IMG/VR virus record: IMGVR_UViG_3300050494_000042
From: a virus
Length of the DNA stretch: 29,676 nucleotides
Strand: one strand, 5' to 3'
Part shown: in pieces, positions 1 through 29,676 of the stretch
Numbering within the stretch: position 1 is the first letter of the stretch
How the letters are laid out: each line of letters starts with the position of its first letter
Made by a program: the position numbers and the translations under genes
The notes under the pieces: model-generated
Told to the model about the DNA's origin: nothing
The model's database searches: none
Seen by the model: only the letters and a program-made list of their open reading frames with translations

Positions 1-12
1 GGAGAGAGATTA

Positions 13-330
13 GTGGCAAAGAAAAAACAGAAGGGGATTGTCGTTCCACACTCGCCTGCCCCGTGGCGATGGCACGACAACGGACGGGACTTGCTAGACG
101 CCAACGGGAAAGTCCTGTTGCAAATCAGTGATCTTCAACATGATGCAGACGCCAATGTCACGGTGGCAGGACCGGCTCTCGTGGCCGCGTGTAACAGAAT
201 GCGAAATGCGATCCTGAATTGGGGTCCGACTGACGATGGAACGCCCGAAGGACAAGAAGTCGAAAATGCCCTGGACGGACTCATGGAAGCTCTTTTGTAC
301 GCGAAGTACGGTATTCAACCGGAGAAATGA
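13..330 (+). CDS. hypothetical phage protein
   Basis: 105 aa ORF after a purine-rich RBS. The HSPAPW...DADA..AGPAL pattern resembles small phage 'HTPGPW' proteins. Confidence 0.7.
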   Translation: MAKKKQKGIVVPHSPAPWRWHDNGRDLLDANGKVLLQISDLQHDADANVTVAGPALVAACNRMRNAILNWGPTDDGTPEGQEVENALDGLMEALLYAKYGIQPEK

Positions 331-331
331 A

Positions 332-604
332 ATGGTGATTTGGAAATTCGAGGTACCTCTCGACAAGATCAACGATGTTCTATCCGTCGAAATGCCTGCG
401 GGTGCTCGGGTGCTCTCGGTGGGCAACCAGAACGAGAAGCTGTGTTTCTGGGCACTCGTAAATCCGCAAGAGAAGCCCGCAATGAGGTTGTTCCTTCTCG
501 TGGGCACCGGCAATTCATCACCAGACGTGAATTTCGGGACGTTCATCGGGACTGTTCAGTTCATGCAGGGCACTTTCGTTCTGCATGTGTTTGATGCCAA
601 CTAA
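332..604 (+). CDS. conserved small phage protein (IWKF...MPAGA..LSV..Q...WA...GTG...GT.Q...VLHVF family)
   Basis: ATG at 332 after GGAGA. The motif pattern is typical of a widespread ~90 aa phage family. Confidence 0.8.
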   Translation: MVIWKFEVPLDKINDVLSVEMPAGARVLSVGNQNEKLCFWALVNPQEKPAMRLFLLVGTGNSSPDVNFGTFIGTVQFMQGTFVLHVFDAN

Positions 605-616
605 CGGGGAAACAAC

Positions 617-967
617 GTGAAATTCGACTTAGAAGCTCACAACTGGCGTATCCTGCGTGGGCTGTTGCGTGCCAAGAATAAAGGACTCACCGGAGCCGAA
701 CTTCGCAAGCTCTGGTGGTCCCGTCGCAGCAAGAGTGGCAGGTTCCTGGATGAGCTTGTGAAGTTGAACTTGATTCAAGCCGTCAAGGTGTGCGACTGTA
801 CGTCCACGCTGCCCTCTGAAGTCCGAAAGCCAGTGCAGATGCGGACCGTGTACACCATCACCGACGCGGGCAAGGTGGCTGCGGAATACGGAGAGTTCGA
901 GAAACCGTTTCCGGTTCCCGCTCTAAGTCCCGTGGTGGCCAACGGAAAGGTGAAAAAGTCCAAGTAG
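617..967 (+). CDS. winged-helix DNA-binding protein (PadR/MarR-like)
   Basis: GLTGAEL...FLDELVKLNLI...YTITDAGK is a wHTH signature. Confidence 0.6.
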   Translation: MKFDLEAHNWRILRGLLRAKNKGLTGAELRKLWWSRRSKSGRFLDELVKLNLIQAVKVCDCTSTLPSEVRKPVQMRTVYTITDAGKVAAEYGEFEKPFPVPALSPVVANGKVKKSK

Positions 968-971
968 GAAT

Positions 972-1042
972 TTGCCTTTCAGGGAATTGTGTCCTATGGT
1001 TGGGTGTTCCGAGAATGACACCCAACACAAGGAAACACGATG
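972..1042 (+). promoter_or_regulatory. early promoter/leader cassette, copy 1 (exact 71-bp repeat)
   Basis: TTGCCT(972-977)-17 nt-TATGGT(995-1000), hairpin GTTGGGTGTT/GACACCCAAC, RBS AAGGA, ATG. Identical to 4231-4301. Confidence 0.85.
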
Positions 1043-1258
1043 CCTGTTACATTTGTCAAGCAGAAGGGGAAAATTGTCGGGATGAACATGACATTCGCCG
1101 AAATGCGGGTGTCTTACAAGATCCTAACCGGCAAGAAGATTGAGAATGACGACTTCCAGGGAGCGGGCAAGGAAGTGATGGGGAAGTTCACGGAGAAGCA
1201 GATTCGCGATGCTGTGAACAGCTTCAACCACGAAGAGTACATGAAAGGCGACTACTAA
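1040..1258 (+). CDS. hypothetical early protein
   Basis: 72 aa ORF starting at the ATG of the repeated cassette. Confidence 0.8.
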   Translation: MPVTFVKQKGKIVGMNMTFAEMRVSYKILTGKKIENDDFQGAGKEVMGKFTEKQIRDAVNSFNHEEYMKGDY

Positions 1259-1273
1259 CACGGAGGGAAATTC

Positions 1274-1483
1274 ATGACGATTATCGTTACACGCAAGGAA
1301 TACAACACCCTGATCAGCCTGTTCCCGGCTTACATGGTCGGGGACTGGCTGGAAATGTCGAAGTCCTGGTCGCTTGCGGGTGTCACGGTGACGACCCAGC
1401 GACAGGAAATGAAACTGGGTCTGGAGTCCCGGCTCCAGATTGTCCGCAAAACACTGGAGGACGTGTCATGTCCACGAAAATGA
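1274..1483 (+). CDS. hypothetical protein
   Basis: 69 aa, RBS GGAGGG. Confidence 0.65.
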   Translation: MTIIVTRKEYNTLISLFPAYMVGDWLEMSKSWSLAGVTVTTQRQEMKLGLESRLQIVRKTLEDVSCPRK

Positions 1484-2175
1484 CTGAGGAAGCGAAAGCC
1501 CGATTGCGGGAAGTCGCAGCGTCCAAAAAGGGACGCGACACGCTACAAGGACTGGACCAGACGGTCGGAGGCATAGGACTCGATTTCGTCATGGATCAAC
1601 AGGCTTCCGCCCCGTTACCTGAAGTGAAAGTCGCAAAGAATGGATACGTGCTAACTCCCGGTCCCCACGGGATGACAGCAGCATCAGACGATGAAGGGGC
1701 AGTGTCAATTTCCTATTGGCGGGTACACAGTGAAAGCAAGAACCCTACCATCCCCTGGGTTCGCCTGAAACAATGCCCGCAGTGGGTCTTCGATGAGTTC
1801 GCGTCACGATGGACGGTCCGCAAGATCGCCTTCCAGTCCTACAAGGGACCACAGACAGGAACTGAATGGGAAACCGTGACGGTGGTTCCCATCGACATTG
1901 CGGTGGCATGGTTCCGGTTCCTGTGGCCAGAAGAGGACCAGTGGGGTAAGCGAGTCAAGAAGTACTTCACCGGGTTCACCGAAGGGTGGATTCAGAAGTA
2001 TCCAGGAGTGGGAGCACAATTAAAACTCGAATCCATGCCAGACCAGCCCGAACTAGATCAGATGCCAGCACGAGTCACTAAAATCAGTCCAGAATCAGGA
2101 AGGACTTTCTGTCGAGTGGGGGACGGAAGTACGGTCTGGTTGATGAAGACGGACAAGTGGGAAGTGATCGGTTGA
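1468..2175 (+). CDS. hypothetical protein
   Basis: 235 aa, RBS GGAGG, fits the operon. Confidence 0.75.
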   Translation: MSTKMTEEAKARLREVAASKKGRDTLQGLDQTVGGIGLDFVMDQQASAPLPEVKVAKNGYVLTPGPHGMTAASDDEGAVSISYWRVHSESKNPTIPWVRLKQCPQWVFDEFASRWTVRKIAFQSYKGPQTGTEWETVTVVPIDIAVAWFRFLWPEEDQWGKRVKKYFTGFTEGWIQKYPGVGAQLKLESMPDQPELDQMPARVTKISPESGRTFCRVGDGSTVWLMKTDKWEVIG

Positions 2176-2227
2176 CGCAACCCTAATCGTAGTGCATTCT
2201 TCACCAGGGAAACGTTTCCCTGGTGAA
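2172..2227 (+). promoter_or_regulatory. putative sigma70 promoter followed by a perfect 28-bp palindrome
   Basis: TTGACG(2172-2177)-17 nt-CATTCT(2195-2200). Palindrome TTCACCAGGGAAACGTTTCCCTGGTGAA at 2200-2227. Confidence 0.6.
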
Positions 2228-2249
2228 TCTGCTAACGGGAATCCATCTG

Positions 2250-2522
2250 ATGAGTGAACGAACCGGACAGCCCTGGAACGACTACCCAGAACTGTCGGAG
2301 GAAGTGAAGTCGATCCTCAATCGACTGAACGAAATCTCCGATGAACTCTTTGAAGTAGTTCGTCATCAACCATCCGTCAGGAGTTCCAGTCCGGAGTTCG
2401 CCATCGGGGTGGCGGTGGATGATCTACTGGCCCTGGCCGTGGACAGGCGATGGGAGTTCATTTCCTTGAAGGCCAGCATGGTGGCGATTCAGGCACTTCC
2501 CCCAGAACCAATGGATAACTGA
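2250..2522 (+). CDS. hypothetical protein
   Basis: Helical 90 aa ORF. The ATG at 2250 is preferred to the GTG at 2223, which lies in the palindrome. Confidence 0.65.
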   Translation: MSERTGQPWNDYPELSEEVKSILNRLNEISDELFEVVRHQPSVRSSSPEFAIGVAVDDLLALAVDRRWEFISLKASMVAIQALPPEPMDN

Positions 2523-2525
2523 CAC

Positions 2526-3962
2526 GTGCAATTCCTGTCTAAACCATACCCATTTCAGTCTGAGGATGTTCGACTGATGCAGTCGAAGTTCGGTGGACGT
2601 GTACTGAACAGCAACTCCGTGGGCACAGGAAAAAGTCTGGAGACTCTCCTGTTCATCCATAAATACCTACCAAAAGACCCTCCTGGACCTGTGGTCATCG
2701 TCCCACCCGCTCACCTGAAAATTAATTGGAGCCGGGAGATACTGAAACACACGGGGCAACGTTCCTTCATCTGCTACCACGAACGAGTTCCACCTGAGAC
2801 CCTTCCCCCCGAAGACCCCAATTCGATCCTGATTTGCAATTACAACATTCTCGTTCCGCCACGGTGGAGGAGCCGAATGGCATTCCCACCTGATTCATGG
2901 GCCGCATGGCTGAAGAACCTCAAGCCCCGGATGGTTGTAGCGGACGAAGGTCACGCTCTGAAAGACATCCGGTCACAACGGACACGAGCATTCAAAAAGA
3001 TGGTAGAAGGGGTTGAGTACGTCCACATCTTGACGGGAACTCCAATCACGAATCAGCCGGGGGATCTGTGGCCACTTCTAAACATCCTTCGTCCTGACCT
3101 GTACCGTTCACAATGGGAATTCCTTAACCATCATTCCCATCTACGGAGATACTGGTGGGGATGGCGTGCTACCGGAGCCAAAGACCTCGATCTCCTTCAC
3201 GAAGAACTTTCTCGGACAGTAATGATCAGACGAAGGAAAGAAGACGTCCTGGAAGACCTTCCTCCCGTCACGTACTCGACAGTGCCCATCGAAGTGGACT
3301 TGCGAGATTACCGCAAAGCGGAAGGGGACTTCTTGGGATGGATGGAGAAGGAATTCCCCACCAAAGCCCGCAACGCAGCGAAAGCGGAGCAGTTGTCGAA
3401 GCTGAACTTCCTGAAGCAGATGGTGGGGCAGTTAAAAGTCAAAGCTGTCATCTCCCTGATCGAGGATTACTTGGAATCGACGGATGGGAAGATCCTTCTG
3501 GGGGCTATCCACCATTCCGTGACGAAGCCACTGATGGAAGCGTTGGGGGGATGTGCAGTTCTGGTCAATGGGAAGCTCACCGACAAGCAGAAGAACGAAG
3601 CATTCGATTTATTCAACTCGAACAAGAAGTGTCGAGTTCTGGTCGGGAATCTCCAAGCGGCAGGAACGGGTTGGAGTTGCCAGGCCACTTCCAATATCGA
3701 CATTATGGAAATGCCGTGGGTTCCGTCTGACATCATCCAATTCATCGGAAGATGTGACGGCATCAATCGTGGCATTCCGGGTACGGGTGCGTCTGTTCGC
3801 TTCCTGTTGGCTCCAAACACAATAGATGATGATCTCGCCAAAGCTAACGAGGTGAAGCAGAAGTGGGCCAATGAAGCGATTGATGGTTGTCCGGACGCGA
3901 TGTCACTTCCCGTGCATCAGATGGTCCTCGAAGCGATGCGGAGGCGGCATGGAAACCGTTGA
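2526..3962 (+). CDS. SNF2-family (DExH) helicase/translocase
   Basis: Walker A VGTGKS, IVPPAHLKINW..E, DEGH, LTGTPITN, MIRRRKEDVLEDLPP, AAGTG, EMPWVP..IIQ..GR. Confidence 0.92.
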   Translation: MQFLSKPYPFQSEDVRLMQSKFGGRVLNSNSVGTGKSLETLLFIHKYLPKDPPGPVVIVPPAHLKINWSREILKHTGQRSFICYHERVPPETLPPEDPNSILICNYNILVPPRWRSRMAFPPDSWAAWLKNLKPRMVVADEGHALKDIRSQRTRAFKKMVEGVEYVHILTGTPITNQPGDLWPLLNILRPDLYRSQWEFLNHHSHLRRYWWGWRATGAKDLDLLHEELSRTVMIRRRKEDVLEDLPPVTYSTVPIEVDLRDYRKAEGDFLGWMEKEFPTKARNAAKAEQLSKLNFLKQMVGQLKVKAVISLIEDYLESTDGKILLGAIHHSVTKPLMEALGGCAVLVNGKLTDKQKNEAFDLFNSNKKCRVLVGNLQAAGTGWSCQATSNIDIMEMPWVPSDIIQFIGRCDGINRGIPGTGASVRFLLAPNTIDDDLAKANEVKQKWANEAIDGCPDAMSLPVHQMVLEAMRRRHGNR

Positions 3963-4227
3963 ATTTTACGTGGATACTGATGGATTTCCGTGGACATTTC
4001 CACGGAACTGGCATCGAGGAAAGAAGATCCGAATTCCTGTCGAGATTGAGGAATGCATCATTGAGTCCAAATTAGCCATTGACGAAGTGGACTACGCCTC
4101 CGGAATCGTGGCGGACTGGATGGAAGAGAACCGGGAACTGCTCCACCAACTGAACCCCGACGCTCATGATGCCGTGGACCGAATGACGACTTACTTCCGC
4201 AGAATGTGGCAAGAGGTGGGGAAATAA
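3949..4227 (+). CDS. hypothetical protein with a TIGR02996-like ADW.EE motif
   Basis: ATG at 3949 overlaps the helicase end. Contains GIVADWMEENRE. Confidence 0.65.
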   Translation: METVEFYVDTDGFPWTFPRNWHRGKKIRIPVEIEECIIESKLAIDEVDYASGIVADWMEENRELLHQLNPDAHDAVDRMTTYFRRMWQEVGK

Positions 4228-4230
4228 AAA

Positions 4231-4301
4231 TTGCCTTTCAGGGAATTGTGTCCTATGGTTGGGTGTTCCGAGAATGACACCCAACACAAGGAAACACGAT
4301 G
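4231..4301 (+). promoter_or_regulatory. early promoter/leader cassette, copy 2 (exact 71-bp repeat)
   Basis: Base-for-base identical to 972-1042, up to and including the ATG. Confidence 0.85.
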
Positions 4302-4541
4302 AACGCCATCCAAATCACGATTACAGGGCAGTATGCCACACTCAGCCGGGGGCGGATTTCTGCCAAGCACGTTCAGTCTGGAGTCTGGGGAGAGCGTGGT
4401 AATAGTACAGTGACGCTGGATCGTCCTGGCAAGTGGATGGTTTCCCAGACGGATGGTTTCAATCGGAAGGAGACGGTGTACGTTACCGTCTCGGATGACG
4501 GGGAAATCAGTGGATTGGGGAGTCGGATGGAAGTTGTGTGA
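4299..4541 (+). CDS. hypothetical early protein
   Basis: 80 aa ORF starting at the cassette ATG. Confidence 0.8.
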   Translation: MNAIQITITGQYATLSRGRISAKHVQSGVWGERGNSTVTLDRPGKWMVSQTDGFNRKETVYVTVSDDGEISGLGSRMEVV

Positions 4542-4581
4542 GTATTCAGATGCACGATTCACGCCAAACCGGAGAATGAAG

Positions 4582-4803
4582 ATGAAGCTCGAAGACGCCA
4601 AGAAGATTGTAGCAGCCGCGAAGGAAGACGGCACAGAACTGCGACTTTATGAAAACTACAGCGGTCGGAGCACGTTCGGAGAAACGACCACGGGAATTGT
4701 TGGTTCCCTTGCGGAGATTGGCTACTACGCGGGGGTTGCTAAGGTTCCCGTCAAGTCGTTCCGTTGGGACAGCATGGGCAAGAGTGACAGTGTCTGCTAT
4801 TGA
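4582..4803 (+). CDS. hypothetical protein (YENYSGR...D.MG family)
   Basis: GGAG RBS at 4571. The YSGR.tfG..T.GI..DSMG motif is common in small phage proteins. Confidence 0.75.
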   Translation: MKLEDAKKIVAAAKEDGTELRLYENYSGRSTFGETTTGIVGSLAEIGYYAGVAKVPVKSFRWDSMGKSDSVCY

Positions 4804-4814
4804 ATCTCAAGTAA

Positions 4815-4863
4815 CCCGATTCACGCCAAAAGACCTCTCTCTGAAAATATGGCGTGAATCGGG
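4815..4863. terminator. 14-bp inverted repeat at a convergent gene junction (putative terminator)
   Basis: CCCGATTCACGCCA (4815-4828) pairs with TGGCGTGAATCGGG (4850-4863), followed by CACTTTT. Confidence 0.55.
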
Positions 4864-4880
4864 CACTTTTCGAGAAGTGT

Positions 4881-5180
4881 TTAGCCTGCCAGGAGGCTCA
4901 TGATGAAAGCCATGAGCATTTTACCGAGGTCCGAAGAAAGGAAGTCAGTAAAGAGCTTGATAAGCGAACCATCACCAATCGCACGGACTTGCGAAGTAGT
5001 ATTGGCAAGTTCTGCCAGCTTCACCTGTGCCTCGTCTGGGGCGAGGGAGACAGCGGTGTCGAACAGGTTGTCATCAATCAGATTCGCTAACTGGATCGAT
5101 TCGAGAAGGTTGTGGCCTTTTGCTCGAAGTTCCTGCCGTGCCTTAGCACGGGTCAGGAGAAGCAGTACCGGATGGTGCAT
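4881..5180 (-). CDS. hypothetical protein with a hydrophobic C-terminus
   Basis: 99 aa, GAGG RBS, ends LGKMLMAFIMSLLAG. Confidence 0.7.
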   Translation of the reverse strand: MHHPVLLLLTRAKARQELRAKGHNLLESIQLANLIDDNLFDTAVSLAPDEAQVKLAELANTTSQVRAIGDGSLIKLFTDFLSSDLGKMLMAFIMSLLAG

Positions 5181-5192
5181 GTGGAGCCTCGG

Positions 5193-5312
5193 TTAAGAGA
5201 AGAGAATCGACCAGCGGATTCCGTACAGGAAGAATATCGTCGTGGAAGCGACGAACGCTCCCAAGAAGAAGTACGCTGGCCAGGGATTCGATTCGCAGCA
5301 GCAGTTTTTCAT
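5193..5312 (-). CDS. small single-TM protein (39 aa, not in the ORF track)
   Basis: Translated by hand: MKNCCCESNPWPAYFFLGAFVASTTIFFLYGIRWSILFS*. It fills the intergenic gap. Confidence 0.5.
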   Translation of the reverse strand: MKNCCCESNPWPAYFFLGAFVASTTIFFLYGIRWSILFS

Positions 5313-5318
5313 GTCGGA

Positions 5319-5567
5319 TTACCCCAAAGTACGGATTGCGTTGAAGATCAATTCTCTTGCACAGACCACCTCCACCACGCACAGGACAGTGAAGATTACC
5401 ACGAAGAACCATCCCCTGGGGTAAGAGGACCAGCACATCGCCAGGAACAAGGTGCTCATGACGATGTGAGCACATGCCTGGTAGACGCCATCCTTGACGC
5501 CCACGATGCGAGGAATCGCGACAGCGAAGGCCAGTACCAGCCACATGGCAGAATAGGCGATGGACAT
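5319..5567 (-). CDS. small multi-pass membrane protein (holin candidate)
   Basis: 82 aa with about three hydrophobic segments. Its start overlaps the upstream stop. Confidence 0.6.
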   Translation of the reverse strand: MSIAYSAMWLVLAFAVAIPRIVGVKDGVYQACAHIVMSTLFLAMCWSSYPRGWFFVVIFTVLCVVEVVCARELIFNAIRTLG

Positions 5568-6121
5568 TACCAGCCTCGAAGTTTGGGAAACAGCAGGGGA
5601 CGGGATTGTTGTGAGGATGGGCAGTTACCCCCAGAGCATCCGCCCTGAGAACTACTCGGAATCACGTATTGGGGAGTAGCGAAAGTCCTGGGGTAGGACG
5701 CCTCCACTGCCCCATCACGGTTCGGATTCACCCGGCCTTCCACGAGAACCTTCACCTTCTGGCCGTTCTGATCCGTGGCCCAGACTTCTTCAATTCCCGA
5801 TGGAAGGGCAGAAGCGACAGGCGACTTGACGGGGCACGACTGCGGACATCCCGTTCCCCCCTTCGATTTGCAGAAGGACGCTCCGCAGTTGGTACTGGCG
5901 GTACAGCCACACCCGGAAGAGACGACTCGCGACGGAACGGCTGCGGGACCACCCCTGACGGCAAGCTGGGCCTTCAGGAGAGCAACCTCCTTTTCGAGAG
6001 CAGTCACCCTCTGCTCGACAGCCTCCACCTTGCCGTCGATGAGGTAGTATTTGGTCGGCTCGTCAGCCCGTGCCGCGAACGCCCCACACGCAAGAACAGC
6101 AATCGTGAATAAGTAACGCAT
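5567..6121 (-). CDS. secreted Cys-rich protein with a coiled coil
   Basis: Signal peptide (…AFAARA/D), coiled coil, Cys cluster, C-terminal GGCSGGNCP. Confidence 0.75.
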   Translation of the reverse strand: MRYLFTIAVLACGAFAARADEPTKYYLIDGKVEAVEQRVTALEKEVALLKAQLAVRGGPAAVPSRVVSSGCGCTASTNCGASFCKSKGGTGCPQSCPVKSPVASALPSGIEEVWATDQNGQKVKVLVEGRVNPNRDGAVEASYPRTFATPQYVIPSSSQGGCSGGNCPSSQQSRPLLFPKLRGW

Positions 6122-6133
6122 GATGAATTTCCT

Positions 6134-7693
6134 TTAAGGTTTGAGGGTGAGTGGTTCTTTATCGAACATCTGGAACGGATCGCGTTTGGGTTCACTGAAC
6201 GACGTCTTCGGAACCGGGAAGTCCGTCTTGGTCTGAATCACGCTCCGACACGCCCACACGGAACCAAAGTCCGGTCCCTTGAACAGAGATTCGGGGATGA
6301 TACAGTTCCCGGCCCCCAGAGTGCCGTCCCGCGAGTTGCCCCATCCCGCCCCCCACGAATTCCGGATACGCAGTGCCCACGTACCATCAGCGAGTTGAAT
6401 CAGCCCATACGCACAGAGAGCGTGTCCACCCGACCCGCCGCGTCCCTGCCGGGGCAGGACGCCGTTGGAATCGACATCGAAGTTGTCGTACCACGCAATC
6501 GCGATCTGTGCAAAGAATCCCTGTTGTACAGCAGACGCCAGGGCGTCGAAGTCGTCGCACAGGTACGCTTCCGCGAATCGATTGGGCTTACGGGCTGCGA
6601 TGGTGGCCGCGTCGTTGTACCGCCTGCCGTTCCAGATGTACGGAATCATCGAAGTCGGTGCGACACCATTCGTCAGGAGTTCGACCAGATTATCTTCGGG
6701 CATACTGCCCTGGTCACGCCCACCGTTGACCCGGCTGTACAAGTCGCCCGCACTGGCGTAGATGTACGGCAATCCCGCCTGGTTCCGACACGCTTCCCAC
6801 ACTGTACAAGCCGAAGAACTCGCACACTGGCCAATGCCGTCCTGATCGTGAACAGGAGGCAGGAATGCACTGAGATTAACCGGCTTCCACTTGTCGCGGG
6901 GAATGAGGGGGACGCTGGGGGTTTCACCAAACTTGACCCACTTCAACTTCGGCTTGGCAAGGCTTGCCCCCAGTGCCCGTTTCCCATTGTGGAGATCGAA
7001 CGCGGCAATGAAGGCATCATCGGTCGTCGGGCAGGCGAGATCCTTGATGATCTTCCCATCCACGTCAAGTAGCCAAAGCCAGGGGAGTGTCTTCCCCACT
7101 GCAAGGGCTTTGAACTGAATCGCAGCCGGGTCGTCTCCATCGGCATTGATTGCAATGAGTCGGTGTGTCAGTCCCGACGCCCGATAGAAGCTCGCGACCT
7201 TCGGACTGCCCAGGATATCGCCACGCCACGCCTGAGCCTTCGCGGTGTCCTCCACAACAACGAATCGCGACACCTTCCCGGTTGGTACTGGTGGAGGGGG
7301 TGGGGGAGGAGGATCGGGTTTCGGGTCAGGCTTGGGATCGGGTTTGGGGCCAAAATTGACTGTGAAGTCAACCTGATTGGCTGTTTTCTTGTCGAAGTCG
7401 ATGATGTCATTAAGGACTGTAACCGTGCCTGCACCCGCGAAGATCACTCTCCCCTGGGGCAACCCCTTCGAGGATTGCGTGATTGTCCCAATCGACCGCT
7501 GAAGTACCGTTGCCCCGGCTGGCACGTCGAAAGTGATATCGGCGTATCCGCCTGTCGGGACGTCGAGCGTGTCTCCATTCTTGACCTTCGCGACAATGAC
7601 GGCAGGTTTCGTGTCCGGTTCGGCGGGAACTAACCCAAAGACAGGTACGATGAGCAGGCAAGATGTGAAAATCGACGCCATCCAGAAACGCAT
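6134..7693 (-). CDS. secreted papain-like (C1) cysteine peptidase, endolysin candidate
   Basis: DQDGIGQCASS (Gln/Cys), GGHAL (His), IRNSWG..WG (Asn). Signal peptide from the ATG at 7693, PKPD/poly-Pro linker, thioredoxin-like middle domain. Confidence 0.88.
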   Translation of the reverse strand: MRFWMASIFTSCLLIVPVFGLVPAEPDTKPAVIVAKVKNGDTLDVPTGGYADITFDVPAGATVLQRSIGTITQSSKGLPQGRVIFAGAGTVTVLNDIIDFDKKTANQVDFTVNFGPKPDPKPDPKPDPPPPPPPPVPTGKVSRFVVVEDTAKAQAWRGDILGSPKVASFYRASGLTHRLIAINADGDDPAAIQFKALAVGKTLPWLWLLDVDGKIIKDLACPTTDDAFIAAFDLHNGKRALGASLAKPKLKWVKFGETPSVPLIPRDKWKPVNLSAFLPPVHDQDGIGQCASSSACTVWEACRNQAGLPYIYASAGDLYSRVNGGRDQGSMPEDNLVELLTNGVAPTSMIPYIWNGRRYNDAATIAARKPNRFAEAYLCDDFDALASAVQQGFFAQIAIAWYDNFDVDSNGVLPRQGRGGSGGHALCAYGLIQLADGTWALRIRNSWGAGWGNSRDGTLGAGNCIIPESLFKGPDFGSVWACRSVIQTKTDFPVPKTSFSEPKRDPFQMFDKEPLTLKP

Positions 7694-7700
7694 AAGTCCC

Positions 7701-7844
7701 TCACTTGTCGAAGAGAAGAAGAACCGCAGCAGCCAACGCGACAATTCCTAGCAGGAAATTCTGAAGCTCAAACTTAATGTTAGTTAGTAAAAGCAAGCCG
7801 TACAAGATCAGGAAAACGGCCAGTGCTATTCGCCAGAGTTTCAT
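7701..7844 (-). CDS. 47-aa two-TM protein (holin candidate, not in the ORF track)
   Basis: MKLWRIALAVFLILYGLLLLTNIKFELQNFLLGIVALAAAVLLLFDK*, with an AGGGG RBS, immediately upstream of the peptidase. Confidence 0.75.
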   Translation of the reverse strand: MKLWRIALAVFLILYGLLLLTNIKFELQNFLLGIVALAAAVLLLFDK

Positions 7845-7852
7845 GGTTTCCC

Positions 7853-8287
7853 CTATTCATCACACGGGCAAATGTAGGGCTTCAGTAGTGCTGCCAAGTT
7901 CGACAATGCCGTGGAGTCCATCGCTCCGAAGAGTACCCCCGCCAGAGCAAGAAGCGTTGGCTGGGATGCCGTATTAATCATGGCATTGAACAGGTCTTGA
8001 AGCTCCGCATTCGGAAACTGTGACGGTCTTTCCCAATACGGTCCTTTCCAGGGTGAACGGTTGGGGTCGTAGGAGATGACTCCAAAATAATCTGGTGGTG
8101 GAAGGTCCACACATTGGTCGTCTTCGCAACTACCCATTGTACCGGATGGTTTGCCCACACAGTCCGGACAGCAACCGCAAGGGGGGTCATCCCCTAACAT
8201 TAGTGTCTTTGTTTTAGCAACACCTTTTAGCTTTGGTTTGGATTTATTTTTGGTAGAATTCACTACCTTCTTGGGGGTTTCAGCCAT
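7853..8287 (-). CDS. hypothetical protein (basic N-terminus, Cys-rich)
   Basis: 144 aa ORF collinear with the operon. Confidence 0.65.
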   Translation of the reverse strand: MAETPKKVVNSTKNKSKPKLKGVAKTKTLMLGDDPPCGCCPDCVGKPSGTMGSCEDDQCVDLPPPDYFGVISYDPNRSPWKGPYWERPSQFPNAELQDLFNAMINTASQPTLLALAGVLFGAMDSTALSNLAALLKPYICPCDE

Positions 8288-8669
8288 GTCTCGTTACGCT
8301 CCCCTTTTGGTGTTAATTTGTGTGTCTTGTGGACCCCGTCCTGCTACCAACCTCAATCCCGCCCCGATTCACGACGTTGGATGGACTGTGCTAGTCAGAG
8401 ACCATCAAACGGCTCAATGGTACGTGGGACAGCGAGTTCGTATCCGGTTTGAGAAAAGCGAGTACCGAACCGTGAGTGGGGAAACTCACATCTGGATTGC
8501 GGACAAGGAAGTTCCCCCCACCATCATCTGTCGGGGGGAACTTCCCCCACCCTTCACCTCAATTACAATCACGGGTATCTGCAAGTCCGTAAATCGGGAT
8601 GGACGGTGGCGAAGTCCCCGGTGTGACTTCTGTGTGATCATCGAAGAATGCTCCGTCACGGTCCGTTAG
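8286..8669 (+). CDS. putative lipoprotein with an OB-fold-like domain
   Basis: MSRYAPLLVLICVSC lipobox-like leader. YVGQRVRI…ITITGIC…IIEECSV resembles tRNA_anti-like OB lipoproteins. Confidence 0.6.
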   Translation: MSRYAPLLVLICVSCGPRPATNLNPAPIHDVGWTVLVRDHQTAQWYVGQRVRIRFEKSEYRTVSGETHIWIADKEVPPTIICRGELPPPFTSITITGICKSVNRDGRWRSPRCDFCVIIEECSVTVR

Positions 8670-9108
8670 CGGGATGTCGGAGTGCTCCCAGGACTTCCCT
8701 GCGGAACTTCTCATTTTCCGCAGACTGATGAACGCGGCTCTTTTCCCCCTCGGTGATGAAGGTAGCCAAAATTCGACTGACGTTTTCGTTGGCTTCCTTC
8801 CGTGCCCGGTCGTTCTCCATCGCACAGTGATTTCTTAGGAGTTCCGACTGAGCATTGGCTTCTCGCATCCGACCGGCTTCCGCGTCCTGACGCTCTCTGC
8901 GTTCTGCGGCACGTTCTTCTTTCTCACTCCAAATCTGGAATCCGAACGCCGTGATAATTGCAAACAGAACCATTATCAGCCCCACATGGACGATTTGTTG
9001 GGGCGTCATCCCCCCAACTTTGGTAACAGCCGCAGCCCCTGCATCGACTAGCTGGGCATGAATCGCTGTTCGGGGTTGTTCAGGGGCTGGTGTCGGAGAA
9101 TCGGACAT
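8656..9108 (-). CDS. single-TM coiled-coil protein (lysis-associated candidate)
   Basis: TM segment IVHVGLIMVLFAIITAFGFQIW followed by a charged helical region. Confidence 0.75.
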   Translation of the reverse strand: MSDSPTPAPEQPRTAIHAQLVDAGAAAVTKVGGMTPQQIVHVGLIMVLFAIITAFGFQIWSEKEERAAERRERQDAEAGRMREANAQSELLRNHCAMENDRARKEANENVSRILATFITEGEKSRVHQSAENEKFRREVLGALRHPANGP

Positions 9109-9116
9109 CTGTAACC

Positions 9117-9533
9117 TCAGTCGTGTTTACTGAGTGATGGGATCTTCGCGGCCACGTTACGGTCGGATAAATCGAATACCACCGCCACGACAACCCGCTG
9201 GAGATTGGCTGCTTTGGGCAGCAGCATGACTTCGACAGGGAAAACGGTTCCGTTCTGGCGTCTGCCCTGAAGAGCCAGCAATCGCCCCATCAGACGCGGC
9301 TCCGGGTTCGCTGCGAACGAGGGGCGGTGTTCTTTGGAGTGTTTCTCACGTTTGTCGTCGGGGATAAGGACTTCGACTGGACGTCCTTCCAGGTCACCGG
9401 GAATGCGATACCCAAACATCTCTTCTAGGGTTTTGGTGGCCCAATTGATGACTCCCCGGTTCATATCGACTTCGAGGATCGCTAAATGACCCGACAGAAG
9501 ATCGACAATTTCCGTGTTGGTGAGGACTCTCAT
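9117..9533 (-). CDS. stand-alone PAS-domain protein (FixL-like)
   Basis: AILEVD..G.I.W....EEMFGY....L.G.PVEVLIP......H…R.MG…GRRQNGTVFPVEV.L. Confidence 0.9.
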   Translation of the reverse strand: MRVLTNTEIVDLLSGHLAILEVDMNRGVINWATKTLEEMFGYRIPGDLEGRPVEVLIPDDKREKHSKEHRPSFAANPEPRLMGRLLALQGRRQNGTVFPVEVMLLPKAANLQRVVVAVVFDLSDRNVAAKIPSLSKHD

Positions 9534-9871
9534 TTTGGTTTGGTTCCGTAGACTCTTTCCCGAAGTTCCCGATTCTCCATCCGAAGTTCCCGATTCTCAC
9601 GCTCGAAGGACTTGATTTCCCCCTCCATTCTGGAAACGGCTACTTCTGCCTCTTCCCGACGTCTCCGTTCTTCTTCAAGGCATCTAGAAGACCCCTGATA
9701 GTCCTCCTGGCAACGGGAAATCTGTCGCTTCAGGAAACCCAGTTTGGCATCAAAACGAAGTTTGTCCTGCTCCCGTAGTCGATTAACGTAGAGTGTCGCC
9801 ACTCCAGCTACCGGGGCGAGAATCGAACCGATCACAGCCAGCACTTCTACCAAAGACAAAGGGCTTCTCAC
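9530..9871 (-). CDS. single-TM coiled-coil protein
   Basis: N-terminal TM plus heptad-rich region. A GTG start overlapping the KTSC stop is likely (track start 9913). Contains a 21-bp tandem repeat (ENRELR twice). Confidence 0.75.
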   Translation of the reverse strand: MRSPLSLVEVLAVIGSILAPVAGVATLYVNRLREQDKLRFDAKLGFLKRQISRCQEDYQGSSRCLEEERRRREEAEVAVSRMEGEIKSFERENRELRMENRELRERVYGTKPK

Positions 9872-10218
9872 AGTGGTCCCGTAACGGGGATATTGGCTTT
9901 TCTCCATTCCCAAATCACCTTGCCCGGCTCACCGGCTCCGGAGAGTTGCTGGAATGCCTGCTCTCCCTGATCGGCATTGTAGAACAAGTATTTGTATGTT
10001 GTCACACCCTTGTTCCCCTTCGCTCGGAACTGCACCCACACCTCCGATGGTCCCCCAGTGCTAGAGTCACGACGGTCCACAAAGCGAAATGCTTGAAGGT
10101 GGGAACTGTCCGGAGCCGGAACCCATTCGGTTTGAGACGCTCCAGGTTCACCTTCGAGCGGAGACATGGGGTGGTCGACTGGCACGATGGAAACTCCCAC
10201 AGGTCGAGTCAGGATCAT
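9868..10218 (-). CDS. KTSC-domain protein
   Basis: WVP..DSSHLQAFRF…VWVQF…YKY…FQQL..A..PGKVIW matches the KTSC pattern. Confidence 0.7.
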   Translation of the reverse strand: MILTRPVGVSIVPVDHPMSPLEGEPGASQTEWVPAPDSSHLQAFRFVDRRDSSTGGPSEVWVQFRAKGNKGVTTYKYLFYNADQGEQAFQQLSGAGEPGKVIWEWRKANIPVTGPL

Positions 10219-10294
10219 GCTACCCCTGAACCGGAAATAAGTCTACACAATTTCGATATCGTCTAATTGAACATATGTACACATCGGAATTCAC

Positions 10295-10981
10295 CTATTC
10301 TTTTGGTGTGGGCAGCACGTCATGGAACTTTTCGTGACATGCACGACACAAGACTGTCAAGTCCTCGGGTCGCTCGCAGCCGCGATTCTCATAGGTTCGA
10401 TGGTGAACGTTTAGTTCCCCAGACGAATTGCACAACTGGCATCGAAATTTCGCACGTTTCATTGCCAGCAACCGCACTTTCTTCCAGTGATCGGTTTCGA
10501 GGTACAAACAGTACGTCATTTCTCGTAACTTCTGGATTTCTTTTGGATATTTAGTCTTTGGTTTCGCATTGCTTGCGGACTTTTTAACCAAAGCAGAGAT
10601 TTCTTGCCACCGGAAGCGGAGGAGTTGTGTGTTTTTGGCACCCTTCTGTGTTTTGACTTCGAGCAGTTTCAGTTTAACCAGATTCAATAGAAGTCTCTTT
10701 CGGACCCTCGCTGTGATGTTGAGATTTTCTTGACATGAATTCGTGGTGCAGTAGAAAAACCCGTCTCCCTCTGCCTTCCCCGTTTCCCCATCCACACAGT
10801 GCATTCGGAACCAATCAATCAAGAACGACAAGAAACTTCCAAGCTCTAGCCCCAAAATCTCCTGTAACGTTCTGGGGCAGCACGCATAGCCCCCTTTTTC
10901 GTACAGGGAAGCAAGCCATTCTTCCCCGTCTTTTCTATTCAGGACAACGGACTGGAATCGGAGTGCGGTCTCGCGTACCAT
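10295..10981 (-). CDS. wHTH (replication-initiator-like) plus HNH endonuclease fusion
   Basis: C-terminal YL.T.HW…R…CQLC…LNVHHRTY…E..EDL.VLCRACH…H. N-terminal FFY.T….E.L.I…L.KLKLLEV. Confidence 0.85.
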   Translation of the reverse strand: MVRETALRFQSVVLNRKDGEEWLASLYEKGGYACCPRTLQEILGLELGSFLSFLIDWFRMHCVDGETGKAEGDGFFYCTTNSCQENLNITARVRKRLLLNLVKLKLLEVKTQKGAKNTQLLRFRWQEISALVKKSASNAKPKTKYPKEIQKLREMTYCLYLETDHWKKVRLLAMKRAKFRCQLCNSSGELNVHHRTYENRGCERPEDLTVLCRACHEKFHDVLPTPKE

Positions 10982-11021
10982 GACGGAGCCTTTCTTGCTC
11001 TTGGGGAGCAGTCAGAAAATC

Positions 11022-11052
11022 GAGAGCCAGCGGTCGCAACCCGCTGGCTCTC
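11022..11052 (-). terminator. 12-bp perfect hairpin upstream of the HNH gene (attenuator/terminator)
   Basis: GAGAGCCAGCGG-7 nt-CCGCTGGCTCTC, followed by GATTTTCT on the - strand. Confidence 0.55.
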
Positions 11053-11105
11053 ACAGTTTATCAGGCATTTCTGATACAATCCACATCCTGCCGACAGAAT
11101 CGAAT

Positions 11106-11134
11106 TTGCCTTCCAGGAAATCGTGTGCTAGGGT
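11106..11134 (+). promoter_or_regulatory. third, diverged member of the TTGCCT promoter family
   Basis: TTGCCT-TCCAGGAAATCGTGTGC-TAGGGT versus TTGCCT-TTCAGGGAATTGTGTCC-TATGGT. Confidence 0.75.
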
Positions 11135-11182
11135 TCTTTCGTTGAAGACACCCCGAACCCAACCCCACAAATCGAGAATAAT

Positions 11183-11656
11183 ATGTTCGTCAATCTCACC
11201 CCACACGCTATCACCCTTCAGGCGGCAGATGGTACTCGTTTCAGCGTCCGGCCTCGCCGGAAATGCCGCGTCTGCGGCGAGATTGATTGGCAAGGGGATG
11301 GCAATGTCCGCATCCCACTCACCGAGGGTATGACCTACTCGACCCCCGAATGCAAGTCCCACGACTTCGAGGTACTTCCGGCACGAATTGACTCCACGCC
11401 GGGAGTATGTGAGTTTACCCTCGGTGCCAAAGGCTTCGACGCAGGTATTGCCATTTACAGTCGCACGGCCTACGGATTACCAGCCGGTATTCCCGACTGT
11501 GACCCAAATGGAGTGAATACTTACATCGTGTCCGCTCTGTTCGCGGGTCGCGTCGGGGATCGGATCGACGTGGTGTACCCCGGTACTGGTCCCGCCGATG
11601 GATGCATTCGTGAAAACGGACAGGTCGTCGCGGTCACGCGACTGATCCGAGCGTGA
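11183..11656 (+). CDS. NLTPH-family protein (Crn4-like ring nuclease candidate) with a Zn-finger insertion
   Basis: NLTPH, PAR, GIP, YIVS, R.DV.YP.TG, R..GQV.AV..L, plus an extra CxxC…CxxH segment. The Crn4 assignment is from recall, not from a search. Confidence 0.6.
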   Translation: MFVNLTPHAITLQAADGTRFSVRPRRKCRVCGEIDWQGDGNVRIPLTEGMTYSTPECKSHDFEVLPARIDSTPGVCEFTLGAKGFDAGIAIYSRTAYGLPAGIPDCDPNGVNTYIVSALFAGRVGDRIDVVYPGTGPADGCIRENGQVVAVTRLIRA

Positions 11657-11684
11657 AATCCCGTCTACCACTTGGAGCGTTGCA

Positions 11685-11885
11685 ATGTCATCCCAAACCT
11701 TCCCCATCTGTCCGCTGTGCTTTCTGCCCATGACACCAGGGCAGGCGATTCACGACAATGACCTGTGTCCTGTTCACTTGGCATGTGCTCAGAAGATGCA
11801 GCGGGAACTGGAAGAAATCGACCTGGATGCCCAAGAACGGGATTTCAAGTATCGAGAACGAAACCACAACCCTGACGGGGATTAA
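11685..11885 (+). CDS. small Zn-finger protein
   Basis: CPLC…HLAC, GGAG RBS. Confidence 0.6.
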   Translation: MSSQTFPICPLCFLPMTPGQAIHDNDLCPVHLACAQKMQRELEEIDLDAQERDFKYRERNHNPDGD

Positions 11886-11944
11886 TCCGCTGCAGTGGAT
11901 TGGTAACTGCAAATACGACCACGCCAGTACAAAGGAACTCGCTC

Positions 11945-12127
11945 ATGTGGACCGAAGTGTATCAATGCCGAGTCTGCAAGATGCGGTATTCCCTGGAGCC
12001 GGTTTGTGCCCTCTGTCAGGAGCGTTCGTTCTGGAAGGATGACAACAATTTCCCGTGGGAAGTGCTGCTGTCTCTGGGACTCAGCGTGGCGTGTGCTGTC
12101 GGAGTCGTGTTATTCCTGATGAGGTGA
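11945..12127 (+). CDS. small Zn-ribbon protein with a C-terminal TM
   Basis: CRVC…CALC plus a hydrophobic tail, AAGGA RBS. Confidence 0.6.
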   Translation: MWTEVYQCRVCKMRYSLEPVCALCQERSFWKDDNNFPWEVLLSLGLSVACAVGVVLFLMR

Positions 12128-12133
12128 TTGAAT

Positions 12134-12382
12134 ATGCCACCATATGAATTGGTAATGAAGGACATGGATGACAAGATCGCTGCTGCCATTCGGAGCTTGC
12201 GATTAGAGATCGTGCAGGTCGGTCAGGGACACATGACCACTGCTCGGTACTACGCTGTCCTGTGGTGGGGGACAGAGAAGATTCAGGTCACTCTCATCGG
12301 TGATGATGGATTCAACGACGGGGACGAGAACGGAATGTCTTTCACTCCGAATCGTACCGTCCCAACAATGGGGGAGATTTGA
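12134..12382 (+). CDS. hypothetical protein
   Basis: GAGGTG RBS, tightly packed in the operon. Confidence 0.6.
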   Translation: MPPYELVMKDMDDKIAAAIRSLRLEIVQVGQGHMTTARYYAVLWWGTEKIQVTLIGDDGFNDGDENGMSFTPNRTVPTMGEI

Positions 12383-12615
12383 TGAAGAACCGAGACGATG
12401 AGAGTGAAGTCGAGGTTGGAATCTCGCGTTACAGTGGGGAGGAAGAAGAAATCACCATCACCCTGACCACTCCAAGAACCGAAACGGAGCCGAAAAAGAA
12501 GGTCTACATCACAATGACACCCCATGATTTCGCGATGGCATTGACTGGTCGGGGTGGAATGAAGGGACAGATGTGTCAGTTCACATTCGACAAAGTAACC
12601 AAGAAACCCAAATGA
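12382..12615 (+). CDS. hypothetical protein
   Basis: GGGGAG RBS, TGATG coupling. Confidence 0.65.
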   Translation: MKNRDDESEVEVGISRYSGEEEEITITLTTPRTETEPKKKVYITMTPHDFAMALTGRGGMKGQMCQFTFDKVTKKPK

Positions 12616-12624
12616 GGACTTCGA

Positions 12625-13308
12625 TTGTCAAGGATTCACTGCGTATTGATCTGCTTCAACAATCCGGAGCAGACTCTGACCCGATGGCAACGGGACGTCT
12701 TTCCCGGAGTCGAGTACACGAAGCAGGAACACTGCCTGACGGTGATTGACAATTCCGCCAAGCGATCCGAGATGCTGGCGGAAGGATTCGGCGAGAATTA
12801 CTTGTGGCAGGGGGGAAATAATCTACAATATGGCCCCTCCATCAACCTCGCCGTTCCTCGATTACCCTCCGACTACATCCTTTATGCCTGTACGAAACAC
12901 GGCAAGATGTTCGATCCGTCCTGGGTGTCTGATCTGCTCCATCCGTTCCAAGATGACGAGATGGTTGGCCAATCGGGGTTCTTGATGGGTTCCAACTCCC
13001 CAGAAGGTGTTGCCCACGCCATGAACTGCCCGTGGGTCAGGGAGCGGTTCCGATTCACCGATGAATCTGGAAACGGCTACGTCCCACAGCACATTCAGGG
13101 TGGGGTGTTCATGGGACGAACCCAGGCCATGCTGGAGAATCCCTACCATCCAGACATTGCACATTTGTACACGGATCATTATATCACCTGGGCGTTAATG
13201 AAAGACGGATGGAAGTGCGTGAATGTCCCCACCATCTGTTCCGTGTGGCGGTCCACCATTCAGAACCCCAATGGCATGAAATTCGTGCATTCTGACAACT
13301 TTACGTGA
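12625..13308 (+). CDS. GT-A/GT2-like glycosyltransferase (divergent)
   Basis: VLICFN, VIDNS, NLQYGPSINLA, SDYILY, WVSDL, HIQGGVFM, YTD…L..DGW. Confidence 0.75.
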   Translation: MSRIHCVLICFNNPEQTLTRWQRDVFPGVEYTKQEHCLTVIDNSAKRSEMLAEGFGENYLWQGGNNLQYGPSINLAVPRLPSDYILYACTKHGKMFDPSWVSDLLHPFQDDEMVGQSGFLMGSNSPEGVAHAMNCPWVRERFRFTDESGNGYVPQHIQGGVFMGRTQAMLENPYHPDIAHLYTDHYITWALMKDGWKCVNVPTICSVWRSTIQNPNGMKFVHSDNFT

Positions 13309-13317
13309 GAATCGTCA

Positions 13318-13830
13318 ATGCCATTGCTCTACGCCAATTTAAAGACTTTCGGAGTTCTTCCTGACGGGGAACCGGTGCCTGGATACGTCGATTCCCCCAC
13401 CAAAACGTATTCCATAAGCTCTGATGCTTTCCTTGTTGGAGAGCAGTGGCGTAACACTGAAGAAGAGAAGGATTCCATCTTATCCGGGGCATACGCCGAC
13501 GCTCTGCGGGAATGTGAAGTAGACTGTGACGTGTACCGGGCAGTGATTGAGTTCCTGATGCTCTGCTTTCGAGGTGGTCACCGAGACGGACAGTACAGAG
13601 ATATCGTTGGCTACCTCTTCGACTGTGACAGGAAGAATGTCCTGAAGGAGTTCCCGAAAGCATTCGTTGTCCAGGACGTTCGCAGACGACGAACACACTA
13701 CCGAATCGCGTCCGGCGTCTTCGATAACAGAGGCAGGAAGTTCCTTTGCAACTGGTGTCTGTCCGAAAAGAGAGCCTGGGCCGCAGCCGTGTCCTCCATC
13801 GCAAATCGCAAATGGGATCGATCAGCGTGA
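13318..13830 (+). CDS. hypothetical protein
   Basis: 170 aa, GTGA-coupled to the next gene. Confidence 0.65.
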   Translation: MPLLYANLKTFGVLPDGEPVPGYVDSPTKTYSISSDAFLVGEQWRNTEEEKDSILSGAYADALRECEVDCDVYRAVIEFLMLCFRGGHRDGQYRDIVGYLFDCDRKNVLKEFPKAFVVQDVRRRRTHYRIASGVFDNRGRKFLCNWCLSEKRAWAAAVSSIANRKWDRSA

Positions 13831-14225
13831 CTACTGAAGACGACTTCCAGAAGATGCTTGATCTTCACCCGGAGGACTGGCAGACACGACTGATCTTCGC
13901 CGACTGGTTGGAAGAAAGGAACAATCCACTCGCAATCGGGTATCGCATTCTCGGGTTGCATCGAATTGTTCCTTACAGAAGCTCAGCAACGGCAAGTTGG
14001 GTGTACTGCATCTGGGGCGGAAACTTCGTTGGGAGTCTTTGGGAAAAGCATCTACTCCCAGAACCGATTGATTACGAGATGATGTGTGACGCTGGCGGTG
14101 GCGAAGGACACGGATTCTCAGATTTATCAAGACGGGCACTTGAAGACCGTGCTGCCAGAGCCATTGCCGCATTGCCACCAGAACGAAAAGCCGAACTCCT
14201 TCAACAGGAATTATCACAAGCATGA
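13827..14225 (+). CDS. TIGR02996-domain protein, paralog 1
   Basis: TEDDFQKMLDLHPEDWQTRLIFADWLEERNNP.A. Confidence 0.85.
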   Translation: MTTEDDFQKMLDLHPEDWQTRLIFADWLEERNNPLAIGYRILGLHRIVPYRSSATASWVYCIWGGNFVGSLWEKHLLPEPIDYEMMCDAGGGEGHGFSDLSRRALEDRAARAIAALPPERKAELLQQELSQA

Positions 14226-14980
14226 AACCTCTCGCCGTGTTCACTATTTCTCGAAATGAAAAGTTTTTTCTACCGAGATGGCTTTCGTATTACAGCTACC
14301 TGAAAGCCGACCTATTCGTCCTCGATCACGAATCGGCTGACGGAAGTACGACGGGGATCAAGGCGAAGGTGGTCCCCGTCCACCGCGAGCACACCGACGA
14401 CGTCGGATGGATGCTTCGTACCGTCACGGAGTTCCAGCATGGACTCCTCAGTCACTACCACCGCGTTCTGTTCGCAGAAGTAGACGAGATTCTGTGTCCT
14501 GACCCACAGTCGTATCCGTCTACGAAATACAGTCCCCTTCAGTGCTATCTGGACTGTAATCAGCAATCGACCCTGACAGCCACGGGATACGACGTCTGTA
14601 ATTGTCCGGGGGATGTCCCGTTCGACCCCCGACGTCCGTTGCTATTCCAGCGGAAATGGAAACGCAACGGCCGCTACGACAAGACGCTCATCTCCACAAA
14701 GCCCCTGGAATGGGAAGTGGGCTTTCATCGGCTGAAGGGAGTACGGGAAGGAACCGACGAACACAATCCCGATCCGAACTTACTCCTGATTCATCTGCAC
14801 TACATGGACCGGGAAATCGCCTGGTCCCGGTTGGTCAGTCGAATGACGGGAAAGACACCGGCTCCTGGTGATTGGGGTGCTCAAAACAAACACGTCGAAA
14901 AGGAACCATTCGACCGTGATTTTGATGCTATGGTTGAGGGTGCTGTCGAAGTTCCTGACCGATGGAAGAGGATGCTGTGA
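14222..14980 (+). CDS. glycosyltransferase family 2 (Glyco_tranf_2_4-like)
   Basis: RNEKFFLPRWLSYY, VLDHESADGST, FAEVDEIL, W..GFH, LLLIHLHY.D. Confidence 0.88.
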   Translation: MKPLAVFTISRNEKFFLPRWLSYYSYLKADLFVLDHESADGSTTGIKAKVVPVHREHTDDVGWMLRTVTEFQHGLLSHYHRVLFAEVDEILCPDPQSYPSTKYSPLQCYLDCNQQSTLTATGYDVCNCPGDVPFDPRRPLLFQRKWKRNGRYDKTLISTKPLEWEVGFHRLKGVREGTDEHNPDPNLLLIHLHYMDREIAWSRLVSRMTGKTPAPGDWGAQNKHVEKEPFDRDFDAMVEGAVEVPDRWKRML

Positions 14981-15411
14981 CCACTGAGAAAGACTTCGAG
15001 AAGATGCTCGATGCGTGCCCAACTGACTGGGACACCCGAAAGATCTTTGCCGACTGGCTTCAAGATCGCGACGATCCGCGTGCGGAAGGAATTCGGGCGT
15101 TGGCTTTCTATCAAGAATTCCCCGCACTGGATGAAGCCACGTGGTTTAATAGAGACCAATACACTTCAAGCTACAAATTGCCGAGTGGACGTAAACACCA
15201 CGAAGGATTTCTTCCGAAGGACTGGTTCGATCTGATTGAAGGATATGACAGTCGAGACAGGGAATGGTGGAAGGATTTTTCACCAAAACACAAATCTGGA
15301 CGGTCCTCCAGAGCTAGAGCAGAAGACGCGGCGGCATTGGCATTCGCGAAACTTCCTGAAGAACGACGGCAGGAGTTACTTCAGCCTGTCCAGCAGGAGC
15401 AGACAGCATGA
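14977..15411 (+). CDS. TIGR02996-domain protein, paralog 2
   Basis: TEKDFEKMLDACPTDWDTRKIFADWLQDRDDPRAEGIR. Confidence 0.85.
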   Translation: MTTEKDFEKMLDACPTDWDTRKIFADWLQDRDDPRAEGIRALAFYQEFPALDEATWFNRDQYTSSYKLPSGRKHHEGFLPKDWFDLIEGYDSRDREWWKDFSPKHKSGRSSRARAEDAAALAFAKLPEERRQELLQPVQQEQTA

Positions 15412-15830
15412 CTAGCGAAGAGGACTTCTGGAGGCAAATTGACCAGAACCCAAAAGATTGGATGACTCGTTTGGTGTTCGCCGATTGGTTGTCCGACCAT
15501 GACGATCCGCGTGCGGAAGGAATGCGTGCTCTTGGTGTCCTCCGAACAGGAGTTCATTTTGCTTCTGGAGATCGAGTGTGGGCAATATTCTCCACGGAAT
15601 GGACACTGAAAGGACACTCAGACCCCAGTTGCGGTGTGCCAAAAGACTGGATCAAAGCAGTTCGTAGAACAGAGTTCGTCCATACGTGGGATAATTTTGG
15701 TTGTGTGTTCACAGTCGAAAGAAACGTGAGTAGGGTATCTGATCTTCTGAACGCACTGGCATGGGCTTTCTTTAATCTCCTCCCTGAACGCAAGCTCGAA
15801 CTTCTCCAACCGAAAGAACAACTCGTATGA
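15408..15830 (+). CDS. TIGR02996-domain protein, paralog 3
   Basis: SEEDFWRQIDQNPKDWMTRLVFADWLSDHDDPRAEGMR. Confidence 0.85.
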   Translation: MTSEEDFWRQIDQNPKDWMTRLVFADWLSDHDDPRAEGMRALGVLRTGVHFASGDRVWAIFSTEWTLKGHSDPSCGVPKDWIKAVRRTEFVHTWDNFGCVFTVERNVSRVSDLLNALAWAFFNLLPERKLELLQPKEQLV

Positions 15831-16441
15831 CCTGGGATGAACTCTTCCAAGCACCTGGACCTGACCGGCATTACGATGATCGGGTCTTGGGTCCGATTCA
15901 GAAGGCCGACGCTTGCCTGTTGGCCGCTGTGTGCAATTACATGCGTCCGGAAGCGGCTATCGAATACGGCTGTCTGGAAGGACACTCTGCGGCTGTGCTA
16001 GCTCGGTTCTGCAAGCGACTGTTCTGTGTCGAGATTGACCACGCTCGACAGGGACTGTGTCACGTGATCGACAAGAATCCCAATATCACCCACGTCCACG
16101 CCAGCATGACGGAGTGGGTGCCTCCGGAAGACGTGAAGGACATTGGTCTGGTGTACTTCGATGCCAGCCACAAATGCGAGGATTCTCTCGCGGCTTACGA
16201 CATTCTGGAATTCCGCCTGAGTCCCACGGCACTTCTGATTTGCCACGACACGGGCGACTGGTGCGATCCGTATCCCAACGAGGACTTCAAGAAGTTCACT
16301 GCACGGAAAGAAACCGTGGACGGGGAACGAGAATTCGTTCGGTGTCTGTTCCAACGAGGATGGCAGGCAATCGCGTTCGGATGTACGACGCAGTTCCGCC
16401 ACGGGTTGACGATTCTGCAACGCAGCACAGGATGGAAATAA
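15827..16441 (+). CDS. class I SAM-dependent methyltransferase (Methyltransf_24-like)
   Basis: IEYGCLEGHSA, CVEID, LVYFDASH, L…ALLICHD. Confidence 0.88.
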   Translation: MTWDELFQAPGPDRHYDDRVLGPIQKADACLLAAVCNYMRPEAAIEYGCLEGHSAAVLARFCKRLFCVEIDHARQGLCHVIDKNPNITHVHASMTEWVPPEDVKDIGLVYFDASHKCEDSLAAYDILEFRLSPTALLICHDTGDWCDPYPNEDFKKFTARKETVDGEREFVRCLFQRGWQAIAFGCTTQFRHGLTILQRSTGWK

Positions 16442-17640
16442 TGAAGCCGAAATTGGTATGCGTTACACCTACGATACGACCGGAACAAATGACCAAGTTC
16501 CGTGAGGCGTGGAATTACCTGTTTGACAAACACGAAGTTTCCTTGATCACGGTATGGGACGGGGAGCGTCCACGAGTCACTTACTCGCCAGGCTGCTCCA
16601 AAACCGAAATGGACATCACCCACACACCCTTGCTGGAGAAGGTGTGGACGGATCACCGGGATTTATTCGTTCGATTCAGTGATGCGTGCCGCAACCTCGG
16701 ATTCGTCGCTGCGGCTGCGATGGGGGCTGACTTCATCTTCACCGCCGATGACGACGTCGCTCCCGTTTCCTTCTGTGACTGTCCGTCCGGGTACTGGAAG
16801 GACAACTGGGACGACCCGATTAAAGCTCACCTGAATGCTCTCAACAAGAAAGTTTCAACGTCCTGGATGTCCACTGCCCACGACACGGAACTTCACTTGC
16901 GGGGGGAGCCGTATTCGACACGGGAAGAAAGTCCCGTGATGCTGTCCCACGGGGTTTGGGTGGGTGTGCCGGATTTCGACGGTGAGACACAGTTACGACT
17001 GGAGAATCAGACTCCAAGTTCGGAAACCAACTGGTTCAGTACGCAGACAGGTGTCCCCTACACTCTCCCCTACTACATCGGTCCGATTCCGAGAGGTGTT
17101 CTATCGGCCCTCTGTGGAATGAGTTTGATGGTGCGGAAAGAAGCTCTGCCGTACCTGTACTTCGCTCCGATGGGACCAGATTCTGGCGTCACGGACGGAT
17201 GCAGTACCTGCACTGGTCCCGGTCGAATACTGGACTCCGGTAATGAATGGAAGGGTCATCCCGATTGCAAGAGATGTCGTGGGACTGGAAGAATTTCCAT
17301 CCTCCATCGTTTCAGTGACATCTGGATGTCCGTCTTTCTGAAAAGAGAATTCGACAGCCGGGGATGGGCTGTGTTAACGGGGACATCGACCATCCTTCAC
17401 ACACGAGCTTCCGACGCCAAGAAAAACTTTGAACAGGAGAAGCTCGGAAGGGAGTGGAACGAACGAATCGCTTTGTGGAGCTTACTGAACGAACTACCCG
17501 AATACCCAAAAGGAACTGACATTTCCGAACAGGAGTGGAATTATTTCCGTTCCTACGCAGAGAAACGCCGAAAGTACGCAGAGTTGATTCAGTCAGTCCA
17601 GGGCCGCGAGAGCGGAGGAGGTGAAAACACTGCTCACTGA
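16441..17640 (+). CDS. reversibly glycosylated polypeptide / UDP-arabinopyranose mutase (GT75/RGP) family protein with a DnaJ-type Zn insert
   Basis: PTIR, ACRNLGF, IFTADDD, RGEPYS.RE, SHGVW..VPDFD…QL, IP.G…CGM, YF..MG, RFSDIW, TG…I.H.RASD…N..QE..G. True start is the ATG at 16441. Confidence 0.85.
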   Translation: MKPKLVCVTPTIRPEQMTKFREAWNYLFDKHEVSLITVWDGERPRVTYSPGCSKTEMDITHTPLLEKVWTDHRDLFVRFSDACRNLGFVAAAAMGADFIFTADDDVAPVSFCDCPSGYWKDNWDDPIKAHLNALNKKVSTSWMSTAHDTELHLRGEPYSTREESPVMLSHGVWVGVPDFDGETQLRLENQTPSSETNWFSTQTGVPYTLPYYIGPIPRGVLSALCGMSLMVRKEALPYLYFAPMGPDSGVTDGCSTCTGPGRILDSGNEWKGHPDCKRCRGTGRISILHRFSDIWMSVFLKREFDSRGWAVLTGTSTILHTRASDAKKNFEQEKLGREWNERIALWSLLNELPEYPKGTDISEQEWNYFRSYAEKRRKYAELIQSVQGRESGGGENTAH

Positions 17641-17846
17641 CAAATTGTCCGTAAGTCCTGTACAGGAAACGGGATAATACTCTTTGTTGCTGAAATCAGG
17701 ATCTCGCAGGACGTAAGTTATTACAAAATAAGGATTTAGATGCATTGTCAGCAGGAGGAGACAGACGTCAATCTTGGAAATAAGTACCCTCTCGCGGCAA
17801 CAGCTTGATTTGCTTTTCGGGCAAGAGGATGCTACTCTCCCAAGTG
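17641..17846 (+). promoter_or_regulatory. CRISPR leader-like region with a sigma70 promoter
   Basis: Non-coding and AT-richer, with TAAGT motifs at 17652/17714/17781. TTGCTT(17810-15)-17 nt-TACTCT(17833-38) with a TGn extension puts +1 near the first repeat. Confidence 0.75.
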
Positions 17847-18009
17847 GTGACATACCGAGTGCAACCGGTTTGTAGTTGCAACGAAAACACGTCGATTTTT
17901 ATTGACCAACAAGTTGATGGTGACATACCGAGTGCAACCGGTTTGTAGTTGCAACCGGAGGAACGGTAGGTGGAATGCGGGGTGACATGCCGAGTACAGC
18001 CAATGTGAA
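17847..18009 (+). CRISPR. orphan CRISPR mini-array (2 identical 36-nt repeats, 1 degenerate terminal repeat, 2 spacers)
   Basis: GTGACATACCGAGTGCAACCGGTTTGTAGTTGCAAC at 17847-17882 and 17920-17955. Spacers are 37 and 26 nt. The third copy at 17982 matches 21 of the first 28 nt. No cas gene in the window. Confidence 0.8.
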
Positions 18010-18014
18010 ACCAG

Positions 18015-18036
18015 TTGGAGAGTTGTAACTCTCCAA
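18015..18036. terminator. hairpin after the terminal repeat, at the convergent junction
   Basis: TTGGAGAGTT-GT-AACTCTCCAA, a perfect inverted repeat. Confidence 0.55.
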
Positions 18037-18041
18037 GTTGC

Positions 18042-18077
18042 CCGTCATTCCTAGTGCATTGGGTTTGTAAATGCAAC
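18042..18077 (+). repeat. diverged CRISPR repeat copy overlapping the 3' end of the glycosidase gene
   Basis: 26/36 identity to the array repeat, with a compensated stem TGCATT/AATGCA. Confidence 0.7.
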
Positions 18078-19265
18078 AACGGTACGTTGGGGAGTAAGTG
18101 CTCTTTCCAGATCCTCGTGACGGTATTTGTGGAACGTGATGTGTCGATCATGTGTTCCACTGGCCGTAATCCAGTCGTCACCAACTCGAACTGATGCACC
18201 TACGAATGTTACGGCTATGTACTGATTCGTGGGCTTGGTATCCAGGTCCGCGAACAGAACCGGACGAGGGATGATCCTTCGGAACGCAAAGGGGGGTTTG
18301 GCATCCAGGGTAACGAGTCCGGTCCGGTATCGACTGGGTGATCCGAAACGATCATGCATCCACACCCACAACTCATCACCCACCCGAACCGGAGGTGCCC
18401 CACCCCTCGGTTCCCCCCCTTCCCACGGAATGCCAGGAGCCTCAGAAACCCACTCCGCTCGTTCACCATTCAATTTTGCCACCTTTAGTGGGGATAAACT
18501 GTAGATGGCGTATAAATCCCCACCTGGACGATCCTGGTGCAGAAGATGGTTCTTCTGCCACCTGTTTGAGGGTACTCCTGGCCAATCTGGAGCGAATATC
18601 TGTTCTGTGTCGTAATTCTGCCCCAATCGAGCGTACAGTTGATGCGTCTGGGTGACTTTTCGGTTCCTTCCCACCACCCCAATGAACGAGACGTGCAGTT
18701 TGTCCTTGAAGACGAATAGACGTGGGTCTTCGCGGCCCCAATTCGCCCGTTTGTGGGACAGTTCGAGTTTCTTCGGCTGGCTGACAGGATCGAATCGCTT
18801 GTTGAGTTCACAGATCCAGATGTTCGACCCGGCCCATCCATCCCGCCACGCGAAGGCGTAACCGTCCTTCCATTCCGTCATTCCGGGGTTGAACCGATAC
18901 CCTGCGAGTTGAGGAAAGAAGTTGGTGTGATTCCATTCCTTGAGGACAGTGGACGGAACGGCTGGTTGAAGGATGGCAGGACGAATCTGGGGTTTGGGCT
19001 TGCGGTCGGGACATGAAACGCAACAAGAAACCCCTTCGATCTTCTTGCTGATGGTGCAGGTTCCGTGCTTGGGAACAGCACAACTGAAGACTTTGAGTTG
19101 AACCATCCCGGAGCAGGAAGGGCACTGTTTCGTTTCCCCTGTCTCCTTACCGCGATGAAGACAGAACGTCGGGTCGACCTTCTTGGGAGTGGCAGGAGGC
19201 TTAATGCCACGTTCCGCTTCTTTTCGTTTCAAGTAGACAGCTTCGAGTTCCTTTTTGCTGGGCAA
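18051..19265 (-). CDS. Cys-rich N-terminal domain plus five-bladed beta-propeller glycosidase/phosphorylase (GH130/DUF377-like)
   Basis: FNPG, GREDPRLF, WQKN, RGGAPP, YRTG, VTFVG, SG..D motifs. Confidence 0.75.
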   Translation of the reverse strand: MPSKKELEAVYLKRKEAERGIKPPATPKKVDPTFCLHRGKETGETKQCPSCSGMVQLKVFSCAVPKHGTCTISKKIEGVSCCVSCPDRKPKPQIRPAILQPAVPSTVLKEWNHTNFFPQLAGYRFNPGMTEWKDGYAFAWRDGWAGSNIWICELNKRFDPVSQPKKLELSHKRANWGREDPRLFVFKDKLHVSFIGVVGRNRKVTQTHQLYARLGQNYDTEQIFAPDWPGVPSNRWQKNHLLHQDRPGGDLYAIYSLSPLKVAKLNGERAEWVSEAPGIPWEGGEPRGGAPPVRVGDELWVWMHDRFGSPSRYRTGLVTLDAKPPFAFRRIIPRPVLFADLDTKPTNQYIAVTFVGASVRVGDDWITASGTHDRHITFHKYRHEDLERALTPQRTVVAFTNPMH

Positions 19266-19300
19266 GAGTCACCTTCCGGTCTGTGTCGATAATTCCGGTG

Positions 19301-19329
19301 ACGGAAAGGAGCAATTTCCTGAAAGGCAA
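19301..19329 (-). promoter_or_regulatory. fourth copy of the TTGCCTTTCAGG.AATTG motif, with a poor -10
   Basis: The - strand reads TTGCCTTTCAGGAAATTG (17/18 to the early cassette), upstream of the glycosidase gene. Confidence 0.5.
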
Positions 19330-19426
19330 TCCCCTCTCCGTCCTGGAGTATTTTAGGGGGGTATGGTTGTACTGAGAAGATGCATCGCATTTCGCGGTGT
19401 CGAACTCGAAACTTGGGAGTGGAATT

Positions 19427-19753
19427 ATGAGTCAGTCAATTGAACCCCAGAGTCGAAATCGCCGCAGTGGAATCGCCATCGTCGCGGCCGGTGTCCTATT
19501 GGGGTTGGCGGTGGGATACCTTCTTGGTCAAGAAGGCAGAACTCCCTCGATATCAGGGTCAGTTATGTCTCTTGGTGACACCGTCATAATCGAGGATGCG
19601 AGAGGCGGATCGGCTGGCAGATACAAACTTTATACCATCTTGGAAGAGGGGAAGGTTGTTAAGGAAGGAAAGCCGCCGGAAGATTCCACAAAGATCAGGA
19701 TCGTATCTGGTAGGTACTTCCTGTACCTCTACCAGATACCTGATCCTAACTAA
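19427..19753 (+). CDS. single-TM protein, opposite to the structural operon
   Basis: RNRRSG followed by TM IAIVAAGVLLGLAVGYLLG. RBS GGAG/GGA. Confidence 0.65.
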   Translation: MSQSIEPQSRNRRSGIAIVAAGVLLGLAVGYLLGQEGRTPSISGSVMSLGDTVIIEDARGGSAGRYKLYTILEEGKVVKEGKPPEDSTKIRIVSGRYFLYLYQIPDPN

Positions 19754-20585
19754 GGACTCCCGTGCCAGTATTGATCGAGAACGTTGCTGATACGGGCGAC
19801 AATGTGCTGCTGGGGTCATCGTAAACAATCGGAGCGGGATTGAAAATCACCAGCTGCCAGCGTGACAGCATGAAGCATTGAGCGTTAAACGCGACACCGG
19901 GCAGGGACGTGTCATTGTTCCAGAACCCAAGTCCGGCGTCGTATGTTAGGGTGTAAGTTCCATCATAAGCTATTGTGCCACTGATTGTTAGAGTTATCTC
20001 TGGTGGGATAGGCACGTCGTCGCAGTCGGGAATGATAACCCCACACCCCGCGTCAATACACTCCTGCCTTGTTGGATAGGCGCCACCCGGTTCTTCGACA
20101 CAATCATCATCCACACAATCCCAGCCCATCGGTTCACACGAATCCACCGGCGAGACATCCACTGCGGTCGCTCCCAGAGCATCCTCCATGTGGTTCAGCC
20201 CAACACAGTCCCACTCCGAGTTCTCCAGGAAGAACAGATCCCCCGTCGTCAGGTTCTCCAGGGTCCAGGTATCGAGTACCGACAGATACAGACGCCACGT
20301 CATGTCCTCCGACATGAACGTGCAGGGGTTGCCGTCATTGGAGTTTTCGAGGTAACAGAGAGTGATTTCCGCTTCATCACCAGGAGACAGGAAGGTCCAG
20401 CGTTTGGCCATTGATGCACAAGCGGGGCATGTGCTTGTGCATCCTTCCTCGCAGAAGGTGCCCGATCCACTGCCGCCATCGCAGCATTCATCCTCGGTGG
20501 GAACGACGCAGCCGGTGACGGGTTGTGCCACAGGCACAGTGATTACCCGTCGTTCCACTCGAATGCCGGTCATGAATCGGGCCAT
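19746..20585 (-). CDS. acidic Cys-rich putative virion protein
   Basis: 279 aa with many Cys, located in the tail region. Confidence 0.7.
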   Translation of the reverse strand: MARFMTGIRVERRVITVPVAQPVTGCVVPTEDECCDGGSGSGTFCEEGCTSTCPACASMAKRWTFLSPGDEAEITLCYLENSNDGNPCTFMSEDMTWRLYLSVLDTWTLENLTTGDLFFLENSEWDCVGLNHMEDALGATAVDVSPVDSCEPMGWDCVDDDCVEEPGGAYPTRQECIDAGCGVIIPDCDDVPIPPEITLTISGTIAYDGTYTLTYDAGLGFWNNDTSLPGVAFNAQCFMLSRWQLVIFNPAPIVYDDPSSTLSPVSATFSINTGTGVLS

Positions 20586-20591
20586 CGAAAC

Positions 20592-20930
20592 TCACGGTAT
20601 GTAGGGAACGATGTTGATGGTCGGATCGAAAGCTGGAGCTTGTAGGTACAGTGGGTGAGTGAAAAGATAGACAGCAACCGCTGCCATCTTCTCATCCAGT
20701 GTCGCCCCTACCGACGTTGCAGGAATAAAAGCATTGAAAGTGTCAATTTCGTCTGGACTGTTGAACGTCGCGGCCCACAACGGCGGACTGCCGGTCGTCA
20801 CGTCCGCGAAGATTGCGTTCTTCTTCGGAGTCGAAAGTGCCAACAGTTCCTGTTGGACAACGTAGGGGTGCTTGGCGGTTCCGAGAACAACCTCGGAGTT
20901 GTTGGGATCAAGGATTGCAATTCCTGGCAC
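20592..20930 (-). CDS. hypothetical protein (tail-fiber associated)
   Basis: 112 aa, directly downstream of the fiber gene. Confidence 0.65.
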   Translation of the reverse strand: MPGIAILDPNNSEVVLGTAKHPYVVQQELLALSTPKKNAIFADVTTGSPPLWAATFNSPDEIDTFNAFIPATSVGATLDEKMAAVAVYLFTHPLYLQAPAFDPTINIVPYIP

Positions 20931-20962
20931 GGTAAGCCCTCAAAAGGTTACGGGCGAAGCTC

Positions 20963-23900
20963 TTACGGGGGACAACGGTAAATCAACATGCTACGCTTCT
21001 CGAAAGTGACAGTCCCCGTATTGGTTCTGAATTGCATTGTAAATGTATGGGAGCCAGAAGATACAGTACCTAAATCTACTGCTCCTCCTGTACACGGGAA
21101 AAGCAGTGTTGCTGCGGTACAACGACACGTGGGACCGTCAGTATCGGAACCATCCAGGTCGATTACAAGACGAGCAGAACCGTTCACCGTATCGTGAGAA
21201 GCCGTCGCCCCCAACTCAACGATGATACGACACGCTGTTGGAAGAGTAAGAGTGACACTTTGAACAGTCGTCAGATTCGTATTTGTTGTGCTGGACGTAG
21301 ACTGACTCGTAGCAACAACACTTGCCCCCAGAAGAGTCCCAGCAACTTCAATTGCCCCCGATGCGGCAAGGGTTGCATCCCCACTCATCGTCTTCGGAAG
21401 GGGATCGGCAGAGCTTTGCCCTACCAATAACTGACCGTCCGTCATCGCAGCAGTAGCGACAACAGCCCCGGTCGTTTGACCAAGCAAAACCCCATGAATC
21501 GTCAGTGTTGTCGCACCGGTCCCGCCGTGAGCCACATCACACGTTGCACCGGCTGTCACTCTTCCTTGTGCGTCGGTCGTGACCTGTCCGTAAGTTCCCG
21601 CAGTCCCTGTGTTTTTGAGGGTGATCGCTCCGGTGGCGGCAAGCGTAGCATCACCGGACAGCGTTTTGGGGAGTGGGTCGGCTGAAGTCTGCCCAACAAG
21701 GAGTTGCCCGTCCGACATCGCGGCTGTGGCTGTGATTGCCCCCGTCGTCTGCCCCAGAAGAATGCCGTGAATGGTCTGTGTGGTGAAGTTGTGTGGCCCT
21801 GCCAAGCTGATGACGGGTGTTGTGGTTCCTGTCGCTACGGAAACTTGATTCGTGGTTCCCGTGACGGATGTGACGGTTCCACCCGTGCCTGTGATCGTTA
21901 CTGACTTCGCCGTGTTGTCCGTGGTGAGGGTGATTCCCGTTCCAGCTACCAAAGTCAGAGCCGTCGTCACCGAGTTGACCGTGACCGTCGTCTGACCACT
22001 CACCACAACAGAGGAAAAGAGATTCTGGTCGCCGGTGTTTGTGTTTGAGGATGCCCCGCTGCCTGTAAATCCGGTTAGTGAAGAAGTCCCGGAATTCGCA
22101 ATCGATCCTGATCCAGAAAGAGTGATTCCATTCACACTCGACGGCGTAATTGCCGCAAGCGTAAGGGTAATGGCGGGAGTCGTGGTGGCTGTCGCGACTG
22201 ATCCACTGACTCCGTTGGCAGTTACCACAGAAACCGATGTGACAGTTCCTCCACTTCCGGTGGCGGATAAAGTAGTGCCCGTCATCGCCAAACCGGAACC
22301 TAGAGATATTTCCTGTGCAGCCCCTGACCCTCCTGCTGAACCCCTCCCGATCAAGGTAGAAGCCGTCTCAGAAGTGAACTGGTCGCCGGTGTTCGCTCCG
22401 GATACGGAAGAAGTGCCACTGTTCGTGAGGGTTCCCGAACCCGCCAGAGTGAACGGAAGTGTGAGAGCAAACGTACCTGTTGTTGTTATTGTTTGAGTCG
22501 TTCCACCACTGACTTGCATCCCATTAGCAGTCGTGAGGGTGATGCTTTCGACTGTACCGGACCCACTTGGCGTTCCTGACAGGATTGCGGCTGTCCAGTC
22601 GGTTGTGTCGGAGCAGGACAGAAAAACCAAAGCCGAAGAGAAGTCGTCGGTGAGTTCAATCGACGCTTCCCCGTTGATCGTCTGTCCTCCCTGAGCCTCA
22701 ATTGTGACTGTTCCACCGCCTGTGTTCGTGATGACGAACCAACAACCCTCTCCTGCCGTTTCGGAACTGGGAAGGGTGATGGTATTGCCGCCCTCCACGT
22801 CGATCAGCCAGTCTTCGGGTAGAAGTTCGTGACTGGCGTCAAGCGAAAGACAGGTCGCGTAGATCGGACACACCATCACCACGGCGGACAGTGTCGTTCC
22901 ATTGGGGTCAACCGGGGAACACGGACCTAGTGGATAATCGAGTGTTTCACACTGGGAAAGGACAAATTGCCCATCCGAATTCAACCCAACCGCCAGGACG
23001 GTCGAACGTAGGACACGCTCTCCTTCTTCACACTCGACACTGACGGGATTCACCGCTGCCGTACAGCCGTCGTTGCCGCTTCCAGAACCCGACCCGGAGC
23101 CGGAACCACCACTTCCACCAGAACCCCCACCCGGAATCCAGTTTGGGTTGGGGAAGTTGGCTCCAAGCTCGCCGTAGATGTTCCGGTCCGCCCACTGGGA
23201 ACGGAGGATTCGGGTCACCAGCATGTCAGGGTGGTGAACCCACTCCACGAAGTCGTCCAGTCCTTCCGGATTGATGTTCACAATTCCACGAAGGGTTGCG
23301 TCGGTCAGTCCCAGGAGCCAGTTGTAATAGTCAGTCGCGGCTTGAAGAGCATAGGCTGTCTGTTGGAGTGCCGTGGTCGTCAGTGGGTCCGCTGTAATTC
23401 GTCCGATTCCGGCTGAGACACCCTCAACACCTTCGTATCCGGAAAGCCCCAGTGACGCCAGCGTGACGTTGACGGGAGTGGATGTGCCTGTGTTTCCGTC
23501 GAAGAAGATGACATCTACGGAGGATGGAGCCATCCGTCCGATGTCGGCCCCGGTGAGTCTTCCACCGTTCAGCACCAAGTTTTGAATAGCAGTCCATCGG
23601 GACTCGTCCGACGCCTGAGCAGAAGACGCCGTGACGACTTCGACTGTGCCATCAAGGTTCCGAACCGTCTTCATTCCGATTTGCTTGCAGACACATTCGA
23701 TCACGATGGGAATCGGCTGAATCCCAGTTGTCCATCGCAGTGCGTTAGGCTCCAAATACTCTGACGGTATAACGTCTATAAGAGGACTTTCCCCCAACAA
23801 AGCGAACAGTGCTTCGAGGAATTCGCTCCACGTGCCGGGGGGATCGGGAATCTCGGCACTGCCACACTGGTGCCACCAAAAACGGGAATCTACAAACGTT

Positions 23901-24295
23901 AATAAGAACCATTCGTCACTGCCTTTCTGACAGATGGGACGCGGAGGAAGTAAATACATCTCCGTTTCGATGGTTCCGGCTGTTGTGCCGTCTGTGATCA
24001 GAAGTGTTTGAGCAGTCGGTGTGGTCCCGATGATCGAGCGGAGTTGACTGACCTGTGCTCCCGTGGCGACGAGGTGACACGTACTCCACTGATCCGCTCC
24101 GGTAGGCCAATGAAGCCTACCAAGTGCGGGTGGCTCTCTTTGTGGTGGATACGGAGTCGGGAATTGCTGTATCGAAGGAACAAAGAAGGTTTGATGATCG
24201 AACTCATTGATCCGGTGTGCGTGCCAGAATTGTGCCGCCAATTCATGGTGTTCGTGAAGAGGAGTCAAACCGACATTTGCGAATGATATGGGCAT
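20963..24295 (-). CDS. large tail/baseplate-fiber protein
   Basis: 1110 aa: globular N-terminus, GS linker, T/G/S-rich GTVTSV repeats, duplicated ~52-aa module (IHG.LLGQTTGA…SGDATLAA.GAI). Confidence 0.8.
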   Translation of the reverse strand: MPISFANVGLTPLHEHHELAAQFWHAHRINEFDHQTFFVPSIQQFPTPYPPQREPPALGRLHWPTGADQWSTCHLVATGAQVSQLRSIIGTTPTAQTLLITDGTTAGTIETEMYLLPPRPICQKGSDEWFLLTFVDSRFWWHQCGSAEIPDPPGTWSEFLEALFALLGESPLIDVIPSEYLEPNALRWTTGIQPIPIVIECVCKQIGMKTVRNLDGTVEVVTASSAQASDESRWTAIQNLVLNGGRLTGADIGRMAPSSVDVIFFDGNTGTSTPVNVTLASLGLSGYEGVEGVSAGIGRITADPLTTTALQQTAYALQAATDYYNWLLGLTDATLRGIVNINPEGLDDFVEWVHHPDMLVTRILRSQWADRNIYGELGANFPNPNWIPGGGSGGSGGSGSGSGSGSGNDGCTAAVNPVSVECEEGERVLRSTVLAVGLNSDGQFVLSQCETLDYPLGPCSPVDPNGTTLSAVVMVCPIYATCLSLDASHELLPEDWLIDVEGGNTITLPSSETAGEGCWFVITNTGGGTVTIEAQGGQTINGEASIELTDDFSSALVFLSCSDTTDWTAAILSGTPSGSGTVESITLTTANGMQVSGGTTQTITTTGTFALTLPFTLAGSGTLTNSGTSSVSGANTGDQFTSETASTLIGRGSAGGSGAAQEISLGSGLAMTGTTLSATGSGGTVTSVSVVTANGVSGSVATATTTPAITLTLAAITPSSVNGITLSGSGSIANSGTSSLTGFTGSGASSNTNTGDQNLFSSVVVSGQTTVTVNSVTTALTLVAGTGITLTTDNTAKSVTITGTGGTVTSVTGTTNQVSVATGTTTPVISLAGPHNFTTQTIHGILLGQTTGAITATAAMSDGQLLVGQTSADPLPKTLSGDATLAATGAITLKNTGTAGTYGQVTTDAQGRVTAGATCDVAHGGTGATTLTIHGVLLGQTTGAVVATAAMTDGQLLVGQSSADPLPKTMSGDATLAASGAIEVAGTLLGASVVATSQSTSSTTNTNLTTVQSVTLTLPTACRIIVELGATASHDTVNGSARLVIDLDGSDTDGPTCRCTAATLLFPCTGGAVDLGTVSSGSHTFTMQFRTNTGTVTFEKRSMLIYRCPP

Positions 24296-24298
24296 ATT

Positions 24299-24868
24299 CT
24301 AGATAATATTCGGTGAAACTATGTCTGGCAGTTCAGGCAACTTTGCAGAGAACCGACACTCGAAGTCCACCGTCGCGTAACTCCACGGTCCACCTTTGCC
24401 GTCCGTAGCGTCTCCGAATCGCCACCCCGAATCTGCCATCCGCATCGGTTCCCGTACCAGGGCGAGTTCTTCATCATCCACGGTGACAATCGGAACGTAT
24501 CCTTGCATGGATGCCGCTGCCAGGTTCACGAGCGTAGTAAGGGACAGTACATTCTCTCGGACGAGGTTGATAGACCACGTCTCCGGGTCGGAACTGTTTT
24601 GTACGTACACGGTAAGTGTGATTGCCGCGTTGTAGCCGGTCAGGGGGTTCTCGAAACCCGAGCCGTCACACACCGACTGCCACACCGGGAAGTTAACGGG
24701 TCGGATGGTGATGAACTTCTGTGCTCGGGGGGATTGGAGAAGAAACCTCTGGCTCCAAAGGGAGAGAAATGCCCTGTCCCCAAGTCCGGTCATCTGTTGC
24801 ACTCTCTTTTCGAGAATGCCCAGCATGTCCTCGGGGGTGATCGGAGTAATTCCATACGACCATGACAT
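24299..24868 (-). CDS. putative tail structural/completion protein
   Basis: 189 aa. Position and alpha/beta pattern resemble tail terminators. Confidence 0.55.
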   Translation of the reverse strand: MSWSYGITPITPEDMLGILEKRVQQMTGLGDRAFLSLWSQRFLLQSPRAQKFITIRPVNFPVWQSVCDGSGFENPLTGYNAAITLTVYVQNSSDPETWSINLVRENVLSLTTLVNLAAASMQGYVPIVTVDDEELALVREPMRMADSGWRFGDATDGKGGPWSYATVDFECRFSAKLPELPDIVSPNII

Positions 24869-24874
24869 ACAAAC

Positions 24875-25210
24875 TCACTTAATAGTGATTGCCCCAGTAC
24901 GACTGATTTCGATTCCGTTGGTCAGGACAACGGAATACACAATCGAATAACTTCCCGCAGTGCCACCACTGACCACGCCACTTATTTGGTATTCGGAATC
25001 TTTCTGCTTGTCCGTCACGGTGGGGGCTCCGGCTCCACTCGTCGTGATGTCAAACGTATCAATTGCCGTAGCGGTGGGATCGAAGTTGCCGTTGGAGTCA
25101 GTCAGAAGGTCAATGAACGCTTGAATGTCGCCCATATCCATTGGGATGCGTACCGAATCCCCTGCGGATTTGACGACCTGACCGACGGTGAGTATAGGAT
25201 TCGCTGGCAT
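24875..25210 (-). CDS. putative fiber-tail adaptor (Ig-like)
   Basis: VSGGTAG.Y…V..TNG….R…I.IK C-terminal pattern. Confidence 0.6.
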   Translation of the reverse strand: MPANPILTVGQVVKSAGDSVRIPMDMGDIQAFIDLLTDSNGNFDPTATAIDTFDITTSGAGAPTVTDKQKDSEYQISGVVSGGTAGSYSIVYSVVLTNGIEISRTGAITIK

Positions 25211-25214
25211 TCAA

Positions 25215-25307
25215 TCACTCCTGAGCAAGAAACATCGGCTGTCCTGTTTCCGCCAAGAAGCCGATGGATTCCTCCATCGCCAGGAATAATGCTACAGGAA
25301 TTTCCAT
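25215..25307 (-). CDS. possible 30-aa small protein
   Basis: MEIPVALFLAMEESIGFLAETGQPMFLAQE* after a GAGGA RBS. It fills the gap. Confidence 0.35.
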   Translation of the reverse strand: MEIPVALFLAMEESIGFLAETGQPMFLAQE

Positions 25308-25320
25308 CGAATTTCCTCAA

Positions 25321-26703
25321 TCAAGCACTTATAAGGGCGTTGCTCACCGTGCCGGGGGTGGCGGACGGAAGCAGGATACCAAGTTGTGGGGTCGATAGGA
25401 GCCTTGCAAAACCCGTTTGGAACGTTCCAAGATTCGATGCACCACCGTAGTTATTAGTCAAACTAAGATTCCATCCGTCTCCTGCAACGAATTGCGTGGC
25501 TCCACTGAACACCCGGAAGTACGGTCCTCCGGTGTACATCAAGGTCGGAGCCGCGAAGCACACGTCGTCCATCACAAACTGAGCACCCGCCAGGTCGGTG
25601 GAGATGCGGAACTGGAGTCTGACCGTGTCAGGCGGTGTGTTACTGAGCCGGAAATTCCCACTGTAGGCCACGTAGGACGTGGTCAGGGTGGAAAGCGTCA
25701 CCGTGAAGGAGTTGTTCACTCCCTGCTCGTCCTGAGTCACAACTCCTGACCCGTCAACGAGTTCTACCGTGAGTACACCAGCCGAAATGGTGCCCGACAC
25801 TTTTCGTAGCCAGAGGTTCACGCAGTACGGTGTCAGCCCTGCCGGGGAGACGGAAGTCCCCGTCGTTGCATTGCCGAATTCCTGGTAGAGGACAGTGTTC
25901 GTCGCTCCGGGATTGAACTGAACACAGTAGGTGCCGGTGTTCTGGTTCGTGCTGTTCCGCTGGATGTCGGTTCCCCAGGTGCCGACAGAAAGAGTGAAAT
26001 TGCTCAACACCGGGGTGACGGCACTCGACCAGTCCTCGAAGTCGCCGTTGGTCAAGAAGTTCCCGCTCGTACTGGCGTCTTGTGTGGAAGAGATCGCGTT
26101 AGCCTGTACGCTTGCGGCTGACCCGGTTGGCCAGTCATAATCCCATACGGAATTCGTGACGTCGGGTGATCCTGCCAGAGCGAACAGTTCCCTACCTGCT
26201 GTAGCTGTCCCGGTGTAGGCGTCCTGGGTGCATACCAGACGAAGAGTTTCCTGAATAGAGTTTTCCTGCACCAAACCATCACCTCGCCTGGTGGTGGTGA
26301 CGAGAACTCCGTTTCCGACGCTTCCCGTGAGTTGTGTGGGGATGATCGCGATGACGTTGGCTTCCACCGTGACGCCCTGAAGAATCATCTGCCGCACAAC
26401 TTCCAAGAGTGCAGCCTGAAGACTTCGTGACTGGGAGGGCTGATCGGCCCTCACCATTTGAATGACGGTGTTCTGAGCCGCCTGGGATGCGAACGCCATC
26501 ACTCCAGAAGACACTCGTGTGAGAGCGTTGGCCTGTACGGAAATCGCTCCCCCGATTGAGAGGAACGTCGTCTCGTACTGGGCATTAATGGACGCGAACG
26601 CGGCGGGAAGGGATGCAGCGTAAGGTGTTGTCAAATAAGCAACATGGAGGAGTCTGCCAATCCTCGTAAAAAGCCCCTCTGTTCCGGTGAAGGCAATCGC
26701 CAC
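25321..26703 (-). CDS. virion structural protein with a carbohydrate-binding-like (CBM4/9) domain
   Basis: NFLTNGDFEDWS…LYQ…Y.VNLW…DDV jelly-roll pattern, AGGAGG RBS. Confidence 0.75.
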   Translation of the reverse strand: MAIAFTGTEGLFTRIGRLLHVAYLTTPYAASLPAAFASINAQYETTFLSIGGAISVQANALTRVSSGVMAFASQAAQNTVIQMVRADQPSQSRSLQAALLEVVRQMILQGVTVEANVIAIIPTQLTGSVGNGVLVTTTRRGDGLVQENSIQETLRLVCTQDAYTGTATAGRELFALAGSPDVTNSVWDYDWPTGSAASVQANAISSTQDASTSGNFLTNGDFEDWSSAVTPVLSNFTLSVGTWGTDIQRNSTNQNTGTYCVQFNPGATNTVLYQEFGNATTGTSVSPAGLTPYCVNLWLRKVSGTISAGVLTVELVDGSGVVTQDEQGVNNSFTVTLSTLTTSYVAYSGNFRLSNTPPDTVRLQFRISTDLAGAQFVMDDVCFAAPTLMYTGGPYFRVFSGATQFVAGDGWNLSLTNNYGGASNLGTFQTGFARLLSTPQLGILLPSATPGTVSNALISA

Positions 26704-26748
26704 TTCGGTTTCCTCCTACCACAATCAGGTCTGCCAATCGACGTCGAT

Positions 26749-26784
26749 GTTGCAACTATTAACCCGTTGCACTGGGATGTTCTT
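26749..26784 (-). repeat. solitary CRISPR repeat unit in the structural operon
   Basis: The - strand reads AAGAACATCCCAGTGCAACGGGTTAATAGTTGCAAC, matching 22 of the last 25 nt of the array repeat. It is intergenic and sense to the late operon. Confidence 0.8.
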
Positions 26785-26789
26785 ACAAA

Positions 26790-28703
26790 TCAATGAATGT
26801 TGGGCGTAAAGAAGAAATATCCCTGATCCTGTGACGTATTCGTGGACTGTTGTTGGCTCCCACCACCGTCAGTTGGAATAGAAGACTCCTGGAATCCCTG
26901 TGGTGTCTGTGGGGGCTGTTCGGGCTGAACACCCCCAACCTGGAATGGCTGCGAACCACTCGAAACCTGAGCCTGGACAGCCCAGGTAATCAAATTCGTC
27001 CATGCACTGGCCGCGAGTCCCCCACCTTGACGAACAAGGTCATTGTAAAACGGAGCGACAGCAGGAGCAATTTGGTAATTCTGTGGGTTCAGGATGGCGT
27101 GCCAGTAATACCCCGCTCCGGAGAAGACCATGTTCTGGCCATCCGGACTCACACGGGCATCTTCCATCACCACACTTCCCCGAAGAGGAACAAGGTTGGA
27201 GTTGGGGGACTCGAACGTGGGATACACGGGTGGAGCACCAATTCGGGACATCACCCACGTTGTCATGACGGACATCATCCCACCGTGAGCTTTCACGATG
27301 GCGGACACTCCCCCCTGTGAGCCGAGTCCGGTCCCCGGCATCTGAACGTTGCCACTATCGTTGACGACGGTGGTTTCAATTTCGCAAATGGTGTAGGGGG
27401 CGGTGTCGGACAGCACTTCCGTGGAATTGGAACTGGTCGATCCAATCGTAATCGTGGAAGGCGAAGTCCCTGTACCCCCCAAAGTGATGGAGCCGCCAAT
27501 CCCTGCTAATGCTCCCCCGGTTTGAAGCATGTCGGGATTCTTCTGGAATGATGGCCCCTGAGTCGTGGTTTGCATCGACTTTTCGGTTTCGATGCAAAGA
27601 CACGGGTCCAGAAACGACGCCACCAGAAGTCCCGCAATCCTCTTCCGATCCGGAGGAGAGATGCCCGGTTGATTCGACTGGAGACCAAACGTCTGGACGC
27701 CACAAGACGGCATTACGGGAACCTGATCGTTCGCTGCTGCAAAGGCGACTTTGGGTCCGCTCAGGTTGGTCAACATGGCCGACATCGTCACGGCGATTTT
27801 GGGGACGAAGAGATCTTCATTGAATTGCCCCCACCAGATAGGAACGCTTCCTTTACCACCCAGGAACCCATCCGTGGCCAGCTTGTTGTAAGCCATTCGG
27901 ATCGCCCGATTCATCAGAGCTTTTCGATCTGTTCCCTTTGGTCCCTCCAGTTCGAGCATCACTGTGCCAATACGACGAAAACCAGGCTGCGGCGTGACGA
28001 CCACGTACGTCCCATTAGCCGTCGTGGACGGGAACGGCGGGAGTCGGTCGACTTCCTGATCCTCGAAGTGGAAGTCTACCTCTAATCCGTCCGGCGACAG
28101 AGTGTACTGCGACTTGGTACGAATGTAATCGGGCAGAAGGGGTGGAGTGCATTCGATTCGGAAGTTGTCAGCACATTGCAGGAGGGAACTCCGAACGATT
28201 AGCTTCCCGTCCGTGGTCAGGTTGGAATTCCAGTTCTGGTCGAAGGACTCGCTCTGTGTCCACCGGAGGGAGATGACCGGACTGAAGGTGGCCCCTTCGG
28301 GACATTCCGCATCACACTCCACAAGTCGGACGATGCAGCCACACTCTACCAAGAACGTACCCGTGGACACCTCCCGTACCGTGGCAGGAAGAGGATCAGG
28401 TCCGAGTTTATCGTCAATCTCACCTTCGGGAACCTGGATCATCGGTGTGGCCCCCATGATGTACAGCATGGGTCGTCGTGGAGCTTCGAGCTTCGACTTG
28501 ATCAGAGCGATTGTCTCAGCCGAAGACTTGGGTTCATTAACGCCGGGGAATGAACCTTCAGAGATGGATAAGAATCCTCTCACTCGAATGGTGTATTCCG
28601 TGTAGAGGGCGTCGGTGTAAGTTGGGTCACGAGGCATCTTCCAACTGAACTCAAGAGTTTGAGTCAATTGCAAAAATACCCCGTTGTACTGGTATGATGC
28701 CAT
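26790..28703 (-). CDS. putative distal tail/baseplate protein
   Basis: 637 aa, beta-rich, directly after the tape-measure-like gene. Confidence 0.7.
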   Translation of the reverse strand: MASYQYNGVFLQLTQTLEFSWKMPRDPTYTDALYTEYTIRVRGFLSISEGSFPGVNEPKSSAETIALIKSKLEAPRRPMLYIMGATPMIQVPEGEIDDKLGPDPLPATVREVSTGTFLVECGCIVRLVECDAECPEGATFSPVISLRWTQSESFDQNWNSNLTTDGKLIVRSSLLQCADNFRIECTPPLLPDYIRTKSQYTLSPDGLEVDFHFEDQEVDRLPPFPSTTANGTYVVVTPQPGFRRIGTVMLELEGPKGTDRKALMNRAIRMAYNKLATDGFLGGKGSVPIWWGQFNEDLFVPKIAVTMSAMLTNLSGPKVAFAAANDQVPVMPSCGVQTFGLQSNQPGISPPDRKRIAGLLVASFLDPCLCIETEKSMQTTTQGPSFQKNPDMLQTGGALAGIGGSITLGGTGTSPSTITIGSTSSNSTEVLSDTAPYTICEIETTVVNDSGNVQMPGTGLGSQGGVSAIVKAHGGMMSVMTTWVMSRIGAPPVYPTFESPNSNLVPLRGSVVMEDARVSPDGQNMVFSGAGYYWHAILNPQNYQIAPAVAPFYNDLVRQGGGLAASAWTNLITWAVQAQVSSGSQPFQVGGVQPEQPPQTPQGFQESSIPTDGGGSQQQSTNTSQDQGYFFFTPNIH

Positions 28704-28715
28704 ACGTTAGACTGA

Positions 28716-29675
28716 TCAAGGTCTTGGTAATCTTCCTACTGGGGCACCGCCACCACCAGGGGCGACAGCCCCACCTGCGGCAAATCCCGCTGCCCTGGCT
28801 GCGAGCATCAATTCCCGGAATCGCTTCTGATTCTCGATGTCGGCGTCAATGATTCCTGCCATCACGTCCGGGAGTGCAGCAGCCCTTTCATCTTCGTCTC
28901 CGAACCATCTCCGGATCATGACGTCCAGTTTCTCCGAGAAGTCCCCCAACGGCTCGATGACTCTTGCGATGAGTCCATTCCCGAGTGCCAGAAGTCGATT
29001 GGAGACGTTGTCGAGTAATGCCCCGATCTTGTCTTCTGCCTGCTTACGTCTGTCTTCGGATTGCACCAATGAACCCGCAGACGCAGCCGTGGCTTCCCCA
29101 CGCTTGACGTTACGCTGCATCTCCAGAATTTCCCGCTGAGCCAACACCCCTGCCATCGATCCGGATACGTCAGCGAACTTCTTGGCGGCTGCAAGAGACT
29201 GTTCGGTCCATCTGTCAGTGGCGTCACGGATCTTCACGAAGGCAGTAACAACCGCCATTCCCGTTTCGGCCAGTTGGGTCATGAAGTGCATCCCCTTGTT
29301 GCCGAGGACGGAAAGTCCCGTCTTGTTCACCCGCCGTTTCATCCAGGAGCCAACCTTCTGGCTCTTTTTCATCAACCACTTACCGAATGTGCTCTTGCTT
29401 AACACCGCCTGAGTAGACTGCCGTAGTGTCGTCATCCCTGCGGCTGTTCGCCTGGCTCGTCCTTCGACGCCCTGCCAGTGTTCGGGAAATGCACCTTCTA
29501 CTCGGGACGGGGTGGTCAGGACCGCTCCACCGGTTCCACCGATGAGGGCTTGATATGTCTTTCCCGTCAGTTCTCGCTGAGCTTCCTGGAGCTTGACGAG
29601 TTCGCGGAGTTCCGCAACGGCATCATCAATCGACGCCCCACCCTTCGGACGCGGATCGGGTAATACTGGAGGGGG
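28716..29675 (-). CDS. C-terminal part of a putative tape measure protein (5' end outside the window)
   Basis: The frame of the 239-aa ORF stays open to the window edge (…DDAVAELRELVKLQEAQREL…). Helical and Ala-rich. Confidence 0.6.
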   Translation of the reverse strand, partial: PPPVLPDPRPKGGASIDDAVAELRELVKLQEAQRELTGKTYQALIGGTGGAVLTTPSRVEGAFPEHWQGVEGRARRTAAGMTTLRQSTQAVLSKSTFGKWLMKKSQKVGSWMKRRVNKTGLSVLGNKGMHFMTQLAETGMAVVTAFVKIRDATDRWTEQSLAAAKKFADVSGSMAGVLAQREILEMQRNVKRGEATAASAGSLVQSEDRRKQAEDKIGALLDNVSNRLLALGNGLIARVIEPLGDFSEKLDVMIRRWFGDEDERAAALPDVMAGIIDADIENQKRFRELMLAARAAGFAAGGAVAPGGGGAPVGRLPRP

Positions 29676-29676
29676 T

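Follow-up and report, generated by a model that had tools for sequence, protein, structure and literature searches.

The short array at 17847-18019 of the window (the whole 29,676-nt stretch of phage DNA analysed here, from IMG/VR record IMGVR_UViG_3300050494_000042) is very probably a satellite, or second, CRISPR array of a Cas12m, predicted to be nuclease-dead, that the phage itself encodes. A first-pass annotation had described it as a cas-less mini-array supplying guides to a Cas12m-like protein of the host or one encoded at a distance by the phage. 'Cas-less' holds for the neighbourhood only, as ENA contig ERZ27257633 k141_2715945 (103,868 nt) carries the window's genes and cas12m together, with the mini-array near coordinate 11,800 and cas12m at 80,816-82,720, about 69 kb apart. 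The alternative of a distant phage-encoded effector thus stands, and the headline version with a host effector does not. The contig is 100% identical to the phage genome record that includes the window (G000; 65,313 nt, 79% complete) in two stretches, one of 15,379 nt that takes in the mini-array and one of 1,412 nt at the opposite end. That record yields no effector by the Pfam TNB domain, by protein search or by family HMM, its one TNB match being weak (E 5e-4) and in a 95-aa frame. This blank is misleading because cas12m lies beyond the contig end. We also rejected an orphan array in a phage that has lost cas12m, since the gene is on the same contig.

The effector (P0013, 634 aa) is a Cas12m that matches PDB 23vw at E 1e-43. 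Alanines A357 and A527 replace the RuvC-I aspartate and the RuvC-II glutamate of 23vw, with D609 retained, and on these residues the protein is predicted to be RuvC-dead and non-cutting; alanine is present at the RuvC-I position in 22 of 22 close family members aligned. P0013 is the sole member of its family in 100.6 kb of joined sequence, outside which lie 3.2 kb at the contig end. No cas1 was found in the G000 record by family search or among the precomputed Pfam labels seen for the remainder, again with the last 3.2 kb outside. Three IMG/VR fragments related by a structural protein, two of them incomplete, contain no Cas12m match.

The array itself has identical direct repeats and unique spacers, as expected of a CRISPR array. 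Repeat 1 (17847-17882, + strand) and repeat 2 (17920-17955, +) have the same 36-nt sequence, a Cas12m-type pseudoknot handle, and are followed by spacer 1 (17883-17919, +; 37 nt, leader-proximal) and spacer 2 (17956-17981, +; 26 nt), respectively. A decayed third repeat (17982-18019, +) keeps the 5′ half, matching repeats 1 and 2 at 17 of its first 20 nt, and has a broken 3′ stem. Alignment of the three thus bears out the two perfect copies and one decayed copy that were annotated originally, and the sequence of the mini-array is the same in independent ENA and JGI assemblies. In the repeat fold, CCG pairs with a CGG in the loop, forming a pseudoknot that counts 4 bp once the flanking A-T is included; between the 6-bp stem and the spacer there are 2 nt. 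A hairpin with a predicted energy of -13 kcal/mol and no U tract (18012-18040, no strand assigned) lies between the convergent transcripts of the array and of a GH130-like gene, for which it is a possible stop or stabiliser. A sequence scan around the mini-array found no anti-repeat beyond further handles of the same kind.

The pairing is supported by covariation, in agreement with the CCG-CGG pseudoknot and stem that had been proposed from the sequence. We aligned 11 repeats chosen by their position beside a Cas12m-like gene, and not by pairing, with the mini-array repeat, and in these 12 Cas12m-linked repeats all 108 of 108 cells pair and six of the nine pairs are changed on both sides. This covariation score is reached in 0 of 500 shuffles, a count that is not a p-value because the 12 sequences are related, and slid registers pair at only 22-46%. 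Minimum-energy folding is uninformative here, ViennaRNA giving no signal (z -0.46) with a program that cannot fold pseudoknots, and an Rfam search returned nothing.

Searches of IMG/VR with the exact repeat and a first degenerate pattern gave 0 matches; a later pattern scan identified a 14-repeat array behind a 638-aa gene, the product of which matches the solved Cas12m 23vw (E 3e-35). A metagenome scan returned only the contig L001. Cas12m relatives numbering 24 proteins at ≥39% identity (query included) were then recovered by protein search, and repeats of the same layout are present behind the gene in all seven of the further loci inspected, most of which have portal or shared phage genes. 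Near-identical repeats therefore flank Cas12m-like genes in eight phage loci, and the family profile matches PDB entries 23vw (1e-90), GoCas12m (8pm4; 4e-44) and MmCas12m2 (8hhl; 3e-43). Assignment of the repeat as type V-M (Cas12m)-like is borne out by these loci and by its layout, which is that of the MmCas12m2 scaffold (PMC10442227), so the V-M layout given in the annotation was correct. In the arrays of more distant viral Cas12m-like genes (L029-L037; 25-30% identity) the two-stem layout is retained with other stem sequences, L036 having a repeat that differs from the rest of this group. Directly upstream of cas12m in L001 there is a second, heterogeneous array of eight divergent but structure-preserving repeats (8443-8960), in addition to the regular array downstream.

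That the locus programmes or jams a host-encoded Cas12m, as a guide donor or an RNA anti-CRISPR, has precedent in the viral mini-arrays and solitary repeats that are established as exploiting host effectors (PMC11656645, PMC10651486). Here, however, the phage has an effector of its own, whose array includes an exact copy of this repeat, and portal or shared phage genes are present in most of the eight close-homolog loci. Moreover, the repeat search that had been suggested produced no host counterpart: GTDB genome contigs scanned with two repeat patterns contain no array with this repeat, only single chance matches lacking the pseudoknot, and a single-protein query of 401 sampled genomes of the Planctomycetota-level group found no close effector homolog. 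We regard a host-encoded partner as very unlikely. Planctomycetota were sampled as the likely host phylum, to which the TIGR02996 domains encoded by the phage appear to point, and the sequencing runs that hold this DNA are rhizosphere and soil metagenomes.

The connection to the phage's own system is also evident upstream of the repeats. The region at 17641-17846 (+) is a CRISPR leader with a promoter, homologous both to the one at the phage's main Cas12m array and to six further Cas12m leaders. It contains a leader motif with a CTCGCGG core (17788-17797, +) located 59 nt before repeat 1; in seven Cas12m loci the corresponding distance is 54-58 nt. Without gaps, the last 62 nt of the leader (using the sister-strain copy that lacks a 4-nt insertion) are identical to the main-array leader at 31 of 62 positions, which is reached in 0 of 2000 shuffles. 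Spacer 1 is not a copy of the leader (p=0.49), and this origin was rejected.

The promoter (TTGCTT-17-TACTCT with an extended -10; 17810-17838, +) is predicted to start transcription at about repeat 1. It had been described as a good sigma70 promoter, which is an overstatement because it matches the E. coli consensus at 6 of 12 positions and is not called by a promoter scan tool; what stands is a promoter of the phage's own class. This class, TTGCYT-N17-TANNNT, is present 8 times in 90.7 kb, where the null gives 0.57 on average (maximum 2) and other spacings give 0-2 copies; it also precedes cas12m and the main array. Leader motif and promoter occur together at two sites only in the 100.6 kb, the main array and the mini-array. 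Elsewhere in the window, repeated elements of 74 nt and shorter contain a TTGCCT-17-TANNNT promoter (969-1042, 4228-4301, 11102-11135 and 19312-19330 (-)), and two of the copies are 99% identical.

The two arrays have apparently exchanged sequence. The main array, located with cas12m 69 kb away, has seven repeats. Five of them (1-4 and 7) are of the main type, whereas repeat 6 has exactly the sequence of the mini-array repeat, and repeat 5 is a hybrid, main-type in its 5′ half and mini-type in its 3′ half, with one pseudoknot pair broken by the latter (L016 10323-10429). The simplest reading is that recombination moved the spacer between repeats 5 and 6 into the main array, presumably from the satellite array. 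A misassembled hybrid is unlikely because the two assemblies (JGI and ENA) concur across 11,692 nt and a Logan contig is concordant, joining a mini-array-type repeat to main spacer 6.

Two sister strains show that the spacers of the mini-array turn over. One (L045) is identical to this phage over ~270 nt up to the -10 box, after which it has two repeats and two different spacers. Its repeats differ from those of the mini-array at a single loop position, GGTTTGTA versus GGTTAGTA, and downstream there is a 123-aa gene followed by a terminal handle with further compensatory changes. The other, a contig from run X7 of another study, is without repeat 1 and spacer 1; its repeat 2 and spacer 2 are present with four changes, after which 489 other bases follow. 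These had been considered as six or seven more spacers, which we reject as they are mostly the 123-aa gene, a contig of the X7 length and layout that encodes this gene being taken as the same record. There are thus three spacer sets at one leader in three strains, and the repeats are identical within each strain. Spacer 2 is common to this phage and X7, and spacer 1 is absent from both sister strains; most simply, spacer 1 is a recent gain at the leader end, the alternative being its loss in X7.

In both sister strains the 123-aa gene lies directly behind the array on the same strand and is closed by a variant handle, and it is missing here between 17982 and 18033, the stretch that includes the decayed third repeat. 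In the gene product (L045 1498-1869 (-)) the N-terminus is charged and rich in proline, and Pfam gives a faint Ig-like match (E 0.03). The main rival account starts from this arrangement: promoter and repeats would mainly form the 5′ end of an mRNA for a 123-aa cargo gene. On this view Cas12m would bind or cleave that mRNA, and the spacers would have arisen incidentally, at a leader to which the adaptation machinery is drawn. The same-strand gene in both sister strains favours such an account, as do the failure to find a target for either spacer and the abundance of similar handles elsewhere in the genome, where there are ~30 repeat-like pseudoknots in 100.6 kb, many just before start codons and one in front of cas12m. 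The array outlives the loss of the cargo gene, however, and the leader motif is kept at the mini-array and main array only. Furthermore, spacers change from strain to strain but the repeats within a strain stay identical, which is how working arrays behave, and a unit of the mini-array repeat type has been taken into the main array. On these grounds we think it improbable that the locus is mainly an mRNA leader, and prefer a satellite array.

Eight of the ~30 pseudoknots are array repeats and ~20 are leader-less handles. In the G000 record a strict pairing scan finds four units against none in 20 shuffles, and a looser scan finds ten against a null mean of 1.1. One handle is located just beyond the mini-array (18042-18077, +), where both stems are kept by compensatory changes and the sequence overlaps the end of an opposite-strand gene; it is further compensated in a sister strain. 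A solitary handle resembling the main-array repeat occupies an intergenic position, with the next start codon 45 nt further on (26749-26784, -), and a weak one (11886-11913, +) follows immediately after a stop codon, with a profile score within the random maxima and its pairing intact. Other leader-less handles with compensatory changes are at G000:C1 coordinates 26710, 26163, 21906, 21432, 21371, 19318, 2264 and 2215 (all -), co-oriented with genes, several of them 14-45 nt before a start codon and some in close pairs. Solitary handles are also present in L018 (2723, 2994, 7946, 11293 and 16603) and L021 (3480, 1691, 1636 and 1054), with one directly before cas12m in each, and the stretches fetched of L015, L017, L019 and L020 contain no convincing examples.

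The placement of ~20 leader-less handles before phage genes suggests a further function of Cas12m on RNA, one that could be the main selective force. A more elaborate possibility is a two-tier system built on one presumably dead Cas12m, in which the leader arrays gain spacers through host enzymes, swap them by recombination and repress host chromosomal genes, while the ~20 handles let Cas12m bind or cut the phage's own mRNAs, so that guide supply and gene control compete. We hold this combined scheme to be rather doubtful.

The surroundings of the mini-array indicate something of its origin. A 399-aa RGP-family glycosyltransferase gene (16441-17640, +) lies upstream of the array, at the place of cas12m in the related phage L021, and a GH130-like gene downstream (18051-19265, -) has a homolog (42% identity) that also follows the cas12m array of L021. 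There, cas12m and an array of at least nine repeats are followed by homologs of three genes located downstream of the mini-array here (42%, 48% and 36% identity). The TIGR02996 genes found 2-4 kb upstream of the mini-array have homologs in L019, where they precede cas12m. On the strength of the L021 and L019 gene order, the mini-array site may be an older home of the whole cas12m locus, with the RGP glycosyltransferase now before the leader. The array sits within a glycan-modification cluster (window 12625-19265) of GT2-like, Methyltransf_24, RGP-family and GH130-like genes, interleaved with three TIGR02996 paralogs. Large phage proteins with extra enzyme-like Pfam matches are encoded in L016 (11384-14584 and 15978-17825) and L015 (8884-13506); they include a portal with an ATLF-type match and PI3/PI4-kinase-like and ADP-ribosyltransferase-like domains, and look like polyvalent head-associated proteins.

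An older home at this site would also fit a decaying relic, the remains of the ancestral locus after the loss or relocation of cas12m, now free of selection. To the gene order in L021 and L019 can be added the broken third repeat and the missing neighbouring gene. Nonetheless, the leader, the promoter and two perfect repeats are intact here, and ~270 nt of the leader region are unchanged in a strain that shares none of the spacers. A relic origin is in any case compatible with present use, and we consider disuse a quite remote prospect compared with a satellite array still in service.

No protospacer was found for the spacers of the mini-array, the sister strains or the main array in the databases searched, in which the relevant soil elements are poorly sampled. 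For the mini-array spacers, exact IMG/VR scans gave 0 protospacers, matches to GenBank phages and plasmids were at E 0.5 or worse, and in the 401 genomes with 3 mismatches allowed there were 0 and 1 matches, compared with 1 and 3 for reversed controls. The best matches to the phage's own genome (14-15 of 20) equal those of shuffled spacers, and none is PAM-flanked at cas12m. With no above-chance match in the cas12m promoter, a crRNA-like autoregulatory mini-array (CreR/crlRNA) was rejected as an identity for the locus. Because no target was found, no PAM could be inferred, and the silencing of host or competitor genes proposed at first stays a hypothesis. A leader-pattern search of host-class genomes gave 3 matches against 6 in the control, which is chance level, and none lies before an array.

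We propose that the locus works like a type V-M array, since it has those type V-M features that can be tested by sequence. Cas12m is known to process its own guides and to silence by binding DNA (PMC11013384, PMC10442227), and by analogy the promoter would start an RNA at repeat 1, and Cas12m would bind the pseudoknot and cut the precursor within the repeat without a tracrRNA. Some 17-20 nt of spacer would then be used to bind matching DNA beside a PAM, blocking transcription without cutting; at 37 and 26 nt, both spacers could form a 17-nt heteroduplex. New spacers would presumably be added at the leader by host Cas1-Cas2 acting in trans, since the searches of the phage gave no cas1, and recombination would carry units from one array to the other.

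Co-infecting phages or other mobile elements would be the likeliest targets. Competition with mobile elements is put forward as the most probable role on the precedent of viral mini-arrays, most of whose spacers are directed at related viruses (PMC11656645), and not on evidence from this locus; silencing of competitors is on the whole probable. The full account, of a live satellite array that feeds guides to the phage's own Cas12m so as to silence foreign DNA, is the explanation we favour with reasonable confidence. The shortness of spacer 2 and the broken repeat downstream of it count against a live array.

An array that appears cas-less in a window, or in a viral contig that is 79% complete, can thus belong to the phage's own effector, and counts of 'host-hijacking' mini-arrays made from fragments need care for this reason. 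The second leader, the turnover of spacers and the hybrid repeat together provide a testable case of how a presumably non-cutting phage Cas12m without adaptation genes keeps its guides current. The natural repeat variants with compensatory changes map the handle tolerance of this Cas12m clade, which is useful for compact DNA-binding tools.

Among known systems the closest are the type V-M Cas12m proteins (MmCas12m2, 8hhl/8hio, PMC10442227; GoCas12m, 8pm4, PMC11013384; and 23vw), which share with this phage a 36-nt repeat, a stem and pseudoknot ending 2 nt before the guide, a homologous effector of ~600 aa, an altered RuvC site and the lack of cas1 in the part examined. The phage system differs in belonging to a phage-borne clade with alanine at RuvC-I and, in P0013, at RuvC-II, in a loop that is one base longer than in the MmCas12m2 scaffold, and in having a main and a distant satellite array, two repeat variants and ~20 leader-less handles. 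V-M systems of phages or prophages have been described (PMC11656645; 10.64898/2026.09.14.751636). That of myxophage MV-1 (10.64898/2026.09.14.751636) likewise combines a phage Cas12m and an array with no adaptation genes, no tracrRNA and no protospacers found; MvCas12m, however, keeps D-E-D and has one adjacent array, and the account consulted mentions no satellite array or dispersed handles.

With viral mini-arrays (Faure 2019 and Medvedeva 2019, via PMC11656645; 10.1101/2023.03.03.530964) the locus has in common one or two spacers, its own promoter, no adjacent cas and a probable role in competition. Those arrays copy the host repeat and use the host effector, whereas here repeat and effector are the phage's and no targets are identified. 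The locus falls outside the cas-less, host-exploiting mini-arrays because their defining absence of an effector does not apply. Solitary repeat units, RNA anti-CRISPRs and crRNA-like regulators (PMC10651486; 10.1101/2023.03.03.530964) resemble the repeat copies that lie outside the main array and keep the effector-binding fold (18042, 26749 and others). The mini-array differs from solitary repeats and RNA anti-CRISPRs by its leader and changing spacers, and with a leader and strain-variable spacers we reject an RNA anti-CRISPR (Racr) identity for it.

Type IV-A systems silence without cutting. The type IV-A3 systems of plasmids (10.1101/2023.06.23.546257) are similar as mobile-element systems without an adaptation module of their own, and acquire spacers in trans; their effector is a class 1 multi-subunit complex, whereas for this phage acquisition in trans is only inferred. 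For Cas12m, neither a distant satellite array nor dispersed handles turned up in a limited literature search. The present analysis contributes the strain turnover of spacers, a hybrid repeat, a leader present in two copies and synteny with the cas12m loci of L021 and L019.

Follow-up and report, generated by a model that had tools for sequence, protein, structure and literature searches.

The window analysed here, a stretch of 29,676 nucleotides of viral DNA (IMG/VR virus record IMGVR_UViG_3300050494_000042), holds a short satellite CRISPR array facing a convergent glycosidase gene, and beyond the array, across the end of that gene, a further and diverged copy of the array repeat. Is this copy, which we call unit 4, debris left at the end of an array, or is it a working RNA element, and if so, which protein would it serve? 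We approached the question by comparing the unit with other copies of the repeat in the same and related phages, by following it in sister strains, and by looking for the effector, the guide targets and the promoter that it might be paired with.

Unit 4 at the end of the satellite array

The letters of unit 4, CCGTCATTCCTAGTGCATTGGGTTTGTAAATGCAAC, match the 36-nt array repeat at 26 of 36 positions (coordinates of this and all other features are collected in Table 1). Its stem pairs TGCATT (18055-18060) with AATGCA (18070-18075), the counterpart in the array repeat being TGCAAC/GTTGCA, and two adjacent base pairs of the stem differ from the array repeat on both arms. The second helix pairs CCT (18050-18052) with GGG (18061-18063), the array repeat having CCG/CGG here. 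The initial annotation of this DNA had described a repeat copy with paired stem changes and a kept CCU/GGG helix, a description that we confirmed base by base. The span that it assigned to the element, 18042-18100, is right for the first 36 nt; 18078-18100 is would-be spacer only. The 3' end of unit 4 reads ...GCAAC, as in the array repeats, and the bases G13, A35 and C36 are all retained. As G13 is gone from most lone copies of the repeat, its retention marks unit 4 as array type.

Table 1. Features of the window around unit 4, and two further repeat copies elsewhere in the window (CM, covariance model)
Feature	Position	Strand	Remarks
Array leader promoter	17810-17838	+	-35 TTGCTT 17810-17815, 17 nt, -10 TACTCT 17833-17838, 8 nt to repeat 1
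Array repeat 1, 36 nt	17847-17882	+	Read from sequence, CM
Spacer 1, 37 nt	17883-17919	+	Missing in both sister strains
Array repeat 2, identical to repeat 1	17920-17955	+	Read from sequence, CM
Spacer 2, 26 nt	17956-17981	+	Common to window and sister strain L042
Truncated repeat 3	17982-18001	+	First ~20 nt left, hairpin half gone; CM 13.9 bits, E 0.05
Perfect hairpin GGAGAGTT/AACTCTCC	18016-18035	either	Without T tract on either strand; window strain only
Unit 4 (diverged array-type Cas12m repeat copy)	18042-18077	+	26/36 identity, CM 26.1 bits, ortholog changes spare structure
Would-be spacer of unit 4	18078-18100	+	Antisense to glycosidase codons ...ALTPQRTV; no other target found
GH130/DUF377-like glycosidase gene, 404 aa	18051-19265	-	Last ~12 codons exceed the family's usual C-terminus, cross antisense of unit 4
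Lone array-type repeat copy between two late genes	26749-26784	-	CM 45.3 bits, sequence in model
Further candidate family member, not in model	11878-11913	+	TGCAGT/ACTGCA stem, TCC/GGA second helix; CM 21.7 bits, E 3.3e-4

Unit 4 does not continue the regular alternation of repeats and foreign spacers. It starts 60 nt past the start of truncated repeat 3, out of register with the array period of 73 nt, and the sequence 3' of it is the antisense of a phage gene. That overlap and the antisense spacer, both proposed initially, are borne out by the open reading frame of the glycosidase. The protein ends ...LERALTPQRTVVAFTNPMH (also given as ...ALTPQRTVVAFTNPMH) before the stop, and the last 8 codons together with the TAG stop are antisense to unit 4, the stop itself being the antisense of unit 4 positions 10-12. 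In the window strain, T11 and A12 of the unit create this stop codon, and the sister strains described below read two codons further. The residues TNPMH are identical in all three strains. Nearly all homologues end before the overlapping tail, so that protein constraint in this segment is probably weak, and a more distant relative has a tail unrelated to it. A search for related loci with the glycosidase protein alone found nothing.

The repeat family and its RNA fold

Folding energy lends no thermodynamic support to unit 4 (z about 0 against shuffled sequence, and -1.1 to -1.4 for the surrounding context), and the case for the unit therefore rests on covariation. A covariance model with the 6-bp stem was built from 29 other copies of the family, leaving out unit 4 and its orthologues. 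These copies come from the same phage, from its cas12m neighbourhood and from two related phages. Part of them were found by sequence similarity and a few by a structure filter, for which reason the covariation counts lean slightly towards structure. When used loosely, this filter returned 53 matches in the genome against about 57 in shuffled sequence; strict matches alone were used, and the statistics of the family are taken from the covariance model, not from the filter.

In a scan of the 29.7-kb window with the filters off, unit 4 is the fourth best match to the model (E 1.8e-5), ranking directly behind array repeats 1 and 2 and the lone copy at 26749-26784. A model that contains neither the unit nor its orthologues still finds it at this level, which excludes chance likeness; a scan of this kind had been proposed in the initial annotation. 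For comparison, array repeat 1, whose sequence is included in the model, scores 42.8 bits.

Both helices covary across the 29 sequences: 96.6% of the cells are paired, and 8 of the 9 pairs show a change on both sides. The absence of significant covariation in a larger alignment, which the initial annotation had named as the outcome that would speak against it, is not what we observe, since none of 500 column shuffles reached the observed value of any of five covariation measures. As a control, we slid the 3' partner by 1-3 columns, upon which pairing was only 17-51%. The second helix, formed by columns 9-11 and 20-22, is built from C-G, G-C, U-A and U-G pairs in different members. In the paired cells of the family as a whole, G-U occurs 18 times and A-C 5 times, an imbalance that points to RNA of the given strand, and not to double-stranded DNA or to RNA of the opposite strand. 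The earlier claim of a dispersed repeat set under selection for RNA structure thus stands, and unit 4 is a genuine, structurally intact and sequence-diverged member of this Cas12m handle family. An Rfam search matched no family, and a tRNA search found none.

Sister strains and the phage effector

Two sister strains, represented by short contigs (L042 and L045), keep unit 4 in the same place. The L042 unit reads CCATCATTCCCGGTGCATCGGGTTTGTAGATGCAAC; the L045 unit departs from this sequence by two additional changes, in the loop and at the final base. In both, the stem is TGCATC/GATGCA and the second helix CCC/GGG. The sister units differ from the window unit at 5-7 of 36 positions, and the DNA of the adjacent glycosidase gene is 89.5-90.7% identical. 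Across the three strains, seven positions of unit 4 vary and no pair is broken. At pair 19-29 the window has U-A where both sisters have C-G; the 5'-arm change is silent in a Pro codon of the overlapped protein, and the 3'-arm change exchanges Phe and Ser. Pair 11-20 is a U-G in the window strain and a C-G in L042 and L045, and the remaining changes lie at unpaired positions. At an earlier time the lineage of unit 4 had swapped pair 18-30 from A-U to U-A relative to the array consensus, a replacement that takes two transversions, each of which alone breaks the pair. In a simple neutral simulation with 5 substitutions, all 9 pairs remained standard in 10% of the cases, and in 1.6% there was a both-sided change in addition. 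Measured against this simulation, and judged after the fact, the intact pairing in the sisters is suggestive, not overwhelming.

The sister strains also differ from the window in what precedes the unit. Both have a 5' untranslated region and a plus-strand gene for a 123-aa protein (P0070) between an intact array repeat 2 and unit 4, giving the order leader, repeat, spacer, repeat, 123-aa gene, unit 4. With the gene in between, the unit lies about 490 nt from the preceding repeat. P0070 has its stop codon 16 nt before unit 4 in both strains, which indicates that plus-strand transcription reaches the unit there. The window strain is without the 123-aa gene and without the hairpin half of repeat 3, which is intact in L042. 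Comparison of the three loci shows that the window strain has lost the gene together with half of the repeat, and that unit 4 in the sisters forms the 3' bracket of a gene that occupies a spacer slot. The perfect hairpin that lies between truncated repeat 3 and unit 4 in the window is missing in L042 and L045, and a generic scan did not call it a terminator.

Unit 4 is missing in a more distant relative (L043, a 103,719-bp NCBI contig), whose glycosidase is 56% identical. There, a five-repeat array with GCC/GGC as second helix fills the convergent gap, no unit lies at the glycosidase end, and a homologue of the 123-aa gene is found upstream of the leader. Its absence from this relative makes unit 4 specific to the close lineage of the window strain, and young; it could still be on its way out. 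What is new here is unit 4 as one more member of the family, the evidence from an orthologous site for selection on its fold, and the gain or loss of a gene cassette next to it.

The search for an effector led outside the window. Scanning IMG/VR with the core of the repeat, we found a 39-kb viral contig (G001) on which arrays of this repeat flank an open reading frame of 638 aa (P0001) that matches PDB 23vw, a 'CRISPR-associated DNA-binding protein Cas12m', with E 3e-35. A homologue of 634 aa (P0013; 51% identity) is encoded at 80816-82720 of a 103,868-bp ENA contig that also encodes the glycosidase of the window and is base-for-base identical to the window over leader, array and unit 4. The two lie about 69 kb apart on the same phage contig. 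P0013 matches 23vw with E 1.3e-43. In the alignment, two of its RuvC positions are Ala; they correspond to the Asp of ...IDLGW... and the first Glu of ...LEEF... in 23vw. This effector of Cas12m type is expected to bind DNA without cutting it. No cas gene was found in the 65,313-bp record of which the window is part, either by Pfam searches on 30 open reading frames or by tblastn with P0001, and the search with PF07282 gave just a weak zinc-ribbon match in a reading frame of about 95 aa in this record. A phage without cas genes is ruled out all the same, as P0013 shares its contig with the genes of the window. An open reading frame of 637 aa in the window, close in length to that of G001, showed no homology to it on comparison.

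The main array of the phage adjoins P0013. Its repeat is GTAACAATCCCAGTGCAACGGGTTAGTAGTTGCAAC, and it contains in addition one exact copy of the window repeat and one hybrid repeat. The last repeat is followed by a 93-aa gene, a handle, a 99-aa gene, another handle and the portal gene, the two handles overlapping the stop codons of the 93-aa and 99-aa genes. The layout of genes between handles is therefore common to the main array and to the satellite array of the sister strains.

The initial annotation had further suggested that unit 4 supplies a single guide, and that the dispersed units may be matched to different effector variants. For neither idea did we obtain evidence. The 17-nt would-be guide of unit 4 has no second site with at most 3 mismatches in 75 kb of the phage (about 29 kb lie outside this search), and for the would-be guides of 12 units, second targets occur just at chance level, with 3-4 mismatches. 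Spacers 1 and 2 have no match in IMG/VR under exact matching. In 75 of the about 104 kb of phage genome we found one Cas12m-like gene, and arrays with a TGCAT-type stem, which the initial annotation had proposed to look for in its TGCATT/AATGCA form, do not occur in IMG/VR. The consensus core gave 5 single matches and no array in 185,579 species genomes; with 19 fixed bases and both strands of 596 Gb, we estimate that about 4 would arise by chance. In the JGI metagenomes the repeat core retrieved the G001 contig and singletons, nothing more. These searches give no hint of a second effector variant or of a host system that is mimicked. A decoy role for unit 4 is conceivable. One of the metagenome singletons (L031) is possibly a real lone unit.

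Possible roles and known systems

Our preferred explanation, to which we give about an even chance of being correct, is that unit 4 is a functional handle for Cas12m and sits at the far end of the transcript that starts at the satellite-array leader. Plus-strand RNA from the array leader would run through the truncated repeat into unit 4, and in the sisters through the 123-aa gene; for the window strain, we assume that transcription passes the strain-specific hairpin at 18016-18035. The RNA of unit 4 would fold into the 6-bp helix and the 3-bp second helix and would be bound by the Cas12m of the phage, which may also cut just upstream of the scaffold, by analogy with Cas12m2. Cutting or binding at the unit would punctuate the transcript and set the 3' end of the upstream RNA. 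It would leave a Cas12m-capped RNA that runs antisense to the final codons of the glycosidase gene, and this RNA may affect the glycosidase message. The selected part of unit 4 would then be the handle, not the 'guide'. Several findings count against this explanation. The score of 26 bits places unit 4 at the low end of the family, no gene lies downstream of it on its strand, unlike for most lone units, and the three orthologues offer one in-place compensatory event, with a post hoc p of about 0.02-0.04. Moreover, P0013 belongs to a branch without the two RuvC residues.

Unit 4 might instead be a decaying relic without function, either a degenerate terminal repeat or the last survivor of an older array at the convergent gap, surviving only because the strains split recently. 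It does sit at the trailer end in array orientation, beside truncated repeat 3 and an obvious deletion, and in L043 the five-repeat array occupies precisely this gap, the gene end being free of any unit. The pattern of substitution, however, is not easily reconciled with decay: 7 of 7 substitutions among three strains spare the pairing, one pair has had both of its bases replaced, at the price of a Phe/Ser exchange in the overlapped reading frame, and the swap at pair 18-30 needed two individually pair-breaking steps. G13, A35 and C36 have been retained as well. As the divergence of unit 4 (14-19%) is not below that of the neighbouring gene (about 10%) and its fold energy is unremarkable, we regard a relic as somewhat unlikely, not as a negligible alternative. 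Very improbable, in our view, is a role on the minus strand, in which the unit would be the 3' hairpin of the glycosidase mRNA or would be conserved through selection on the tail ...TNPMH, the likeness to the repeat being only historical. A compensatory pair with a non-synonymous change in it does not arise from constraint on the protein, and the tail, with TNPMH identical in three strains though it is, exceeds the C-terminus of nearly all homologues and has an unrelated counterpart in L043. The stem is self-complementary on the minus strand too, and the unit makes the stop codon of the gene, but the CCU/GGG helix would have a C-A mismatch on that strand, no T tract follows the hairpin there, and the excess of G-U over A-C (18 to 5) across the family favours the plus strand.

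The promoter question bears on a further alternative, that unit 4 is an independent unit of promoter plus repeat, making a single guide, antisense or decoy RNA from its own start site. The phage has a recurrent promoter, TTGCYT-N17-TANNNT, with a -10 that can be written more narrowly as TA(G/C)NNT, followed after 0-8 nt by a repeat array or lone unit. It precedes the satellite array, the main array, the L043 array, the handle before cas12m and two other lone units, and the geometry of promoter then repeat is real for five other units of the phage. Upstream of unit 4, 18025-18038 (GTAACTCTCCAAGT) resembles the leader at 17832-17845 (CTACTCTCCCAAGT), 13 of 16 aligned bases being alike. The likeness to the -10 region described in the initial annotation is thus present in the window strain, but it is not kept in the two sister strains, in which the 16 nt before unit 4 are the end of the 123-aa gene with its stop codon. 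Unit 4 lacks a TTGCYT -35 box at the appropriate spacing, and the -10 look-alike, AACTCT or TAACTC, forms the 3' arm of the strain-specific hairpin. A generic scan found neither promoter nor terminator at unit 4; the same sigma-70 scan does not list the array leader promoter either. The 'duplicated promoter-repeat unit' of the initial annotation finds no support in these data. A weak start site before unit 4 is conceivable in the window strain alone, and with no second guide target in 75 kb and no array carrying the stem variant, we consider an independent guide-producing unit improbable.

A broader model would extend the handle explanation to the phage as a whole. The Cas12m-like protein of the phage might be an RNA-handling protein, and the handles in its transcripts, including unit 4, might punctuate operons by serving as sites at which it docks or cuts. 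At the convergent junction, unit 4 would convert array read-through into an antisense RNA, capped by Cas12m, for tuning the glycosidase message, and genes could be repeat-bracketed cassettes in spacer slots, gained and lost between strains. In this full form we hold the model to be unlikely. Phages are known to carry lone CRISPR repeats that act as decoys against the CRISPR systems of their hosts. In the present case, the effector that fits the repeat is a presumably non-cutting Cas12m encoded by the phage itself. At one fixed genomic position in three strains, the RNA fold has been kept even when the overlapped protein changes, and this directly supports the idea that the scattered handles are working RNA elements, not debris. 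The presence or absence of a gene between repeat and handle suggests in turn that arrays and genes share handle-delimited transcripts. If this is true, a CRISPR effector would act in viral gene expression, not only in defence.

How does unit 4 compare with known systems? It resembles a degenerate terminal repeat in its location at the trailer end, in its array orientation and in its diverged sequence; it differs from one in being out of register and in that compensatory changes keep its structure instead of letting it decay. Solitary repeat units of viruses (SRUs) and RNA anti-CRISPRs (Racrs), the latter mimicking host repeats and having their own promoter, have been described (Camara-Wilpert et al. 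2023, PMC10651486). Like these, unit 4 is a single structure-keeping repeat copy in a phage that could load a Cas protein without a useful guide. In contrast to them, the sole matching effector that was found is the phage's own Cas12m, no host array with the core was found in 185,579 species genomes, no promoter of its own is evident for unit 4, and no terminator follows it. With crlRNAs, including phage-borne ones, which act via partial guide matches to promoters (bioRxiv 10.1101/2024.10.29.618823), and with SRUs beside cas genes, unit 4 shares the combination of a repeat with a non-canonical 'guide' that would serve regulation instead of immunity. Unlike for crlRNAs, a search of 75 kb of the phage for partial matches to its 17-nt guide (at most 3 mismatches) found none. 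The myxophage MV-1 is a phage with cas12m and an array and without adaptation genes, its RuvC triad being kept; in contrast to the phage studied here, lone repeats or a second array are not mentioned in the available part of the preprint (bioRxiv 10.64898/2026.09.14.751636).

The closest parallel is the repeat of Type V-M systems, whose Cas12m effectors are described in PMC11013384. The Cas12m2 scaffold is a 36-nt repeat-derived RNA with a 6-bp helix (-22..-17 with -8..-3) and a coaxial second helix (PMC10442227; PDB 8hhl/8hio) and with base-specific recognition of C(-1) and A(-2) (PMC10442227), and Cas12m2 has been reported to cut pre-crRNA upstream of the scaffold. Some differences are apparent. 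The 5' arm of the 6-bp helix is shifted by one base in the window repeat and in unit 4, and P0013 has Ala at the two RuvC positions, in contrast to 23vw. Furthermore, unit 4 is solitary, has diverged at 10 of 36 positions and is followed not by a spacer of foreign origin but by antisense sequence of one of the phage's genes. In its architecture, however, unit 4 is like the Cas12m2 repeat: it is 36 nt long, its 6-bp helix closes 2 nt before the spacer, it has a second short, pseudoknot-like helix and it ends in A-C. And as in Type V-M systems, the phage that carries it encodes a cognate Cas12m-type effector, P0013.

Incomplete phage record and arrays beside cas12m

Comparison of the 65,313-bp record that contains the window (G000 1-65313) with ENA contig k141_2715945 shows the IMG/VR record to be incomplete: about 38 kb of phage sequence is missing from it, and this missing part contains cas12m as well as the main array and the portal gene. 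Searches of the record as the phage's "own genome" suggest a phage without cas genes, an impression that is wrong because the absent sequence includes cas12m.

In the main array adjoining cas12m (L041, part of a 103,868-bp contig of the same phage), one repeat is identical to the satellite-array repeat, and a hybrid repeat joins a main-type 5' half to a satellite-type 3' half, its second helix being mismatched (CCC/CGG). In a related 39-kb viral contig (L013), the repeats directly upstream of cas12m have a spacing of 56-75 nt and stems that differ through compensatory changes (TGCAGC/GCTGCA and others), and a regular 15-repeat array lies downstream of the gene. In L006, a ThyX domain is split by a LAGLIDADG-like insert, which is probably an intein or a homing endonuclease.

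Strain differences around the satellite array and unit 4

The spacers of the satellite array vary by strain: the window has two, the sister strain L042 only the second of these, and the other sister, L045, a single unrelated one. The portions of sequence examined showed no adaptation genes. In both sisters, gene P0070 lies between the array and unit 4, the diverged repeat copy at window 18042-18077; it is missing from the window's phage. Its homologue in the more distant relative L043 is located instead upstream of the array leader, so that the order of gene and array has changed.

Before unit 4, the window strain has a perfect hairpin that is not shared by the sisters and looks like the product of two small insertions relative to them. 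The 3' arm of this hairpin carries the likeness to the array leader. The C-terminal extension of the glycosidase is encoded by the antisense strand of unit 4 and the bases just beyond it, and its stop codon varies by strain: the window has a TAG, and the sisters read on for two more codons before stopping.

Coordinates of the arrays, repeat units and genes discussed
Feature	Location	Strand	Details
Satellite-array spacer regions	window 17883-17981; L042 1874-1902; L045 about 1980-2012		
Hairpin	window 18016-18035		8 bp, GGAGAGTT/AACTCTCC
Glycosidase C-terminal extension	window 18051-18089	-	about 12 residues past family's usual end
Handle-like unit	window 11878-11913	+	covariance model 21.7 bits, E 3.3e-4
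Lone unit	L031 about 5387-5428	-	family stem
Second-class lone handles	L041 6842-6877 and 7234-7269		loop GGGTCRATT, stem TGCTTC/GAAGYA
Exact satellite-array repeat and hybrid repeat	L041 6323-6358 and 6394-6429		main array
Eight mutually diverged repeats	L013 8440-8962		
P0070	L042 1394-1765; L045 1498-1869	-; -	123 aa
P0070 homologue	L043 4864-5271	-	tblastn E 1e-25
ThyX ORF	L006 12446-14515	-	689 aa

Further handle-like units

Outside the training set of the family covariance model, the window contains another handle-like unit (a handle being the repeat-derived crRNA scaffold), with stem TGCAGT/ACTGCA and second helix TCC/GGA. Small + strand ORFs contain or adjoin this unit. The CCA/UGG second helix of the possible lone unit in an 11.6-kb metagenome contig (L031, Ga0209039_10003762) is another covarying variant of the handle family. 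The second-class handles of L041 differ from ordinary handles in their loop, and each is preceded, at a distance of ~20 nt, by an ordinary handle, forming tandem pairs at gene junctions.

Follow-up and report, generated by a model that had tools for sequence, protein, structure and literature searches.

The locus examined here raises the question of why a CRISPR repeat stands by itself between two tail genes of a phage, and which CRISPR protein it might serve. The window is the whole 29,676-nt stretch of IMG/VR record IMGVR_UViG_3300050494_000042. An earlier sequence-only reading had offered an RNA anti-CRISPR (Racr), a guide excised from the late structural transcript, or a Cas-dependent mRNA processing site. 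The last of these is best supported by the present analysis, with the phage's own dead Cas12m as the effector; the Racr account is poorly supported and the guide account lacks a target.

Anatomy and setting of the repeat unit

The unit occupies positions 26749..26786 on the minus strand, within an 86-nt gap between two genes. The upstream gene (26790..28703, minus strand) encodes a 637-aa tail-tip protein whose N-terminal domain resembles Dit and baseplate-hub folds, with a modest Z of about 7. The downstream gene (25321..26703, minus strand) begins with GTG and encodes a 460-aa virion/tail protein containing a CBM (CenC-like) domain of the kind seen in minor tail proteins. These fold models agree with the earlier description of both as tail genes; Pfam, PHROGs and Atlas offer no name for either. 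Along the minus strand, the gap consists of 13 nt following the upstream stop codon, a pseudoknot core (26749..26776) and 45 nt leading up to the GTG start. The latter segment includes, as noted previously, the Shine-Dalgarno (SD) sequence AGGAGG (26712..26717, minus strand); it lies 8 nt 5' of the start codon, in agreement with the gene call.

The core has the layout of the MmCas12m2 scaffold (PMC10442227) and of the Cas12m repeats in Table S5 of PMC11013384. Its elements, in minus-strand order, are CCC (26776-74), an AG linker (26773-72), the first stem strand (26771-66), GGG (26765-63), a 6-nt loop (26762-57), the second stem strand (26756-51) and a terminal AC (26750-49). The stem was reported as intact and is: 26771-26766 pair with 26756-26751 over 6 bp. 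Together with the 3-bp helix, it makes a pseudoknot that ends 2 nt 5' of the guide position, and the AG and AC dinucleotides match protein contacts in MmCas12m2 (PMC10442227). The stem pattern finds 6 matches, compared with a mean of 0.25 after shuffling, and 25 real copies are present in 83.6 kb versus 0-1 in shuffled genomes. The same genome carries a cognate cas12m gene and an array of this repeat. Judged by its sequence, the unit is an intact type V-M (Cas12m) handle. A search of Rfam returned no match.

The unit measures 38 nt versus 36 nt for the repeat of the phage's main array; its 5' end, which is dispensable, is 2 nt longer, and there is one substitution in the loop. It shares 28/29 of its 3' bases with the main-array repeat (CM score 45 bits) and only 24/28 with the repeat of a second, smaller array. 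The CCC/GGG combination had been interpreted as a pseudoknot pair flipped from G-C to C-G. The pairing itself is sound (26776-26774 can pair with 26765-26763), but there was no flip: CCC/GGG is the form of five of the seven main-array repeats, which lie outside the window, and because the unit matches these better than the mini-array, it carries the standard repeat form of this phage. The distance and strand given earlier (about 8.7 kb from the array, opposite orientation) are accurate for the mini-array, which lies 8.7-8.9 kb away and inverted to the unit.

The phage and its Cas12m

The phage is represented by a 65-kb fragment without a cas gene (G000) and also by a 103,868-bp contig; the contig with cas12m is 100% identical to the window and to G000 across all overlaps. 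A Cas12/TnpB search of G000 yielded only a small zinc-finger ORF, and cas12m lies outside that fragment. The gene (L025:18895-20799, 634 aa) was assigned by homology, with an E value of 1e-43 to PDB 23vw, and the family profile matches GoCas12m at E 2e-74 and MmCas12m2 at E 7e-71. The RuvC catalytic positions are Ala/Ala/Ala in the phage protein versus Asp, Glu and Asp in an outgroup homologue. With all three catalytic residues replaced, the phage Cas12m is, on this alignment, nuclease-dead. At the position of His269, through which MmCas12m2 contacts the repeat, it carries Ser. Both phages with dispersed handles (see below) have Ser here and a third phage has His; other homologues mostly have His, with a few Asp, Ala, Cys or Ser. 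The coincidence of Ser with dispersed handles comes from two sister phages and may be taken only as a lead.

The main array (L025:20921-21396, seven repeats) lies 3' of cas12m. In addition to the five CCC/GGG repeats, it contains one hybrid and one repeat of the mini-array type; its spacers have no confident target. The mini-array (17847..18029, plus strand) comprises two identical repeats, both of the CCG/CGG variant that one main-array repeat also shows, plus a third copy that has decayed. The decayed repeat (window 17981-18038) has a compensated stem, an enlarged loop and an overlapping strong hairpin.

A prophage homologue in Tuwongella and the spacer matches of a related phage's Cas12m array point to Gemmataceae, which is likely the host family. 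The search of GenBank phages gave no match. A promoter cassette (TTGCCT, 17 nt, extended -10) is repeated at window positions 969-1042, 4228-4301, 11102-11135 and 19312-19330, and the same consensus lies 5' of the mini-array, the main array, cas12m and three dispersed handles. Window positions 12625-19265 hold a glycan-related cluster with an RGP family, a methyltransferase and a GH130-like gene, interleaved with three paralogues that we take to be TIGR02996-like. At L074:3057-9498, one gene joins the portal to an ATLF-like domain, and the head cluster contains a gene of the PI3/PI4-kinase family.

Dispersed handles

The unit had been called solitary. This is correct locally, as no other copy lies within 8.6 kb, but not genome-wide. 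The 102 kb recovered of the 103.9-kb phage, to which the copy counts refer, contain 34 copies: the main array accounts for seven, the mini-array for three, and the other 24 are dispersed over 19 clusters. Without exception these 24 (19/19 clusters) are sense to the gene that follows, including one that points the other way ahead of the only minus-strand gene in the head cluster. Some lie directly 3' of a phage promoter, for example before cas12m; many follow stop codons, and three are in frame within ORFs. The handle-to-start distance has a family median of 29 nt and is 45 nt at the tail junction. One dispersed, diverged copy (11877..11913, plus strand) sits directly 3' of a stop codon and 31 nt before the next start, and a further copy with a compensated stem (18041..18077, plus strand) is antisense to the end of a 404-aa gene.

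The model used to find copies scores the 6-bp stem alone. Counting pairs over copies selected for pairing would be circular; a fairer test of the pseudoknot is given by 18 copies that played no part in model building, in which 51/54 cells pair. The variable pseudoknot pair co-varies (6/10,000 shuffles), and this covariation may be partly inherited and not selected, since the main array holds both pseudoknot variants. The structure is retained in copies with as little as 16/28 identity. The AG and AC elements with both helices intact are found in only two dispersed copies, one of which is the tail-junction unit.

One of the in-frame handles, in a 670-aa gene (L025:15888-15924), takes the place of a relative's sequence, and the two share a 7-nt start, which hints that handles may spread through microhomology. 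In pattern scans, viral and genome collections yielded only chance matches, and metagenomes yielded one true copy. This near-perfect handle (L008:544-580, Ga0335069_10354125) lies between two tail-type genes of another phage and is antisense to both. It sits directly 3' of a TATAAT box and looks free-standing, unlike the dispersed copies described here.

The junction in related phages

Conservation at this junction had been put forward as a check, and it was not found: the handle is missing in all nine relatives examined, a set that includes four more distant ones and one phage with Cas12m. Two relatives have abutting genes at this position and three have a gene of 83-96 aa. The closest relative (74% protein identity) encodes its own dead Cas12m, 68% identical, and has dispersed handles, some of them at junctions orthologous to those of the phage (ahead of cas12m and of the lone minus-strand gene, for example). 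Its handles have the GCC/GGC knot of that relative's own array, and the sequence 3' of them has diverged. At orthologous junctions, then, position and handle are conserved and the 'guide' is not. A third phage, with a Cas12m that is 51% identical, has arrays and one lone copy in 39 kb.

The 45 nt 3' of the unit align with the 96-aa junction gene of the closest relative (L013) over its final codons and its RBS region; the relic of the small gene's 3' end spans 26715..26745 (minus strand). The local alignment score of 32 is reached by none of 500 shuffles, and the junctions of the other relatives gave no such match. This alignment identifies the 45 nt as a native gene end with its RBS and not a spacer. 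In the simplest history, a repeat from the main array would recently have taken the place of the small gene's body, and the remaining gene end would have become the leader of the 460-aa gene. The near-identity to the main array marks the tail-junction copy as young. Young and found in 0/9 relatives, the copy gives no sign of selection, and its own function is the least certain element of the analysis.

The sequence 3' of the repeat

What stands at the guide position is the relic of a native gene end, which does not fit an acquired spacer. The guide option suggested earlier fares badly on this account and for want of a target. The phage's own genome contains no site of at least 14/17, 486 kb of related loci, among which there is no close sister phage, contain none at 17/20, and 252 Gemmataceae genomes contain no exact match. 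The guide 17-mer has three exact matches in IMG/VR, none of which extends further. One-mismatch matches occur at scattered sites in 48 host genomes, none of them exact or extending further, and we read them as common codon words; a reversed control pattern gave one match but is not a fair null.

A perfect 12-bp palindrome (26737..26748, minus strand) begins exactly at guide position +1. There are 13 such palindromes in the 102 kb, and in only one of the 34 copies does one begin at +1. It may be the footprint of the insertion event. Since the first 12 nt are self-complementary, the region would make a poor seed. Self-targeting through the palindrome was considered and rejected: the opposite-strand site matches over 12 nt only and is preceded by GCCA, whereas in related phages three spacer matches indicate a PAM of TTC/TTN.

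Two related arrays yielded observations on spacers. The first spacer at L028:11907-11942 (JAWVGW010000179.1) is antisense to the 3' end of its own cas12m (31/36), with TTC at the PAM position, and matches the cas12m end of the present phage more weakly, with TTT; silencing of cas12m in self or kin is possible. Spacers of a related phage's array (L052:12099-12136 and 12918-12953) match Gemmataceae genomes at up to 32/38 and 31/36 with TTC upstream, and one of them matches a sequence that recurs within a host clade, suggestive of silencing directed at the host.

Proposed role and alternatives

We propose that the phage acquired the unit not long ago as a place on its late mRNA where its own dead Cas12m docks or processes the transcript, a reading to which we assign a probability of roughly 0.5. 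Cas12m cleaves pre-crRNA within the repeat independently of RuvC, as reported for MsCas12m (PMC11013384) and MmCas12m2 (PMC10442227), and for this reason a triple-dead enzyme can remain an RNA-processing factor. On transcription of the tail operon the pseudoknot would fold and be bound by Cas12m, which would cut in the 5' part of the repeat without RuvC and separate the 637-aa and 460-aa cistrons. The downstream message, comprising the 460-aa cistron and the genes that follow, would then begin with a protein-bound pseudoknot, and this cap could make it more or less stable than the upstream part, thereby tuning the ratio of tail proteins. Direct blocking of ribosomes at this copy is unlikely, because the start codon lies 45 nt away and the SD sequence (+32 to +37) falls beyond the approximately 17-20 guide bases engaged by bound Cas12m (PMC10442227). 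An RBS-occlusion switch was likewise rejected: the calculated cost of opening the start region is 12.6 kcal/mol in the bound, cut form versus 9.4-12.4 kcal/mol in the free form, mostly within shuffled controls. With the SD beyond the reach of Cas12m and no RBS switch in the folding, an effect through cleavage or stability is likelier than steric repression. A pseudoknot for stop-codon readthrough or frameshifting was also rejected, as the stop-to-knot spacing differs between copies, from 0 to >13 nt, and each downstream gene comes with an RBS of its own.

For the dispersed handles as a system, we tentatively suggest, with somewhat more reserve than for the unit, that the dead Cas12m has been co-opted as a programmable mRNA-processing or docking factor that is still recruiting sites. 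Handles occur in the replication, head and tail operons, and the tail-junction copy would be a new site, seen soon after it replaced a gene of the tail operon. The arrangement suggests that the CRISPR protein serves for docking on or cutting the phage's own mRNAs, rather than for jamming a host CRISPR system. The strengths of the docking/processing reading are the uniform sense orientation, the conservation of handles with position and the pseudoknot in the copies outside the model. Its weaknesses are the lack of this copy in the relatives, a predicted handle stem probability of only about 0.4 in naked mRNA, and the Ser at the His269 position in an enzyme whose processing activity is a prediction; in addition, sense orientation is equally compatible with a guide or a decoy.

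The absence from relatives and the near-identity to the array would also be expected of a tolerated by-product, in which recombination between the array and phage genes spreads repeats and a young copy, having come in when a dispensable gene was deleted, has little or no effect. The variable or missing small gene at this junction, the in-frame replacement at the 7-nt microhomology and the recombinogenic nature of repeats (PMC10120712) agree with such an origin. Neutrality, however, leaves unexplained both the sense orientation of every cluster and the structure kept in the most diverged copies; an intact handle in an essential late mRNA is expected to be bound, and the unit is invariant in four assemblies, though these may represent one population. 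Overall, we regard a by-product as unlikely. Were the processed RNA instead to load Cas12m with native sequence, it could silence the locus of sister phages that still have a PAM, on the model of TnpB guides that target empty alleles; Cas12m is a DNA roadblock (PMC11013384), the handle is fully intact and native sequence occupies the guide position. This self-derived guide is rather improbable given the missing target, the self-complementary seed, the lack of a TTN at the matching place in the closest relative and a guide position that is not conserved in other junction copies, although a target search without close sister phages is a weak test. The same target-less and self-complementary guide region, joined to a perfect handle in a late structural operon, could suit a sink, whereby an abundant message would, late in infection, titrate the phage's own Cas12m, or that of a co-infecting sister, off DNA targets into non-productive complexes. 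The majority of copies are located outside the tail operon, in replication or head regions or at promoters, and the sink appears distinctly improbable.

A Racr decoy against a type V-M system of the host, the main proposal of the sequence-only reading, is very improbable. The unit is an intergenic, full repeat that is solitary at its site, as in known solitary repeat units (SRUs), and the repeat family has reached host genomes: a degenerate mini-array-type copy lies in a Gemmataceae MAG (G040; L076:638-665), on the strand opposite to a 456-aa transporter-like gene and 20 nt 5' of it. The cognate effector, however, is encoded by the phage itself, at a distant site on its genome, and handles follow the array variant of each phage. 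Neither a sigma70 scan nor the phage consensus gave a promoter within 120 nt of the unit, and a candidate near 27070 is weak and within chance. Cas12m and the repeat were not found in 252 and 151 Gemmataceae genomes, respectively, in searches that had no positive control.

Comparison with known systems

The known parts are the V-M repeat, solitary repeat units and phage-encoded Cas12m; the apparently novel element is the dispersal of handles for a phage's own effector in its mRNAs. A literature search, mostly without subscription journals, found no phage that scatters the handle of its own dead effector through its mRNAs. Polycistronic phage mRNAs are known to be processed at dedicated sites in T7 by RNase III and in T4 by RegB, which are non-CRISPR nucleases.

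The closest match is to type V-M repeats and scaffolds (MmCas12m2, PMC10442227; Go, Ms, Mk and PpCas12m, PMC11013384), which share the 36-nt repeat, the pseudoknot of 3 and 6 bp, the 2-nt linker, the terminal AC and an effector that binds DNA without cutting it. In the MmCas12m2 scaffold, which the unit matches at each position, an A is flipped out, there is a G.A pair along with six canonical pairs, and the terminal C is read by its base (PMC10442227). Among the 3+6 pseudoknot repeats of Table S5, two, those of Mk and Pp, have a 6-nt loop, as here (PMC11013384). In contrast to these systems, the present repeat stands alone in an mRNA with native phage sequence behind it, and the effector is phage-encoded, with Ala at the three RuvC positions and Ser for His269.

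Racrs resemble the unit in being single, intergenic repeats in phage genomes, but they are typically driven by their own promoter, free of cas genes and matched to the host system (PMC10651486); the unit lacks an evident promoter, belongs to a set of 24 dispersed copies and shares its genome with cas12m. A lone repeat in a genome fragment can thus mimic an anti-CRISPR when its cognate cas gene is 50-60 kb away, which calls for caution with SRU catalogues. Standalone repeat-like regulatory RNAs such as scaRNA, CreA and tracr-L (PMC10120712) likewise reuse repeats outside the array, also beside cas12, but they reside in or near cas loci and guide effectors to promoters, whereas the present handles are genome-wide and no promoter target was found. 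Phage MV-1 also encodes a Cas12m and an array, with no adaptation genes and no spacer targets found (bioRxiv 10.64898/2026.09.14.751636); its catalytic triad is intact, and the text consulted mentions no dispersed repeats.

In function, a parallel is engineered control of mRNA stability by (d)Cas12a, in which a DNase-dead Cas12 cleaves transcripts at an inserted repeat, in a synthetic yeast system (PMC9943656). If the docking/processing reading is correct, a CRISPR effector would act on the transcripts of its own phage through its RNA-handling side alone, and the phage would provide a natural counterpart of engineered Cas12/Csy4 operon processing. The tail-junction copy, with an intact handle here and a handle-free junction in a relative, makes a good test substrate.
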